From: Mobula hypostoma
Taxonomy: Eukaryota
Direction: 5' to 3'
NCBI RefSeq assembly: GCF_963921235.1
Contig: NC_086097.1
Coordinates: 46,130,001-46,194,000, forward strand
DNA: 64,000 bases
Part shown: piece after piece, positions 1-64,000 of the stretch
Layout: each line of letters starts with the position of its first letter
How positions within the stretch are numbered: the stretch's first letter is position 1
Program-made: the position numbers and the translations under genes
Notes under the pieces: generated by a model
The model's input: only the letters and a program-made list of their open reading frames with translations
Told to the model about the DNA's origin: nothing
Database searches by the model: none

Positions 1-133
1 CCGTGGGATCTGGACCAGCTGAAAAAATGGCAGATTGAATTTAATGCAGAGAAGTGTGAGGTGTTGCAATTTGGGAGGTCCAACCAGGGTAGGTCTTATC
101 TGGTGAGTGGTAGGGCACGGAGGAGTGTGGTAG
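1..133 (+). mobile_element. CR1 LINE RT fragment
   Basis: Reads DLDQLKKWQIEFNAEKCEVLQFGRSN, like the RT thumb of other CR1 copies in the window. Confidence 0.7.
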
Positions 134-243
134 CCTCTTCTGTTAGCCTGAGTATTTCAGCAGCTGGAGTCTGATCCCACAACCCTCTGATACAGAGGCA
201 TCTGGCCTACTGCTGACTCTGGAACTCTTATTTTTATCTGCAG

Positions 244-352
244 AACCAAAGGAGGATTTGTTCTAATTTGCAACAAGATTTCAGAAGCTATTGTGCAGAT
301 CTTGATTGTACAAACCCCTTAAAGCCTCAAGGACACTGCTGTGAGATTTGTG
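244..352 (+). CDS. AMN: Amnionless internal exon (VWC/cysteine-rich domain)
   Basis: ttttatctgcag acceptor, gtaagt donor, 109 nt. Reads NQRRICSNLQQDFRSYCADLDCTNPLKPQGHCCEIC(G), matching the AMN C..C..PxGxCC.xCG pattern. Confidence 0.92.
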
Positions 353-754
353 GTAAGTTTAGGTTCAATTTATATCCATGTCTATTTTATAGATTTTAGA
401 AAACAATTTTACTCATATAGTGTATCAATATCATGAAAATGGAACACTTTGATTCCTGGTCTCCTGTTTTCCTCAATTAGAATAGTGGTAATCCATTGCA
501 GAGTAAAGTTCCTTCTCTCTGACTACGTACAGGGTTTTGCAGAGAGGGACCATCGATCTGAGCATAACTGGGAATAATGTACAAAGTAATAAGAAATTTA
601 ATTGGATTAGAACTTTAATGCAAATATATTTATCATTTGTCTTTCCAGCAATATAACCTAGAACACCCAAATAAATATGAATCATATTTGTATAGCTTAT
701 GTACTAATGGTAACCACAAGGATAGATAACGGCCTATCCAAACATCCTGTCTCT

Positions 755-1325
755 CATAAACTCAAACGATTCTGCAGATGCTGGAAACACACATAAAATA
801 CTGAAGGAATTCGGCAAATCAGGCAGTATCCACAGATGGGAATAAACAGTTGATATTTTGGACAGAAAACCTTCATCAGAATGAAAAGGAAGGAGGAAGA
901 AGACAGAGCTAGAAGATGGAGGAGGGGAGGGGAAGGAGTACCAACTGGCACATGATAGGTGGAAGAGAAGGAGAGGAGAGGGCATCGGACCACGGAAGAA
1001 AGGCAAGGAGGAGGGGCACCAGAGAAAGATGAAGGGCAGCTGAAGAGAAGCAAAGAGGTGTGAGAGTAATGATAATAGATAATGGAAAAAGGCAGGGAGG
1101 GTTATGGAATTACCAGAAGTTATATAAATTAATATTTATGCCATCAGGTTGGAGTCTACTCAGCCGGAATATAAGATGTTCCTCCTCCAGTCTGAGTTTG
1201 GCCTCATCATAGCACTAGAGGAGCACATGGAAATGCATGTCAGATTGGGAATGAGAAATTGAATTGAAATGGTTAGCCACTGGGACTTCCTGCTTTTTGC
1301 TGCAGATAGAGGAAAGGTGCTCTCC
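755..1325 (-). mobile_element. Degraded Penelope-like element 3' fragment
   Basis: Similar to 10054-10666 (ttctgcagatgctgg tail, gccatcaggttgga...gaatataag). Confidence 0.7.
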
Positions 1326-2082
1326 TGTCTCTTGCTCGTGATAGCATGAGTATCACAACTTGCGGATTCACCACTCTTCCAAAATTATATGGTCTGCAGG
1401 GGAGGGGGAAACGAAAAGGAAAGAAAACAAATCCAAGTCAAATTTAAAGGATTAAGTGTGTGTTGTGGAGGAATGGAAATTAATGGATTCTTCTTCAACC
1501 AACCAGAAGATTAAAATTAACCTACTCTCTCATCTGACTTGTTGCTTTGTGGATGACCATAACTAGTTCTATTGTCTTCCATATACATTTAAAACGTGTT
1601 CTCCTGTTAGCCTAAAGAAATGCATGTCTACTCGTGCACTTAGTAAATGCATCACTAGACACCTGAGTTATGCATGAATCAAGCACGGATGATGATCATG
1701 GCAAAGCAAGCAAAATAAAATATTTTTCCTGGGTCTTTCAAGGCTACAAGATGTCTCAAGGTACTTCACAGCTAGTTGAGTACTTCTGAAATTGAAACAT
1801 TGGGGACAGCACTCATTCCATGTAGCAAGGCTAGAAAGAGAAAAGGAGACAAGTGACCAGACCACTTACTTTATTTACATTGACTGAGGGATAAGTGTTG
1901 CCAAATACATTAGAATGCCTCTGCATTCAGAGATTGGTAGGTTGCACGTTACGTTGACAGAATAAGGTCTTCATCTATTGGCAAGAAGATCCAAGGCAGC
2001 TGGATTCCAAACAATGGCAAACACATACACTCTGCCACCTGCTGGACCTGATAAGGAGGCCGCTGAATGCATGTTCAATGGG

Positions 2083-2570
2083 CTTCTGCTGCTGTAGGCC
2101 ATCCACTTCAAGGTTTGATGTGTTGTGCATTCAGAGTGGCTCTCTGTTTGTAACACAGGGTCATCTGAGTTATTGCCATCTTCCTGTCAGCTTGACTAGC
2201 CTGGCCATTCTCCTCTGACCTCTCTCATTAACAAGACATTTTTGCCCGTAGAACTGCTACTCACTGGATGCTCTTTGTTTTTCCACCATTCTCTAAAAAT
2301 TCTAGTCCAGCTCTAGGGACTGTTGTGTGTGGAAATCCCAGGAGACCAGCAGTTTCTGAGATACTCAAAACCATCCCTTCTTGCACCAACAATCATTCCA
2401 TGGTCAAAATCACTTGGATCATATTTCTTCCCCATTCTGATGTTTGGTTCAAACAACAGCTGAGCTACTTGAGCATGTTTACATCCTTCTATGCAATGAG
2501 GTGCTCAGCTGATTAGGTAGTTGCCTCAGCAATCAGGTGTGCAGGAGTTTCTGGACTGTGAGTATGTGGG
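2083..2570 (-). mobile_element. Tc1/mariner transposase 5' fragment (degraded)
   Basis: Minus strand reads MGKKYDPSDFDHGMIVGARR, then after a frameshift SISETAGLLGFPHTTV, the N-terminal HTH region of fish Tc1-like transposases. Confidence 0.75.
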
Positions 2571-3116
2571 CACGTAACACCCGCTTTCAAATTCCCTAAA
2601 TGGAAGCAGTCTTTTTAAATATCAAAACTATAAATTTCATAATATATACCTGGCACTAATTACATTTTACATATATAATGAACAAAATTACAATACATTA
2701 ACGCAGCTCATGTTTTCTCCATGAACAGTGCACTCATTTAGTGTTTGAGAGGCTATTACACAGGAACCAAACCGTGGTTCTTTCCCCCAAAGACTCTCAT
2801 TTGCTCATTTACTTTGAAGCAGTAAGAGAGCCAATATTTGATAGAAATTCAGTATGGGAGCCAATATTTGATAAAAGTTCAATGTAGCCAGTCTCATAAG
2901 GAGCTGTTGAGGAACTAATCAAACACTGTGACGTATACCTATAAACTAGTGGAGAAGCTGACAGGTAATCACAAGAACCCAAGACATTCTATATCATCCA
3001 TGCAAAATGCCTTGTAAATGACTAAAATGTATTACTATAAAATAATATTATTACATTATAGCTGTGGCTTTTTTTTAATGGAAGAATGAAAAATAATGCT
3101 GTTGCATTGAATGTAG

Positions 3117-3199
3117 GTGCCATTATTTACTTACAATATGATGATCGGTTTGATCTGGAATTATACAGAACACAACTCATCAATTCGTTCCTTGGCTTG
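3117..3199 (+). CDS. AMN: Amnionless internal exon
   Basis: tgtag acceptor, gtatgt donor, 83 nt, phase-consistent with neighbours. Reads (G)AIIYLQYDDRFDLELYRTQLINSFLGL, resembling human [27 protein letters not shown]. Confidence 0.92.
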
Positions 3200-4247
3200 G
3201 TATGTTGTCTCCAAAACTCAGTGTGTTCCTGTCTTTAACAAAATTATTACCAACCAAATATTATATGCAATGTTCAGCTCTTTTGTCCTTCTGTGTTTGA
3301 CTTCATATAGTGACTTGTATATTAATTACTATTTTGTTGTATAATCTTCATTCAGTTTGCTTTAATATTTTAAAAAGGCAATTTTCCATCAGGCAGTTAG
3401 TGAATCCCGACTCCTCCTTGCTTACACTTAACGCTTTCGCGCTGCATCTCCTGAGGCAGGATTCCCTGGACATAATGGTAACATTTGCTGGGTCTTTTCA
3501 TTAACCATGTGAGAGTATAGTGTGATTCTGTCCTCACTCATTGTACAACGTGAAACAGTATAACTAGCAGAAACGGAAATTGCAACAGATTTCTCCTTCA
3601 TAGTTTACTCTTAGCTTTTCCAGTAATGCTCTTAACTGAGCTAATCTGAAAAGATTCTAATGCAATGCAAACCATCAGATCTGATATTCTTTTCATTGCC
3701 GTTCAATACCATGTCAGGCAATGGAATCTGCCCAATGGAATATGATGTTTATTCAAATTTTTTCCTCTAATATCCTCTAATTCTCATCCTCTTTACTTTA
3801 AAGACTTCATCTGGTCATAGTCACCAGAGTTAAGGAGGAAATGTTTCCTGTCCATGTCCCTCAGAATTCATATAGCTCGGTCAGGTCCCATTCCACCCCT
3901 GCACTTCCCTGGGCTCAGCCTCTGCTCCAAGAAAAAACAAATGCAGCCTCCCCAGTCCTCATAAATGAAACACTCCAATCAAGGCAACATCCTGGTGAAT
4001 CTCTTCTGCATTCTCACCAGCGCAATCATATCATTCAAATTGTGTGACAACCAAAACTGCATATAATACTCCAATTGAGGCATAACAAAAGTTTTATAAT
4101 TTATCTACTCTTGCTTTCATTAGCTGTGACATACTTAATCGCCTTATTTACCAGTGCTATTGGCTACAGTGATCCTTGGGCATCTACATGAATATCCCTC
4201 CTTTCCTCGGCACTTTCTAAGTTATTACTAATCATTTTGTATATCCT

Positions 4248-4480
4248 AACAACACACACAAAATGATGCAGGAACTCAGCAGGCCAGTCAGCATTTATGG
4301 GAAAAAGTAAACAGTTGATGTTTTGGCCCGAGACCCTTCCTCAGATCCTGATGAAGGGTCTCGGCCCGAAACTTCAACTGTTTACTCTTTTCCATAGATG
4401 CTGCCTGGCCTGCTGATTTCCTCCAGCATTTTGTGTGTGTTGCTTGGATTTCCAACATCTGCAGATTTTCTTGTGTTTGT
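4248..4480. repeat. Short palindromic Penelope-derived repeat with hammerhead core
   Basis: Arms ~4250-4343 and ~4348-4442 are inverted copies of each other; CTGATGA at 4348 and GAAAC at 4368. Related copies lie near 6663-6870, 24730-24820, 28125-28250, 39435-39545, 50198-50380 and 54265-54375. Confidence 0.75.
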
Positions 4481-4632
4481 ATATCCCAACCTTATCAATC
4501 CTCCCAAAATATTATCTTTGCTAATCTTTTACTCTGTATTTAATTTAATAACCTTCCTGCAAAGCAGTGTGAAAGACTTGGCAGATCAAAGACAGTAATA
4601 CAAAACAAATGTGTTGCTTTTCGTTTTCTTAG

Positions 4633-4813
4633 GGTGACAACAAAGGTGTGCAGATGTCCATGACAAAAGTTTACAAAGAACATTTTTCCAAGCAAACTAT
4701 CCCCAGTGATGCAATTCCCCATATCCAGATCGTTTTAATTGACAATGCGACCAATACAGGAACACTTGCCATTCGATTGGCACAGGAGATCATGACAGAC
4801 ATCACTTCTCAAG
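4633..4813 (+). CDS. AMN: Amnionless internal exon (SEA-like region)
   Basis: ttttcttag acceptor, gtactt donor, 181 nt. Reads GDNKGVQMSMTKV...IQIVLIDNATNTGTLAIRLAQEIMTDITSQ(G), resembling GLQVAVSKV...IQVVLVEN...GRLARALLADV. Confidence 0.9.
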
Positions 4814-6913
4814 GTACTTATCATTATGCTGATACATGCTAAAATATTGTGCATCTTGGCAATGCATTGCATGTTTCATTGCTATATTCTAAGGAAGTGA
4901 AAGTTATGATTGGCTGTCTATGATACGAACTGGACGGTTGTATAATTTCTTTCTTTCTCTGAAGACTGCAATTCAAAGTAAAGGCTCAATGTGAATCATA
5001 TCTGTATTTCACAGTAATACATATAGAACGATAGTCTTACTTCAGTTAGCTTCCCTGAAAATGTGCAACAATAAGAACTGGAATGCACCACGCATGAATG
5101 GATTGTGTCACCTAGTTTAAAGATGACGAGGAAGAGGTATAGTCTAGTTTGAAGGTAGTCTCATTAACCTAAGTGGAACGTGGGTGGAAAAAGATTGTTT
5201 TTCTCTGGCCTCAAAAACACTGAGACAATGCACCTACACTGTGGCAGTGACCTGGAAGGTGGTAGATGGAGATCGATCACAGAAAGCAATGCAGAGGTAA
5301 TCTGGATAATTTCTGTGGTACCTGGAGCAGTACTGTTGATAATACCAGCACTATGAAATTACCCAGAAATCTAGCTTTAGGCTACTAATTAATTTTGACC
5401 GCTAAGGTTCCAGTGCACAGGTTTGTTCTTCTGGCTGGATAAAGTTGAAGTTTAGATGTGCTGCATCTCATTGAATGGAGGAAGAGAGTCATATTGATGA
5501 CTGTCAAAAAAGGAAAAGCAATAAAATCACTAGGAAAAGGACAGGAATTTCTTCCTAAAATATTTGGGACAATGCCTATATTTCTCTTTGAGCAAGTAGC
5601 CACAAAGTTTTCCTATGTTGACTTGTAAATATCTTACTGTATTTCTTTCAAAGATACCCCTGATCTCCTTTTATCCAAGCCTGGCTATCTTCACAGTTTC
5701 ATGGCTTCACTAAAATCTTTCAGCCATCCTGTGACTAGGTCTCTGGCATATCTCCAACTGTTCATAGCCACGAAAGAGATCCAGGAGCTTCCAATTCAAT
5801 GAGGCTAAGCCAGTCCTACAATCTGCTGTTTATTCACTTGCGGCTTTGTTACATTATTAATAACTTATGACTTTCAGTATTCAACATGGTGTTTATCATA
5901 TAAAAAATTTAGAATCATAGAGTGGTACAGCACAAAACAGACCCTTCAGCCCAACTTGACCATGATGACCAAGGTGTGGACCTGAGCTGGGCCTGTTTGG
6001 CTGAATTCGGCCCATATCACTGTAAATCAGGGGCTCCCAACCTTTTTTTTTTGCCATGGAACCCTTACGTTAACTGGTCTGGGAACCCAGGCTCCAAATC
6101 CTTCCATTCCATGGACTTACTAACTGTCCTTAAAAAATTTTAATTGTACCTGCCTCTACCTCTTCCTCTGGCAGACATTCCATATCGCCTTCACCCTTTG
6201 TGTGGGGAAAAGAATTGTCTATCAGTTCAATTTAAATCCTTCCTCTCTCATGTTAGATCTGTACCCTCTAGTTTTACATTCCCCTACTTTGGAAAAAGAC
6301 TACCTTGTCTATACCTCTCATGACTTTAGGTCACCCTCATCTTCCTTGGCTCCAGGAAAACAGCCCTAACCTATCTGGTCTCTCATTAAAACTCAAGCCC
6401 TCCTGGTTCAGTAACATCCCTGTGAGTCTTTTTACATCATTTCCACCTTTGCTGATCAGAACTCCAATTGCAATCTCAACCAACATATTGTAAAGCTGTA
6501 ACATGTGGAAGGACTATAAAACTCTTGAACTGAACCATTCCAGTGTTTTATCTTTAAGCGAATTTACAATTCACAGTTGTTCAATTTTTCTTTGGTTAAA
6601 TTATCAACCATTTTAAAAGAAATTAATACAGACTTCTATTTAAAATAGTGACCTGACTAATGTAAACACAAGAGATTCTGCAGATGCCGGAAATCTTGAA
6701 CAACACATTCAAAATTCTTGACAAACTCAGTAAGTCCGGCAGCATCTGTGGAGGGGAATAAACAGTCAGCGTTTCAGGCCCAGACCCCCTGGCCCAATAC
6801 ATTGACTGTTTGTTTCCCTCTATTGAAACGGGCCGACTTGCTGAGTTCCTCCAGTATTTAGTGTGAGCTGCACCAATGACCTGACAGCCTGGGCCTGTTC
6901 TGTTTTACTGCAG

Positions 6914-7079
6914 GTAATGCATTTGGGATTGTGAGCGCTGAGCTCAAAATAAACACCAACATTGAAGAACAAGACGGAAGAAACAGCGCTAGAAAAATCA
7001 CAGGCATTGTGGTTGGTGTTCTTGTTGCTGCCTCGTTAGCTGGAAGCCTGACGTTCTTCATCATTTCAGGAAGAATCAG
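6914..7079 (+). CDS. AMN: Amnionless exon encoding the transmembrane helix
   Basis: ttttactgcag acceptor, gtaaat donor, 166 nt, phase 1 to phase 2. Contains the hydrophobic stretch ITGIVVGVLVAASLAGSLTFFII. Confidence 0.9.
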
Positions 7080-9810
7080 GTAAATGTACATACACACTTA
7101 CAAAATGGATGCGCTTTATTTTGCAGCTCAACTTGAAACCAGGACAATTGTCTAGTCTTGTCCTTGCGGTCATAACCAGACTGCATATTTTAAAAACTTG
7201 ATTCTCTCCTTGTATCTTCTCCCCACTGCTTTGGTTCTCTGTGCACACCCCTCCCCCCACCCCAGTCTTTGAACCATCCACTGATGATAACAGTTTATCT
7301 CTAACCTGTGCTACTTATACGGTCCAGAGAGTCTTTAGTCACATTTCCTTTTGGTATCCTAGATCCAAAGAGAATGACTCAGCTTCTCCAGTCTAACCGT
7401 GCAGATGTAAAACCTTACTCTCGGAGCCACTGTAGAAACTTCACATTTCTCCTGATGAGTGCTGACCAGAAATGGGTACAATGGTCCACTTGAGGCCAAA
7501 CCTATCTTTTTATGAATGTGCCCAGGTTTCTGCACCGCCATTAGCAGTGTATCACTTCCTATAGGAAAATTCCATTCTCTGCCTCCCTACCCTTGCGGCT
7601 AGCCTCTCCATGTTGGCTTGCCGCCGTGCTGGTTCCATCTGCACATTTTGAACATTAATCTACATATCCGTATGCAAGTCATGAATGAACACCAGGAAAG
7701 GCCCAAACCTGAACAGTCTATCATGCAATCTACCTTGAAGTCTGAACAGCAGCCTCTCACCACGCTTTCTACTGTCCTGATATTTCCTCCATGCTGCCAT
7801 TGCTATTCCACAGGACTCCAGTTCCATCCAGGTGACATTTTCTTCACCGTCATTGTCTGGTATCAGATGGGGAGAAAACAATTAGGTTAGCCAAACATGT
7901 GGCTTTGACAAATCTGTGCTGGCTTTCCTTTTTTTTAACATTTACCAGCCTGTATGCCTTTTACATTTTCCGCTGATTATTGTTAAATGTTTTTGACAAT
8001 CTTGGTAAACAGACTGTACTTCAAGATCTTTGCCATTCCCTAGTCTTTATGTACTTCCCAGTATCAAGGAGAAATGAAAAAGTTATGATAAGCCCTCCTC
8101 TCTTTTTTTAAAACTGTCCTTCTCATCTCAATTCTTCTCTCGATTGTTACACAGCTATTTGCTTTTTCCCATGTCCATGTGACTCAGGGACTTCAGTCAC
8201 CATCTTTTCACCCTTGTGGAAATGCCCCATCTTTTACCTAAAATATCGCATTTCCATCCCCTGTTACTGTTTTATCTGTCATTTTTTGGTTTCATCTTTA
8301 CTTGGGTGGATCCCATCTCATTCCTTTGAAGTCAGGCCTCCTCCAACTAACAAGGTCTACTTTACTCCTCTTTGCCCCACCATAATACCAATCCAAATCT
8401 TGTGATGCACTCATCACTGGTCTTGGGTCCAGTTGGCACAACTCATTCCCCAGCACCAGATTCCCACAATGTCGCCTCCTTTGTTGGGTTAAGAATAAAC
8501 CGGTCAAGGAGGATATTCTGATCACATTTCAGAAATTTATCTTGCTTGTTGCCTTTTGCATTACTATTCCAATGAACACCCAGGGGAATGAAGTTCTACA
8601 GTTGCCTCACATCTCTGTAATTTCCCTCCAGATTTCCTCCCGTCCCTCCCTCTCCAAAGAAAGCTTCAAGCTATGTAATAGCTCCCTTCTTCCTTCTTAA
8701 TTCTATCATTCTGTTTTGTTGGCTTGCCCAAAAATGTGGGTTCAATTCCCTGATCTTTTGAGCTAGATTAGCAATTCAGCCCAGACTGTCGCTGTTACCA
8801 AACTTAACACCAAGGACAGTAAAGTATGGAATAATTCCAACATTGTTCGACTGTGTGTTTTGATAATGATTTGTTTTAGGAACAATCACTAGGATTCTTA
8901 GTGTTTCTGCCTTTTTGTGAAGTGGTTTTATTTAGAAACTGTACAAAATCAAAACAGAACGTATTTCAATCAGAAGAGGAAATAGAAACACTTGGGGCTT
9001 GCATGTAAGTGTACCTTTCTCTGTTATTAAATGTGCAGTTTTTTGTGGTTTACAGTATAAATCCTGTTTGCTGTTTATAATGTCATTTTATATCTTCTTT
9101 AAAAGATACCAGTTTTACATTAAAATGTTTTGAAAGCTGCTAATCAGTAAGGAAATGCGATGTTTTAGACAAAAGCTGGGGAATTTCCACAAGGATTTCC
9201 ACAAGTCCAGGATAGATACTTAGAAACCAAATCAGTATTTGGTAAAATTTTAATCTGGTGACAGTCAGTCACTCCTCCCACAAAGGTCATTCATGTCCCT
9301 TTTTAGTGATTTGTTTAATACTAAACCACAATCTTTGAATTGCAAAGCTGAGAAGCAGAGGGAAAATTCTTCTTTTGTTATTATTGCATATATGGTAGAC
9401 TGTAGCTCTTAATCATCTCCTTTGAAGAGTTTTGCTTTCCACTTGGACACTGATAGTTCTTCTGTATTGCAGTCATTTCTCAGCAGCCGATCCTTATTGG
9501 ATCCAAATATAGCAATCGGTTTCCGTCTGCAATGAGCAGGCACAAAGTGCAAAGCAGCCATTCTAGCCACAGAATATCCCTGTGATTTCACCACTGGAGG
9601 GATTGCATGACCTCCAGAGTATGACTCTTTCCGGCCTCAGAAATGTCTGGTGTATTTGAAAAAGAACATTAAAAATCAAAATTTCCTAGTAGTTGCTAGG
9701 AGTCATGTCAATCGCATTGACTGGAAACTAGTAGTACAAAAAACAGAGTTTATGGCATGTGATACCTGTAAGAAATGAGTAATAATTTCTTTTTGCAAAT
9801 GATTTTACAG

Positions 9811-9913
9811 AGTCAAAAGTCCATCGGCTCTCATCAATTTCAAGAATAGTTTTAGGTGTGCTGCTGCAGAAACTGTTGATAAGGGATTCAGCAATCCAGT
9901 GTATGATCCACAA
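9811..9913 (+). CDS. AMN: Amnionless cytoplasmic exon with endocytic motif FSNPVY
   Basis: gattttacag acceptor, gtaagt donor, 103 nt, phase 2 to phase 0. Reads VKSPSALINFKNSFRCAAAETVDKGFSNPVYDPQ; compare human GFRNPVFD. Confidence 0.88.
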
Positions 9914-10149
9914 GTAAGTGCTAAACCTACTCCTTCCCTTTACAGATCAGGAAATAATGAAGGGCTTTTCTTTAATCATGTCCCACACATTAAAAACATG
10001 AATCTATATGAGTAGGTGCCAGTTTATTTATGGTCAGTCTTTATTTCTTCCAAACAACAGGAATTCTGCAGATGCTGGAAATTCAAGCAACACACATCAA
10101 AGTTGCTGGTGAATGCAGCAGGCCAAGCAGCATCTGTAGGAAGAGGTGC

Positions 10150-10185
10150 AGTCGACGTTTCAGGCCGAGACCCTTCGTCAGGACT
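10150..10185 (-). ncRNA. Minimal type I hammerhead ribozyme motif (inverted copy)
   Basis: Reverse complement of 11356-11391 with the same intact core. Confidence 0.78.
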
Positions 10186-11355
10186 AACTGAAGGAAGAGT
10201 GAGTAAGGGATTTGAAAGTGGGAGGGGGAGGGGGAGATCCAAAATGATAGGAGAAGACAGGAGGGGGAGGAATGGAGCCAAGAGCTGGACAGGTGATAGG
10301 CAAAAGGGGGTACGAGAGGATCATGGGACAGGAGGTCCGGGAAGAAAGACAAGGGGGGGGGCCAGAGGATGGGAAAGAGGTATATTCAGAGGGACAGAGG
10401 GAGAAAAAGGAGAGTGAGAGAAAGAATGTGTGCATAAAAATATGTAACAGATGGGGTACGAGGGGGAGGTGGGGCCTTAGCGGAAGTTAGAGAAGTCGAT
10501 GTTCATGCCATCAGGTTGGATGCTACCCAGACGGAATATAAGGTGTTGTTCCTCCAACCTGAGTGTGGCTTCATCTTTACAGTAGAGGAGGCCGTGGATA
10601 GACATGTCAGAATGGGAATGGGATGTGGAATTAAAATGTGTGGCCACTGGGAGATCCTGCTTTCTCAACAAGTGCTACACATGCCCTTACACTTCCTCCC
10701 TTACCACCATTCAGGGCCCCAAACAGTCCTTCCAGGTGAGGCAACACTTCACCTGTGAGTCGACTGGGGTGATATACTGTGTCCGGTGCTCCCGATGTGG
10801 CCTTTTATATATTGGCGAAACCCGACGCAGACTGGGAGACCGCTTTACTGAACATCTACGCTCTGTCCGCCAGAGAAAGCAGGATCTCCCAGTGGCCACA
10901 CATTTTAATTCCACATCCCATTCCCATTCTGACATGTCTATCCACGGCCTCCTCTACTGTAAAGATGAAGCCACACTCAGGTTGGAGGAACAACACCTTA
11001 TATTCCGTATGGGTAGCCTCCAACCTGATGGCATGAACATCGACTTCTCTAACTTCCGCTAAGGCCCCACCTCCCCCTCGTACCCCATCTGTTACTTATT
11101 TTTATGCACACATTCTTTCTCTCACTCTCCTTTTTCTCCCTCTGTCCCTCTGAATATACCTCTTGCCCATCCTCTGGGTCCCCCCCCCTTGTCTTTCTTC
11201 CTGGACCTCCTGTCCCATGATCCTCTCGTATCCCCTTTTGCCTATCACCTGTCCAGCTCTTGGCTCTATCCCTCCCCCTCCTGTCTTCTCCTATCATTTT
11301 GGATCTCCCCCTCCCCCTCCAACTTTCAAATCCCTTACTCACTCTTCCTTCAGTT

Positions 11356-11391
11356 AGTCCTGACGAAGGGTCTCGGCCTGAAACGTCGACT
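11356..11391 (+). ncRNA. Minimal type I hammerhead ribozyme motif
   Basis: agtc-CTGACGA-agg(gtctcgg)cct-GAAAC-GTC-gact: stem I agtc/gact, stem II agg/cct, palindromic ACGT stem III, intact core. Confidence 0.8.
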
Positions 11392-11793
11392 GCACCTCTT
11401 CCTACAGATGCTGCTTGGCCTGCTGCGTTCACCAGTAACTTTGATGTGTGTTGCTTTATTTCTTCCAAGATGCTTTTTAGTTACTGTTCTCTAATTCCGA
11501 CATCCATCGATGAGATTGGAGCACTTTCCCTCTAGGCATTTTAACGTGCTAGGCCTAGTCTGATGCCAGGGCTGGTGGCCTACCAGACAGGAGCAGAGGA
11601 CAATATTGTCCATGGTTGGCAGGTTACTGCATCAGGGTGGGATATCCAGAAAGTGAATGTAGTTTGGGGAAGGGGTTGGAAAAGGCCTAGGTTTCTTTGT
11701 GGAGATAGTGAGCCATCCTGTTGTTCTTCTCACCTACCCACCTCTCCCTTTCCCAGGGAAATAGTTTTCTAAAGCCTCATACCTTCCACCTCA

Positions 11794-12785
11794 AACACGA
11801 TGTATTCTGCAGATGCTGGAAATTCAAGCAACACACCATAACTTCCGCCACCTCCAACGGGATCCCACCACTAAGCACATCTTTCCCTCCCCCTCCTGCT
11901 TTCCGCAAGGATCGCTCCCTACGCGACTCCCTTGTCCATTCGTCCCCCCCCCATCCCTCCCCACTGATCTCCCTCCTGGCACTTATCCTTGTAAGTGGAA
12001 CAAGTGCTACACATGCACTTACACTTCCTCCCTCACCACCATTCAGGGCTCCAGACAGTCCTTCCAGGTGAGGCGACACTTCACCTGTGAGTCGGCTGGG
12101 GTGACATACTGCGTCCGGTATTCCCCATGTGACCTTCTATATATTGGCGAGACCCGATGCAGACTGGGAGATCGTTTTGCTGAACACCTACGCTCTGTCC
12201 ACCAGAAAAAGCGGGATCTCCCAGTGGCCACACATTTTAATTCCACATCCCATTCCCATTCTGATATGTCTATCCACAGCCTCCTCTACTGTAAAAGTGA
12301 AGCCACACTCAGGTTGGAGGAACCACACCTTATATCCCATCTGAGTAGCCTCCAACCTGATGGCATGGACATTGACTTCTCAAACTTCCACTAATGCCCC
12401 ACCTCTCCCTCGTACCCCATCCGTTATTTATTTATATACACACATTCTTTTTCTCTCTTTCTCCTTTTTGTCCCTCCGTTTTGTCCCCTTGCCCATCCTC
12501 TGGGTTTTCCCCCCTCCTTTTCTTTCTCCCTGGGCCTCCTGTCCCATGATCCTCTCATATCCCTTTTGCCAATCAACTGTCCAGCTCTTGGCTCCATCCC
12601 TCCCCCTCCTGTCTTCTCCTATCATTTTGGATCTCCCCCTCCCCCTCCCCCTCCAACTTTCAAATCCCTTACTCACTCTTCCTTCAGTTAGTCCCGACGA
12701 AGGGTCTCGGCCCAAAATGTCGACTGTACCTCTTTCTAGAGATGCTGCCTGGCCTGCTGCGTTCACCAGCAACTTTGATGTGTGT
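11794..12785 (+). mobile_element. Penelope-like element 3' fragment (GIY-YIG) with short inverted head and 14-bp TSD
   Basis: ORF 11813..12394 contains VTYCVRYSPCDLLYIGET. TSD taccttccacctca at 11780-11793 and 12786-12799. Hammerhead core is mutated (CCGACGA...CAAAAT). Confidence 0.88.
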
Positions 12786-12859
12786 TACCTTCCACCTCAG
12801 GCTGCTCCTACTCAATGAGTGCATTCCCTTGCCAGGTTGATACCAGACACTGGTCTCAT

Positions 12860-13995
12860 TGGGACGGGTTACACCTGAACCCAAGGGGAGCCAATATCCT
12901 TTTGGGCAGGTTTGCTAGAACTGTTGGGGAAGGTTGAAACTAAATTGGCAGGAGGATGGGAATCAGAGTGATAGGGCTGAGGATGGGGCAGTTGGTATAC
13001 AAGTAGATGCAGTGTGCAGTGAGAGTGTTAGGAAGGGCGGGCAGATGATAGGGGAGAATTGCAGTCAGTGGGATGAGCTACAATGTAATATAAGGACAAA
13101 ATCTAAAAGGGTGATGAGCACAGGACTAAAGTTGTTATATTTGAATGCACACAGTATATGGAATAAGGATTATGGTGTTGTGGGAATCACTGGGTCATGG
13201 CTGAAAGAAGATCATAGTTGGGAACATAACATCAAAAAATACACATTGTATCAAAATGACAGGCAGGTATGCTGAGGTGGTAGAGTTCCACTGTTGGTAA
13301 AAATGAAATCAAATCCTTAGAAAGAGGTGACATAGGATTGAAAGATGTAGAATCCTTGTGGGTAGAGTTAAGAAACTGCAAAAAGGTAAAAGGACCCTGA
13401 TGGGAATTATATACAGGGCTTCAAACAGTAGCGGGGATGTGGGATACAAATTACAATGGGAGATAGAAAGCACATGTCAAATGGGCAATGTTATGATGGT
13501 CGTGGAGGATTTCAATATGCAAGTAGATTGGAAAAATCAAGTTGGGGCTGGATTCCGAGAGAGAGAACTTGGTAGAATGCCTACAAGACATCTTTTTAGA
13601 GCAGTTTGTGGTTAAACCCACAAAGCGAAAGGATATTTTGGATTGGGCATTGTGTAAAAAAACCAGATTTGATTAGGGAGCTTAAGGTAAAGGAGCCCTT
13701 AGGAGACTGTGATCATAATATGATAGACAACACATTGCAATTTGAGAGGGAGAAGCTAAAGTCAGGTGTATGTATCAGTATTACAATGGAGTAAAGGGAA
13801 TTACAGAGGCATGAGAGATGAGCTGGCCAAAATTGATTGGAAGAGAACACTAGAAGGGATGATGGCAGAACAACAATGGCTGGAGTCTCTTGAAGAAGTT
13901 TAGAAGGCAAGGTCCAGATAGTCGCTAAGAAGTGGTAGTATTCTAAAGTGACCCAACTATGAATGACAAGGGAGGTCAAAAACAACATAAAAGCC
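12860..13995 (+). mobile_element. Degraded CR1 LINE (ORF1 end and endonuclease)
   Basis: DGLHLNPRGANIL, LKLLYLNAHSI, IIYRASNS, EDFNMQVDW and PLGDCDHNMI fragments with frameshifts. Confidence 0.85.
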
Positions 13996-13999
13996 ACGT

Positions 14000-14940
14000 T
14001 CAATTCAATTCAAATTTATTTGTCATTCAACCATGCATGAATACTCATGAGTACAGCCAAACATAGCATTAATATGGGGTCAAGGTGCTAAAATGCATCA
14101 CAAAAAGTCACACCCAAGAACACATTATGGAACAGAAGAGCCCTGATGCCCCCCCCTCCCCGCGACATCACGGCTTGATGCTCAGTCCTTACATGTACAA
14201 GTCAACAAACCTGTATAGAATATCAGTAAATTACGACAATGCGTGAAAATAGTTCATACCCCCCAGCCCACCAATATCATCTGTTGGCCCACCCTGATGC
14301 CCACTAGGCAACACAGTGGTTTTGAGGCCTAGTCCCACGTAGAATATACAAGCACATATAGGAAAAATACAATGACGCAGAATATGCATGTATATAATCC
14401 AGATCTCCCAGCCCACTGAGATCATCTCTCAACTGGGTCTGACGCCCGCTAGGTGTACCACATCCTAGAGGCCCAGCCCAGTCCTTGCATATACAGGCAC
14501 ATATGGAATGTCAGTAAAGACACAATCAGACAAATGTATATGTATACCGTCAGGATCCCTCAGTCCAATTGAAATCTCTAGTTGACCATGCCCGAGTCCG
14601 TTGAGTGCCACCAAAAGGTCTGCGGTCGACCACAACAGAGCTTGACTTGTGCCGGGCGAAATCCTGGGAGGGCAGCATCAACTCCATCCGGACGCCGTAC
14701 CACACCACGCCTGGTGAAGTGCAACGGCTTCATCTCCTCACTCCAGTGGCTGCAAACGGGTGACGCTGTGGCTTCAGGGCTAGCCCTTGCTATGACCGAG
14801 GCTAGGCAGCTTCCCACCATCCATCCCTGTTCTCATCCAATAAACCAGCAAATTGAGCCTGCAGCATACCAGATTAACAATGTCCAAGGGGGACTTGTGA
14901 TCACAAGAAAAGCAACCGTGATGGCCACTCACTATATGAT
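14000..14940 (-). repeat. Unclassified non-autonomous repeat with (ttcaa)n-type tail
   Basis: The tail at 14000-14090 is related in reverse to 33670-33760. No recognisable coding motif. Confidence 0.45.
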
Positions 14941-14947
14941 TGTAAGC

Positions 14948-17900
14948 CTCCGGATCTGCTTACAATACTCCAAGTGAGGCCTCACCAGTGCTTTATAAAG
15001 TCTCAACATTACATCCTTGCTTTTATATTCTAGTCCTCTTGAAATGAATGTTAGCATCACATTTGCCTTCTTTTCCACCAACTCAAGGTGCAAATTAACC
15101 TTTAGGGAACCCTGAACAAGGACTCCCAAGTCCCTTTGCATCTCAGTTTTTTGTATTTTCCCTCCATTTAGAAAATAGTCAACCTTTTCATTTCTTCTAC
15201 CGAAATACATGACCACACAGTTCCCAACACTGTATTCCATCTGCTATTTCTATGCCCATTCTTCTAATCTGTCTAAGTCCTTCTGTAGCTTCTCTATTTC
15301 CTCAAAACCACCTGCCCTCCACCTATCTTCATATCATCTGCAAACTTTGCAACAAAGCTATCAATTCCATCATCCAAATCATTGACATATAACATAAAAA
15401 GAATTGGTCCCAACGCAGTCCTCTGTGGAACACCACTAGTCACCAGCAGCGAACTAGAAAAGGCTCCCTTTATTCCCACTCTTTGTCTCCTGCCAGTCAG
15501 CCACTGCTTTATCCATGCTAGGATCTTTCCTGCAATACTGTGGGCTCATAGTTTGTTAAGCAGCCTCATGCGTGGCACCTTGTTTAAGGCCTTCTGAAAA
15601 TCTAAGCACACAACATCAACCGATTCTCCTTTGTCTATCCTGCTTGTTACTTCTTCAAAGACTTCCAACAGATTTGTCAGGCAAGATTTTACCTTGTGGA
15701 ACCTATGTTGACTTTGGCCTATTTTATAATTTGCCTCCAAGTACCCCAAAACCATATCCTTAACAATTGACCCAACATCTTCCCAATCACTGAGGTCAGA
15801 CTAACTGGCTTTAAGTTTCCTTTCTTTTGCCTCTCTCCCTTCTTGAAGAGTGGAGCTACATCTGCAATTTTCCAGTCTCCCGGAACCATTCCAGAATCTA
15901 GTGATTCCTGAAAGATCATTACTAATGCCTCTACCATGTCTTCAGCCACCTCTTTCAGAACCCTGGGGTGTACACCATCTGGTCCAGGAGACTTGTCTAT
16001 CTTCAGACCTTTAAGTATCCCAAGAACCTTCTCTCTACTAATGGTAACCTTCGCACACTTTATGACCCCTGACACCTGAAACTTTCACCCTACTGCTGGT
16101 GTCTACCACAGTGAAGACTGATGCAAAATGCTTATTCAGTTCATCTGCCATTACCTTGCCCCCTCCACTACTACCACTCCTCCTGCATCATTTTCCAGCA
16201 GTCCAATATCCTCACCCTCCTCTCTTTTCCACTTAATGTATCTGAAGAAACTTTTGGTATGCTCTTTAATATTATTGGCTAAATTACTCTTGTATTCCAT
16301 CTTTACCTTAATGACTTTTTATTTGCTTTAGTTGCTTTTTAAAAGCTTTCCAATCCTCTAACCTCCCAGTAATTTTTGCTCCATAACATGCCCTCTCTGT
16401 GGCTTTTATGTTGCTTTAACTTCTTGTTCACCACAGTTATGCTATCTTGCCTTTAGAATACTACTTCTTTTGGCCTTCTGAATTGCTTCCAGAAATTCCA
16501 GCCATTCCTGCTCTGCCGTCATCCCTGCCGGTGTTCTTTTCCAGTCAGTTCTGGCCAACTCCTCTTTCACGCCTTTGTAATTCCCTTTACTCCACTGTAA
16601 AACTGATACATCTGATGTTAGCTTTTCCTTCTCAGATTTCAGGGTGAATTCAATCATATTAAGATCCCTTTCCCCTAAAGGTTCTTTTACCTTAAGCTCC
16701 CTAATCAATTCTAGTGAACAGCGCCCAATTCAGAATAGCTGATTCTATAGTGGACTCAACCATGAACTGCTGTTAAAGGCCATCTCGTAGGCACTTGAGA
16801 AAGACCCCACCTGGAATCCTGCATCAATCTGATTTTCCCAATCTACCTGTATATTGAAATCCCCCATGACTATTGTAATATTGCTCTTTGGACATGCATT
16901 TTCTATCTCCTGGTAATTTGTAGGCCACATCCTTACTAGTGTTTGGGGGTCTGTATACAATTCCCATCAGGGTCTTCTTACCCTTGCAGTTCCTTACCTC
17001 TATGCACAATGATTCAACACCTATTTCACCTCTTTCTAATGATTTGATTTCATTTTTACCAACAGACCAACGTCACCGCTCTGCCTTCTTGCCTTCTTTC
17101 AATATGTATCCTTGGACATTAAGCTCCCAACTATAATCTTCTTTCAGCCATAATTCAGTGATGCCTACAACATGCCAATTTGCAACTGTGCTACAAGTTC
17201 ATCTCCCTTATTCCGTATACTGTGTGGATTCAAATATAGCACCTTTAATCTTGTACTCACCATCTTCAATTTTGTCTGCCTTTTACATTGCAACTTATCC
17301 TGTTGACTGCAATTTTGCCCTATCATCAGCCTCTCCTTACTACATATTGCCATTGTTTGTAAACCAGCTACCCTTTCTTCAGCAATGTCATCTGGCTTTC
17401 CTCTAATACTTCTTGCATTGAAATATACGCAGCTCAGGATAGTAGACACACCATGCTCAACCTTTCGATTCCTAACTTTGTCTGAGGTCGTTCCAACATC
17501 TCTCTCCACAGCCTCTCCACTAGCTGTTCTGGCACTCTGGTTCCCATGCCCTGGAACTCTAGTTTAAACCCCACTATGCAGCATTAACAAGCCTTCCTGC
17601 TAGGATATTAGTCCCTCTCCTGTTCAGGTGCAAACCATCCCTTCTGTACAGGTCCGGCCTTCTCTGAAGGAGAGCCCAGTGATCCAAAAATCTTTTGTCC
17701 TCCCGCCTGCACCAACCCTTTAGCCACGTATTAAACTGTATAATCTTCCTAGTTCTGGCCTCAATAGTACGTGACATGGGTGGCAATCCTGACATCACAA
17801 TCCTGGTGGTCCTGACCTTTAATTTAGCACTTAACACCCTGAACTTCCTATGCAGAACCCCGTCACTTGTCCTACCCATGTCATTGGACCATGACTTCCA

Positions 17901-18790
17901 GTTGTTCACTCTCCCACTGAAGAAAGCTGAAGACTCGATCCAGCCTGTCCTGGCACCCAGGAGGCCACGTACTACTTGGGAATCTTGTTCTGGTCCACAG
18001 AACCTCCTTTCTGTTCCCCTAACTAATGAATCCCGTATCATCACCGTGTGCCTCTTCTCTCTCCTCCCCTTCTGAGTCACAGAACCAGACTCAGTACCAA
18101 GGACTTGGCCACTGTGACTTTCCTCTGTTAGGTCAATTCCCCTCCCTCCCCAACAGCATCCAAAGTGGTATACCTGTTGTTGAGGGTGATGGTCACAGGG
18201 GTACTGTACACTAGTTCCTCAACCCTTTTCCCCTTCCTGACTGTCACCTGTTTCCTCTGTCCTGAACCTTGGGTGTAACTACCTCTCCGTATGTCATACC
18301 TATCTCCCCTTCAGCCTCCCGAATGATCCAGGGTTCATAGGTTCCAGCTCCAAATTCTTAACGCGGATTGTTAGAGGCTGCAGCTGGATGCACTTCTCGC
18401 AATTGTAGTCATCAGGGACACCGGAGGTCTCCCTGCCTTCCACATCCTGTAGGAGGAGAATCTCTACTGTCCTGGTTGAGCAGATATAAAGAAGGGAAGG
18501 AGAAAAAAAACTTAATCTTCAGCTTTTCTTTTCTTTGCTTTCTCTGACTGAAGCCTCTCTTCACTGAAGCCTCGAAGAGCCGAAGCCTCAAGATCACCAC
18601 CCTGACTCTGTCCACTCAGATGATGGCCGCTGCCTTCCTTTAATTTGCTCTTGCTAATCAATCCCAAATGTGGATTGGTCAATGGTCAGAGCAACCCACT
18701 GCTCTCATTTCTAATTGGACAGTGGACCTGAGTGAAATCCCCCTCCTCGCAAAACTTTCAATGTCTGGATTGGTCGCTGGTCAAAATCTT
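14948..18790 (-). mobile_element. Long degraded CR1 LINE (5' region, esterase ORF1, endonuclease, RT); chimeric near 17390
   Basis: ORF1 SGNH-like fragment 17574..18080, EN motifs, and RT motifs KSPGPDG, GVPQRTALGPILF, KFADD, RPHLEYC. Confidence 0.9.
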
Positions 18791-19132
18791 ATTTCATTTT
18801 TGTTTATAATTCCAAAGTAAAGCTGGCTTTCACTTCAGTGTCCAATTTCTGTCATCTCCATGTAATGAAATGAATTTTAAATGTTGGAATACTTGTATGA
18901 TGTCGGATTTTCATCTTGGTAACACAGAATAGTGCATGTGGAGCATTATCTGACTGAAAGAAGGGGAGTGGAATGTAAACCCAGAACTGAAGCAGGAAAC
19001 AAGATCAGATGTGCCATCTCTGATCATCTGATATCCATGTTCCAGCACTAATTCAGGCACCACATCCAAATTCAATCAGATGTCCTGTTAGCCTTTTATA
19101 TATTTTGATCCAGATAAATCTTTCTTTTGTAG

Positions 19133-19249
19133 GAATCATGCGGTCATTACCCTGGAGATCATGCAATAGACATTGTCCCACGTCAAGCAGGCATCAGTGT
19201 TATTACTCCACCATCTGATGGACGTGATTTTGGAGAGCAAGACTGTTGA
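19133..19249 (+). CDS. AMN: Probable last coding exon of amnionless
   Basis: Strong acceptor tctttcttttgtag, open in the required phase 0: ESCGHYPGDHAIDIVPRQAGISVITPPSDGRDFGEQDC*. Length is similar to the AMN terminal exon, but it has no canonical FxNPxF/Y. Confidence 0.62.
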   Translation, partial: ESCGHYPGDHAIDIVPRQAGISVITPPSDGRDFGEQDC

Positions 19250-19502
19250 CATGTTGTCCCATGCATGAATTAATTTTTAATGTATTAAAAAGAATTTAAC
19301 TTGGTGGTCATTTGCAGGTCAGTGTATTCCTGTAAACCAAAAGTGTGGTAAAATGGTAGTCACTGTTAACTTCATTCTCAGACCTATCTGAATTAAAGCT
19401 TTCTCACGTGTTAATTACACATACAAAATGCTGAAAGTACTGTGAACAGGCAAATTACCATCATGTGTATTGTTCCAGATTTCCAGCATCTACGGGTTTT
19501 CT

Positions 19503-20605
19503 CAGAATCAGAATCAGGTTTATTATCACCAACATGTGATGTGAAATTTGTTAACTTAGCAGCAGCTGCTCAATGCAATACATAATCCAGCAGAGAAAAA
19601 AAAGATAAAATAAAACAATAATAATAAAGTAAATCAATTACATATATTGAACAGATTTTTAAAAAACATGCTAAAAGAGAAATACTGTATATTTTTTAAA
19701 AAGTGAGGTAGTGTTCAAAGCTTCAATGTCCATTTAGGAATCGGATGGCAGAGGGGAAGAAGCTGTTTGTGAATCGCTGAGTGTGTGCCTTCAGGCTTCT
19801 GTACCTTCTACATGATGGTAACAGTGAGAAAAGGGCATGCCCTGGGTGCTGGAGATCCTTAATAATGGACGTTGTCTTTCTGAGACACCACTCCCTAAAG
19901 ATGTCCTGGGTAGTTTGTAGGCTAGAGATTTACAATCTTCTGCAGCTTCTTTCAGTCCTATGCAGTAGCCCCTCCATACCAGACAGTGATGCAGCCTGTC
20001 AGAATGCTCTCCACAGTACATCTACAGAAGCTTTTGAGTGTATTTGTTGACATGCCAAATCTCTTCAAACTCCTAATAAAGTATAGCCGCTGTCTTGCCT
20101 TCTTTATAACTACATTGATATGTTGGGACCAGGTTAGATCCTTAGAGGTCTTGACACCTAGGAACTTGAAGCTGCTCACTCTCTCCACTTCTGATCCCTC
20201 TATGAGGATTGGTATGTGTTCCTTCGCCTTGCCCTTCCTGAAGTCCACAATCGACTCTTTTGTCTTACTGACGTTGAGTGCCAGGTTGTTGCTGCAGCAC
20301 CACTCCACTAGCTGGCATATCTCACTCCTGTACGCCCTCTTGTCACCACCTGAGATTCTACCAACAATGGTTGTATCGTCAGCAAAAAATTTATAGATGG
20401 TGTTTGAGCTATACCTAGCCACACAGTCATGTGTGTATACAGAGAGTAGAGCAGTGGGCTAAGCACACACCTCTGAGGTGCGCCAGTGCTGATCGTCAGC
20501 GAGGAGGATATGTTATCACCAATCTGCACAGACGTGGTCTTCCGGTTGGGACGTTGAAGATCCAATTGCAGAGGGAGGTACGGAGGCCCAGGTTCTGCAA
20601 CTTCT
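19503..20605 (-). mobile_element. Rex-Babar-type LINE 3' fragment
   Basis: GAPQRCVLSPLLYSLYT, IYKFFADDTTIVGRIS, LALNVSKTKE, KKARQRLYF; tail aataaacctgattctgattctgag. Confidence 0.82.
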
Positions 20606-23600
20606 TGCGTCTCTTGTGTGGTAGTGAACACAGCTGGAAATTGCCAAGGTACTTAAAGGGATATTTGCTCAGGTGAAGTTTTAATATGTGATGAAGTGTG
20701 TTCCTCTCCCTTCAATCTGCACATTTTGGGCTAGCTGAACAGATGAACTGAGTTTTATGTGACTCAATCTTATCCAGTCAAACTTGTGAATTCACAGTGT
20801 ATTGATGCTTTTGTTTTGTTTGACACTAAATGTTCTATGCCAGTCTTACTCTCGATGAATATTACCGATTTAGAATTTTGGATTGAAGCGTGGTGTATGC
20901 GTGAGAGAGAAGAATGGCAGTAATACTTTGGGAGAGACTGAGTTACTCCTCATTATCATACAATTGTTAAGGTGAATTCTCCTGGTTTGGACCTGATATA
21001 AGCAGAGAACGAAAACTCTGAGGTTATTACTCTTGGTGATTAAATTGTGAGCTGATACAGGGCTGCTCCCTTCTGTGCAGAAGGCCAGGAGGAAGAATTT
21101 TAATAATGTAATTATCATGTCCCGGTTCAGGCTGACAAGGGTGTATTTTATCTTGAACTGTGAACAGCCAAATTATCATTGCCTTGAGCATTTGTGATTA
21201 ATTCGCATAAACTTTGACCAAACCTTCATCAAGACAGATGGATCAATCATAATTAAACGATATTCAGGCAGTAATCTACAAATACAGATGTATTTGTAGG
21301 TGGACAAATCAACCATTTTAATTCTGTCTTCCTGTATAGCAAACACATTTTATTTTGAACTAATATTGTAGCCATTCAGTAAAATAAAATTATTTCTTAA
21401 TGATGTCTGACTTTTCAGTTTTCAAACATTGTTGAAAGAAAAAACGGATAAACTAGAAAAAAAACTTAGATTATATTTCTGTGTATTTGAAAAGTTTAAT
21501 TGTGGTCTGTCAACAAAATTCTCTCCATCTCTTACCAGACAGTAGGAAAAGGAGAGTTGAATAAGCCATGAGCTAGCATCATCCGAAGTCTTTTGGTAAA
21601 TGCCAACTGTTTACTTTTGAAGCAAAAACTTAAATTGTTGGTTGAAAAGGCTAATCTTAGTTTCACCAGCAGAGGGCGAAGCGGCAGGGCAGCCTCGATC
21701 AATCCACGAATAATGGCAAGATGACTCTCAAGGCGAGGTTGATGTGACTGATTAACTTGTACTGCATAATTCTTTTGGTAGGAAATTTTAGGATATTTTA
21801 TTTCTATGAAATCTTTTTCTTCGGCCACATAACCTAGGAAGCAAAATATATAGAATGTAAAGTGAACAGTTCAGGTTAAGTAAGACAACCTTCGATAAAA
21901 TCTACTGCACTGCTTTGCTCAGCACCTCTATTTATTAGAACATTCCCGATCGCACTATTGAAGGAAATGTTCTAACAGCAGGTAGGCTTTCTGCCAATCT
22001 GTAAATCAGCTGTAAATGCGAGGATCGATGCAGAACCGTCAGTAGGTGGAGCCACTGCACTACTTTCGTAAATACATTTTGAAATGCAGAGGGCTTGTTT
22101 AGCACAGTCATACTGCCGCAGTGTACTGTACTTACTGCATGTTGTTGCCACCCAAGGTGTGGCAGCAAACTTTGTACAATGCAGTTCATATCAACCGAAA
22201 GTCCGGAACCTAGGGATGGAAACTCTCAAGTAATTATTCAGAGACGCGGGGGTGGTGGTGGAGTTCTGTGCAGTATTCCGGTCAATATTCATTCCTTATT
22301 AAAATTAATAAAACAGTGCCGATTGGAGTTTCAAAGCGAATGGCTATAATTCCTATATTACAATTTTGACTTAAATTCACGAGTTTCACTGGTAATAATG
22401 TGTGGAAACAATAACTTGCATCAGCGAGTTGTCTGCAAAATGGTAAGTATCGACGGGTCCTGGAGAGGACAATGAACTGTGGACTTTGGATGTCGCGAGG
22501 TTCAGAGAGGACTTCTTTCTTTCACTCGTGCCTTTACAGGAACTGCAACCCCTTGCTGATTCTCAGTTGCTGTCTTGTTGAGCGAGGGGTATTTTTCAGC
22601 AAGTCAATGCTTGCAAAACTATTGCATTACCTTTGTTTGATGTCAGATACAAATCAGATGTGAAAGAACAGCGCGCATTTATTTTGCTTTTCTCCCCCCA
22701 AAAATCTTAATGATTTAAATATTGAGGTAATGAAAATCTATTATTTCACCACAGTAATTTCAAGTGAAGCGGGGCTTAGATACTTAAAATCTGTTAGTCA
22801 GCTAAATAGCTAATATAAAAAAAATGTTATATAGGATATTGTTTCTGAGGGAGAAACAGATGTTAATTCCAGCTAATTACAGAGTCAGGACATTAGATCA
22901 CACCATCCTTTCTGCTCTTATCTGAAGGAAGTTGAGACTGGGAAACTGAGGGGTAAAGATAGATGTAGACATCACCCACGGTGACACCAACTGTCTGTAG
23001 TTTGGGATGGACTAGTGCCAGAAGTTAAATAACAGATCTGATTTAAAACATAATAATTTCTCCCCTTACCCCATCTGTAAAGACCATCTGGCTGTTTTTC
23101 AGGTTATGAAATTTGGAACTGTTTTGCAACAACTGTGCAGAATTGTAGTTGATTGAACATTTCAATTTTTCACATATTTCCTCTATTAATTCATTCAAAT
23201 AAAATTCATTGCAAGGAAATAGTCCAGAAAAGTTTCTAGCAAGGTGGAGATATCCATTCAGTTTAATTAAGTTCAAAGTAAATTTATTATTAAAGTACAT
23301 ATACGTCACCATATACAGCCGTGAGATTCATTTTCTTGCAGGCATACTCAATAAATCCAATAACCATAATAGAATCGATGAAAGACTGCAGCAGCTGGGT
23401 GTTCAAGCAGTGTGCAAAAGGTAACAGACTGCAAATACACAAAGAAAGAAGTAATAACAACAAACATATAAGCAATAAACATCGAGAACATGAGATGAAG
23501 AATCCTTGAACATGAGTTCATAAATCGTGGGAATATTTCAGTGATGGGTTAAGTGCAGTTGAATGACGTTCTCCTCTTTGGTTCAAGAGCCTGATGGCTG

Positions 23601-25261
23601 AGGGGTAATAACTGTTCCTGAATTTGGTGGCATGGGTCCTGAGGCTCCTGTATCTCTTCCTGATAGCAGCAACGATGATTTTAAATTTATATGTTTACTT
23701 TTGCACTAAAGTTAATATAACCCCCTCACAAAGATTGGGTTCATAAATGTTAAAGAAATTAATAAGTCTCTTATTGCTAATTTACAATAACTCTTATAAA
23801 CATATATCAGTTTTTGTTCCACAAATAATTAACTTAAAATGCAATTACTATTATAAAGCTGAAAAATGTTGCTTCCTGCTTGTTTTAGTTGTCCAAGAAT
23901 GTTGCAAAAGTCCTAAAGAGAAATCCTTAATCCAGTGAATACAGCAGTGAGTACAACTCACCTTTATGTTAATATTTACACAGTATTAAATGCAGAGGAG
24001 AGAAAGGAAGCCAGGATGCGGAAAAGTCTCAGATGAAAATTAATTGAATATAGGGTTGGTGTAATGGGCGCTTGATGGTTGGCTGAAGTCTGATAATGTA
24101 AAACTTAATTTCAATGTTATGGCTGGAGATGCAGTTGCCAATGATTGGGCAAAAGAACAATGCCTGAAAGGCAAGAATTGATTTGCACCCCCGTCTGCAC
24201 CTTGTAAATCTGCATGCCCACCCAGACTTTACTCTTAGTGGAGAGCAGCAGCAAACTCCTCATTGCAGGCTTCATGCTACTGTACCACCACCCAGAATGG
24301 TGAGGAAGTTCTCAGCCATGGTGACAGCTCTCATAGAGAAAGTGACCGTGACTTCCTGCTGCTGCTGACTTAGGCTCCAGATGATGGAGATTGCAAGTGG
24401 ATTTGCGTTTATATTTCAGCTGTCGTGGCATTTGGATCCAATGCAGCTCTGGAAATCAACCAACTAGAAATAAACAGGAGCAGTCATAATTTAAAATGCT
24501 GGAAGGCTGGTAACAGGTTATGGCTAGCCTTTGTCAGAGAATGTTTTTAATTGAAGAGGCATTCAGTTAGGTATTGAATGACGAGATTTTGTGAATCTTA
24601 ACTGTTATTTCTTGGACTATCCTGGGTGGAGGAAGTGCGGAGAAGCAGAAAAAATGGAGAATTCTATATCCAAATGAGGAAAAATAATAACTACTAGCTA
24701 TGAGCAACAATGTAGTATAGAAGTAAAATAAGAAGGGTCTCAGGCTGAATCATTGATTGCTTATTTGCTCCATAGATGCTGCCTCTCTTGCTGAGTTCCT
24801 CCAGATTTTATGTGTGTTACTGTTTCAAAGAACTATTTTATGCAAATAACTATCAGTAAAATTAACAAATCCCCTTAATCTTGCTGTATGGGATGGTATA
24901 AATTGGTGGCACATGGACCCAGAATATGCAGTGGGAAAAAACAAACTGCTTGAGCTGTTGACTTTAGATTTTGTATGCACTAAACAACTGAAAATCTGTC
25001 AAATAATGAATGAATACATTGAAAAGGCAATGTGTCTTTGTGTCTCAGTCCTATGAAACATTTAATTGCAGGCTTGTATTACATGTCTGGGCAGAGTGCA
25101 GTCTTGTTCAGTTTTAAATAAAAAGCCTCCCTGTATGTAGTGCAATATAAACAATCAGGGTCGTCTGCAGCTTTTGTAAGTCACTGAAGTGTATTGGGAG
25201 TGGCATTGCTGATCAGGTTAATATCACAGCTGCAGAAAGGGAGGACATTGAGGAGGGATTG

Positions 25262-28118
25262 TCTACTGATGGTGTGTTGAAATCAGAAACAGGAAGGGAG
25301 TATTGTATAGAACACTCCCTCCCTCCAAATAGAGACGCCAAGGAACAGACTGGAAGGCAGATTTTGTAAAGGTGCAAAAATAACAGATTGTTATCATGGT
25401 GACTGGAAAGTAGATTTTGGAAAGATGCTTATGGGTGAATTCAGCTTCCCTAATATTGATTGGCACCACCTTAACGCAAAAGTTTTAGATGGAAATAATT
25501 TGTTGTGTGTGTGCAGGAAGGATTCCTAACACAACATGTAGCAGGCCCAACTAGAGAAGAGGCCACCCTTGATCTGGTGCTAGTTACAGATAGATCAAAT
25601 CACGTTACAGATCTCTGTGGGTGAGAATTTCAGAGACAGTAAGCACAACTCTTTGACCTTTAGTATAGCCTCAGAAAGGAATAGGATCAGGAAGAATGGG
25701 AAAGCATTTAATTAGAGAAGGAGGAGTTATGATACTATTAGGAAGGAACATCAGAGCATAAATTGGGAATGGATGTACTGGGGAGATGCACAATAGAAAT
25801 GCAGAGGTTGTTTACCTAGCATTTGCATGGTGTCCTGGAGAGGATTATTCCATTGAGACAGGAAAAGGATGGTAGCGTGGAGGAGCAATGGTCGACAAAA
25901 GGAAGAAAGAAGCTTACTTAAAAATTAGAATTAGAATTTTATTTCTTACATCCAATTCTCAACATGAGGGAGTAAAAATCTTTATGTTGTGTCTCCATTG
26001 CTATGTACAAGCAACAAGGAAGGGAAATGTGGAAGGATATTGCCCAAACACTAAGATTCTAAACATAATTGTTTTGTTTGCATGTATGTACACTCAGAAA
26101 TGCAATCAGGTCAATGTGTATTGATAAATCTGATGGCCTGGTGAAAGAAGTTGTCCCGTGCTCTGTTGGTTCTGGCCTTAATGCTGTGGTACCGTTTACC
26201 AGACGGAAGCAGCTGAGACAGTTTGTGTCTAGGATGGCTGGAGCCCCCAGTGATCCTCTTTATGCACCTGCCGCTGTAAATGTCCTGAACAGAGGAAAGT
26301 TCACATCCACAGATTCGCTGGGCTGTCTGTACCACCCTCTGCAATGCCCTGTGATTGAGGGTAGTACAGTTCCCATACCAGGCCATGACACAACTAGTCA
26401 GAATACTCTCAATAGTGCCCATGTAGAGAGTCCTGACAATTTGGGGACTCGTGCCAAAATATTTCAACCATCTGAGGTGAAAGAGGTGCTGCTGTGCTTT
26501 TTTCACCACACAGCCGGTATGTACAGTCCAGGTGAGATCCTCGGCGATGTGTAGACCGAGGAACTTGAAACTACTCACCCTCTCAACTACAGTCCCATTG
26601 ATGTCAATAGGGGCTAACCTGTCTCCATTCCTCCTGTAATCTACGATCAACTCCTACATTTTTTCAATATTGAGGAACAGGTTGTTTCTTGACACCACTG
26701 TGTCAGGGCGTTGACTTTTCAGTAGGCTGTCTCGTCATTGTTTAGGATCACACAGGGCTCTAGAAAGTTGCAAGGTAGCGAGGAAAGAGATTAAGAATGA
26801 ATTTAGGAGAGTTAGACGTGGGCATGAGATGGTATTGGAGAGTACGATTAAGGAAAGCCCCAAGGTGCTCTATGCATATATGAAGAGCCGGAGGATGACT
26901 AGAGTGAGGGTAGGACCAATTAGGGATAGAACAGGAAATGTGCCTGGTGTTGGAGGAGGTAGGGGAGGTTCTTAATGAGTACTTTGCTTTAGTGAGAGGG
27001 ACCTTGATGATTGTGGGAACTGAGTAAAATGGGCTGATATGCTAGAACATGTCAATGTTAAGAAAACAGATGTGCTGGAACTTTTGAAAAATGTTAGGTT
27101 AGATAAATCCCAAGAGCCAGATTGGATATACCCATGGTTACTTTGGGAAGCAAGGGACGAGATTGCTGCATCTTAGGTGATGATCTTTATGTCCTCATTG
27201 GCATTAAAAGTAGTATGAGATAAATAAACAGGGTGAATGTTATTCCTTTGTTCAAGAAAGGAGTAGGAATTATAGACTAGTGAGTTCTACTTCAGTGGTG
27301 TGTAAATTATTGGAGCAGATTCTTAGAGTCAGAACTTATGTGCATTTGGAGAAGCATAATCTGATTAAGAATAGTCATCTTAATCAGGTCATGCCTCACA
27401 AGTCTGACTGAATTCTTTGAGGATCTGACAAAACACATTAATGAAAGTAGAGCAGTGGGATGTGGTGTATATTAGTTTTAGTGAGGTGTTTGTTATGGTT
27501 CCCCATGGTAGGCTCATTCAGAAAGTTAGGAGGTAGAAGATCCAGGGAAACTTGGCTGTGTGGATTTAGAATTGGCTTGCCCACAGACGGCAGAGGGTGC
27601 TGGTAGATAGAACAGGTTCTGCCTGGATCAGTGATGTTCCACCAGACATCTACTCTGGAACCCTTCATGTTTGAGATTTTTATAAATACTTGGATGAGGA
27701 AGTGGAAGGGTGGGTTAGTAAGTTTGCAGATGGCATAAAGGTTGGTGATGGTGTTGTGGATAGTGTAGAAGTTTGTAATGAGTTACAACAGAACATTGAC
27801 AGGATGCAGAGCTGTGCTGTTAAGTGGCAGATAGAGTTCAACCTGGAAAAATTGTGAAGTGATTCATTTTGGAGGGTCGAATTTAACACCAGAATACGGA
27901 GTTAAAGGCATGATTCTAAGCAGTATGAAGGAACAGGGGGATCTTAGGGTCATGTCCATTGATCTTATAAAGTTGTGAAAGTTGATAGGGTTGTTAAGAA
28001 AGTGTATGGTGCGATGGCCTTCATTAGTTGAGCTTGAGAGCTGCAAGGTAAAATTCTGGTTAGATCACACTCGGAATATTGTGTTCAGTTCTGGTAACCT
28101 CATTATAAGAAGGATGTC
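25262..28118 (+). mobile_element. Degraded CR1 LINE interrupted by a Rex-Babar insertion
   Basis: EN and RT nucleotide similarity to 50410-53390, broken at ~25920-26745. Confidence 0.78.
25922..26745 (-). mobile_element. Rex-Babar-type LINE 3' fragment
   Basis: ORF 26111..26650: IVDYRR...VERVSSFKFLG...KKAQQHLFHL...LPSGKRY; (ttctaa)n tail. Confidence 0.82.
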
Positions 28119-28254
28119 CAATCACAAACAAGAGAAAATTTGCAATGCTGGAAATCCAAGCAACACTCACAAAATTCTGGAGGAATTTAGCAAGCCAGGT
28201 AGCATTTATGGAAAGGAGTAAACAGTCGACGTTTCAGGTCAAGATCCTTCCAGA

Positions 28255-30830
28255 AACTACCTAGAATTTCCCTACCGCATAGCCCTCTATTTTTCTAGGG
28301 CTCCATGAACCTATTTAAGAGCACCTTAAAAGACCCAGTGGTATCCACCTCCACTACCATTGCTGGCAATGCGGCACCCACCACTCTCTATGTGAAAAAC
28401 TTACCTCTGACACCCCGCCCCCCCGTACCTTCTTCCTACTTCTAATCACCTTAAAACTGTGCCCCTTTGTGTTAGCCATTTCAGCCCTGGGAAACAACCG
28501 CTGGCTATCCACACGATCAATGCCTCTAGTCATACAACTCTATCAGGTCACCTCTTATCCTCCATTGCTCCAAGGAGAAAAGGCCAAGTTCACTCAAACT
28601 ATTCTCATAAGGTACGTCCTCCAATCCAGGCAACATCCTTGTAACTCTCCTCTGCACTCTCTCTATAGTATCCACATCCTTCCTGTAGCAAGGTGACCAG
28701 AACTGGACATAGTACTCCAAGTGGGGTCTAATTAAGATCTTGTATAACTGTAACATTACCTCATGGCTCTTGAACTCAATCCCATGGTTGATGAATACTG
28801 ATACACCATATGCCTCCTTAACAAAACTGTCAACCTGTGCAGCAGCTTTGAGTGTCCTAGGGACACGGACCCCAAGATGTCTCTGATCCTCTACACTGCC
28901 AAGAGTCTATCATTTATATTATATTCTGCCTTTAAATTTGACCTTCCAAAATGAACCACTCCACACTTATCGGGTTGAACTTCATCTGCCACTTCTCAGC
29001 CCAGTTCTGCATCCTATCAATGTCCCACTGTAACCTCTGATACCCCTCCAGACTATCCCCAACACCCCCAAACTTTGTATCATCAGCAAACTAAATAACC
29101 TACCCTTCTTCATCCAGGTCACTTATAAAAATCACTAAGTGGAGGGGTCCTAGAACAGATCCCCTCGGAACACCACTGGTCACCGATCTCCATGCAGGAT
29201 ACGTATCATCTCCAACCACCATTTGCCTTCTGTGGGCAAGCCAACTCTGGATCCAGAAAGCAAGGTCTCCTTGGATCCCATGTCTCCTTATTTTCTGAAT
29301 GAGCCTTTCATGGGGAACCTTTTCAGATGTCTTACTGAAATCCATATACACTACATCTACTGCTCTACCTTCATCAATGTGTTTAGTCATATCCTCAAAA
29401 AATTCAGTCAGGCTCATAAGGGTCGACCTGCCCTTGACAAAGCCATGGTGACTTTATGTTTCTCCAAATGCTCGTAAATCCTGCCTCTCAGAATCTTCTC
29501 CAACAACTTGTCCACCACTGAAGTAAGACTCACTGGTCTATAATTTCCTAGGTTATCTCTACTCCCTTTCTTGAACAAGGGAATAATATTTGCAATCCTC
29601 CAATTCTCCAGTACTTCTCTTGCCCCTGTTGATGATGCAAAGATCTTCACCAGAGGCTCAGCAATCTCCTCCCTCACTTCCCACAGTAGCCTGGCGTATA
29701 TCTTGTCCGGTCCTGGCAACTTATAGACAATAGGTGCAGGAGTAGGCCATTCGGCCCTTCGAGCCAGCACCGCCATTCACCGTGATCATGGCTGATCATC
29801 CACAATCAGTATCCAGTTCCTGCCTTATCCGCATAACCTTTGATTCAGCTATCTTTAAGAGCTCTATCCATCTCTTTCTTGAAAGAAACTTGGCCTCCAC
29901 AGCCTTATGTAACTTAATGCTTTTCAAAAGCTCCAGCACATCCTCTTTCTTAATGTCTATACGCTCAAGCGTTTCAGTCCAGTGTAAGTCATCCCCACAA
30001 TTACCAAGGTCCTTTTCCTTGATGAATACTGAAGCAAAGTATTCATTAAGTACCTAGCTCCTCCAACTCCATGCATATGTTTCCACTACTGCACCTGATT
30101 GGTCCTATTCTCGCACGGCTCATCCACTTGCTCTTCACATACTTGTAGAATGCCTTGACCCTGCTCACCAAGGTCCTCTCATGGCCTCTTCTGGCTCTCC
30201 TAATTTCATTCTTAAGCTCCCTCCTATCAACCCTGTAATTTCTTAGAGCTCTGTCAGTACCTAGTTTCTTGAAACTTTTGTAAGATTTTCTTTTCTTCTC
30301 AACTGGATTTTCTACATCCTTTGTACACAATCCTTTCCCTGGCTCAATGGAACATACCTATGCAGAATGCCATGCAAATGCTCCCTGAACATTTGCCACA
30401 TTTCTGCTGTGCATTTCCTTGAGAACATCTACTCCCAATTTATGCTCCCATGTTCCTGCCTAATGGTATAATATTTCCCCCTACCCCAGTTAAATGTTTT
30501 CCCAAAATGTCTGCTCCTATCCCTCTCCAGCGCTATGGTAAAGGAGATAGAGTTGTGATCACTACCTCCAAAATGTTCTCCCAGCAAGGGATTTGACACC
30601 TGTCCAGGTTCATTTCCCAATGCCAGATCAAGTATAGCCTCTCCTCTGGTTGGCTTATCTACATATTGCATCAGGAAACCTTCCTTAAAACACCTAACAA
30701 ACTCCACCCAACCAAACCCCTTGCTCTAAGTCAATATTAGGAAAGTTAAAATCATGTATCACAACAACCATATTATTATTGCACCATTCCAGAATCTGCT
30801 CCCCTATCTGCTCCTCAATGCCTCTGTTAA
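28255..30830 (-). mobile_element. Degraded CR1 LINE ORF2 with a nested CR1 tail at ~29723-29905
   Basis: ORF fragments GDFNFPNID-like, SDHNSI, PLFKKGSRDNLGNYRPVSLTS, GVPRGSVLGP, RPHLEYYVQFWSP. Confidence 0.87.
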
Positions 30831-30844
30831 TGGTATTTTCTTTG

Positions 30845-33800
30845 TGTGAGTTGTGGGAACTCTGGAAGATCTCAAGTTTCCCAGAGTCTGCATGAAGTGC
30901 ATTGAAGTGCAGCTCCTTAGAGACCATGTTAAGGAACTGGGTGAACCTTCAGCTCATAAAGGAGAATGTGTAGATGGTAGACAGGAGCTATAGGGAGGTA
31001 ACTACCCTTAAGTTGCAGGAGGCAGGTACCAGGGAGACAGAGAGGATTAGGCAGCTAGTGCCGTGAGCATTCAGCATTCTCCTCAGTAAGAATACACTTT
31101 GGATACTGTTGGGGGGGGGGCTGTTTGTGGGGGGAAAATCTTCCAGGGGAAATCACGGAGACTGGGTCTCAGGCACTGAGTCTGACTGTGGCTCAGAAAT
31201 GAAGACGGGGAATGTGGAGGAATGCAGTAGTGATACTTATCCGTAGTTAGAGAAGCAGATAGGAAATTCTGTGGATGTGAAAAAGAAACCCAGTTGGTAT
31301 TTTATTTCCCAGGTGCTAGGATCAGGGATGCCTCAATCGGTTCCACAGCATTCTAGAGGCAGGTAAGTATAGCCAGAAGTCGTGGTACATATTGGTACCA
31401 AAGACGTAGGTACGAAAAGGGAGAAAGTACGGACAAGAGAATTCTAGGGAGTTGGGTAGAACACTGAAAGGAAGGACTTCCAGGGTAGTAGTAATCTCTG
31501 GGTTGCTGCCTGTGCAACATGCCAGCGAGGGTAAGAATAGGATGATTTTGCAGATGAATGTGTGGCTGAGGAGTTGGTGCAGTAGGCAGGGTTTCAGATT
31601 TCTGGATCATCGAGATCTCTTCGTTGGGAAGGTACGACCAGGACAGAAAGGACAAATTACACCTGAACTTAAGGGGGACCAACATGCTTGCGGGCAGGCC
31701 TACCAGCTATTGGGGAGGGAGTCAGAATGGTAGGGCTAAGGATACAAGTAGATGAAGTAAGCAGTGAGACTGTGAGAAAGGACAGGCAGATGATCAGGCA
31801 AAATTGCAGTCAGTGGGATGAACTGAAGTGTAACATGAGGGCAAAATCAAAAAGGGTGATGAACACAGGACTGAAGGTGTTATATTTGAATGCATGCAAG
31901 CATACAGAATGAGGTAGAGAATTTGATAGTGAAGTTAGAGATCAGCAGGTACAATGTTGTGGGCATCATTGAGTTGTGGCTGAAAGAAGATCATAATTGG
32001 GAGCTTAACATCCAAACCTACACATTCTATCAAAATGACAGGCAGGCAGGCAGAGGGGAAGGGGTGACTCTTTTGGTACAAAGAAATGGAATCAAATCCT
32101 TTGAAAGAGGTGACATAGGATCAAAAGATGTAGAATTCCTGTTGGTGGAGTTTAGAAACTGCAAGTGTAAAAAGGTCCTGATGGGAATTATATACAGGTG
32201 TAATGGATCCAGTAGCCTGGATTTGGGATAAAAATTACAGCGGGAGACATGGAAAAAGGGCAATGTTACGATAGTCATGCAGGATTTCAATATGCAGGTA
32301 GATTGGGAAAATCAAGTTGGTGCTGGATCACAAGAGAGCAAACTTGTAGAGTATCTATGAGATGGCTTTTTAGAGCAGCTTGTGGTTGAGCCCACTAAGG
32401 CATCCGTTAGTCTTGCAAGACCATGGATCTGCGCCTGGAAAGTCTTCACTCTCCAGGGCGCAGGCCTGGGCAAGGTTGTATGGAAGACCAGCAGTTGCCC
32501 ATGCTGCAAGTCTCCCCTTTCCACGACACCAGTGTTGACCAAGGGAAGGGCATTAGGACCCATACAGCTTGGCACCAGTGTCATCGCAGGGCAATATGTG
32601 ATTAAGTGCCTTGCTCACTAAGAGCCCTTAGTGAGCCCATTAAGAGAAAGTCAATTTTGGGTTGGTTGTGTAATGAACCAGATTTGATTAGAGAGCTTAA
32701 GATAAAAGAACCCTTAGGAGGCTGTGATAATAGATGATAGAATTTACCCTGTAGTTTGAAAGGGAGAAGATAAAGTCAGATATATCCATGTTCCAGTGGA
32801 GTAAAGGGAATTACAGAGGCATGAGACAGGAGATGTGCAAAGTTGATTGGAAGGGGACACTAGCAAGGATGATGGCATAACAGCTGATGGCTGGAGTTTC
32901 AAGAGGCAATTCAGAACGTGCAGGATAGATACATCCCAAAGATGAAGATGAGACAACTGTGGATAACAAGGGAAGTCAAAGACAGCATAACAGGAAAAGG
33001 GAGGGCATATAATATGGTAAAAATCAGTGGGAAATTAGAGGACTAGGAAGCTTTTAAAAACCAACAGAAGGCAACTAAAAAGCCTTAAGGAGAGAAAATA
33101 TGAAATATGAAGATATAGTCAATAATATAAAATAGGATAAAAAAATTTTTGCAGATACGGTATATTAAGAATAAAAGAGGGGTGAGAGTAGTGGGCTGGG
33201 GATATCGAATCGGCCTGCTGGGCAGCAGGGAAGCCAGTTTGAGTTCGGAGGAGCTGACCTGGTTGGAGACCATGCTGCTGCCTGCTATTCAAAGGTGCCA
33301 GAGTTGGCTCAAAGGCGACGTGCAGTGAAACTGTGAGTGACTCTCTTGGAAGTTTCTTTTGCGATTGCAAAACCTGTTGGACATAGATTGCTGCAGGCCT
33401 GCTTCCCTTGTTTGGTGGGGGTTAGATGGTGAGAAAACAGTGCTGCTGCAGTTGTAATTAGAACTAGGCCTCAGTCCTCAGGCTTGCACTGCAGAGTGGC
33501 GTCCATGCTCGGTTGGGTGTGGCCTCTCCTGTCAGTGCTGCCCTCCAGTGACAGCTTGGTGGAATTACAGGCTGGACTGCTAGGAACCATTGATTTGCAG
33601 GACTTGGAACTTGGTCTAAAATTTGTTTTCTTACGTAACTTTTCTTTCTCATTAATTTGAATGTGGGGGTATGTTTTTGCACCTTGGCCCCTGTGGAATG
33701 CCGTCTTATTCGGCTGTATTGACGTATGGTTTGAATAACAATTAACTTGATTTGATTTTATATCAATCCACTGGAAAATGGCACTAAAGAAGTAGGAACA

Positions 33801-34465
33801 GAGGACAAAGAAATGGTGGATGAATTTAACATCCACTTTGTGTCTGCCTTCACTGTGGAAGACACTAGCAGTATGCCAGAAACAACAAGAGTGTCAGCGT
33901 GCAGAAGTGAGTGTAGTTGCTATTACTAAAGAAGAGGTGCTTGGGAAGCTGAAAAGTCTGAAGATAGATAAGTCACCTGGACCAAATGGACTACACCCCA
34001 GAGTTCTGAAAGAGGTGGCTGAAGAGACAGTGGAGGCATTAGTAATGATCTTTCAAGAATTATTAGATCGTGGAATAGTTCTGAAGTACTGGAAAATTGC
34101 AAATGTCACTCCACTATTTATGGAGGGAGGGAGGCAAAAAGAAAAGGAATAATCAGCCACTTAGCCTGACCTCAGTGGTTGGGAAGATTGGAGTCCATTA
34201 TTCACGATAAAGTTTTGGGGTACTTGGAGGCACTTGATAAAATAAGCCAAAGTCTGCAAGGTTTCCTTCAGGGGAAATCTTGCCTGACAAATTTATTGGA
34301 GTTTTTCGAGGAAGTAACCAGCAGGATAGACAAAGGAGAGTCAGTGGATGTTATTTACTTGGGTTTGCAGAAGGCATTTGACAAGGTGCAGCACGTGAGG
34401 CTGCTTTATGAGATAAGAGCCCATGGTATTCCAGGAAAGATACTAGCATGGATAGAAGACTGACT
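30845..34465 (+). mobile_element. Degraded CR1 LINE (ORF1, EN, start of RT) with two nested insertions
   Basis: ORF1 RVVISGLLPV...WCSRQGFRFLDH; LKVLYLNA; KSPGPNG; KSCLTNLLEFFE. Insertions at ~32400-32630 and ~33200-33760. Confidence 0.85.
32400..32630 (-). mobile_element. 5'-truncated SINE inserted in CR1
   Basis: Minus strand begins tgagcaaggcacttaa (V-SINE-like core, from memory). Flanked by a near-identical 13-bp TSD tgagcccactaag / tgagcccattaag. Confidence 0.6.
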
Positions 34466-36619
34466 AGCTGACTGAAGGGTATGTGGGATTCTCTGCCAGG
34501 ACTGATGGTGGACTCAGATACATTAGGGGCATTTAACAGACTCTTAAATAGGCACATAAATAACAGAACAATGCAGGGCTATGCAAGGAGGGTTAGAGTA
34601 GGTTGAATAAGTAGAATTTATCTTTAGAGTAGGCTAAAATGTCAGTACAATATCGTGGGCAGAAAGGGTCTGTACTGTGCTGTAATGCCTGTATATCTTA
34701 TTTAGAACTTTCTGGAATCAGATGGTTTGGTGCAGTACTTCAGAGGTTGTATTTCAGTCTGACAATACAATACAAAAATATTCAACAGAAGTGAACTAAA
34801 GTACTAATTTAAGTGGCTTATTTGAGTATATTTTAAATTGAATATAGAACTGTGGGAATACAGGTCCATAATTCTTTGAAAATTTACAAGGATGTTGATG
34901 GGTTTGGAGGACCTGAGTTATATGTAAAGATTGAATAGGTTAGGACTTTATTCCTTGGATCGTAGAAAATTGAGAGATCTGATAGAGGTATACAAACTGA
35001 TGAGGGTTCTAAGTAAGGTAAATGAAAGCAGGCTTTTTCCACTGAGGTTGGATAAGACTACAGCCAGAGGTCATGGATTAATGGTGTAAGATGGAAAGTT
35101 TAAAAGGAACGTGTGTCGTGGGAGTGTGGAAGGAGCTGCCAACACAAGTGGTGCATGCCAGCTCAATTTCAATGTTTAAGAGAAGTTTATATAGGTACAT
35201 GGATAGTAGGGATATGGAGGGCTGTATTCCCAGTGCAACTCAGTGGAAGTAGGTGGTATAAATGGTTTGGCATGAACTTGATGGGCCAAAGGGCCTGTTT
35301 CTGCACTGTACTTTTTTATGACTTTATCTCACTATCTTTTTATTTCTGGAAGACTTTGAGGGGCCAATAGTAGTTTAGCAGCAACAATCAAGCTATTCAC
35401 TAGCTAAGTTTTCTTATTTTATGTTATTGTAAAAACGTGTTGTTCTGATAATGTAACTTTCAAGGGAATTGGATAAATTGCAAGATTGCATTTTAGGATA
35501 TTTCAATCTACATTTTGACCCTCTTACCATCTCTGACAAGTGGTGCTTGGCCAGCTGCCATTATTACGCTCCTCTTCCCTGTGGGTGATATTTGGTTCTT
35601 AGTATTTTCCTGATAGAATTGCTTTCCTTCCTTTCACCTGAAGCAAGCACAGACTGTGTTGAAGGCCAATGATGGACCTGGGGGTGGAAGTGAAGGATTC
35701 ACCTCAAGATAAATTGGAGAGAAGATTATTATGCTTCAATAGATCAGAGACACTTAAGTAAAATGCAAATCTGCCATTGTGATTACCTTTGTTAATAGCA
35801 GTGGGATTAAACAGCTTGTGCCTCCCACATGAATCCAGAAGTGATACACACAGCTTGTAGGAGAAAGAAGCCTGTTAGTGTCTATAGGCTATTGCACATC
35901 CTGCAATGACAAGGTGTAGGGGCAGCAACATTTCTATTTTAAGTACCAGCCATCCTTTCAGTACCAAAAACAAATGCTGGAAGAAACAGCAGCATCTGTG
36001 TGTTAATAGTTTGTGTCTGTAACACTACCTTAGAACTGAGGGAAAATGGAGGGTGTAGAGTTTGAAGCTGAGCTGGGTGAAGGAGATGGAGAAAAGACTA
36101 AATGGAAATGCATTCAGATCAGATGATAAGGAGCACGTCTAGAATGGAGAAAGGAGCCTGGGAATTAAAGTGGCAGCAAATGCAGAATCAGCCCGGAACA
36201 CACAGCAGTGGTGCTCTGTAAAGTGAGCATCTAATCTGCATTTGATTTCTCCAGTGTTGAAGAAGTCAAATTGTGATCACTGAATGCAGTAAAGTAGTTA
36301 AATTAAATACTGCTTCATTGTTTTGACCCATGGATTGCTGGAAGGGAAGAGGTAAAGGGACATTTGTATAGGTCTTCGGGCTGAAGTGCTGCGAGAAGGG
36401 GAGGGAAGAGCAGACCAGGGCAGCAGCGAGTGCAGTCCCTGTAAAACCCAAAGTGGGTAGGAGGTGATGTGATGTAGTGGGATTGTACTGGATATTCCAT
36501 CCTTTGTATTCACCTTATCATCCTTCACAATTTCAAACATGATTCCACCAGAAGCCACATCTTCCCTTCTCCCTCACCAACCCCCACGCCATAGTTATTT
36601 GTTCACAGGCCAGTAAGCA

Positions 36620-37983
36620 GTTTGGTACCTTCCTTTTATGCTTTATTGACAGTTCAATTTTCAGTACTTTATCAAAGCACAATTCCATAATTACAAAGAG
36701 TGGTTAGCTGATTTTAAGACTACCCACTTTCACAAATTAACAAAATAAATCAAACTGTTTCACCAGTAGTGTTAGGCTCCACAGTGAGCCCTTTTAAGAA
36801 AATGAGAAATAACTAGTTTGATTAGTGGCTTAATGTGGCACATCACAATTATTATCCACTCTGACAGGAATCTGGTCGACTAAAACATGCAATCTCTTTA
36901 CAGTGACTTTGAGTAGGGAAATCATACTGCATCTGTATGAACAGTAAATTGTCAAATACAGCACAGAAGGCACACAGGTGTGATGATAAAACAGATATAC
37001 TGGCTGTAGTATACAAGCCTTTAATGCAATTTGGACAAAATTTTGAGTATCAATGTTTATCATACACTGAACATGAGTTATATACACTGACATACGCACA
37101 CTAACTCCAGTCAGCAGGTGCATATCAAAATGTACAAGACAACCATGAAGTTTGTTTTTACAATAATATAACAATACAATACTTTTGTAGGAATGTATAT
37201 TCATGCAATGACTTTCAGAAATGGATCAAATTAATGTGGCTTCCTTATATCCCAGAGACCACTAATTCTTGAAACATCTATACTACCTCAATCAGCAAAA
37301 GAACAATCACACTTTTTAATGTCTTTTACAATAATTGTATATTTTAAGATGCAGCAGGTCCATGTCTGGCATTTCCCAACATTAATGTTTCTGCATTGGG
37401 CACATAATTTATAGACAGATGTGGCCTTTCACTACAATGCTAGCACAAAGATAGTACATCTACTTTAAAAACAGTAATACAAAATGCAACTAAAATTCTT
37501 ATTCACAGTATTATTTACTGGTGTCATGTATACCCTGAAGAAAACTTTTTTCTTTTATATTTATAAACTAAGATGCACAAATAAGGACAATTTTTTTTAA
37601 CCATTTACCAACTATTAGAAATTTGGAAGGAATGTGTGATGTAAAAGAATGTGTAAGCCTCACAATTCCAAATTTATTTGGCTGTTAAAAGTTTGCAATT
37701 TATCAACACTACACAAAACCATAATCACCAACGCATATGAATGATACAGTCATTTTAACAGGCTGACAGTCAAAATAAGCTGGAATTGTTCATAAAGGAG
37801 CATGAATACATAATTTAATGTGCAATCAGCAAGAATTAAAAGAAGAAATTATTCTTCATTCTTGGCACTTCTTTGTAGCAATTCAACAAAAAAATTCATG
37901 TTTCTAGATTCAATAAAAATGGAAAATCCTATTGGTTTGTGGCTTATATGATAACCAAGATAAAGAGTTACTGAAGTCTATCA
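36620..37983 (-). other. CDC42BPB: Probable CDC42BPB 3' UTR with AATAAA at 36647-36642
   Basis: About 1.35 kb of AT-rich, apparently repeat-free sequence after the stop codon, ending at a minus-strand AATAAA just before repeat-derived DNA resumes. Confidence 0.55.
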
Positions 37984-38112
37984 TCATGCATCACAGGTAG
38001 AGTGGTCCAAACCATCCAGTGTAACTTGGTTCCTGTGAGGAGAGTTTGGGCTCGGTGGACTACTTGGATTTGAGCTGTTTGAAGGTGTTGAATGCCTTGT
38101 TGAATCAGAGTC
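37984..38112 (-). CDS. CDC42BPB: MRCK-beta last coding exon
   Basis: Reads [42 protein letters not shown]. This C-terminus is characteristic of MRCK-beta rather than MRCK-alpha. Confidence 0.94.
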
Positions 38113-38239
38113 CTCAAGAGAAATAAAAGGTATGCACATCAGTTTATGTTGCACTTATCTTCAAGAAAGCATAATGGTGAAGTATTTTAATTAAAAAGGT
38201 AAGTGAACTGCAATTGGGAAATTACATGCAAATACTTAC

Positions 38240-38301
38240 TTCTCTCTCAAAATCTTGGTCAGGATCAGAAATATTACGTGATGTCATAACAGCCTCCCCA
38301 C
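38240..38301 (-). CDS. CDC42BPB: MRCK-beta penultimate exon
   Basis: 62 nt, gtaagt donor. Reads (G)GEAVMTSRNISDPDQDFERE; compare human RSMSDPDQDFDKE. Confidence 0.92.
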
Positions 38302-39549
38302 CTAAGTATAAGAAATAAGTACGTCAAAAGAAAGTAACTTGCTATTTAATGAGTACCATAACTATTTATAGATACCATATAAAGTTCAGGCCTGATAATC
38401 AGGAAGCCGTGAAGAATATCCAAAAGTAATGTAATAAAAGATGACCAGCGCAGGAATCAACTTCCAATTGTTGCTGAAATGGTATCTTGAACTGGCAGAA
38501 AATTATATGATTTGATCTATTCAGAGATCAAAAAATATTAATTCAAACTAAAGTCAGTGAGTTCTGAGCAAAAGACAAGGGTGTCTATCAGTAAGAAAGC
38601 AAAGGATCATCCATGTGAAAGGGACTGCTCTTGACACCAGTGGGAATCACACCAAAGAGGAGAGTCATACCTTGCACATAATATGACAACGTAAGTTAGT
38701 TAGTGGAAGTCAATTATCTCCGCTCCAGGAAATCATTTCAGGCATTTGCATCTTTCATAGCTGCATCAATGACCCTCCTTCCATTAGTTCAGAAAAGGCC
38801 CACTGATGATTGCACATCCAGTTATTCAGCAAATGGAGAAGTCCCTGCCTAGCTGACATGCGTACATGCAGGGGCTAATAAGTGGGAGTAACATGAACTT
38901 AAATGTCACTGTCCTGGATATTTAATACTTTTACCATCAGTGTTCAATTATCAATATCCTGGGTGAAATCACTGACCAGAAAATCAACTGAAACCATCCC
39001 ACCCTTGGCCTGTTACCAGAACAGGCAAAGGTTGGGATCCCAAAGGATCTCCATGGCCCATAAGGGAATGCCTGCCACTTGCCTGGATAAGCGCAACTAG
39101 AGTAGTACTGAAGCAATTCAACCCTATCAGAACAAATCACCATCGCTTCCACCAAAAGCACAAAGTGAAATCATATGCACTGTAGTTACCGAGAGTACTC
39201 CAATACACCTTGTAAACTATCAAACTCTACCACTAACAAAGGCAAAGCAGGTACTTAGAAACATCATTTGTAGACTCCCATCCAAAATGTGTATCATGCT
39301 GACTTGAAAATACATCACCATTCCATCAATGCCCATAGTTCTAGATTCTGGAACCAACAGCACTTTCACTCCAGCCGTTCAAGATAGACAGCTGACCTTG
39401 TTAAGATGCCCTCAGCAAAAAAAATTTAAAAAATGCAGGTGCAGGTCATCTGGATCAAAATCAGAAAATGGTGGATAAACTCAGCAGGTCACGCCGCATC
39501 AGTATAAAATGAAATAGCAACTTAGGTCTGAGACCCTTCCGAGTTAGTC

Positions 39550-42500
39550 CATAAGACGAGAATTAGGCCATTTGGCCCATTGAGCCTGCTCTGCCATTCC
39601 ATCATGGCTGATTTATTATCTCTCTCAACCCCATTCCCTTGCTTTCTCCCCATTACCTTCGCCTGACTAATCAATAACCTATCAATTTCCACTTTAAATA
39701 CTTCCACTTTCCACTGGACCTCTACAGTCATCTGTGGCAAAGAATTCCACAGATTCACGAGCCTCTGGCTAAAGAAATTCCTCCTCATTGCTGTTCTAAA
39801 TGGATGTACCTCTATTCTGAGGCTGTGCCCTCTGGTCCTAAACTCGCCCACCATAGGAAATATACTCCCCATGTCCACTCTGTCTTGCCCTTTAAATATT
39901 TGATAGGTTTCAATGAGATCTCCCCCTTATTCTCTTTATCTCCAGCATGTATAGGCCCAGAGCTATCAATCACTCCTCATACATTAACCTTTTCATTTCT
40001 GGAATAATTCTTGTAAATCTCCTATGGATTCTCTCCAATGTCAGCACATCTTTTCTTAGATATGGAGCCCAAAAATGCAAATAGTATCCCAAGTATGGTC
40101 TGACCAATGCCTTATAAAGCCTCAGCATTACATCCTTGTTCTTATATTCCAGTTGTTTTGAGATGAATGCTAAAATTACATTTGCTTTCATTACCATCAC
40201 TTCAACCAGCAAATTAATGTTTAGGGAATTGTGCACAAGGACTCCCAAGTCCCTTTGCAACTTTGATTTTTTAATTTTCTCCCCATTTAGAAAAGTTTAT
40301 GCCTTTATTCCTTCTACTAAAGTGCATGACCATACACTTTACAACACTATATTCCATCTTCCACTTGTTTGCCCATTCTCCCAATCTGAATCCTTCTGCA
40401 GACTCCGTTTCCGTAACACCATCTTTCCCACCACCTATCTTTGTATTTTCCACAAACTTGGCTACAAAGCCATCAATTTTGTCATACAAATCATTGAAAT
40501 ACAATGTGAAAAGCTGTCCCAACACGAACTCTTGCAGAACACTACAAGGTACCGACAGCCAACCAGAAAAAGCACTCTTTAATTCCACTCTTTACTTCCT
40601 GCTAGTCAGCCAACCTTCTATTCATGCTGATATATTTCCTGTAATACCATGGGTTCTTATTTTGTTAAACAGCCTCATATGCCATACCTTGTTAAAGGCC
40701 TTCTAAAGTTCCAAATAAATAACATCTACTGACACCTCTTTGTCTATCCTGCCTTTGTTTCCTCAAAGCATTCCAACAGGTTCGTCAGGCAAGATTGTCA
40801 CTTAAGGAAAACATTCTGATTACAGCCTATTTTATCATGTGCTTCCAAGTACCCTGAAATCCCATCCTTCATAATGGACTCCAACATGTTCCCAATCACA
40901 GAAGTCAGGCTAACTGGCCTATAATTTCTTTTTTTCTGCCTCCCTCCCTTCTTAAAGAGTGGAGTGATATTTACAAACTTCTAATCCATTCCAGAATCTA
41001 GTGATTCTTGACAGATCCTGACTAATGGCTCCACAATCTCTTCAACTATCTCTTTCAGAACCTGGGGTGTAGTCCTTCTGGTCCAGGTAACTTTTCTACC
41101 TTCAGGCCTTTCAGCTTCCAAAGCACCTTCTCTTTAGTACTAATAACTACACTCACTTCTGCTCCCTGACACTTGTGAATTTCTGGCATTCTGTTAGTGT
41201 CTTCCACAGTGAAAACTAACGCGAAATACTTATTAAGTTAATCCATTTCTTTGTACCCCATTACTACCTCTCCAGTCATCCGATACCCACTCTCACTTCT
41301 CTTTTACTGTATATATCCTAAAAAAACCTTCTGTTATCTTTTTAAAAACGCAAACACGAGGAATTCTGCAGATGCTGGAAATTCAAGCAACACTATAATG
41401 TGTGTTGTCTGGTATCTTTTTTATATTATTGGCTAGCTTACTTTCGTATTTCATATTTTCTCTCCTTACGGCTTTTTATTTGCCTTTTGCTGGTTTTTAA
41501 AAGCTTCCCACTAATATTTTGCTTTATTATCTGTCTTTTTTTTCTCTTCTATGCTGTCATAGACTTCCCTTGTTGGCCATGGTTGCCTCATCCTCTCTTT
41601 AGAATTGTACTTCATCTTTGAGATGCATCTATCCCTCACCTTGCGAACTGCTCCCCAAAAATCCAGCCATTGCTGTATCCCTGCTACTGTTCTATTCCAG
41701 TCAACTACGGCCAACTCCCCCCTCATGCCTCTATAATTCCCTCTACTTCATGGTACTACTAATACATCTGACTTTAGCTTTTCCCTCTCAAACTGTGAGG
41801 TGAATGATCACTGTCTCCTCAGGGTTCCTTAAGCCCCCTTATCAAATATAGTTCATTAGACAAAATCCAATCCAGAATCGCCTTTCCCCTAGTGGACTCA
41901 ACCACAAGTTGCTCTAAAAAAGCCATCTTGTAGAAATTCTACATATTCCCTCTCTTGGGATCCAGCATCAACCTGATTTTTCCAATCTAGCTGCATATTG
42001 AAATCTCCATACTATTGTTACATTGCCCTTTTTTATATACATTTTCTATCTCTTCTTGTAATTCGTATCTCACATCCGGGTCAAAAGGACGGGTTACACT
42101 TGAATCCTAGGGGGACCAATATCCTGGCAGGGAGATTAGCGGGGGCTACTGAGGTGACTTTAAACTAGAATGGTTGGGGGGTGGGAATCAAATTAAAGAG
42201 GCTAGGCGTGAGGAGGTTAGTTCACAACAGAGGGATGGGAACCAGTGCAGAGAGACAGAGGGGTGTAAAGTGAGCGTAGAAGCAAAAAGTACAAAGGAGA
42301 AAAGTAAAAGTGGCAGGCCGACAAATCCAGGGCAAGCATTAAAAAGGGCCACTTTTCAACATAATTGTACAAGGGCTAAGAGAGTTGTAAAAGAGCGCCT
42401 GAAGGCTTTATGTGTCAATGCCAGGAGCATTCGTAATAAGGTGGATGAATTGAAAGTGCAGATTGTTATTAATGATTATGATATAGTTGGGATCACAGAG

Positions 42501-45500
42501 ACATGGCTCCAGGGTGACCAGGGATGGGAGCTCAACGTTCAGGGATATTCAATATTCAGGAGGGATAGACATGAAGGAAGGGGAGGTGGGGTGGCGTTGC
42601 TGGTTAAAGAAGAGATTAACGCAATAGAAAGGAAGGACATAAGCCGGGAAGATGTGGAATCGATATGGGTAGAGCTGCGTAACACTAAGGGGCAGAAGAC
42701 GCTGGTGGGAGTTGTGTACAGGCCACCTAACAGTAGTAGTGAGGTCGGAGATGGTATTAAACAGGAAATTGGAAATGTGTGCAATAAAGGAACAGCAGTT
42801 ATAATGGGTGACTTCAATCTACATGTAGATTGGGTGAACCAAATTGGTAAAGGTGCTGAGGAAGAGGATTTCTTGGAATGTATGCGGGATGGTTTTTTGA
42901 ACCAACATGTTGAGGAACCAACTAGAGAGCAGGCTATTCTGGACTGGGTTTTGAGCAATGAGGAAGGGTTAATTAGCGATCTTGTCGTGAGAGGCCCCTT
43001 GGGTAAGAGTGACCATAATATGGTGGAATTCTTCATTAATATGGAGAGTGACATAGTTAATTCAGAAACAAAGGTTCTGAACTTAAAGAAGGGTAACTTT
43101 GAAGGTATGAGACGTGAATTAGCTAAGATAGACTGGCAAATGACACTTAAAGGATTGACGGTGGATATGCAATGACAAGCATTTAAAGGTTGCATGGATG
43201 AACTACAACAATTGTTCATCCCAGTTTGGCAAAAGAATAAATCAAGGAAGGTGGTGCACCCGTGGCTGACAAGAGAAATTAGGGATAGTATCAATTCCAA
43301 AGAAGTAGCATACAAATTAGCCAGAGAAAGTGGTTCACCTGAGAACTGGGAGAAATTCAGAGTTCAGCAGAGGAGGACAAAGGGCTTAATTAGGAAGGGG
43401 AAAAAAGATTATGAGAGAAAACCGGCAGAGAACATAAAAACGGACTGTAAAAGCTTTTATAGATATGTAAAAAGGAAAAGACTGGTAAAGACAAATGTAG
43501 GTCTCCTGCAGACAGAAACAGGTGAATTGATTATGGGGAGCAAGGACATGGCAGACCAATTGAATAATTACTTTGGTTCTGTCTTCACTAAGGAGGACAT
43601 AAATAATCTTCCAGAAATAGTAAGGGACAGAGGGTCCAGTGGGATGGAGGAACTGAGTGAAATACATGTTAGTAGGGAAGTGGTGTTAGGTAAATTGAAG
43701 GGATTGAAGGCAGATAAATCCCCAGGGCCAGATGGTCTGCATCCTAGAGTGCTTAAGGAAGTAGCCTAAGAAATAGTGGATGCATTAGTGATAATTTTTC
43801 AAAACTCGTTAGATTCTGGACTAGTTCCTGAGGATTGGAGGGTGGCTAATGTAACCCCACTTTTTAAAAAAGGAGGGAGAGAGAAACCGGGGAATTATAG
43901 ACTGGTTAGCCTAACGTCGGTGGTGGGGAAACTGCTGGAGTCAGTTATCAAGGATGTGATAACAGCACATTTGGAAAGCGGTGAAATGATCGGACAAAGT
44001 CAGCATGGATTTGTGAAAGGAAAATCACGTCTGACGAATCTCATAGAATTTTTTGAGGATGTAACTAGTAGAGTGGATAGGGGAGAACCAGTGGATGTGG
44101 TATATTTGGATTTTCAAAAGGCTTTTGACAAGGTCCCACACAGGAGATTAGTGTGCAAACTTAAAGCACACGGTATTGGGGGTAAGGTGTGGGTGGAGAA
44201 TTGGTTAGCAGACAGGAAGCAAAGAGTGGGAATAAACGGGACCTTTTCAGAATGGCAGGCGGTGACTAGTGGGGTACCGCAAGGCTCAGTGCTGGGACCC
44301 CAGTTGTTTACAATATATATTAATGACTTGGATGAGGGAATTAAATGCAGCATCTCCAAGTTTGTGGATGACACGAAGCTGGGTGGCAGTGTTAGCAGTG
44401 AGGAGGATGCTAAGAGGATGCAGGGTGACTTGGATAGGTTGGGTGAGTGGGCAAACTCATGGCAAATGCAATTTAATGTGGATAAATGTGAAGTTATCCA
44501 CTTTGGTGGCAAAAATAGGAAAACAGATTATTATCTGAATGGTGGCCGATTAGGAAAAGGGGAGGTGCAACGAGACCTGGGTGTCATTATACACCAGTCA
44601 TTGAAAGTGGGCATGCAGGTACAGCAGGCGGTGAAAAAGGCGAATGGTATGCTGGCATTTATAGCGAGAGGATTCGAGTACAGGAACAGGGAGGTACTAC
44701 TGCAGTTGTACAAGGCCTTGGTGAGACCACACCGGGAGTATTGTGTGCAGTTTTGGTCCCCTAATCTGAGGAAAGACATCTTTGCCATAGAGGGAGTACA
44801 AAGAAGGTTCACCAGATTGATTCCTGGGATGGCAGGACTTTCATATGAAGAAAGACTGGATGAACTGGGCTTGTACTCGTTGGAATTTAGAAGATTGAGG
44901 GGGGATCTGATTGAAACGTATAAGATCCTAAAGGGATTGGACAGGCTAGATGCAGGAAGATTGTTCCCGATGTTGGGGAAGTCCAGAACGAGGGGTCACA
45001 GTTTGAGGATAGAGGGGAAGCCTTTTAGGACCGAGATTAGGAAAAACTTCTTCACACAGAGAGTGGTGAATCTGTGGAATTCTCTGCCACAGCAAACTGT
45101 TGAGGCCAGTTCATTGGCTATGTTTAAGAGGGAGTTAGATATGGCCCTTGTGGCTACAGGGGTCAGGGGGTATGGAGGGAAGGCTGGGGCGGGGTTCTGA
45201 GTTGGATGATCAGCCATGATCATAATAAATGGCGGTGCAGGCTCGAAGGGCCGAATGGCCTACTCCTGCACCTATTTTCTATGTTTCTATTCTGGCTACT
45301 TTTGGAGGCCTGTTTATAACTCCAATCAGGTCTTTTTACTCTTGCAGTTTCTTAATTCTACCCACAAGGATTCTACATCTTCCGATCCTATGTCACCTTT
45401 TTCTAAGGATTTGATTTTATTATTTTACCAACAGAGCAGCACCCCCCCCTTTGCCTACCTGTCTGTCCTTTTGATACAATGTGTACCTTTAGATGTTAAG

Positions 45501-45815
45501 CTCCCAACTACGATCATCTTTCAGCCATGACTCAGTGATGCCCACAATGTCATTCGTGCCAATCTCTAACTGCTCTACAAGATCTTCTATCTTTTCCATA
45601 CACCACGTGCTTTCAGATATAACACATTCAGTCATGTATTCATCACCCTTTTCAATTCTGCCCCCATTTTACACTTCAATTTATCCCACTGACTGCAATT
45701 TTGCCCTATTGTCTGCTTGCCCTTCCTCAGACACACGATGCACTGCATCTACTTGTATACCAACTGCTCCATCCTCAGCCCTATCACTATGGTTCCTACC
45801 CCCGTGCCAAATTAG
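39550..45815 (-). mobile_element. Older degraded CR1 LINE split by a younger + strand CR1 (42079-45290)
   Basis: RT fragments at 39522-40706. EN sequence breaks at cacatcc (42077) and resumes at tggctacttttggagg (~45293). Confidence 0.85.
42079..45290 (+). mobile_element. Young CR1 LINE: end of ORF1 and near-intact ORF2 (APE endonuclease + RT) with 3' tail
   Basis: ORFs 42174..43175, 43194..43769 and 43776..45200 share one frame, broken only by two stop codons. Motifs [33 protein letters not shown] and KFVDD are present; tail ttttctatgtttctat. Confidence 0.95.
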
Positions 45816-46452
45816 ATCCAAAATGCTCAAAAGTTTTTCTTTCCACAGCTGCTATCTGTCCCACTGGGTCTTTTAAGCTTTGCTGTTTTCAAACTTGAAA
45901 ATATTTGATCTAAATAGATGCTATCTCCAGCAACAATATTGCAACAATGGAATGTTATGGAAAATTTGCTATTTCCACTAGCTTCAAATTCAATCTTGCT
46001 ACTTAATAGGTCTCTTGCGTATGTGGAGCTGAGACTTAATGAATACTGAGTACTGTAGCTGACAAACAAGAAGCTTTTCTACAATAGTAGTTTAATATAA
46101 AAATAACTTGCACATAAGAACATCAAAAGGAAATTATTCCACTGATTTTTCTTCTAAATTTTAATGAATAATCTTTTCCATGAAAATTTTTCACACTCAT
46201 ACCAAGGAGAAACAAACTATTTTTATGAAGAAAAAGTTATTCTACTTCAATTTGTCATCTAAAAATAACCAGCGTTATATTAATATTAGGCTTTCTTCTC
46301 CAGCTGTCCTTATCAGTAGCAAACATTGCTGCACTTGAGATGATCTAGAATATTTTTTTAAAGTAAGTGTTTATATTTCTCAATCCTGTGGTTATCGACA
46401 TTCAATAACAAGTCTATGTGCTTAATACGTATAATTAATGAAATATTATTAC

Positions 46453-46561
46453 CTGAAACCGTACGTGTAATGTGCTGTTTGCTACGCTGCTGCCTTGGAA
46501 GATTGGAATGTGAAACACGCTTTTCTTTTATCTGTTCATCCTGTGATACTGGTGACACACT
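46453..46561 (-). CDS. CDC42BPB: MRCK-beta exon (C-terminal region)
   Basis: 109 nt, ttgctgcag acceptor, gtaata donor. Reads SVSPVSQDEQIKEKRVSHSNLPRQQRSKQHITRTVS. Confidence 0.85.
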
Positions 46562-46623
46562 CTGCAGCAACAAGTGAAATATTAAATTAAATTTGATTTT
46601 CCTTCTCGAGAAGAGCTCAATGC

Positions 46624-46812
46624 CTCATTAAACACTGTGTTATATTTAATGTTGCTTTGAAGGAAAAGCCAGATGGAAGATGGGACAGCATTCCCAGCAG
46701 GAGGAAGAAGGCGAGTGCAGAGTGTAGTCATGTGACAAATGTGCTCAAAGTTGGCTCGAAGAGATACAAGGACATGGCGTTGAGGATGAATGGGAAGGAA
46801 ACTCATTCTGTG
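46624..46812 (-). CDS. CDC42BPB: Candidate alternative (or decaying) exon with a second CRIB-like motif
   Basis: ttccttttgttgacttag acceptor, open in phase 0: HRMSFLPIHPQRHVLVSLRANFEHICHMTT... The donor is uncertain (GC after 46624 or GT after 46636). Confidence 0.5.
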
Positions 46813-47371
46813 CTAAGTCAACAAAAGGAAACAGACTATTTAGGGAAATCTTTTTAAAAAAGTTATTCAGTAATTCCTGCAATTAGAACATGGATTTAAA
46901 TTTTACTAATTGAAGTCGGAAGATACAAAAACAAGTACAATTTTTATTGTACTTGTTTTGGAGTGATTAACATTTGAAACCAATAGTAAGAGCTTGCTTC
47001 AACTGCTTGCTTCATATATAATTTTTGAAATTCAAAGACTTGTTTCTCCACAAAACACCAGAATGCTATTTCAATACTGCAAATAATTTAAAAGGTATTA
47101 AATTTAAACCATATCAGAATCTTCACTGGATCTTTTAGTATAATTCTTCCATTTTATACAAATTTGTAACTGACGTTCGTCCCTCTATCCAACAGCTCTC
47201 AGTACTAAGTGTCTCAATTAACTGGAATCCACTATACTTAATATTGTAAAACTTTAACACGTTGTTTTAATTTTATTTGTGGGATTTATTTTAACATCGC
47301 AGAATGCAATTTTCAGATTATGCAAACGGTAAATCAACATTTCATAAGAAAACTATTGCTGCTTATAGTTA

Positions 47372-47548
<177 letters not shown>

Positions 47549-47617
47549 TTAGTCACAAAATGGCTCAATAACACAAAACTACATAGATTGTAAAGCCACT
47601 TGAGAACAACATCCTAC

Positions 47618-47738
47618 CGCCTTTGTTGTAACCGTTCCTCTTCCGGTATTCTGAAAGCAAATCTCTTTTTGCTGCGTGTCCTGAGCATCTGCTTTTTGCT
47701 GTTGTCTGATGTGTCTGGCACATTCAAGCTGTCTCCAT
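47618..47738 (-). CDS. CDC42BPB: MRCK-beta exon (pre-CRIB)
   Basis: 121 nt. Reads (D)[39 protein letters not shown](R). Confidence 0.95.
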
Positions 47739-48315
47739 CTGTAATAATGCCCACCATAGACCCAATCAATTGTCTGACAATTAAGACATAGGGCCTCCAT
47801 AATTTTGGTTTAATGATATTGAAGGGCTTAAGTGTATTATTCAAGTTTCACCGAGTGCTTGCAGGACTATACACTAATCCTACAAAAGTTGTATTTCTAA
47901 AAGTGAGGAATTGTGTATAATATACAATCTATGAGAAAAAAATATATCAACTCCTAGTATAAGAGAACTGAGAAGCCTTTTAAATAAAATAAGTATCTGG
48001 TAACTAATTGATTTAAAGAAGCAAATAATGAGACAAACCTAATAGTAGGATGGCAGTTCCATGTGAACTGGTAGCACACAGGCCTGCAAGGACACCAGAT
48101 TTGGAACTGTGGTTCATGCACTAAAATGTGGCAGTTCTACACTTGCCTACTGAATCTAGGGAGTAAATCTGATAGTAGATTTGCTGCGATTCTTCAGCAG
48201 ATTTGACCTGGTGCAGCACCCACAGCTTATTTATTTCAATGGAAACTTTTCACAGTTGTGAGATTGTTTAAAGTAGTCCTGACCAGTTCAAAATATTTTA
48301 AATGGTCTTTTATGG

Positions 48316-48395
48316 CAGAGGTTACCAACCTTTTTTATGCCATGGAACCTTACCATTTTCTGAGGGGTCCGTGGACCCCAGATTTGGAACTCTTA
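48316..48395. mobile_element. 80-bp hAT-type MITE
   Basis: 8-bp TSD ttttatgg at 48308-48315 and 48396-48403, imperfect terminal inverted repeats, related copy at ~6029-6092. Confidence 0.65.
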
Positions 48396-49503
48396 TTTTA
48401 TGGTAAATTTTAAAAAAAAACAACAAAATAATGTTTGTTACATTTAAATTATGTGTCATTTCTAGCAATTGGATTCATACATTTCACCATTCTTTAGTAA
48501 GTAGGATAGTGATAGCAGATAGGAGCTAAACAGCATATGACACAAGCAGGCCATGGTGAATTTACCAAGTGGTTTTGGATGTTGCTGGTAAGTGCACCCA
48601 AGGCTTTTTAGTTTCACTTCTTACTATACACTTGTGTTTTTATTATATAACATTTTCCTTACCATGCAGTAAGTTTTCAGTGTTTATAAGCCAGCAACTC
48701 TCAACACTAGCATCTGCAGGATGTACAACTCCTATAATAATTATTAATTTGCTAAATTATTTTTAAATACTTTTGAATCTCAGGACATTCAGATGCATTC
48801 CAAAAGCTTTGCTGCTTAGACAGTCAGCTCAATAGTAGCTGCAGCAGAAATGACACAGGTACCCTTCCAGATCATTTCAAGTACTGTATTCTGGCAAGCT
48901 ATAAATTATCTGTTCTTCATTTGATATTTTCTTGTGTAATTTTCTCTCCAGGATGAGCAGTCAGAGTAATAGCTCTATTATTATTTTTACTTGCTGTTCC
49001 AGGAATAATAATCAGAACTCCACAATCATCAGCACAAAACAAAATCAAGTCTGAAGACTTTTTGCAATACAAACTTAGTGTAGCACATAGAGATGTTTTA
49101 CCTTGTTTTCCATAAGAGACTGTTCACCCTTTAACAAAATAATTACTGAAAAATGTACCATAGTGTTATTACACACAATGTTGTGTTCTTTTACTTGTAG
49201 TTTCTCAATTTAGACTTGCAAAATGCAAATGAGATTGTTAGAAATTTTAAATAAACAAAACAAGAATAAATACTGCATATCCAAGGGAGAATTTGTTGTC
49301 CCTGATCAAATCTCTTATTTTCTGGATGCTAATACCTCTTAAAAGTGAAGGCACATAATGATCTAAATGGGTAAAGCACAATTTTGTTCAGGATAAAATG
49401 GCAAGGATTCAACATTCCACAAGATTGTTTTGAAACAATTCCCCAAAATGTATGGAAAAACATTACAATTTCAATATGGCTAAATGAAATTAATAAAACT
49501 AAC

Positions 49504-49588
49504 CTGAAAAATTATTCTTGAAATATATTAACCTTGGAGGTTCTGAGTTGAGCTGATTTAGTGTGCCATCACTACTTAATGGTCGGAT
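49504..49588 (-). CDS. CDC42BPB: MRCK-beta exon (end of CNH)
   Basis: 85 nt. Reads IRPLSSDGTLNQLNSEPPRLIYFKNNFS. Confidence 0.93.
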
Positions 49589-49692
49589 CTAGTCACAACA
49601 ATAAAATAAAACTTGTTAATGCACAATTGAAGCCGAGTAATGTCACTGTAAGAACAGATCTTTGTATTAGGAACTGCAACCATCTACAATAC

Positions 49693-49790
49693 CTTTCTAA
49701 GAGGAATTGTTTGGACCCATTCCATGGTGTTCACATCAAAAACATCCACACCATACTCACTGTAGATTGTTAGATATGAAGTAGCATAAC
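49693..49790 (-). CDS. CDC42BPB: MRCK-beta exon (CNH)
   Basis: 98 nt. Reads (G)[32 protein letters not shown]. Confidence 0.93.
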
Positions 49791-50414
49791 CTGGTATAGG
49801 CACAAAAAGCATATGATCAGTCAAATTGAGTGAAGGGTGTATCTCCAGTGAAATACGTACAAAATTGGCTTAACCCATGCATGAGAATTTCAGGCACAGG
49901 TTACAACCATTGTAAGTGTACATTCAGTAAATCTTCGTATAGGTTTAAAAGATATTACAACAGTTTAATGTCTCATGTGAAAGATGACACCCCAAATAAA
50001 ATTGCATACCTTTTGTACTGCATTAGAATTTCTGGAGTGATACGTGAACACAGCCTCCTAACTCAGAGATAGGGGTACAATCAACAAAATCACAGTTGAC
50101 AATCAAACAATACAATAGAGAATCTAAAGTTATTGGATTGAGAGTAGAACAAAGAGATTGTAAAAGACATAGATAAGTAAGTGGGCATATAGAGCTGTAA
50201 CACACGCAAAAAATGTTGGTGAACGCAGCAGGCCAGACAGCATCTACAGGAAGAGGTACAGTCAACGTTTTGGGCCGGAACCCTTCATCAGGACTAACTG
50301 AAAGAAGAGATAGTAAGAGATTTGAAAGGGGGAGGGGGAGATCTGAAATGATAGGAGAAGACAATAGGGGAGGGGTGGATCAATTATCCTTTTTAGCATG
50401 ATAAATAGAAGCAA

Positions 50415-53392
50415 CACAGATTTCTGGATCATTGGGACCTCTTCTGGGGCAGGCGTGACCTGTACAAAAAGGACGGGTTACACTTGAATCCAAGGGTGAC
50501 TATTATCCTGGCAGAGAGATTTGCTAAGGCTATTGGGGAGAGTTTAAACTAGAATTACTGGGGGGTGGGAACCAAACTGAAGAGATGGAGGAAGGGTGTT
50601 TGGCTCACAAATAGAGAAAGCTTGTAGGCAGTGTGAGAGGGAGGATAGGCAGGTGATAGAGAAGGGATGCGCTCAGACTGATGGTTTGAGATGTGTCTAT
50701 TTTAATGCAAGAAACATCATGAACAAAGCGGATGAACTTAGAGCATGGATCAGTATTTGGAGCTGTGATGTTGTGGCTATTACAGAGACTTGGATGTCTC
50801 AGGGGCAGGAATGGCTGCTGAATGTGCCAGGCTTTAGGTGTTTCAGAAAGGACAGGGAGAGAGGCAAAAGAGGTGGGGGCATGGCACTGCTGATCAGAGA
50901 TAGTGTCATGGCTGCAGAAAAGGAGGAAGTCACGGAGGGATTGTCTTCTGAGTCTCTGTGGGTGGAAGTTAGAAACAGGAAGGGGTCAATAACTCTACTG
51001 GATGTTTTTATAGACCACCCAATAGTAACAGGGTCATCGAGGAGCAGATAGGAAGACAGATTCTGGAAAGGTGTAATAACAACAGGGTTGTCGTGGAGGG
51101 AGATTTTAATTTCCCCAATATCGATTGGCATCTTCCTAGAGCAAGGGGCTTAGATGGGGTGGAGTTTGTTAGGTATGTTCAGGAAAGTTTCCTGACACAA
51201 TATGTAGATAAGCCTACGAGAGGAGAGGCTGTACTTGATCTGGTATTGGGAAATGAACCTGGTCAGGTGTCAGGTCTCTCAGTGGGAGAGCATTTTGGAG
51301 ATAACGATCATAATTCTATCTCCTTTACCACAGCATTGGAGAGGGATAGGAACAGACAAGTTAAGAAAGTGTTTAATTGGAGTAAGGGGGAATATGAAGC
51401 TATCAGACAGGAACTTAGCATAAATTGGGAACAGATGTTCTCAGGGAAATGTACGGCAGAAATGTGGCATATGTTTAGGGATATTTGCGTGACGTTCTGC
51501 ATAGGTACGTTCCAATGAGACAGGGAAAGGATGGTAGGGTACAGGAACTGTGGCGTACTAAGGCTGTTGAAAATCTAGTCAAGAAGAAAAGAAAAGCTTA
51601 CAAAATGTTCAAAAATCTAGGTAAGGATAGAGATCTAGAAAATTATAAGGCTAGCAGGAGGGAGCTTAAGAATGAAATTAGGAAAGTCAGAAGGGGCCAT
51701 GAGAAGGCCTTGGTGAGCAGGATTAAGGAAAACCCAAGGCATTCTACGAGTATGCAAAGAGCAGGAGGATAAGATGTGAGAGAATAGGACCAATCAGGTG
51801 TGAAAGTGGAAAAATGTGTATGGAACCGGAGGAGATAGCAGATATGCTTAATGAATACTTTGCCTCGGTATTCACTACGGCAAAGGACCTTGGCGACTGC
51901 AGGGATGACTTACAGTGGACTGAAAAGCTTGTGCACAGACATTAAGAAAGAGGATGTGCTGGAGCTTTTGGAAAGCATCAAGTTGGACAAGTCACCGGGA
52001 CCAGATGACATATACACCAGGCTACTGTGGGAGGTGAGGGAGGAGATTGCTGATCCTCTGGCAATGATCTTTGCATCATCAATGGGGATGGGAGAGGTTC
52101 CGGAGGATTGGAGGGTTGCAGATGTTGTTCCTTTATTCAAGAAAGGGAGTAGAGACAGCCCAGGAAATTATAGTCCAGCGAGTCATACTTCAGCAGTTGG
52201 TAAGTTGATGGAGAAGATCCCGAGAGACAGGATTTATGAACATTTGGAGAGGCGTAATATGATTAGGAATAGTCAGCAAGGCTTTGTCAAAAGTAGGTCG
52301 TGCCTTACAAGCCTGATTGTAAGGGAACCTTGCTTTGTGGATCCAGAATTGGCTTGCCCACAGAAGGCAAAGAGTGGTTGTAGACAGGTCATACTCTGCA
52401 TGGAGGTCAGTGACCAGTGGTGTGCCTCAGGGATCTGTTCTGGGACCCCTTCTCTTCGTGATTTTTATAAATGACCTTTGAGGAAGTGGAGGGATGGGTT
52501 AGTAAATTTGCTGATGACACAAAGGTTGGAGGTGTTGTGGATAGTGTGGAGGGCTGTCAGAGGATACAACGGGACATCGATAGGATGCAAAACTGGGCTG
52601 AGAAGTGGCAGATGAAGTTCAACCCAGATAAGTGTCAGGTAGTTCATTTTGGTAGGTAAAATATGACGGCAGAATATAATATTAATGGTAAGACTCTTGG
52701 CAATGTGGAGGATCAGAGGGATCTTGGGGTCCGAGTCCATAGGACACTCAAAGCTGCTGCGCAGGTTGACTGTGTGGTTAAGAAGGCGTACGGTGTATTG
52801 GCCTTCATCAATCATGGAATTGAATTTAGGAGCCGAGAGGTAATGTTGCAGCTATATAGGACCCTGGTCAGACTCCAACTAGAGTACTGTGCTCAGTTCT
52901 GGTTGCCTCACTACAGGAAGGATGTGGAAGCCATAGAAAGAGTGCAGAGGAGAGTTCCAAGGATGTTGCCTGGATTGGGGAGCATCCCCTTTGAGAACAG
53001 GTTGAGTGAACTTGGCCTTTTCTCCTTGCAGCGGCAGAGGATGAGAGGTGACCAGATAGAGGTGTATAAGATGATGAGAGGCATTGACTGTCTGTATAGT
53101 CAGGCTTTTTCCCAGGGCTGAAATGGCTAACACGAGAGGGCACAGTTTTAAGGTGCTTGGAAGTAGGTACAGAGGAGACGTCAGGGATAAGTTGTTTTTC
53201 TTTTTAAGCAGAGTGTGGTGAGTGCATGGAATGGGCTGCCAGCAAAGGTGGTGGAAGTGGATTTGATAGAGTCTTTTAAGAGACTCCTGGATAGGTACAT
53301 GGAGCTTAGAAAAAGAGAGAGCTATGGGTAACCCTAGGTAACTTCTAAAGTAAGTACACGTTCGGCACAGCATCATGCGCCAAAGGGCTAGC
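50415..53392 (+). mobile_element. CR1 LINE (ORF1 end through 3' UTR), frameshifted
   Basis: LRCVYFNARNI, ITETW, GDFNFPNIDW, KSPGPDD, KFADDTKVGG, LEYCAQFW. Confidence 0.9.
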
Positions 53393-54399
53393 ATACAGAC
53401 AGAACAATTGAAGAAACCTTTAAGAATTTTTCCACTTATTTCTAGAGGATGACTGTCCCTGATTTGCTATTTCAGTTATGGGGCCTCAATGAGATCACAT
53501 CTGCATCACTGTTTATATTATTTGTCCCCTTATTTAAAGAAAGACGGTTATACCTTGGAGGCATTTTAGAGGTTACCAGAGAAATGCCTTGAAGGACTGG
53601 TTGTCATTTGAGAAGAGTTTAGAGAGAACAGGCTTGAATTCAATGATGTTTAGAAGATTGAGAGGAGACAAATGAAACATACAAGACTCTCAGCTATCCT
53701 GACAGATGAAATTAAGAACAATGGCTTATAAGAAGCCATCTCTCTCAGGCAGATATAATGCAACTTCTTCTCATTTTGGAATTCTCTTCCTTCTGCTGCT
53801 GTCAAATAGATAATGCACTCAGCACTGTTGGCTGAATACAGTCTTTGGCATTACATTGCCATCAGTAGATGACCACAATGCCTTGGAGCTCGTATTCCAT
53901 GAGCTGTTTTGTTGTCCAAGTTCCTGATTTTGCTGTTTAGCATGGACGTTGTTCCATTTGCAGCTTCAGCACAGTATCACCTTATTTATGGTTGAAGAGT
54001 CTCATGGAATACATTTCTGTTGCTGAACATGATCGTCAGTACCTCATGGATGTCTAGTTAGGAACTTCCAGTTCAATCATGTCTGTCCCAACTAACACAA
54101 TAGGATGGATGATGAGATGACTGTAAAATCAGGATTTTAATCCACCACAGTTGTATGATGGCAACTTTGACAAAAACTGCCATGGAGTAACAGATAGAGG
54201 AAAAGCTGGGGAATCAATGTCCTAGATGTAATGCTAAACAGTTGAGCTACAGAAACAGTTCTTGACCCAAAACATTGACTGTTTATTCCCCTCCAATAGA
54301 TGCCGCCTGACCTGCTGAATTTCTCCAGCATTTTGTGCATGTTACAAAATATTTTCAGCGTTTGCAGAATCTCATGTTTATGATATTATACACCTAAAT

Positions 54400-55680
54400 G
54401 CAAATTGTTCCAGCTGTTACAACAACTGGCACCAACACAACCATATGGAAAACTATTCTGGTATGGCCTGTTTAGAAAAAAAAAATGGATGTCCAATCCA
54501 GCTAATCAATCATCTGGCAGAGATGCAAGGTATCACCAATTGTACCATCAAGTAGCACATACTCCCCCATAACCTGGTCTTTGATGCCCTGTTTGAGTTC
54601 TGCTGGGACCTCTCAGTTCCAGAATTCAAAGCCTCATTATAAGCATGGACCAAAGAGCTGAATTCTGGAGGTCAGGCAAGATTGATGGCCCTTGACATGA
54701 ATACAGTATTTGACTAATTGGGGCATCAGTAAGCACAGGTAAAACTAACGTTGATTTGTAAAGTATAGCAATGCTCAAGTCACACATCACAAATATCAAA
54801 GACTCGGGATATTACTGCCAAAGCTCCTCAAAATACAGTCTAAGAACCAACCTTAGATGGTTCATTAATGACCTTTCTTCTGCCACAATAGAGGGCATGT
54901 TTGCTGATGACTGCACAATATTCAAATCAATTTGCATTTTCTCAGCAATTGAATCAGCCCACATCTGCATGCAGCAAGACCTTGATCCTTGATAACAGTT
55001 ACTTACAGACTGATAGGTGACAAATAGCATTTGAGCTACAAGATTATGAGGCAATGATTGTCTCCTCCTGAACAGATACCCTTGACAGTCTATAACATTA
55101 CCATTGCTGTCTTGGGGGAACCCACTGACCAGAATCTCAAATGCAACCACCTACAAGACTTGGTCAAGGGTTCAGTTGTTTATAACAAATGGAGGCATTT
55201 CCTGACATCCCAAAGATATAGCATCATCAAAAAGGCACATTAGCAATGGATGAGTGCAGCTTCAGCAATATCACGCTACCCAGGATAGAGAAAAGTACTT
55301 GAATAATGTCCCAACCACCATGCCATTAATTCCCTCAACCACCAACACACCATAGCTATAAGTGTATGCTACCCAGAAAATGCTCTCCAATTGTTATTCT
55401 AGATTACTCCAACGTCAGCAGCTCTCAGAACGGCACCCTCTAATAACACAACGGACAGCAGCAACAAGTGCTGTGCACCATCCTGACTATAAATATGTTT
55501 CACTTCTTCACCATCGATATGTCTAAATGCCAGAACTCCCTCTCACAAGCTCTCTGAAAGCACCTTCATGAGCAGTGCAATTGATTAGCAGTCTGACTCA
55601 TTACCACCTTCTGTAGGGCAATCAGAGACAGGCAATAAATTCTCGATTCGCCAGCAATGCCAGGACCCTGAACGATGAAC
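54400..55680 (+). mobile_element. Ancient, highly decayed LINE RT fragment
   Basis: Reads FINDLSSATIEGMFADDCTIF. Related remnants at ~38560-39420 and ~60030-60375. Confidence 0.55.
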
Positions 55681-55907
55681 AGTCCTAAAATAAAATACAC
55701 CTGGAACAGAGACTGGCCAGTTTATCTACTGCATTGATTCACCCTACTGCCTGCTGCAAACCCAGCCTGACAATTGTGTCTTCTGATGTGTGATCAACTC
55801 AATCAGTGGATTCATTACCAGGCAACACATACTGGTGGATGCTGAAAACCAACCCAGATTATATTCTGTTCCTATTCCTACTTCCAGTGTTTCTTCCAAG
55901 TGCTGAT

Positions 55908-56049
55908 AACATAGAAACATAGAAAATAGGTGCAGGAGTAGGCCATTCGGCCCTTCGAGCCTGCACCGCCATTTATTATGATCATGGCTGATCATCCAAC
56001 TCAGAACCCAGCCTTCCCTCCATACCCCCTGACCCCTGTAGCCACAAGG
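55908..56049 (-). mobile_element. CR1 3' tail, same young subfamily as 42079-45290
   Basis: Near-identical reverse complement of ~45146-45290. Confidence 0.85.
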
Positions 56050-56663
56050 CTAACAACAGCTAAGGGAGGATAAGTGGAAATCAGGCCATTTTCCAAACTG
56101 ATTCCATTGGGCTTTATGGAGTATGGAGTAAATGTTGAAGGTTCCTAAGGATACTCTCTCACTACAAAGAGTAGATCCAAACACAGGAGAAGTTACTCTT
56201 TAGAGGTTTCTATTCAAAAGTAATAATTAGAAAATATAATTAGTTTAATGAAAGATCTTTCACTGTCTGATTAGGTAATGTTTTTGTATGTGTTTTTGTT
56301 TTACAGAGTTAGTCACCAAATCAAGCCCATGTTGGTTTTCTGTTACAGTATTATTCAGTCTATCCATCTTGGTCCATTTAGAAAATAAAGCCTGAGAATA
56401 CTCTACATACTTGTATTTTTAAAAATCTTGTTAAATAAATTGAAGTGTAGAATACACAGTCTTCTTGAAGCCCAAATTATTTAATATTAATTCAATTCAA
56501 TGGATAATTATTAGATTTCTTATATAAGAAACTGCTTTGGGAAATTCTAGAGTTAGGCTTCCTATAGATGACAAATTTATACTAAAGTGAGAAAGAACAT
56601 GACTAAACAGAAAATTCCCAAAAAGAAACCCTGAAAAGAACCAGCATAAAAAACTATACATAC

Positions 56664-57260
56664 CACAGGCAACAGGAACTGCAGGCCACATTAATTCTTG
56701 CATACGTGATCTTCTGCCTTGCAAATCTACATATACCCCAATGTGGCTGAAGCAGAGCAAATACTCTTTGCTGCTAATCCGCACAGCACAAAGAGCATCA
56801 AAAGATTGTTGAGAGAGAAATGCAAGTGATGTGTCCATTGGATTTACAAGGTTAATGGAAAGTCCATCTCCCTGGACATTAAGCAGCGAAAATCCAGAAG
56901 GGTAGCCAATGCACAACCTTTCGTCAAATACTGCCATCCATTGCACGTTGCCTGGGGCCTGAATCTCATTGAATTTCTTGTAATAAGGCTTAGTTCGGCT
57001 AGTTTCATAGCACAAGATCTGCCGTTTCACTGCCACAAACAGACAGCTCACAACACTCTGCCGCAAAGATCCAGTAACCATAGTCTGACAGCCTTTTGTT
57101 TCAGCAAGTTTAACATCAAAGGTGGTCTCAGGTCCATCAAAAGCAGCCCATGGATAAAAATGAACATGTTTGTTTCGGCCACAAATAAGGACAATTAGAT
57201 TTTCTTTGGGAATAAGTTCAATCTGGTGGACCTTTTTACAGTCAGCTGCACGTATTATCA
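56664..57260 (-). CDS. CDC42BPB: MRCK-beta large exon (CNH domain)
   Basis: 597 nt inside ORF 56497..57261. Reads [15 protein letters not shown]...[18 protein letters not shown]; gtatgt donor. Confidence 0.96.
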
Positions 57261-57508
57261 CTGCAATCAGAGAAAAATAATTTTATACAGTGTAAGATTT
57301 CCTGCATTCAAAATTCATAATAATGCAAATAAGGTACATTTTAATCATTTGCTGACTCTTTAAACCTTTCTGAATTTAGTAAAATGTTTAGAAAAGTTAA
57401 TTTCTATTATTTGTTTCAAAGTATTACAATACACATTTTTGAAACTGGCAACATTGCTCAGTTACAATTACTGAATTAAAATAGCAAATCAATTATTTAG
57501 TAGCTTAC

Positions 57509-57571
57509 TATCTCGTGTTAGCTCTACTGCATAAAGTCCTTCCTCTGTGCCTAGAGCTATACGCTCACGAT
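57509..57571 (-). CDS. CDC42BPB: MRCK-beta exon (CNH)
   Basis: 63 nt, polypyrimidine acceptor, gtaagc donor. Reads (D)RERIALGTEEGLYAVELTRD. Confidence 0.93.
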
Positions 57572-57679
57572 CTAGGAGGGAAAAAAGAAATTAAGTTTGA
57601 TTGTGCAAAAAGAAACTCTAAAGGTTAGTGTTAGAAATTGTACTTATAATTCAGTAAAAAAAAATGCCAATTAACTTAC

Positions 57680-57896
57680 CTATAACAGCAGCAGATAAGC
57701 TTGTTTTAATAAAAGGCAGTGTACTATCATATGCTTCTTGTGGAGTATATACAACTCTATTTCTAAGTTTATTTTTTTGTAGGATATTCTGCAGCCCTTC
57801 CAAGATTCCAACCCATTTCCTCTTCTCACTCTCACTTTCTGTTAGAATAAGCAATGAACAAGTCCTTGGTGGCGAGGAGAGGAGCATTGTGGTCAC
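57680..57896 (-). CDS. CDC42BPB: MRCK-beta exon (end of PH, start of CNH)
   Basis: 217 nt, gtaagt donor. Reads [72 protein letters not shown]. Confidence 0.95.
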
Positions 57897-58622
57897 CTAT
57901 TGAACAAATTGGAGTTATATTCATCAATAAATTATATTTAAAAGTAATCAATCTTTCTTCCTGTGAACAACATTTGTTTTGATTTTTCCACAAGAACCAA
58001 ATATTGCCGACCATTTACTAATTTAAAAAAGTATCTGTTTTTCACTGTGTGGTGTAATGCAGGATTGTGCCACAGAATTGAGTAGCAATACTTCTAATGG
58101 AACCTCCTACTCTGGGTCCGGATAACTGGAAGGAAGGGTCCAATATACTACAACATAGTGTCTATGAATGAATGGTACAAAATAGTTCTCTCTTCCACAG
58201 TATCCTGCCTTTGCAGAGAAAGTGAGATGGGGAGAGGAATGGGTCTGAGAATAGTGTGGGGTATGAAAGAAAGGATCCACTGGAGTTGAGGGTAAAGAAC
58301 GAATCACATTGGAGGGCCAAGGTATGAACAGGGAAGTGTGGAAGAAGATAACGTGGACAGAGGCCAATGAAAGATATGAATCAGTAATAGAAATCAATGG
58401 GTTGAGATGTTGTGTGGATGATGGGAGGAAGCTTCCTGACAAAGAATAATTTTATTCAAATTAGATTTCATACAGAGTCTGTTATTCCTGAATGGTATGA
58501 AAACAAAATATGGATTAATCGCTTCCAAGCATAACTGAAACTCTCATTTCATGTACTTCTATATGCCAGGACAAATCACAAGAACTGCATATTAAGATTT
58601 ATTTTGAGCGATTAATGCTAAC

Positions 58623-58704
58623 CTTGAAAATGCAAGGAATATCCTTTCTGGTAGCATGAATTACATCGGATGCAAATACTGAACTCACAGAAAAAGCTTC
58701 ATCT
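58623..58704 (-). CDS. CDC42BPB: MRCK-beta exon (PH domain)
   Basis: AG/GT sites, 82 nt. Reads (R)[27 protein letters not shown]. Confidence 0.93.
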
Positions 58705-60964
58705 CTGCAAATTAAAGTTTTACAACATTAATCACATATTATATATATCCCAATGAAATCACGACAATATAAAAATGTAACAGGGAATTCCATATTTTTC
58801 TACAAAATATATACACTCTCGATATGAATTTACCAATCTTCTACAAATAAATATTGTGCCTAACATTTTCCTTGTACATCAAGTCATTTATGGGTCCTTT
58901 GACATTGTAAATAGATGTAAAAATAAAGGTGAATGAAGTATGTTTTTTTACAAATTTATGGATAATCACTGGAAGTTATACAACCTTAATTATTTATAAA
59001 ATACTTCCCAAGACAAAAGTAAAATTACTTCTGACTCAATAAATGATTCTGAGTTCATCTCCAGTTACCCCACTGCAAATTGGTGTTTCTAATAATATTC
59101 CGCTGAGGCTAAACATTTGGGTAGAGAATGCACTGGGTAAAGCAACATGCACTGCATTTGGCATAACCATGTGATGTAAATGGAATGGAGAGAGTTTATA
59201 CTGAGATGCTTAGTTTAATTTGAATTCCACACATTAGGCATCTCCCTCCATCACTGCCACTGCATTTGTTTTGCAGATCCCAAGAACATGCAGCATAAAA
59301 GAAATGTTCTTCCACTCACCAACAATCTATGATGATCAGTAATTGACCCCACTGCCAAAGGAAGCAGTTTTTCTCTTCCTTCATTGCCTATACTTTTTAA
59401 AAGATTATTTCAGATCCACTTAGAGCCTATTTCATTCCAAAACAACCTTAGATTTCTAGTCTATCCACATACCTGAAGTCCCTCATCCTCGGAGTCATTT
59501 TAATACATCTCTCCTGCACTCTCCATAAATAAAAATTACATCCTTCTTGGAATATGGAGCAAGACACCCAGAACTGGACACAATACTCCAGTTGCGATCG
59601 AATTGATGTTTTATAAAAGGTTAATTGTGATTTATTTGCTTTTGTACTCTATGCCTCTTTTTATAAAGCCCAGTGTGTTGTGCTTTAACCACATTTTCAA
59701 CAAGCCCTGCCATTGTCAAACTACGCACATATATCCAAGATCTATCTCTCTATTTATTCCTCTTGGGTATTGTTTCCTCTGGTTTATATTGCCCTTTCTC
59801 ATTCTTTACCTCACACTCAACAGTGCTCACTATCAAATTTCATGTAACACCAACTCATTCATTCCACCAGCCTATAGATAACTCTTTAAAGCTTATTATT
59901 ATCCTCCTCACAATTCACTACATCTCCAAGCTTCATTTGAAATCTGGCCACTTACAGTCAAATCATAACAACCCGTTTGATAGCACCCCCACCCATTCAC
60001 TCACATCACCTCCACGCTCAACAGTTTGAATCTAAAAGATGTAATACAGCAGCTCACCAAACTCCTTTAACAGCACCTTTCACTTCCAGAGCCTCTACCA
60101 GCTAGAAGGACAAGGGCAGCGAAGGCATGCAATACCACCACTTGGAAGTTCACTCCAGGACACACCTTGTCCCATGTTGTAAATATATCATTCCTTCACT
60201 ACCACTGGATTAAAATCCTGGAACTCCCGTCCTTAAAGCAGTATAAGTACACTCACACCTCAAGAATTGTAGTAGGTCAAAAGAGCAGCTCACCACCACC
60301 TTCAAGGACACTTAGGGATGGGCAATGAATGCAGACTCAGCCTGCAAACTCTACATCCCTTGAATGAATTAAAAATAGCCCAGTCATTAAGTGAACTGGT
60401 AATCCTGGTACCAATATCTGGGGAACTCTTGCACACTTCCCTCAGTTGATAAAACCTTTTCCTACTAAGGGAATATTGAAAAGTTCTTTTTCAGATCAGA
60501 ATGATGTCCAGTGTTCACTAAAAGTCAGTACCGTGACTACCACTTTTTAAATATATTTACCAACTACTTAGTCCATTTATACTATATTAGCTTAAGTTCC
60601 CTTATTGATCCTTGTAGCTTTCAAATAAACTTTAGTTATGCATTTTTCTTTCTCAAATCATTCTGCACCTGACTACTATTGATTTTGTTGCTAATTACTG
60701 TTTCTAGAAGGCAATCCATCACCATGATTAAACTGACCCACTTGCAGTTACTGAGTTTATTCCTGGTCCTTATGTGAATGAGTTTATCATTTGCAATTTT
60801 CCACTCAGACATTATTTTTGAATCTATACATTTGAACAATTATAGCCAGGACACCTGCAGTTTCCTCCCCTGAGCAATCTTGGATGCATCTCATCTGGAC
60901 CAGGTGACATACAGTAACTACAGACCAGTCAGTTTAATCCTTGTGGTGGAATTGCAGCTGCAAT

Positions 60965-62900
60965 TTCAGTTGATTGTGAAGTCCACTAGGTTGTATCAGA
61001 TATTGCTGAAGGTCTTCCGGTCACAGTTGACAAAATCAGAGCAGAAATGGCTGCAGATCCAAATATCCGGACCTGCCTCTCGGTTTTTTTGCACTACCTT
61101 ACTTTCCCTTTTCTATTTTCTATTTATGATTTATAATTTAAATGTTTAATATTTACTATTGATTTGTATTCCAGGAAGCACGAAGCGCAGAATCAAATAT
61201 CGCTGTGATGATTGTACGCTCTAGTATCAATTGTTTGGTGACAATGAAGTATAAAGTATAGATCCTCTTCTTCAGCACATCTCCAGATACCTTGATGGAT
61301 GGCCAGTCAAAGTTGAGGAAGATGTTGTACCCTTCTACTGACATCATACATCACACTCAACTGTGGACTCCTGCCTCATATTTGAGAGCAGAATTGTGAT
61401 TGCACAAACACTTTGACCAAAAGTACTGAAACAATTCCACTATGGTCACCTGGGCATTATTCGAATGAAAGCCCTGACAAGATTCTTTGTGTACTGACCG
61501 GGCACAGAGAAAGCTATCACATTTATGTGCAAGCACCATTCTCAAGGCTCTGTGGCAGCAAAGAATCCAAGTAGAGTCAACCCACAACCAGGACCTCAGG
61601 CTACCAGATCTTGGAGTCAAGCACATATTGTCTTCGCTGGCCCAATCAATGGGTGTACCTACCTTGTCCTGGTTGATACCTATTCCAAATAGCCAGAAGT
61701 ATTACCTATGAAGTCAATAATGACAGAGACTACCATTCAACTGATGCTACAGATCTTGAGCCGCCTTAGAATGCCAGAAATGCACGTTTCTGACAACTAC
61801 ACTCAATTCAGTTCACAGTTTGCTGCATTCTGCCAGGACAGTGGAAATATCCACATCAGCTCAACTCAAAGTGTCTACAGTCCAAAGGCCGAGTAAAGAG
61901 GTTTGTGGATACCTTCAAATGGTGACTTCTGAAGTCAAGAGGGGAAGGAGCATCATCCAAGTCTCTCAACACGTTTCTGCTGCCATTTCAAATTACACTG
62001 CATGTACACCCATGATAGTGTAGCCAAGTTTCCATCAAACTCAATATATAAGTTTGCTGATGACACAATTGTAGGCCGTATCTCGGGTAATGATGAGTTT
62101 GAGTACAGAGAGGAAATTAAGAACCTGGTGGCATGGTGCGAAGACAATAACCTATCTCTCAACTACCTTACTTTTTGCACTACCTTACTTCCCATTTATC
62201 TATTTTCTATTTATGATTTATAATTTAGATTTTTAATATTTACTAATTTAACTATTTTTAATATCTTTAATATTTAATATTTGTAATCCACGGAGTGTGA
62301 AGCGCAGAATCAAATATCACTGTGATGATTGTACATTCTAGTACCAATTGTTTGGTGACAATAAAGTATAAAGTACCCAGGTCTCAGCTGAAGCACTTTC
62401 AGGAAGAAAACTGTGCCCAGTGTTGGACACAATGTTGACAGTGTCCAATATCCAAGACAGCAGATAGTCAGGTGCACAAAGGCAGGCACACAGATCTTGG
62501 TCGACAGGTGAAATTATTCAAGCCCAGAAGTGCAGTGTGGGCCAGACAAAATCACAATGATCCCTTTGTAACAGATTGCCAAACGGATGGGGAAGTGATC
62601 TATGAAGTAACCGTGGATGGTCATCACTGGCGATGTCACATCAAGCAGTTGCGGACATGTGCTCCCGAAGGCACAAGTTTGTTGGGCAGATCATCAAACA
62701 CAAAGCTGAACCTTCATTTCCTCCTGGAAGGGTTTTATTTACCCTGACTGAACCAACCACCAGTGCCAGCACAGCCGCAAGCAACATCATGACAAGGAAG
62801 TGACAGCTTTTTTCAAATCATGCAGGCAATTAAAGTGAACAACATTCCGAACCAAAACGGAGTCCTCGGATCTAAACCCAGAGCAGCCCAGAGTAGGCCC
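60965..62900 (+). mobile_element. Decayed Gypsy (Ty3) LTR-retrotransposon integrase region, interrupted by two LINE tail insertions
   Basis: Reads LPVTVDKIRAEMAADP / LLQHISRYLDGWP...HYGHLGIIRMKALTRFFVY*PG...FAGPINGCTYLVLVDTYSK*PEV...VSDNYTQFSS. Insertions at ~61061-61259 (TSD agatcc) and ~62000-62373. Confidence 0.8.
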
Positions 62901-63039
62901 AAAGCCCGGCTTATCAGTTCATATTAGCAGGCATGGAGCACAGCTGATGCAGCAGTCTTTATAGCCTCAGCGCCATGGAGAGAGGAGTGACCACTGTGAA
63001 GAACTTGCAGAATCAGCTCTTGCTCCAGATCCTGATACC

Positions 63040-64000
63040 CTGTCTCTTGTATACCTCTATCAAATCTTTCCTCATTCTTCTATGCTTTCGGGAATAAAGT
63101 CCTAACGTATTAACCTTTCCCTTTAACTCAGGTTAAGTCCTGGTGATATCCTTGCAAATTGTCTCTGCATTCTTTCAATTTTATTGATATATTTCCTGTA
63201 GGTACACAATACTCCAAAATAGGCCTCACCAATGTCTTATACAACTTTAACATCCCAACTCCTGTACTCAGTACCTTGATTTATGAAGACTAATATGCCA
63301 AAAGCTTTCTTTACGACCGTAACTAACTGTGACTCCACTTTCAATTAATTATGAGCCTGTATTCCCAGATCCCTTCGTTCCACTGCACGCCTCAGTGCCC
63401 TACTGCTCACTGTGCAAGACCTATCATGGTTGGTCCTTCCAAATGCAACATCTCACACTTATCTGCATTAAATTCCATCTGTGATTTTTCAGCCCATTTT
63501 TCCTGCGGGTCCAGATCCCGCTGCAAGTTTGCTGTCCACTACACCATCAACCTTGGTGTCATCCATAAATTTGCTGATCGGGTTCAGCACATTATCATCC
63601 ACATTGTTGATATGTTGTGGATGACAAACAAAAGACCCAGCACTGATCCCTGCAGCGTACCACTAGTCATAGGCCTCCAGTTACAGAGGCAACCAATTAC
63701 AATACTCTCTGGCTTCTCTTGCAAAGCCAATGCCTAATCTAATTTACGACCTCATCTTGAATGCCAAGTGACTGAACTTTCTTGACCAATGTCCCATGCG
63801 GGGTCTTGTCAAAAGCATTGCTAAAGTCCATGTAGACAACATCCACTGCCTTGCCTTCAACTTTCCTGGAAACTTCACTGAAAAACTCAGTATGATTGAT
63901 TAGATACTACCTACCAGGCACAAAAGACACAATCTCTAATCAGTCCCTGTCTATCCAAATTTTTATATAGCTGGTCTTTAAGAATACCTTTGAATAACTT
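63040..64000 (-). mobile_element. Degraded CR1 RT fragment
   Basis: Minus strand carries VYMDFSNAFDK, QGSVLG, EKWAEKSQMEFNADKCE and RPILEYC-like segments. Confidence 0.8.

Follow-up and report, generated by a model that had tools for sequence, protein, structure and literature searches.

Programmed -1 frameshifting on a conserved slippery heptamer as the probable route to ORF2 in vertebrate CR1 elements

A CR1 LINE represented in the genome of Mobula hypostoma probably produces, in its active parental form, an ORF1-ORF2 fusion protein by programmed -1 ribosomal frameshifting. This reading comes from a junction at which ORF1 ends on the slippery heptamer U_UUA_AAC and ORF2 continues in the -1 frame without an AUG ahead of its endonuclease, and from the preservation of the heptamer, in phase, across diverged CR1 subfamilies and jawed vertebrates. 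Such a mechanism would set CR1 apart from other LINEs, for which ribosomes are described as stopping and restarting; the accessible text of PMC5009743 and PMC3708506 treats LINE ORF2 translation as unclear and takes reinitiation as its working model. CR1-group elements dominate many vertebrates and make up 22-34% of shark and ray genomes according to the main text of a 2026 survey (PMC13343379), in which the words "frameshift", "slippery", "overlap" and "translation" do not occur. No report of frameshifting for CR1 was found among the open-literature listings returned; the founding CR1 papers of 1997-2003 may have noted the overlap. We analyzed a stretch of 64,000 nucleotides (contig NC_086097.1, positions 46,130,001 to 46,194,000), hereafter the window, in which positions are counted from the first nucleotide.

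The focal CR1 copy and its ORF1/ORF2 junction

The feature under study is the ORF1/ORF2 junction of a CR1 copy on the + strand, surrounded by an older antisense CR1 in a nested block (39630-45737). At least ten CR1 fragments belonging to several subfamilies are scattered across the window, several of them nested in opposite orientation. The focal copy is dead and cannot itself express ORF2: it is truncated at the 5' end near 42083, which leaves only about 28 codons of ORF1, and its ORF2 carries in-frame stops at 43173 and 43767, so the frameshift claim concerns the parent element. The ORF1 remnant (42083..42168, + strand) covers the end of an SGNH esterase, from the DxxH loop to the terminal Leu-Asn-stop, and was assigned by identity to P0030, a Mobula protein with a full ORF1 and a PF13472 match, whose last 26 residues are identical to those of the remnant. 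The 30-residue remnant alone gives no Pfam match, and a sister copy at 17577-17900 matches PF13472 with an E value of 4e-6, which is below the curated cut-off. ORF2, taken across its two stops, extends over 42153..45200 (+) and encodes an APE endonuclease domain (42414..43025; PF03372, PF14529) followed by a reverse transcriptase domain (43875..44522; PF00078, E 1.5e-32). The 3' UTR (45201..45290, +) contains a predicted stem-loop (45234-45272) and a short terminal repeat, and lacks poly(A). With an esterase ORF1 (through P0030), an APE endonuclease and reverse transcriptase in ORF2, and this 3' end, the focal element has the same domains and terminus as the canonical vertebrate CR1 described in the main text of PMC13343379.

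The anatomy of the junction agrees with the original prediction in every coordinate that had been stated. The heptamer U_UUA_AAC, which has the X_XXY_YYZ form, occupies 42159..42165 in the phase of ORF1 and is followed directly by the ORF1 stop TAG (42166..42168), both at the positions that had been proposed. ORF2 had been placed in the -1 frame, opening after a TGA; this stop (42150..42152) indeed closes the -1 frame two codons upstream of the heptamer, beyond which the frame is open for 338 codons. The region between the ORF1 stop and the endonuclease (42169..42413) is an AUG-free linker in the -1 frame, open in 0.6% of 2000 shuffles. The first in-frame AUG, at 42804 within the endonuclease domain, is codon 216 and lies beyond the NARS motif at 42417, as had been claimed, with endonuclease motif I beginning at codon 86 from the heptamer. 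The AUG at 42170, said to be in the third frame and to close quickly, is in the +1 frame and reaches a stop after eight codons. Elsewhere in the focal ORF2 no canonical heptamer was found in phase (0 of 1007 codon positions), and among the 11 occurrences of U_UUA_AAC in the 128,000 strand-bases of the window, three lie at CR1 ORF1 ends, a placement that exceeds chance.

Conservation of the heptamer in CR1 junctions and ORF1 proteins

Four further copies in the window extend to the end of ORF1, located at 50543, 17568, 12934 and 31.7 kb. The comparison at the DNA level included five junctions: the focal one, those at 50543, 17568 and 12934, and L001, a locus from a metagenome scan; the 31.7 kb copy, which has lost its junction, and the 45.8 kb copy, whose sequence begins beyond it, were left out of the count. 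Heptamer and stop lie at 50543..50552 (+) in a second, diverged subfamily, at 17559..17568 (-) in a third subfamily with the ORF1 esterase upstream, and at 12934..12943 (+) in a fourth copy, in which the heptamer has one change, the stop is TAA, and the linker contains AUGs. L001 was the sole vertebrate-type CR1 junction among the 13 loci examined out of the 14 found in the scan; its ORF1 is 34% identical, the C-terminal end resembles a sturgeon protein, and an in-phase heptamer, stop and G-run follow one another as in the focal copy. A further locus, L007 (1290-1500), is a distant LINE with an esterase-like ORF1, a single stop and then a same-frame ORF2 with its own AUG; its junction has no heptamer and its expression layout differs from that of the CR1 junctions. 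The remaining examined loci were rejected as bacterial-type hydrolases or as having no ORF2 behind, and no CR1 junction was found in viral contigs and plasmids.

The conservation and phase of the heptamer relative to its flanks had been set beforehand as a check on the prediction, and the outcome was in its favor. The in-phase U_UUA_AAC and the stop are intact in four of the five junctions, and the fifth retains six of the seven bases. Between junctions, 6-7 of the 7 heptamer positions matched, as against 7-17 of 24 in the preceding 24 nt and 9-20 of 24 at ORF1 third positions. The Leu-Asn codons are TTA AAC in four of the five, with no synonymous variants. On this comparison, the heptamer is kept at the nucleotide level, beyond the protein level alone.

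The surroundings of the heptamer restrict the ways in which ORF2 could be reached. All five junctions have a -1-frame stop 2-5 codons upstream of the heptamer and no AUG in between, so ORF2 cannot begin inside ORF1. Read-through of the stop was rejected, as every one of them meets another stop in the ORF1 frame within 12-41 codons. The linker, whose length varies from about 32 to 86 codons (roughly 30-90 residues), is open from the heptamer to the endonuclease in three junctions (shuffles open in 0.6%, 0.4% and 37%), while the other two copies switch frame inside it. An in-frame AUG upstream of the endonuclease that is in actual use had been named as an observation that would count against the prediction, and the presence of such AUGs, the first half of this condition, divides the lineages. 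The focal lineage and L001 have no AUG ahead of endonuclease motif I, the first AUG being at codon 216 as opposed to 86 in the former and at codon 44 as opposed to 36 (NARS) in the latter, and here ORF2 is open in -1 from the heptamer without a start of its own. In the 12.9 kb subfamily, AUGs are present in the linker, the first at codon 38 with the endonuclease at codon 69, and similar linker AUGs occur in the 31.7 kb copy and in protein P0003; codon 15 is an in-frame AUG in the 50.5 kb copy.

The - strand copy at 17900-16900 contains two successive endonuclease starts: counted from the heptamer, motif I appears near codon 48 and again near codon 111, and the linker ahead of this second start resembles that of the 12.9 kb subfamily. 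This copy is probably a recombinant with a newly gained 5' part.

At the protein level, the set of ORF1 homologues comprised 219 sequences, of which 146 had a recognizable DxxH loop and 121 a tail of 20-34 residues after it. A C-terminal Leu-Asn was found in 103 of the 219, and in 84 of the 121 with such a tail. The hosts include rays and sharks (Hypanus, Hemitrygon, Leucoraja, Narcine, Mobula, Mustelus, Scyliorhinus), bony fish, namely a sturgeon and a mormyrid (Acipenser, Paramormyrops), frogs (Hyla, Leptobrachium, Ranitomeya), turtles (Pelodiscus, Macrochelys, Lepidochelys, Gopherus), lizards (Varanus, Zootoca, and Anolis with its 71 near-identical ORF1 proteins) and a bird, the swallow Hirundo. 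The first U of the heptamer requires a preceding codon ending in U, which excludes Glu, Gln, Lys, Met and Trp. These residues precede the terminal Leu-Asn in only 1 of 103 proteins as against 29 of 127 internal Leu-Asn pairs, and they occupy the next two positions in 46 and 41 of the 103, respectively. Among representatives at 50% identity the counts are 1 of 51 before terminal and 14 of 79 before internal Leu-Asn, with a binomial P of 0.003 relative to positions -4 to -10, relatedness being left uncorrected. Evidence on the bases themselves comes from three database proteins translated out of frame, P0003 (ray), P0110 (turtle) and P0247 (lizard), which have Phe-Lys-Leu at the junction, where the bases for Leu-Asn-stop have been read in the -1 frame; under the genetic code, Phe-Lys-Leu in one frame and Leu-Asn-stop in the other fix six of the seven heptamer bases.

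Long ORF1-ORF2 fusion proteins were also encountered (five matches); those examined, two bird CR1 proteins and P0234, were rejected as gene models that skip the junction, which do not count as evidence of natural in-frame fusion. Seven other records (P0013, P0066, P0067, P0073, P0109, P0118 and P0282) are gene models joining the CR1 ORF1 esterase to host genes, which is exonisation or an annotation artefact, and two CR1-like proteins recorded under a bacterium and a plant (P0009 and P0074) probably represent contamination.

More distant relatives do not end in Leu-Asn, and their ends appear compatible with other heptamers, a possible case of heptamer switching. Among such representatives, 39 of 52 had a tripeptide compatible with some X_XXY_YYZ at tail positions 21-30, the expectation derived from these proteins being 10.6 and the maximum in 100,000 simulations 24; the interval was chosen after the data had been seen and the proteins are related. 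The other 13 had none. In the set of 55 proteins, Gln-Gly-Asn occurred 11 times and x-Lys-Asn 10 times, alongside Gly-Phe and Phe-Phe/Leu forms. Seven of the 10 x-Lys-Asn motifs are internal, with more residues beyond them. P0219, a loach protein, and two relatives have a similar loop and lack the signature. The Gln-Gly-Asn and x-Lys-Asn motifs are compatible with G_GGA_AAC and A_AAA_AAC, respectively, as judged from the protein sequences of these putative CR1 relatives. Both heptamers, together with U_UUA_AAC, are listed among the most shifty ones in the accessible text of PMC5009743.

Proposed mechanism and alternative explanations

From the anatomy, phase and conservation of the junction, we infer a slip that would yield a fusion protein at a low level. 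Ribosomes translating the esterase ORF1 would arrive at U_UUA_AAC with tRNA-Leu in the P site, tRNA-Asn in the A site and the stop codon next. The majority would terminate there, and a minority would undergo tandem slippage by one base back and continue through the variable linker into the enzymatic domains. The outcome, as with Gag-Pol, would be a fusion of esterase, linker, endonuclease and reverse transcriptase made in small amounts. The CR1 junction resembles viral U_UUA_AAC sites in the heptamer and its correct phase, in the structural ORF upstream, and in a polymerase ORF without AUG in the -1 frame. It differs in that CR1 is a LINE, for which the slip is proposed and no stable downstream pseudoknot or hairpin was found. 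Frameshifting has already been asserted for a LINE: the available text of PMC5911963 states that a -1 frameshift is required for ORF2 of Dictyostelium TRE5-A and TRE3-A. These are APE-type LINEs with a -1 frameshift for ORF2, as proposed here, but they belong to another host kingdom and are other elements, and that text names no heptamer.

The principal alternative is termination-reinitiation as in L1 and SART1, in which ribosomes stop at the ORF1 end and restart at a nearby AUG or non-AUG codon to make a free ORF2 protein; we consider it unlikely as the sole route, and it could operate alongside frameshifting in subfamilies with linker AUGs. The mechanism is described for human L1 and silkworm SART1 (PMC2881922, PMC3708506, PMC5009743, in their accessible text), whose bicistronic RNA, like that of CR1 as a LINE, couples ORF2 translation to ORF1 translation (PMC2881922, PMC3708506), and possible restart points exist in the AUGs of the 12.9 kb subfamily and, for the focal copy, in the UUG at 42174. 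In L1 and SART1, unconventional initiation or stop-start reinitiation gives a separate ORF2 protein, whereas in CR1 the overlap of the two ORFs falls on a slippery site, and an AUG is missing from several lineages; for L1, the available text of PMC5009743 refers to an unknown form of initiation and does not mention "CR1". A SART1-type arrangement, with an ORF2 AUG overlapping or adjoining the ORF1 stop, was not seen: the frame of AUG 42170 is not that of ORF2, none of the other four junctions has this AUG, and the five have no near-cognate start in common. Reinitiation also leaves unexplained a phase-specific heptamer kept for more than 400 million years. In the 12.9 kb copy, too, the 37 codons that precede its first AUG are open.

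Two further explanations address the conserved bases themselves. They could serve as a different signal in RNA or DNA, for instance a protein-binding site or a splice acceptor using the AG of the stop, with ORF2 made from a processed RNA; we consider this very unlikely. The extension of the conserved block to the stop codon and G-tract fits such a signal, but the AG lacks a pyrimidine tract ahead of it, the stop in the 12.9 kb copy is TAA, and none of the joints and loose ends listed for DNA contigs lies at 42168/42169. That the Leu-Asn end is kept for the sake of the esterase, as part of its last helix or as a C-terminal signal, with the heptamer a by-product, is hardly credible. All 22 sequences of alignment A1 have Leu-Asn, mostly at a fixed 26 residues from the DxxH loop, and a terminal Asn is common to the Gly-Asn and Lys-Asn ends, as such a constraint would have it. 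Against it stand the fixed codons, the avoidance of residues without a U-ending codon before Leu-Asn, and the internal position of the x-Lys-Asn motif in most cases, with residues beyond it.

If CR1 frameshifts, the real CR1 enzyme would be the ORF1-ORF2 fusion, and CR1 ORF2 annotations starting at the first AUG would be truncated. Constructs for CR1 retrotransposition assays would then need the native junction, and host anti-frameshifting factors would become candidate restrictors of CR1.

Sequences downstream of the heptamer

The G-rich tract that had been predicted a few nucleotides downstream is present (42172..42185, + strand, 7 nt past the heptamer) and loosely conserved, but the proposed check of the 3' fold revealed no conserved hairpin or G-quadruplex. 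Local pseudoknot-free folds of 60, 90 and 130 nt gave MFE z-scores from -0.7 to +1.4 in all 15 cases, so that no significant or shared local structure was found a few nucleotides downstream. Only two of the five junctions have a predicted two-tier G-quadruplex, at 60-90 nt, and the focal G4Hunter peak of 1.48 is surpassed elsewhere in ORF2. At long range, the focal G-tract (42172-42186) pairs best with the C-rich arm of the 3' UTR stem (45257-45280), at -21.1 kcal/mol, which is no better than control 30-mers (-14 to -29); in the 50 kb copy the best long-range site is elsewhere, and in co-folding the 3' UTR hairpin wins. An adjacent stop codon can aid slippage, and this stop and the G-tract are candidates for a stimulator.

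Contigs aligned on 42072-42300 numbered 5410 in run X1, 5934 in X5, 2 in X9 and 29 in X15. In X1 and X5, no substitution reached 3% from 42156 to 42194, a weak indication given that variable sites are sparse (9 in about 116 nt), and loose ends of diverged subfamilies still reach into the first bases of the heptamer. Of six variable linker sites, only one is at the third position of a -1-frame codon; a synonymous bias is thus absent, and the linker gives no hint of being constrained as protein. The G-rich motif that follows the heptamer (42178-42189) is found a second time in the focal linker, 54 nt downstream (42232-42243); the repeated motif is perhaps a relic of an older junction, and such junction swaps could explain the variable linker length.
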